In this document: piece after piece, positions 1-15,013 of the stretch
Layout: each line of letters starts with the position of its first letter
How positions within the stretch are numbered: position 1 is the first letter of the stretch
Assembly: GCA_000388065.2 (NCBI GenBank)
Contig: KB932214.1
Length of the DNA: 15,013 bases
From: Fonticula alba ATCC 38817
Taxonomy: Eukaryota > Protista > Nucleariida
Reading direction: 5' to 3' (one strand)
Position numbers and translations under genes: made by a program
The notes under the pieces: generated by a model
Database searches by the model: none
The model's input: the letters and a program-made list of their open reading frames with translations, nothing else
What the model was told of the DNA's origin: nothing

Positions 1-228
1 CCCTGCCCGTTTGCCTTCCTGTGCCCGCCGGCCTGCGATGGCCCCGGATTTGTGGTAGAGCCCCCTCGCGCCTCCCCCTCCGGCCCTTCCCTGCCGCCTC
101 CGTACGCCTGGTCATCGCTGCGGTTGCCCCGTCCGCCCGGAGCCTTCCCCCGGCCCGGTACCCGGCCCACCCCGCTCACGCCTCTCTCCCTCTCTTCCCC
201 CCCCCCCCTCTGCGCGCCAGCCCACAGC

Positions 229-3200
229 ATGTTCCACATCGTGCGCGCGGTCTTCGGGTACGACCCGCTGGAGTCCGGCGATCTGCTGGACCCGGCCGAG
301 TCGACCGAGTTCCTCACCTTGCAGCTGAATGACCACATTGTCCTGCTCCGGGCCACCGATGAGGCCGGGCTCACGGAGCCGGACATCGACCTGGCCTCGT
401 CGGACTGGTGGCTTGGGGCGAATTACGATCATCCGGAGCGCTTTGGCTGGTTCCCGAAGGCCTTCGTGGAGACGGTCAGCCGGGACACGGCCGAGGTCAT
501 GTCCTTCACCTTCACCGGGGACCAGTCGCTGGCCCGGGAATGGCCCACCTGCGGGGCCTTCATCCAGCCCTCGGACCGGGACTCCATCGAGCTGATGCTG
601 ATGCGCACGACCTCCAACGAGGATCTCGACCCGGGCGCCGACCGGCTCGAGGGGGGGACCCTCCTGACGGACGACAGTAGCCCGGACCTCCTGCCGGAGC
701 TGCTGCTCCTGCCGGGGCTGGAGAGCGACGACGACGCCACCACCGACGATGGCGGCGAGGAGGCTGAGCCGGAGCCGGAGCCGGAGCCGCAACACACGCC
801 CGGCGGCCCGGTCCCGCGGCCGATCACCACCGCGGCCGGGCCCGAGTCCGCCTCCGTTGCCATCCCCCCAGGCCGACGGCCAGCGTGGTACTGACGGGCT
901 CGTCGTCGCACCTGGCCGGCGGGGGGCTCTTTGGGCCGCTGGCTGGGCCGCCGGCGGCGGCGCCGGCCGTGGCCCTGGCGGCCAGCCCGATGGACCTGAC
1001 GCGCCTGGACCAGGGCTTCTACCGGATGGCGCATGCGCTGATGGCGCACGCGCCGCAGGCCAGCTCGGGCATGCATCGGATGCTGCCCTTCAGCCGGGAC
1101 GAAGTGATCCGGGTGATGGACGCGCCGGCGGATCTGCCCGGTGGTGCGCCGGCTGGCTATCTTTTCGGTCAGAACACCGCCGGCCAGTCGGGCTTCTTCC
1201 CGCCGCATCTAGTGCAGTTCTTCCAAACGTCCGACTACCTGGCCGATCAGATTGGTGCGTGTGTGTGTATTTGTGTATGTATGTGTGTGTGTGCATGGCT
1301 GTGTATACATACGTCTACATGTAGTTGCATGTAGTTGCATGTAGTTGCATGTAGTTGCACATGTATCTGAGTGCAGTTGTGGGCACATGCAAATGCATGC
1401 ACAGACTCCCTCCTCCCTCCTCCTCCCCCCCCCCCCCCTCCCCTCCCGCCTATGTCCCCGGCGCTTGCTGACCTGCTGTCCCTGCCGTCGCCTCCTGGCG
1501 GGCGGGCGGACGAATGGCCCCGGGATCCAGCCCTGGCCCAGCTAGATCGGTTCATCGATCTGAAGCGGCCGCGGCCCGTGCGCATCGGCGACGAGGTGCT
1601 GCCGGCGCCGCCGCCCGGATGGCGATACTCCCGGAACCCGGCCGGCCGGCCGTACCTTTACTGCACGGAGACCGGGGCCCGGGCCTGGTCGGTCTTTGAG
1701 ATTGCCCGCGGGCAGGGGCTCCTGGATGCCGGGGGCCCGGCCCTGTCGCCGAGCACCCCCGGCGGGCATGGTGGCAGCCTGCGCGTGGCGGTGGGGCAGG
1801 AGCCCCGGACGCCGGGATCGGCGTACGCCTCGTCATCCTTGACGACCGGGTCGGACCAGCGCAAGAATGTGGCCTTCTTGCGGAGCCTCCGCCGGCGGGA
1901 CCACCAGTCGCACGATCGGTATGTGCCGCTCGGGTCGCCGGAGCTGTCCATCTCCTTCGGCGAGGGGGGCCTCTTTGGCGGGGAGCGCGGCCTGGCGGAC
2001 AATGACCCGACCCTGCGGACGATGGTCCGGGCCCCGCTGGAAGGGGCGACCGCCGTGGCGCTGGCCAATGGCTCGGCCACCGGCCCCGGGCAGCCGGGCA
2101 TGCGGATGGGGGGCTCGCCTTCGCGGGCGGCCATCGGCCTGACGCAAGTGGCCCTGGCCGGTGGGGCCGGCATCGGGGCTGGCGATGCGGCGGCTGACGG
2201 CCAGTCCAGCGGCTCGCGCCAGCTCATCGCCCTGACCAAGCTGTCGATGTATCTTCCCTCGTCGCCGCTGGAGGGGGCCCCGGGTGCGGGGGATCTGACG
2301 GCCACGGCGTCGCCGGGGCCGGCCTCGGCTCTGCCCCCGCCGCTGACTGGCATGAGCCACCCGCCGGCAGGTGCGCAGCCGCACCCGCACCCGCACCCGG
2401 AGAGCCATCCGCACCAGCCCTCGGATGGCATGCGGCAGCAGCAGCAGCAGCAGCAGCAGTCGCGCTCGCCGCCACCGCCGTCAATGCCCCTGCCGCACCC
2501 GGTGCCGCATCCTCCACCGGCGTCGGCGCAAGGCCACGGCATGGCCCCTTCCCACGCGGCACAGCTCCACCACCACCACCTCCACCACCTCCACCACCTC
2601 CATCACCACCACCACCACCACCAGCAGCAGCAGCAGCAGCAGCACATGTACTCCACGTACCCGGCCCCGCAGCATCACCCGGGCATGGCGGACCCCGTGC
2701 AGCCCTCGCTGCCGGTGAGGCCCGACACACTGCCGGGCATGGTGCCTGGCACCTCGGCGCGGTCGCTGCCCCCTCCGATCATGGTGCCGATGGTGCCGGC
2801 CGGGGCGGCTGGCGGCTTTTCCGCCCCGACGTCCATCTCCTCGCTGCCGCCGTTGGAGTCGCCCAGCAGCGTGTACATGACGCCGCTGATCATCCGGTCG
2901 CCGCCGGGCAGCGGGACGGCCCTGGAGCGGGCCGCCTCCAACCCCTCCCTGCTGGGTGGGGCCCTGGGCCATGGCCCGGCGGGCGGCATGGGCATGATGG
3001 TGGACCCGGCCCGTGGGCCGAGGGCGGTCGGCTTGCCGCCGCCGCTTGTGGCCGACGTCGCCGCCGGGGTTGTTGGTGGCCGTGGGCCCGGCAGCGTCGG
3101 GTCGGTCGGGGACTTGGATGGCTCGGACTTGGACATGTCGCTGCCGCCGCCGCTGGTGCTGGCGGAGGACGCCACGGAGGAGCCGCTGTTGCCGCTGGCG

Positions 3201-3918
3201 CCGCCGCCGAAGCCCGAGCGCCCGAGTGCTCCCGGCACCCCGGGGCCCCGGGGCACCGTGCACATCATGGCCGGGGCCGCGTCGCTGCCGCTGCCGCTGC
3301 CGCTGGCGCCGGCGCTGGCGCCGCCGGCGCTACTGGAGCCGGCCGGTGCACCGGCGGCCCCGGTGGCCGGGCCTCCTCCCCCGGAGTGCGACCTGGCCGA
3401 GACGGCTTCCTGCTCCTCGAGCCCCTCCTCGAGCCCGCTGCCGCCGCCGCTGCTGGAGGTGTCCCCCCTGCCCGGTGTCGGGGAGGAGGGCGACCCGGAG
3501 CAGGGCGGCCGGGCTGCCCTGTCGCATCGCCACTCGGCCCCGCCGTCCCCCTCGCCGGGGGGAGTCTCGGGGGGGCCGGACTCCGGGGTGCTGGTCGACG
3601 TCGGCTCCACTGTCTCGGCACGGGCCGACCCGGCGGGCGGGGCTGCGGCTGGGAGTGCGGCGGTGCCGCCGCCGACGGCCGACGAGGCCCCGGCGGTCGA
3701 GCCGCTGGCCCCGGCGGCCGCCAGTCGGCCGGACGTCGAGAACAACGAGCACTATGTACGTACGGTGCACGGCGAAAGCCGGTGCCATGTGTGTGTGGGG
3801 CTGGCGATGCATGCGCATGCCGCATGCCGCATGCCGCATGCCGCATCTCGCATCTGCTCTCCCCGCTTCGCCCTTTTGCCCCGGTGCTCTGGTCCTACGC
3901 GCTCTGCTCCTGCTCACC

Positions 3919-3979
<61 letters not shown>

Positions 3980-4509
3980 CCCGCTTGTCCCAGCAGGCAC
4001 GGCAGATCACAGTCGCCCTCCGGCGCTTGGACGGGGCCGTTCGGGCCAACCGCGGCTCCGACAGCGACCCGGCGGCCGGCGACGAGCGGCCGGTTCGCCT
4101 GTCACCCCGGTCGCATGCGGAGCTGCGCCTGGTGCTGGATGCCGGCCGAGCGCTGGTGTCCGAGTCGGCGGCGCGCATCCTCGTGCAGGCGACCTCCCTG
4201 TCGGCGGTGGTGGCCAAGCAGGCGGCGCGGGCGGCGGCGGCCGGGGCCGAGGTCCCCGACGCGCGGGCCCTCTTCCGCGCGGCGGTCAGCAGCCTGGAGC
4301 GGTCGATGGCCGAGCTGGACCGCCTGCTGGCGCCTCTGTGTCAGGCGGAGGAGGAGATCTTCGGCGAGGAGCCGGAGTCGCTGGCCTCCGGCACGGCGGC
4401 CGACCAGCCGGCCATCACTCGCAACCAGGCGGCCACGGCCATCGCCACGGTGGTGTCGGCCACGGCCAGCGTCCAGGGTGCCGCGCATGCGCTGCTCCTG
4501 TCAATTTGA
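229..4509 (+). CDS. SH3-SH3-WW adaptor/scaffold, ~1290-1300 aa. Inferred exons: 229-~845/871, ~872-1254, 1405-3755, 3979-4509. The 5' end may extend to an exon upstream of the window.
   Basis: SH3-1 ~232-474 (VRAVFGY..LTLQLNDHIVLL..DWWLG..RFGWFPKAFVE). SH3-2 ~1020-1223 (AHALMAH..LPFSRDEVIRV..GYLFG..GQSGFFPPHLVQ). WW 1608-1688 (PPPGWRYSRNPAGRPYLYCTETGARAW). The GT-AG introns 1255-1404 (phase 1/1) and 3756-3978 (phase 0/0) join ORFs 885, 1371 and 3013 in frame; TGA at 4507-4509. One frame break near 846-871 is unresolved. A pyrimidine tract plus CAG at 220/227 suggests an intron may precede ATG 229. Confidence 0.8.
1255..1404 (+). other. Spliceosomal intron (150 nt) in the scaffold gene
   Basis: Donor G|GTGCGT followed by a TG-rich tract; acceptor GCACAG|AC. 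Phases match (ATT G|AC TCC = I-D-S). Removing it deletes the in-frame TAG at 1332-1334. Confidence 0.85.
1318..1357. repeat. Tandem repeat (CATGTAGTTG)x4, intronic
   Basis: Four perfect 10-bp units read directly. Confidence 0.97.
2436..2645 (+). repeat. Coding trinucleotide repeats: Q8 (2436-2459) and HHHHLHHLHHLHHHHHHH-Q7-H (2568-2645)
   Basis: (CAG)n and (CAC)n runs in the frame of the long exon. Confidence 0.93.
3815..3856. repeat. Tandem repeat (GCATGCC)x4 plus two degenerate units, intronic
   Basis: Four perfect 7-bp units at 3815-3842, then GCATCTC and GCATCTG. Confidence 0.95.
3924..3977. repeat. (CA)27 microsatellite abutting a 3' splice site
   Basis: Read directly. Confidence 0.98.
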
Positions 4510-5630
4510 TGGGCACGGCAGGTCTTCCTCTGGGACGGAGCGGCGCGGGGCGGGCCCTCTGGTCCCCTCTTCCCCTCCTTGCTCCCTGTGGTCCATTTGC
4601 TTGCACGCCCCCCCCCCCCCCCCTCCCTTCTGGCCCCCGGTCTCTCCATCCTGCGGGTGGGGGCCCGTCCCTCTTGTGCCGGGGGCTGGCGGGCCGAAAA
4701 TACACCCTCCCCCTGTCCTTGAAGACTAACAGGAAGCGCCACGACTTTTATCCCTTCCCCGCTGTGTGTCCTCCCTTCGCCCTGCTTTTGAATAGCACGG
4801 CGGCGGGGGGGGGGGGCCGCGTCGGAGGCGATGCCGGGGGCGCCGCTTATGCCGTATAGGCTGCCATGTGATCCGCGACCCGGCGTTGGCTGTTGTTCGG
4901 GAAAATCGGGCCTTTCTTATTGGGCCTATTATTCCGGGCGGCCGGAAGGAAAGGCCCGGGGGCGGTCTTTTCCCCGGCCCTCTCGGTGCGTGCGTGCGTG
5001 CGTGTGTGCGTGCGCGTGGGCGGCAAGCGATCCGCCGCCCCGCGAGCCGGGCAAGCGGGAGGAGGACATGCAGTATGGGTGCGGGGGTATATGGTCCCGG
5101 CGTGGGCAGCGGCGGGGGGGGGGGGGGCCTTCTTTCAGGAAACTTCCTCTTCCGGTCGCCGCCAGCCAGGGCCCCCCTCTCCCGGGGGTACGGGCGGGCC
5201 GGGCCACCGGCCGGGTGCGCCGGCCGCCGGCATGTGTGAGGGGAACACCGGGTAGGTTGTGTTTTCGAAGCTGGTGCCGGGGCGGGGGCCGCGCCTCCCG
5301 CGCCCCCCGCCCGCCCCCCCCCCTCCCCCCGTTCGACCTGGGGACAGGCGGCGTTTCGCTGGTTTTCCACCCCCCGGGGCTGCGTCCGGCGCCGGCGCCG
5401 GTGCCGCCGCCCGGCGGGCCTGGGACGAGGGGGGGGGGGGCGGGAGTTCCCTCTCGGGCGGGGGAAAGGAGAAGATGTGGTGGGCTGGCCTGCCGGGGGA
5501 GGGCCGGGGCGCGGGAGCCGGGCCGGTGCATGGGCCTCGGCGTGCGGGCCGGACGCTGCCTGTGCGCACGCGTCCGCGCCCGCACGGCCAAAGCCCCCGC
5601 GGCCATCCGTGGGGGCCTGGCACCGGTCCG

Positions 5631-5632
<2 letters not shown>

Positions 5633-5659
<27 letters not shown>
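5633..5659. repeat. (GCC)9 microsatellite, intergenic
   Basis: Read directly. Confidence 0.95.
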
Positions 5660-5661
<2 letters not shown>

Positions 5662-5895
5662 GCCCAGGCCCCTGTGCTCCTGGTGCGGTGCCGGCCGGGC
5701 GCAGGCGGGTCCATGCAAATATGTGCGTGTGTGCGCCCGGGCGCACTCGGCCGGCCGGGGGCGGTGTTATTGTTTACCGTCCGCCGGGGCGGCGCCCATG
5801 GGGCCCGGGTGTGGCGGCGCGAGCGAGACCCTGCGCGTGGGGCGCGCGACGGCCGGCCACCGGCGGCCGGCTGGCTGGGCCTCTCTCCCCGTGCC

Positions 5896-5914
5896 CGCGC
5901 GCGCGCGCGCGCGC
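5896..5914. repeat. (CG)9 tract, potential Z-DNA
   Basis: Read directly; Z-DNA propensity of (CG)n is established knowledge. Confidence 0.9.
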
Positions 5915-6437
5915 TTGCATCCGGCGGCCACACGCGGCGCCCTGATTAAGGAAACCTCCGGCGGGCGTGGGGCGCTGCGCCGCGCTGGGGTGTTTCGTCC
6001 CCGGCCGGGGGCCCCCCGTGGCGGCCTCCATCGCCCGGCCGGGCGTGGCTCATCTGGCGGCGGGTCCCGGGCCCCGGCCGGCCAGGGACCGGGCGCGGGC
6101 GCGGGTGCGGGGGGGGGCACAGCGTCGCCGGGACTTTCAGGCGCCGGCGGCCCCCTGGGCGGTGTTTTCGCATGCGTGTGCCCTGGCTCGGTCGTCGTCC
6201 TGCCCGATCCCCGACGCTGGGAGGGGGGGGGGGGGCGGCGCGGCCCTCCGGGGCAGCGGCCGCGCAGGCCCGAATCCCGGCGGCGGCGCGGGGGCTCCGA
6301 ACGGGCGTCCCCGGAGGGCGGGCGGGCCCAGCCAGGGCCCCCCGGGGGGGGGGGGGGGCATGAGGCCTGCGCAAAGAGTCCCCGGAGGGGGAGGGGGGGG
6401 GCCTAGCGACTCTGAGCGTTCAGCTGGGGCCTGGCGC

Positions 6438-6475
6438 ATTGGCCAGGGGACGCGCGCGCGCGCGCAGAGATAGAG
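6438..6475 (+). promoter_or_regulatory. Possible promoter element of the GPR137-like gene: inverted CCAAT, (CG)7 and AGAGATAGAG (GATA core)
   Basis: ATTGG at 6438-6442, (CG)7 at 6451-6464 and AGATAG within 6466-6475, about 330-360 nt upstream of ATG 6804. Motif-only evidence. Confidence 0.25.
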
Positions 6476-6803
6476 CCCCCCGGGTCACTGCCGCCGCCGA
6501 CGCCGCCGCCGCGCCCCGCTTGCTCTTCCTGCCCAAGGCGGGCGTGCTATTTTTTCGGCCACCACCACCCGGTCCGCCGTGCGCGTCGCTGTGGACCGAC
6601 ATTGCCCCCCCTCCCCCACTCATATTTCCCCCTTCCCCGCCTCCTCCCCCGCCCCCTCCCTTCCGCCACCTTGCCCGGGACCCTGTGGCAGCCCCCCCCC
6701 CCTCCCGCTCCTCCTCCTCCTCCCTCCCTGCCCCCTGTCTCCCTCCCCGCCCCCCTCCTCCCTTCCCTCGCCACCCCGCCGGCCCACTCCCGGCGACGTG
6801 AGC

Positions 6804-8134
6804 ATGGGCGCCCCTCCTGCGCCCCTCTCCCTGGGCGCCGGTGCCGGCGCCAGCGGGCATCGAGCGATATCCTCGTCGGGCGCCGGCCGAGGTGCGCGCC
6901 CCTCCCCCGCCCTTCCCTCCGTTGCCTTCCCTCCGTTGCCTTCCCTCCGNNNNNNNNNNNNNNNNNNNNNNNNNNNNNNNNNNNNNNNNNNNNNNNNNNN
7001 NNNNNNNNNNNNNNNNNNNNNNNNNNNNNNNNNNNNNNNNNNNNNNNNNNNNNNNNNNNNNNNNNNNNNNNNNNNNNNNNNNNNNNNNNNNNNNNNNNNN
7101 NNNNNNNNNNNNNNNNNNNNNNNNNNNNNNNNNNNNNNNNNNNNNNNNNNNNNNNNNNNNNNNNNNNNNNNNNNNNNNNNNNNNNNNNNNNNNNNNNNNN
7201 NNNNNNNNNNNNNNNNNNNNNNNNNNNNNNNNNNNNNNNNNNNNNNNNNNNNNNNCCCTCACCCATCACCCCTCCCCCCTCCCTGCGCAGCCTCGCTCGG
7301 CGCGGCCGGCGCAGCCCTCCTCTCCCTCTTGCTGGTCTTGGCGGCCAGCCCCATGGTCGCGGCCACCGCGGCGGCCGACGGCAACGCCAGCAGCGCCAGC
7401 AGCGATGTCCCGGCCGATGACACACCGGTGGCCCGGGCGCTGACCATCCTCCTGACGGTCCTCTACTCGGCGGTCCTGTGCGTGGTGGTGGTGCAGCTGG
7501 CGCGGCTGGTGTGGAACCGCCACAAGCTGGCCTCCTTCCAGTCGGTGTTCCTGATGCTCTGCCTGGCATGGAGCGCCCTGCGCACGGCGCTGGCCCTGCT
7601 GCTGGTGGTGCTGCGGTCGGCCACGGCCCTGCCACGGGGGGTGTTCGTCCCGCTGGCCTGGCTGCCATTGAACTTCCTCTGGGCCACCTACACGCTGCTG
7701 GTGCTCTTTTATGCGAATGTCATCCACCGAAGCGTGTCCCGGTGGGAATCCCACACCCGGCGCCGGTACTTCGTCGTGTGGGCCGTGGCCAACCTGCTGC
7801 TGCTGGCGACCACCCTGACCTTCGTGCTGCTGGTGTCGGTGCGCAATGTGCCGCTCACCTCGCCGGTGGCCCGGGTCATCCGGTTTGCCTATCCGGCGGT
7901 GCTGTTCGGGTCGCTGGTGTGCCTGGTGGCGTGGTATGGCCTGCGGCTGTACAATGCCTTCCGCAATCCGATGGCCTTGATCCCCTTCCACGCGAGCGGG
8001 TCCTCCGTGCTGGGGATCGCCCTGGTGACGGGGCTGCTGGCCGCGGTGTTTGCCTGTCGGGCCATCTACTCGGCCACCATGGCGGTGGTGGTGTGGCTGG
8101 AGCCGGTGCCGCTGGCCTCGATGGCCGCCTCGCT

Positions 8135-8180
<46 letters not shown>

Positions 8181-9039
8181 TGGCTGGCCGACGCAGCACT
8201 GCTCCTGGGCCAGGTCCTTGCCGGGGGCGACAGCAGCGGCGGGTCGGTGATCGCCGGCGGGCCCGGCGACGGGGGCAACCATGTGCTGGCCTTCGAGCAT
8301 CCGGTGCTGCGGTTCATCTCGCTGGTCCTGTCGGAGATTGTGCCGTCGGTGTCGATTTTGGCCTTCTTCCGGCACATCCCCGGCCGGCCGAGCGCGCAGG
8401 TCACCTCGCGCAGCAGCCTGCCGCCGGCCTTCCAGCGGTCGACCGGCGGCGGCGGCGGCGGCGGCGGGTCCGGCGGCGGCGGCGGCGAGTACGCGCCATT
8501 GCCCTCGTCCGGGGGGGACTCCGGCGACGGGTCTGGCGCCTCGGCGGGTGGCAGCGGCGCCACCAGCGGCGGGCTCCTGGCCAGCATGATGCTCACCGGC
8601 GGCGGGGCCTCGGTGATGGATGTCAATGCCATGCAGTCGGCGGCCGGCATCGGTGGCGGGTTCTCCATCAACAGCTCCAGTGCCGACATGATGGAGGGCT
8701 CCGGGTCTGGCATTGGGGGGTTCCTGCACCAGCAGCAGGCCCAGGCCCAGTACCCGCATCATGGGGGTCACTATCATCCCCATCACCATGTCGGGCACTA
8801 CTACCAGTATGGGGAGTATGGAGGCTCGCATGAGGCCATCATCGGGGCCGGGCCGCCGTTCGGCCAGTCGGTCGACGACTTTGTCGGGGCGGCGGCCGGG
8901 GCGGCCGGGGTGGTCGGGGCGTCGGACGACGCCCCCGGCGAGCGGGAGGCCCTCCTGGCGGCGGCGCACCTGCAGCATGGCGCGACCGGCGGCAGCGGGT
9001 ACTACGTCAGCCCGTATGGCCGGGACTCCTCCTCGGCCG

Positions 9040-9070
<31 letters not shown>

Positions 9071-9248
9071 CTACCATCACCAGTCGTTGATGTACCAGCA
9101 GCAATTGGCCGCGGCCGGCATTGCCCCGATGCCGGGCGCCTCTTCACACTTGAGCCACGCGCAGATGTACCAGAGTTCGTATGCCGCTGGTGGCGGCTCG
9201 ACCGGCCCCGGGGCCGGCTCGCCCTCGTCCTTCCCCTCGGCGAACTAG
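6804..9248 (+). CDS. GPR137: GPR137/TM7SF1-family seven-transmembrane protein, ~681 aa (exons 6804-6891 and 7291-9248; alternative start ATG 7353)
   Basis: Seven hydrophobic segments at ~7437-8368. LTILLTVLYSAVLCVVVVQLARLVWNRHKLASFQSVFLMLCLAWSALRT closely follows the GPR137B TM1-TM2 as I recall it (VQL..RHK..SxQSVFLxLCLxWxxLRT). GSSV..RAxY at TM6 and ExxP..FFR at TM7 also match. The intron 6892-7290 joins phase 1/1. TAG at 9246-9248. Exon 1 is less certain because the intron spans the gap. Confidence 0.88.
6911..6949. repeat. Minisatellite (CCTTCCCTCCGTTG)x2.8 running into the N gap
   Basis: Units at 6911-6924 and 6925-6938, and a partial unit at 6939-6949. Confidence 0.9.
6950..7255. other. 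Assembly gap (306 N)
   Basis: N run. Confidence 1.
8136..8180 (+). repeat. (GGC)15 encoding Gly15 in the TM6-TM7 loop
   Basis: Read directly, in frame. Confidence 0.97.
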
Positions 9249-9318
9249 CGCGCCGGCGCGCGTGTGCCCGCATTTGTCTTCGGGGCCCGCCCGCGCGGCT
9301 GCTCCCCTTGCCCTTGTC

Positions 9319-9355
9319 CGTGCGCGCGCGCGCGCGTGTGTGCGTGTGTGCGCGC
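9319..9355. repeat. 37-nt perfect purine/pyrimidine alternation (CG/TG), potential Z-DNA, downstream of the stop of gene 2
   Basis: Read directly. Confidence 0.88.
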
Positions 9356-11340
9356 TGGACACTGAGCGGAGCAGGGGGGCGTGTGGAGATGTTGTTGGCG
9401 GGCATGCGCGCAGACTTTCCCTGCACCCTCCACCCCCCTGGCGCTGGCTGCGTGACATTCGCATGTGTCCGGCGGTCTGCTCTCCCTCCTCTCTTCTCCC
9501 TCCCCCTCCCCCCCTCTCTCTCTTCCTATTTAATTTCGCGCCTGTGCGCGTGCGCGCACACCCTGTCCTTGATATCGATGCCTTGGGCGTCCCCCTTCCT
9601 CCTCTCTCCGCCTGCGCATGCGTGTCTGTGTGCCTGGCATGTGTGCATGCGCGGCCTCAGTGGTGGTGGTGCTGGTGGTGGCGAGAGGGGGGACCCACAG
9701 GAGACGCCTTCCCCCCCTTCCCTTGCAGTGATTGCCTGTCCCCGGCCGCCGGTCCCCCTCCCCTCCCTTCTCTGCCGAGGGGCGCGAAGGGGGGGGGGAG
9801 GGCGAGGCCAGGGGACGGGAGCGGGCACCTCTCTTCCTCCCCCATCTGTGTCCGTTCACCACCCGCCCAATACATGATTTTCCTTTGAGAACAGGAGAGG
9901 GCCGCAGTCGGTGTCCCTTCCCCGGGCGGGGCCGGGGCCGGGGCGAGGGGCCGGGCAGGCCAGCATGGGCAGTCTTCAGGGGCAGAATGGGGAGTGCCCC
10001 GGGAAGTTAATCGATCTCAAACTGGCGCGAGGAAACGCTATTCCTCCGGGGACTGGGTTGGCAGTCCAAATGTCCCTCTTTCCAGCGGGAAAGTCATGCT
10101 ACGGCGCCGAAAATGTCGGCGGCCCCCGGTCGCCCGGGCGCGCTCGGGGGCGCGTGTGTCTGCGTGTGCATCGGGCGAGCCCTGCACGCCGGCCACGCAT
10201 GTGTGGTGTGCGTGTGTGTCGTGCGCGTGTGTCCCCTTTCTGCGTCTGTCGCGGGGGGTGGCGGGGCCGATTGTTTTAGTGGGCCGAGAGGGGCGTGTGC
10301 CATCTCCCTCGTTGTTTCTGTGTGCGGGCGCGCGTCGGGGGCCCCTCCCACCGGGGGGGGGGGGGCAGAACGCGATGATGCACGGTCCGGCGGCGAGGGG
10401 CCGCCACCGAAGGTAAGACGCACGGCACGGCCCTGCCCCGGGCATTTCCGAGGGGAGAAATGTCTGCTCGGCTGTGGGCTGGCGTGGGAGCTCCGTCACC
10501 ATGCTGGAGGCGCCTCTCGCGTGTGGGGGTGCGGCGAGGCGCGGGGGGGGGGGGGGGGATGTACACGCGCGGGTGTACACGGACGCGGCTGTTTTCGGCT
10601 CGGCGTGCCGGGCGAGCACCCGCCTCTTTCGAGGGAGATCTATCCCGGGATCTGTCCATGCGCTGCCCGGGCTGCAGGGGGGGGGGGCCGGGTTGTGCCC
10701 TCTGTGGACTAATGGGCGAGCTCGCCCCGGGGGTGGTATTATTGTTGTCTTCCTCCATTTGTTGTGGGTCTGGACTCGAGCGGCCCTCCGGGCCGAGGTG
10801 CCTCCATGGGGCGTTCGGGGGGGAGGGGGGGCATCCCCAAGTGCCTGGCGCATTCCCTCTGTCGGTGTGTCTGTGTCTTGTCGGTGTGTCTGTCCCTCTC
10901 CTTCTTTCTCTCGCTCCCTCTCGCTGTCTTTCTCTCACACATTCGCGCTCGCATTCGCACTGGCTCACGCGGCTGCCGCGCCGCTTGTTGGAGGGCACCC
11001 CTTTTGCTGGGGTCCCCTCCTGCCGAGACTGCCACCGCCTCGATCCCAAGGGAGCTGGCGGTGTCCCGAGACACGGCTCGCTCACTTCGGCGACCGGCGG
11101 AGGAGGGAAATATTCCGAGCCCAGCCGCTCGGCGTGCCGGGCGAATGTGCGCTCTCCTGGCCTGGCCGGCCGGAGCAGGTAGCATGCATCCCCCGGGGCA
11201 TCGGCCGGCACCTTCGCCCCGGGTGCGACAGTCGCCGCAGCCGGCGTGCCCGGACGACGGCCCCACCCCCCTGCCGGAGGCGTTCGGCCGCGTCATAAGG
11301 TGGTCCGGTGCCGGCTGGGCAGATGGGCCGCGGCCAATCT

Positions 11341-11370
11341 CTCCTCCCTCCCTCCCCTCCCTCCCCTCCC

Positions 11371-11414
<44 letters not shown>

Positions 11415-11432
11415 GCGCGCGCGCGCGCGCGC
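11341..11432. repeat. Compound microsatellite: C/T tract and (CT)n, then CTATCT, then (CG)9
   Basis: Read directly. Confidence 0.95.
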
Positions 11433-12342
11433 CAGTCTTGCTGCTTCGCCTCCTTGCCGCGCTGTGACTTTCCTTTTCTCGTTCTGCCGCTCTCTTGCAC
11501 ACCTGCCTTCCTCCGCCACCAGGCCCCGGGTGCCGTGTGCTGCTCGGTGTGCGTATCCTGGTGTGTGTGTGTGTCCGCGCGCGGCACGCACAAGTAGCAC
11601 TGTGATCTCGATTGCCCCGGCCCGGCGCCGCGCCACCATGGCACGCGGCCCCCCTCGCGCGCTGCCTACACGCAGGTACGGCTTGTCCAGGGATCCCTCT
11701 GCCGCTCTTTCGCCCTGGCCCTGTGGCGTCGCCGCCGCAGCCGCCGTCGCCGCTTCCTCTTTGGCCGCAGCGTCCCCGGGCCACCTTTCCAGCAAGTGCA
11801 TGTCCCCCCCCCCTCCCGCGCCCTTCTCCTCCGCTGCCCTGCCCTCTGTCGGGCCTGCCGCGGCGCGCCCGCCCGAGATGTGCCCCCCCCCCCCCCGTTG
11901 GGTCTTCACCGACCCGCGCCGGGCGTAGTCGCCGCGGCCGCTGCGCGTTCCCCATGGCTGGCGCGAGGCGTGAGGGTGGGGGGAAAAGCGAACAAGCAAG
12001 AAGCAGCACCACCCCGGCGGGGTGGTGGTCGAAAGAGCACAAGGGCCGAAAAAAGGGGCTTTGTTTTTTCTTTCGGAAGTACACGTCTCCTCCCGTGCGA
12101 GCGCGCCGCATGGCAAAGCGCCGCAGGGGCAGGGGGGGGGAAGGGAAAAAGGGGGTAAAAAACTAGGGGAGCGCGTGGGGCTGCGCGGCGCCCCCGCTCG
12201 GGGAGAGTGATGAACTGGTTTCCCCCCGCGGCGGAAGTCGCACGCTCTCTCTCTCTCTCTTTCGCTCTCGGACATCCGCTCGCTCGCATGCAGACAAAGG
12301 CATGCCTTCTTGGCATGAGGGTCCTGCCTCCGGCGGCGACCG

Positions 12343-12350
<8 letters not shown>

Positions 12351-12395
<45 letters not shown>

Positions 12396-12402
12396 CTCTC
12401 TC
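12351..12402. repeat. Compound microsatellite (TC)15-(GC)8-(TC)3 immediately after the stop codon of the dioxygenase gene
   Basis: Read directly. Confidence 0.95.
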
Positions 12403-13239
12403 TTACTCCGGGGCCAGGATGACCTTCGGCAGCTTGGGCCAGTTCCACACGCGGAAGATGTCGTGCTCGGTGGGGACGATGGCGCCGTTGGGCCGGAGCG
12501 GCAGGTTGACATGGCCGAGCTCCTCCATGATCTGGGTGAGGGTGACGCCGGTGGGGTTGGAGGCGGTGCCCATGAGGCGGTCGTACCCGACGGCGGTGTA
12601 CACGGCCGGGGTGAGCCAGGTGTTGGAGTAGAACCGGTCGAGGGAGGCGCGGCCGGCCACGAAGGGCAGGAAGCCGGTGGAGCTGAGCAGCGACACGCCG
12701 TCCGAGTCGGCGGAGTCCATGCCCAGCATGCCGATGGCCAGGTCCACCTGCTCGATCTGCCAGTCGTAGAGCTCGGCCATGCGGGCGGCGGTGACCGGGT
12801 CCTGGGCCATGTAGGCGAAGGTGGGGGCGGCCAGCTCCGGCAGGCCGCACCGGCGGTAGTACTCATTGGCGCGGGGGACGGCGCGCTCGCGATCGCGGAC
12901 GATGTCCACCACGCCGAGGTCGATGAAGGGGGCCACATAGCAGGTGCCCTGCTGGGCGTACTGGTAGGCGGGCCCGGCCGGGCCGAGGGGGTGGTAGGGG
13001 GTGCGCTGCTGGAAGACCACGTCCGAGTGGGTGAGTCGGCGGATGCCGGCCGGGTGGTTGTTGAGGGACATGTGCCCGGCGACCTCGGTGGCCAGGCCGC
13101 GGAGGATGGCCCCGACGCCGCGGTCGCGGAGGATCTGCGAGTTGTGGTAGGTGTGGAAGTAGTCGATGCGCTCGCCGACCTTGAACCCGGCGATGTCCAG
13201 GGGCTGGAAGGAGGCGGGCATCATGGAGTGGAGCCGGTA

Positions 13240-13273
<34 letters not shown>

Positions 13274-14955
13274 GTTAGGAGCCTGGCGGTGGGGTGACCT
13301 GGTGTGCCAGCGGCGTCGGCGGCATTGTCCGTGTGTGTGTGTGTGTGGGGGGGGGGGGCCTCGCTCCCTCGCTCCGCCTCTCTACCTCGGTGTTGCGGGA
13401 GATGACTGACACGCGTGGCTCTCTGACTGTCCCCCCCCCCCGCCCCCCCACGCACCCCCGCAACAGCAACAGCAACACCCCTCGGCAGGACGTACGCGCT
13501 GGTGAAGTCGAAGGGCGTCAGGTGGACGCCGAAGTTCTCGTTGTAGTTGCGCGAGCCGTGGCTGGACCAGATCTGCTCGGCCAGCATCTTCTTGGCCGGG
13601 TCGGTGCTCAGCTGGGAGGACAGCTCGACGGTCTGGATCTTGAACACCTCGGCGGCCAGGATCAGGCGCGCGGTCTGGAAGAGCTCCTCATCGCTCATGG
13701 CCGGGTAGGCCTGGGCCAGGAGCTTGGCCAGGTTGTTGTGCTCCGACACGAAGAGCGCATGGAAGGCCGTCAGGCCGATGTGCTGGTTGCCGCGCGAGTC
13801 GCCGAGCAGCAGCAGCGGCGGGGCCCCCGGGGCCAGGCGCCGGGCGCCGGACTGGCTGGTCGGCTCGTCCGGCGGCAGGCCGGTGGCCGCGTCCACGCGC
13901 AGGCGGCCGCCCTGGAACTCGCGCAGGGACGCCTGCACGGCCTCGGAGCTGCCATACACCTGGGAGGTGTCCAGCCAGGCGGTGGCATGGTTGGTGACCG
14001 TGCCGTCGGCATTGCGCGCGGTGGCCGGGATGTACATGTATGCCTCGGCCCCGGCCCCGGCCCCGGCCCCGGCCCCGGCCCAGGCCTGGCTCGGGAAGTC
14101 CGGGTCATTGTGCGGGATGGGCACGGCAATGACCTCGGACCAGTCGACGCGCGGCTCGAAGAAGTCGTGGATGAAGAAGGTCAGGAAGGCGATGGCCAGG
14201 CCATTGAGCTGGACGCTGTTCGGCTGGAAGACCGACCGCCGGAGCAGGGCATTGGACAGGACCCGGGGGTTGGGCCCGGCGGCCACGGCCCGGTCGATGT
14301 CGGCCGGCATGGTGCGCGTCTTGTCGTGGCGGATGAAGTAGAGCCCGGCCATGCCGGAGTACGACCGGTCCGGGGTGGGGTTGTTGCAGGACCCGTCGGC
14401 GGTGCGGAAGCGCGTCCGGTCATACTGGCCGGGGACCACGCACGGGGCGGCCAGGCGCCGGGCCGGGTCCACCGGCGTGTCGCTGATGGCCACGGCCTGC
14501 ACCACGCGGGCCAGGATCTGCTTGAGGCACACCAGGCGCTGGTTGATGTCGGCGATCTTTTGGCACTGGGTCAGGTGCTTTTCCGGGGCCCGGCATTGGC
14601 CGACGGATTGCTGCCCGGCCAGGCAGATGCCCACGTCGCACTGGCTGGCGTGGGTGACGAAGTCGAAGCCGCACACCGGGCCGGAGGTCTTGCTGCAGCG
14701 CGAGGTCCAGGCGCTGGGGAGCAGCGTGCTGGGGCTGGTGGGCCGGCAGCAGCCGAGCGTGCGCAGGGCCTGGCTGTATTGGGCCCGGGCGCTGTGGTCG
14801 CCGGACTGGATGGCCGCCTGGCGCAGGTCGAAGAGGATGGGGCAGCTGAAGCCGGCCGCCAGGCGGGCATTGTGCAGCAGGGCGGCCAGGGCGGCCAGGG
14901 CGGCCAGGCCGAGCAGGTGCCCGAGTGGGCGGCGCCGGGGGAAGCGGCGGGCCAT
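12403..14955 (-). CDS. Secreted animal-heme-peroxidase-superfamily protein, alpha-dioxygenase/fatty-acid-dioxygenase-like, with an N-terminal Kazal-like domain; 765 aa spliced (exons 14955-13496 and 13240-12403)
   Basis: Signal-peptide-like N-terminus (RRFPRRR..LLGLAALAALAALL..ARLAAG) and start context CCCACCATGG. Family motifs: FRTADGSCNN, PNPRVLSN, FFIHD (distal His), WLDTSQVYG, GDSRGNQ, FVSEHN..A..YP..SDEELFQTAR, spliced FTSAYRLHSMMP (catalytic Tyr plus proximal His), DIVRDRERAVPRANEY, DRFY, FRVW. TAA at 12405-12403. Confidence 0.93.
13241..13495 (-). other. Spliceosomal intron (255 nt) splitting the FTSA|YRLH motif
   Basis: Donor GC|GTACGT, branch CTAAC (13278-13274), (CA)15, acceptor CAG|ATAC. 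The phase-2 join gives AGC GCA TAC CGG CTC CAC = S-A-Y-R-L-H. Confidence 0.93.
14047..14081 (-). repeat. (GGGGCC)5 hexamer repeat encoding a Gly-Ala run
   Basis: The plus strand reads (GGCCCC)5 GGCCC; it translates within WAGAGAGAGAGAEAY. Confidence 0.95.
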
Positions 14956-14974
14956 GGTGGGGGTGATGGCTTGG

Positions 14975-14977
<3 letters not shown>

Positions 14978-15007
<30 letters not shown>
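14978..15007. repeat. G30 homopolymer (C30 on the coding strand of gene 3), 22 nt upstream of its ATG
   Basis: Read directly; the exact length may be unreliable in an assembly. Confidence 0.9.
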
Positions 15008-15008
<1 letters not shown>

Positions 15009-15013
15009 ATGCG

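Follow-up and report, generated by a model that had tools for sequence, protein, structure and literature searches.

Animals, plants and fungi all make lipid signals with dioxygenases of the cyclooxygenase family. The cyclooxygenases proper (PGHS-1/2) are Tyr-radical haem dioxygenases of the lumen and secretory pathway, in which an EGF module and a set of helices precede the catalytic domain. The alpha-dioxygenases (alpha-DOX) have neither a signal peptide nor a Cys-rich module, their N-terminus being made of the helices of the membrane-facing base domain; the fungal linoleate diol synthases, Ppo enzymes and 10R-dioxygenases are cytosolic DOX-P450 fusions, also devoid of a signal peptide or a Kazal module. 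Oxylipins regulate sporulation in fungi, to which Fonticula is usually considered related, with a position near the base of the fungal lineage. To our knowledge, the N-terminal accessory modules of the family, e.g., the EGF module of cyclooxygenases, are poorly understood. As to Kazal domains, a hypervariable P1 residue is normal for active inhibitors, and many Kazal-like domains, such as those of follistatin, agrin and SPARC, have no inhibitor function.

The window analyzed here, a stretch of 15,013 nucleotides of Fonticula alba DNA, contains a gene, H696_05788, in which a Kazal-like module stands ahead of a haem enzyme related to the dioxygenases described above (Table 1). In our opinion, its product is probably a fatty-acid dioxygenase of the secretory pathway, whose Kazal-fold N-terminal module serves mainly as a structural or adaptor part rather than as a conserved inhibitor. 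The translation of the open reading frame 14955..12403 (-) is 100% identical to NCBI H696_05788 (P0001 in our set of homologs), a product of 765 residues after splicing. Residues 1-486 are encoded by the single unbroken exon 1, which spans the Kazal-like module together with much of the catalytic domain; the intron splits the codon of Ala487, directly ahead of the catalytic Tyr488. The segment 14593..14955 (-) corresponds exactly to residues 1-121. The C-terminus (...VILAPE) is without an ER-retention-like tail.

Table 1. Positions of the gene, its exons, the protein regions and the key residues, in coordinates of the window
Feature	Residues	Coordinates	Strand	Basis or remarks
Fonticula alba H696_05788, whole gene		12403..14955	(-)	ORF translation; scaffold KB932214.1, GCA_000388065.2
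Exon 1		14955..13496	(-)	
Intron		13495..13241	(-)	255 nt, GTACGT...CACAG, in frame, stop-free, 3' end (CA)15
Exon 2, stop included		13240..12403	(-)	
Signal-peptide-like N-terminus	1 to ~34	14854..14955	(-)	MARRFPRRRP, Leu/Ala-rich core, ARLAA/GF
Helical segment with Cys38 (F-x-C-P-I-L-F ... R)	35-68	14752..14853	(-)	AlphaFold2 and conservation
Kazal-like domain	69-121	14593..14751	(-)	Cys pattern, PDB searches, paired Cys loss
Lys at the P1 position	89	14689..14691	(-)	AAG codon
Linker with conserved C131 and C143, long helix ~137-155	122-171	14443..14592	(-)	
Catalytic domain, animal-haem-peroxidase fold, alpha-dioxygenase/cyclooxygenase type	172-765	12406..14442	(-)	intron inside
Distal His	263	14167..14169	(-)	alignment to alpha-DOX
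Tyr	488	13237..13239	(-)	motif table
Proximal His	491	13228..13230	(-)	motif table
Arg	684	12649..12651	(-)	aligned to rice R559

The protein begins with a basic stretch followed by a hydrophobic one, as do 12 of 12 relatives, many of which start with MAR; signal cleavage would be expected between ARLAA and GF. Two AlphaFold2 runs place low-confidence helices at ~38-51 and ~54-66, in the segment that contains C38, a residue shared by all 12 sequences, and the linker helix has a pLDDT of ~70 in the full-length model. Once C131 and C143 of the linker are counted, the N-terminal module has ten cysteines.

The original prediction had proposed, from the DNA alone, that a signal peptide is followed by a Kazal-like domain with a Lys two residues after Cys2, i.e., at P1 of canonical Kazal inhibitors, and that this domain belongs to a secreted haem dioxygenase. 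Our results agree with it in these respects. The cysteine pattern at residues 87-121 reads exactly as claimed, and the spare cysteines 38, 69 and 70 are present; the conserved C131 and C143 had been overlooked. The spacing C87-x7-C95-x10-C106-x4-C111-x9-C121, with C69/C70 upstream, is that of the six-Cys Kazal framework (PF00050/PF07648, PS51465): C69-C70 hold the candidate Cys1, and C87 (P3), C95, C106, C111 and C121 are assigned as Cys2 to Cys6. Departures from the classical signature are His102 for Tyr, Ser104 for Asn, a gap of 4 residues between Cys4 and Cys5 vs the usual 2-3, and a short Cys5-Cys6 segment (x9); in P0004, P0005, P0012 and P0013 the Cys4-Cys5 gap is x2. The classical signature (PROSITE PS00282) is matched by P0004 and P0012 and failed by H696_05788, at His102 and x4.

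When a single sequence was searched against PDB, ovomucoid (E=0.0024) and PEC-60 (E=0.03) were returned. A 5-sequence profile matched ovomucoid at E=1.6e-8, with 60 of 60 matches at E<=1 belonging to Kazal-family or Kazal-like proteins; with a 12-sequence profile the best match reached E=1.2e-8, and the same was true for all 47 matches at E<=0.01. Ovomucoid, SPINK1/2, LDTI and follistatin are among the top profile matches. The Pin1 WW-domain matches to residues 77-106 (E 0.03-0.07), which overlap the Cys2-Cys4 stretch, were rejected as chance, as they ignore the cysteines and are gone in the profile searches. The precomputed Pfam list for H696_05788 holds PF03098 only, Kazal not being called, and a 'faint' Pfam Kazal_1 match is present in paralogue P0002. 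When the N-terminal 144 residues alone served as query in a word-indexed protein search, 0 matches were obtained at E<=1, the query itself included, a consequence of the index limit and not a sign of absence. AlphaFold2 gave a mean pLDDT of 43.9 for the 160-residue module with a 6-row alignment, and of 58.3 (module ~31) for the full length with an 11-row alignment; in both of these shallow-alignment runs residues 70-127 stayed at ~27-31, the module being left unmodelled because the alignment is too shallow.

Another line of evidence comes from the manner in which cysteines are lost. C2 and C4 are both missing in P0006, P0014, P0015, P0016 and P0018, C3 and C6 are both missing in P0013, and all 12 relatives keep the CC pair and C5. 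Such paired losses fit the Kazal disulfide map (1-5, 2-4, 3-6) and give it indirect support. Judged by these sequence criteria, residues 69-121 appear to constitute a genuine but divergent Kazal-type domain. It should be noted that the five members devoid of C2 and C4 may trace to one evolutionary event.

The module is found ahead of the enzyme domain in P0001, P0002, P0004, P0005, P0006, P0012, P0013, P0014, P0015, P0016, P0018 and P0019, and this architecture is common to all full-length sequences of a small clade (about 12 sequences). The relatives were recovered with a query from which the signal peptide and an Ala-Gly repeat had been removed; the full-length query gave 3, owing to low-complexity words. 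Among the best 150 of 4223 matches, from 1.84 billion representatives, the Kazal-like motif is confined to the 12 clade members, and the combination of a Kazal module with a cyclooxygenase-related haem enzyme appears to be restricted to this small group of protist sequences. Apart from the two Fonticula paralogs, the remaining ten of these sequences come from environmental transcript-like contigs (Logan or JGI, 2.3-3.1 kb). Because the two parts share an exon and the same architecture recurs on ten independent transcript-like contigs, the fusion of the Kazal-like module with the enzyme is real. The 'two Kazal domains' of paralogue P0002 are probably an artefact, since a perfect 203-nt tandem duplication at that locus shifts the frame.

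The architecture had been put forward as new. We found no description of a Kazal domain joined to a peroxidase or dioxygenase in the published literature, and to this extent the claim stands; however, UniRef, through UniProt automatic annotation, already calls both H696_05788 and P0002 a 'Kazal-like domain-containing protein', and P0002 has its faint Kazal_1 match, so the novelty is below the original estimate.

What the clade conserves is the CC pair, GPVCG-x-DF and C5, i.e., the Kazal core and not the inhibitory loop. C2 occupies the canonical position in five of the 12 members, where P1 is K, A, R, K and A; it is displaced in P0005 (C-x9-C) and P0019 (C-x6-C), and the loop-holding C2-C4 disulfide is absent from another five, which still keep the module. 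The latter observation suggests that selective constraint acts on the core. The unconserved loop, the five members without C2-C4, and the replacement of the bracing Asn (the Asn33 equivalent) by Ser104 and of the conserved Tyr by His102 in H696_05788 together suggest that the clade-wide role of the module is most likely structural, comparable to that of the cyclooxygenase EGF module.

The original prediction went further and envisaged a bifunctional extracellular protein, in which a canonical (Laskowski-type) inhibitor of trypsin-like proteases, acting through Lys89, is coupled to lipid oxygenation; such an inhibitor might protect the enzyme, neutralize the proteases of prey or competitors, or itself be regulated by proteolysis. 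The stretch C87-S-K89-T-S-G-P-V-C95-G does fit the classical C2-P2-P1...PVCG frame, and the best PDB matches (ovomucoid, SPINK1/2, LDTI) are active inhibitors. In the four close relatives that retain Cys2, P1 is occupied by R, K, A and A, as is typical of active inhibitors; most of these relatives also have the loop-bracing Asn, and two sequences, P0004 and P0012, fit the classical signature PS00282. Nevertheless, the P1 residue varies, the bracing Asn and the conserved Tyr are replaced in H696_05788 itself, and the module persists in five of 12 members that have lost the C2-C4 disulfide and hence the canonical loop; moreover, many Kazal-like domains, such as those of follistatin (one of the profile matches), agrin and SPARC, are non-inhibitory. 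We therefore regard the bifunctional inhibitor as rather doubtful. Since hypervariability of P1 is normal in active inhibitors, this variability alone is no decisive argument against inhibition in the Fonticula branch, in which inhibitor activity is possible. The view that the module of this branch is an active serine-protease inhibitor, or else a protease-docking element or protease-triggered switch, joined to an oxylipin-forming Tyr-radical dioxygenase, is in our opinion unlikely.

The enzyme part of H696_05788 is assigned to Pfam PF03098 (An_peroxidase). Its best PDB sequence match is Arabidopsis alpha-DOX (4hhr, E=3.8e-30, residues 182-709), and its best Foldseek match is 4hhs (E=9e-19), with 4hhr also at the top (model pTM 0.65). 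In the alignment with 4hhr, 'dftsayrlhsmmp' corresponds to 'dftsvyrmhsllp' and 'ffihdff' to 'fmihdwi', and His263 and His491 align with the alpha-DOX haem ligands; the roles of alpha-DOX residues in haem ligation and carboxylate binding follow a published account (PMC8720084). The motif A-Y488-R-L-H491 takes the form Y-[RKH]-x-H in all clade members, and the peroxidase motif F-R-x-G-H is found in none of them. The stacking Phe484 and the Arg684 column are conserved; further key residues of the domain are C172/C190 (RTADGSCNN), Arg388 and Gln441. These features assign the enzyme to the alpha-dioxygenase/cyclooxygenase branch (Family 4), as a dioxygenase of the Tyr-radical haem type and not a halogenating peroxidase, insofar as sequence can indicate this. 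The residue set of alpha-DOX proper is incomplete: Gln441 takes the place of rice His311, which pairs with Arg559 in binding the carboxylate, and Leu/Ser that of Trp315/Thr316, so that alpha-carbon oxygenation is not assured. His and Trp are retained at the alpha-DOX positions in P0005, P0006, P0014-P0016, P0018 and P0019. Nor does the protein have the features of a cyclooxygenase (PGHS), its module being Kazal-like instead of EGF, its motif Y-R-L-H instead of Y-H-W-H, and the cyclooxygenase matches reaching E ~1e-11.

A different interpretation of the enzyme, as a conventional secreted haem peroxidase resembling DdPoxA or the cyanobacterial peroxidases, would make the Kazal module an appendage of an antimicrobial, oxidant-producing protein. 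It can point to cyanobacterial 8s6c, which is third in the Foldseek ranking and matches at E=6.6e-30 vs 3.8e-30 for alpha-DOX, to RTADGSCNN and GD-x-R, which are typical of peroxidases and kept in the clade, and to the match with DdPoxA (6erc), a peroxidase that another aggregating amoeba secretes. However, Tyr-x-x-His with the alpha-DOX/cyclooxygenase spacing replaces F-R-x-G-H in all clade members, and the carboxylate-binding Arg684 is conserved. Furthermore, in MPO/LPO-like peroxidases the haem ester links are made by an Asp before the distal His and a Glu at Arg+3 (PMC4420034); in H696_05788 the distal His is preceded by Ile (F-I-H263-D) and the Glu (Glu242 equivalent) is replaced by Gln (G-D-S-R388-G-N-Q391), which suggests a haem without ester links. 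We find a conventional peroxidase improbable; some peroxidase activity is possible, given that the clade keeps GD-x-R.

A chance cysteine pattern or a fusion created by the gene model, as might be read from the unfolded module in AlphaFold2, the missing Pfam Kazal match, the weak WW resemblance of the same 30 residues and the empty module-only search, is effectively refuted by profiles that return Kazal-family or Kazal-like proteins only, down to 1e-8, by the paired cysteine losses, by a single stop-free exon for module and enzyme, and by ten independent contigs with identical architecture.

The secretory-pathway dioxygenase with a structural Kazal-fold module, which we prefer, could work as follows. 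Behind the signal peptide, the ten-Cys module would comprise a helical hairpin, the Kazal-fold domain and the helical linker, in the place where cyclooxygenases have their EGF module. Oxidative folding in the ER would produce five disulfides, and the module would form a rigid cap with a structural or adaptor function, of use in folding, stability or oligomerization, in a protease-rich extracellular milieu, into which the protein is presumably secreted. With the haem held via His491, a hydroperoxide would oxidize the haem and give rise to a Tyr488 radical; this radical would take a hydrogen from a fatty acid anchored by its carboxylate to Arg684, whereupon addition of O2 would yield a fatty-acid hydroperoxide (oxylipin). 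Because the canonical loop geometry (C2-x-P1, x7 to Cys3) survives in the Fonticula branch, Lys89 may retain some binding of a trypsin-like protease as a secondary role.

The neighboring large open reading frames of the window, 1371..4859 (+), 6579..9248 (+) and 11082..12938 (-), are without informative PDB relatives, and neither a gene for a protease nor another functional partner was found. The scFv matches of these frames stem from Gly/Ser linkers, and the frame 6579..9248 (+) spans an N gap.

The clade would be a case in which a small group of protists has independently put another disulfide-rich module, a Kazal domain, at the EGF position of a secreted member of the cyclooxygenase family. 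If the module is structural, it offers a natural experiment on how such caps affect folding, dimerization and the approach to membranes; if it still binds proteases, extracellular protease control would be tied to oxylipin synthesis. Should an active inhibitor or switch prove true, this would be the first case of an enzyme that couples the sensing or inhibition of extracellular proteases directly with the synthesis of lipid mediators. A secreted oxylipin pathway may exist in Fonticula alba, a slime-mould-like aggregative amoeba, and its signals could affect how the cells aggregate or interact with prey bacteria. As a domain-architecture variant, the finding is of modest practical value.

Compared with known systems, the module resembles the short 'non-classical' Kazal inhibitors LDTI and rhodniin and the secreted Kazal-like inhibitors EPI1/EPI10 of oomycetes in Cys2-x7-Cys3-x10-Cys4, PVCG, the Lys at P1 and the presumed extracellular setting, and LDTI also in the short Cys5-Cys6 segment; unlike canonical inhibitors, it is fused to a 600-residue enzyme, has DF for DG and x4 between Cys4 and Cys5, and its Cys1 lies 16 residues upstream, inside the CC pair. 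With the FS domains of follistatin, agrin and SPARC it shares the use of a Kazal core as a structural or binding module of a larger secreted protein and the lack of a conserved reactive loop, but these three belong to metazoans, as proteins of the matrix or of growth-factor binding, and we found no haem-enzyme fusion for them in the literature. DdPoxA (6erc) of Dictyostelium discoideum is secreted, belongs to the same superfamily, is a structural match and comes from an aggregative, bacterivorous amoeba; however, it is a true peroxidase, without Tyr-x-x-His and without a Kazal module. The Y-R/K-W-H of clade members is the form seen in fungal DOX domains, whereas the C-terminal P450 domain of the fungal fusions is absent from the 765-residue H696_05788. 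Cyclooxygenases are similar in having a small disulfide-rich N-terminal module, and clade member P0018 carries their motif Y-H-W-H; they differ in that the module is EGF and not Kazal-like, in the weaker similarity (~1e-11) and in the ER-retention-like tail that H696_05788 lacks. Finally, the plant and bacterial alpha-DOX (Arabidopsis alpha-DOX1, 4hhr/4hhs; rice, 4kvj), in spite of only ~20% identity, are the best matches to H696_05788 in both sequence and fold, and share with it the distal His, Phe-x3-Tyr-Arg-x-His and the carboxylate-binding Arg (rice R559, Arg684 here).

The Cys-rich module at the N-terminus of the Fonticula alba protein H696_05788 very probably contains a Kazal homologue, judging from profile matches and cysteine conservation. 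The pattern on which the original prediction rested, C87-SKTSGPV-C95-GFDFVTHASQ-C106-DVGI-C111-LAGQQSVGQ-C121 (Cys2 to Cys6), is exact, its span 14593..14955 corresponds precisely to residues 1-121, and the extra Cys proposed at 38, 69 and 70 are all present. Two more conserved Cys, C131 and C143, had been overlooked; with these the module has ten Cys and therefore enough for five disulfides. Against PDB sequences, the 130-residue N-terminal segment alone matched ovomucoid (E=0.0024), PEC-60 (E=0.03) and porcine PSTI (E=0.14). A profile of five segments, the homologous segments to hand at that stage, matched ovomucoid (1.6e-8), follistatin (1.6e-5), the Kazal protein K41043 (2e-5), SPINK2 and LDTI, and all 60 of its PDB matches at E<=1 are Kazal-family or Kazal-like; the same holds for 47 of 47 matches at E<=0.01 to a twelve-segment profile (best 1.2e-8). 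Weak Pin1 WW-domain matches (E 0.03-0.07) of LLPSAWTSRCSKTSGPVCGFDFVTHASQ (residues 77-106, window ~14638..14727, minus strand) are attributed to chance, as they overlap the Cys2-Cys4 stretch and vanish in profile searches.

The distribution of cysteine losses among the relatives supports the Kazal assignment independently. Cys2 and Cys4 are both missing in P0006, P0014, P0015, P0016 and P0018, Cys3 and Cys6 are both missing in P0013, and no sequence lacks the CC pair (C69-C70) or Cys5, as expected from the Kazal disulfide map 1-5, 2-4, 3-6. The five Cys2/Cys4 losses may represent a single event. The Cys5-Cys6 spacing of nine residues is like that of the "non-classical" short Kazal inhibitors, e.g., LDTI. 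H696_05788 fails the classical PROSITE Kazal pattern, with His102 for Tyr and four residues between Cys4 and Cys5; its relatives P0004 and P0012 fit it. The precomputed Pfam list for H696_05788 holds PF03098 alone and no Kazal entry, and the Kazal_1 match of the Fonticula paralogue H696_01334 (P0002) is "faint". AlphaFold2 gave a mean pLDDT of 43.9 for the isolated 160 residues (6-row alignment) and of 58.3, with pTM 0.65, for the full-length protein (11-row alignment); in both models residues 70-127 score ~27-31, a low value attributed to these shallow alignments.

The enzyme part, previously labeled a heme dioxygenase, is well supported as such by its sequence, since it combines the α-DOX/COX residue set and a Y-x-x-H motif with the absence of heme-linking acidic residues. 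The best PDB match of the spliced protein is Arabidopsis α-dioxygenase 4hhr (E=3.8e-30, residues 182-709), followed by cyanobacterial peroxidase 8s6c (6.6e-30) and rice α-DOX (2.9e-28), with COX at E ~1e-11; a Foldseek search with the full-length model places 4hhs/4hhr at the top (E ~1e-18), with 8s6c and rice α-DOX next. In the alignment, "ffiH263dff" falls on "fmiHdwi" and "dF484tsaY488rlH491smmp" on "dFtsvYrmHsllp" of α-DOX. Thus, His263, Phe484, Tyr488 and His491 align with the distal His, stacking Phe, radical-forming Tyr (Y386 in Arabidopsis, Y379 in rice) and proximal His of α-DOX (PMC8720084). Arg684 corresponds to the carboxylate ligand Arg559 of rice α-DOX, whereas His311 of the rice enzyme is replaced by Gln441 and Trp315/Thr316 by Leu/Ser. 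In mammalian peroxidases, Asp and Glu form ester links to the heme (motif, PMC4420034); H696_05788, in contrast, lacks both, having Ile before His263 and Gln391 at Arg+3. Y-[R/K/H]-x-H is present in 12 of 12 clade members, and the peroxidase motif F-R-x-G-H in none of the 12. P0018 carries, at residue ~516, the COX form Y-H-W-H instead of Y-R/K-x-H, and the α-DOX His/Trp pair (K-I-H-x-x-E-W) is kept in several relatives, with Gln/Leu in the Fonticula branch. These variants hint that substrate positioning may differ within the clade.

The product of ORF 14955..12403 (minus strand) is 100% identical to NCBI H696_05788 (P0001, 765 aa), placed on scaffold KB932214.1 of assembly GCA_000388065.2. 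Its uninterrupted reading of 850 codons includes one stop-free, in-frame intron (see table). Exon 1 alone encodes the signal peptide, the Cys-rich module and a large part of the enzyme domain, which rules out that the fusion stems from a faulty gene model. The intron interrupts the Ala487 codon directly before catalytic Tyr488, and an unspliced transcript would still be translatable, with 85 additional residues inside the Phe484...Tyr488-His491 motif. The Ala-Gly repeat loop of H696_05788 is missing in the paralogue. Upstream of the start codon the window extends for 58 nt, to just beyond a G run; on the GenBank scaffold (L004 8539..9942) this run is directly followed by an N gap, so the promoter and 5′ region are unsequenced. 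Perfect tandem duplications in the paralogue create what looks like a second, partial Kazal stretch and a repeated piece of the catalytic domain, probably through an error of assembly or gene prediction; the frame is shifted by the 203-nt copy, which the gene model avoids by splicing.

Elsewhere in the window, eukaryotic DNA of ~70% GC, an apparent GC dip at 7001-8000 is caused by the N run. The 889-codon ORF 6579..9248 (plus strand) crosses this run, so its reading frame is not trustworthy; its sole PDB matches are scFv antibodies, via the Gly/Ser linker. ORFs 1371..4859 (plus strand, 1162 codons) and 11082..12938 (minus strand, 618 codons) gave no related sequence in the PDB and, given the 70% GC content, may be spurious; the latter runs in a different frame over the 3′ end of the dioxygenase gene.

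Sequence features of the H696_05788 locus, the window and the paralogue
Feature	Coordinates	Strand	Remarks
N run (assembly gap)	window 6950..7255		306 nt
Exon 1 of H696_05788	14955..13496	-	residues 1-486 and two bases of Ala487
Sole intron of H696_05788	13495..13241	-	255 nt; GTACGT donor, CACAG acceptor; (CA)15 at end
Coding microsatellite (GCCCCG)x7.5	14042..14086	-	Ala-Gly repeat loop, aa ~291-303
Coding microsatellite (CAGGGCGGC)x3.4	14878..14908	-	AAL repeats, signal-peptide core
G run (poly-C on gene strand)	window 14973..15007		35 nt
Perfect (100%) tandem duplications	L003 3151..3556 and 4058..4376		203 nt and 169 nt; inside H696_01334, scaffold KB932202.1

When 1.84 billion representative proteins were scanned exhaustively with HMMER, 4223 proteins related to the enzyme domain reached E<=1e-3; past a handful their scores fall steeply, from ~540 to 268 bits, followed by fragments and then by ~170 bits. 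In every full-length member of the top group (P0012-16, P0018 and P0019, together with P0002 and P0004-6 from a separate protein search), R-x-x-DG-x-CN is preceded by the same elements in the same order: signal peptide, one-Cys helix, CC pair, Kazal-like segment and two-Cys helical linker. Thus, the architecture was already present in the ancestor of this small and rare eukaryotic clade. The Kazal-like motif is confined to this clade among the best 150 of the 4223 relatives and the matches from two other protein searches; beyond the two Fonticula paralogues, each of its members occurs singly, on an environmental, transcript-like contig of 2.3-3.1 kb. The novelty foreseen for the combination stands in part: our literature search found no paper describing a Kazal-dioxygenase architecture, but UniProt automatically names both Fonticula proteins "Kazal-like domain-containing protein". 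Each half comes from a well-known family, and their combination is an undescribed, already auto-annotated architecture limited to a small protist clade.

H696_05788 is predicted to be secreted: its N-terminus (MARRFPRRRP, a Leu/Ala-rich core, ARLAA/GF) is signal-peptide-like, as is that of every relative. The clade keeps the module core (CC pair, G-P-V-C-G-x-D-F, Cys5, Gly114) and the flanking Cys38, Cys131 and Cys143, but not the canonical inhibitory loop. This difference suggests that the module is most likely a primarily structural or adaptor cap, rigidified by disulfides, of a secretory-pathway dioxygenase. A truly bifunctional protein with a trypsin-type inhibitor, proposed earlier from the Lys at P1, is in our opinion doubtful. 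Lys89 is indeed encoded (AAG, 14689..14691), the Fonticula-branch members keep a canonical loop frame in which P1 is K, R or A (among the five with a canonically placed Cys2, K in H696_05788 and A, R, K and A in the rest), and P1 hypervariability is normal in active Kazal inhibitors; yet P0005 and P0019 have a displaced Cys2, the five members without Cys2 and Cys4 have usually lost the loop-bracing Asn too, and H696_05788 itself has Ser104 for this Asn and His102 for the hallmark Tyr. Physical coupling of protease inhibition or sensing to oxylipin synthesis appears improbable.

As a structural cap, the Kazal fold would aid folding, stability or assembly of the dioxygenase outside the cell. The catalytic domain would act like α-DOX/COX enzymes: with heme held via His491, peroxide activation would generate a Tyr488 radical, which would take hydrogen from a fatty acid anchored at Arg684, into which O2 would then be inserted. 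The positional analogue of the Kazal module of H696_05788 is the EGF module of the cyclooxygenases.
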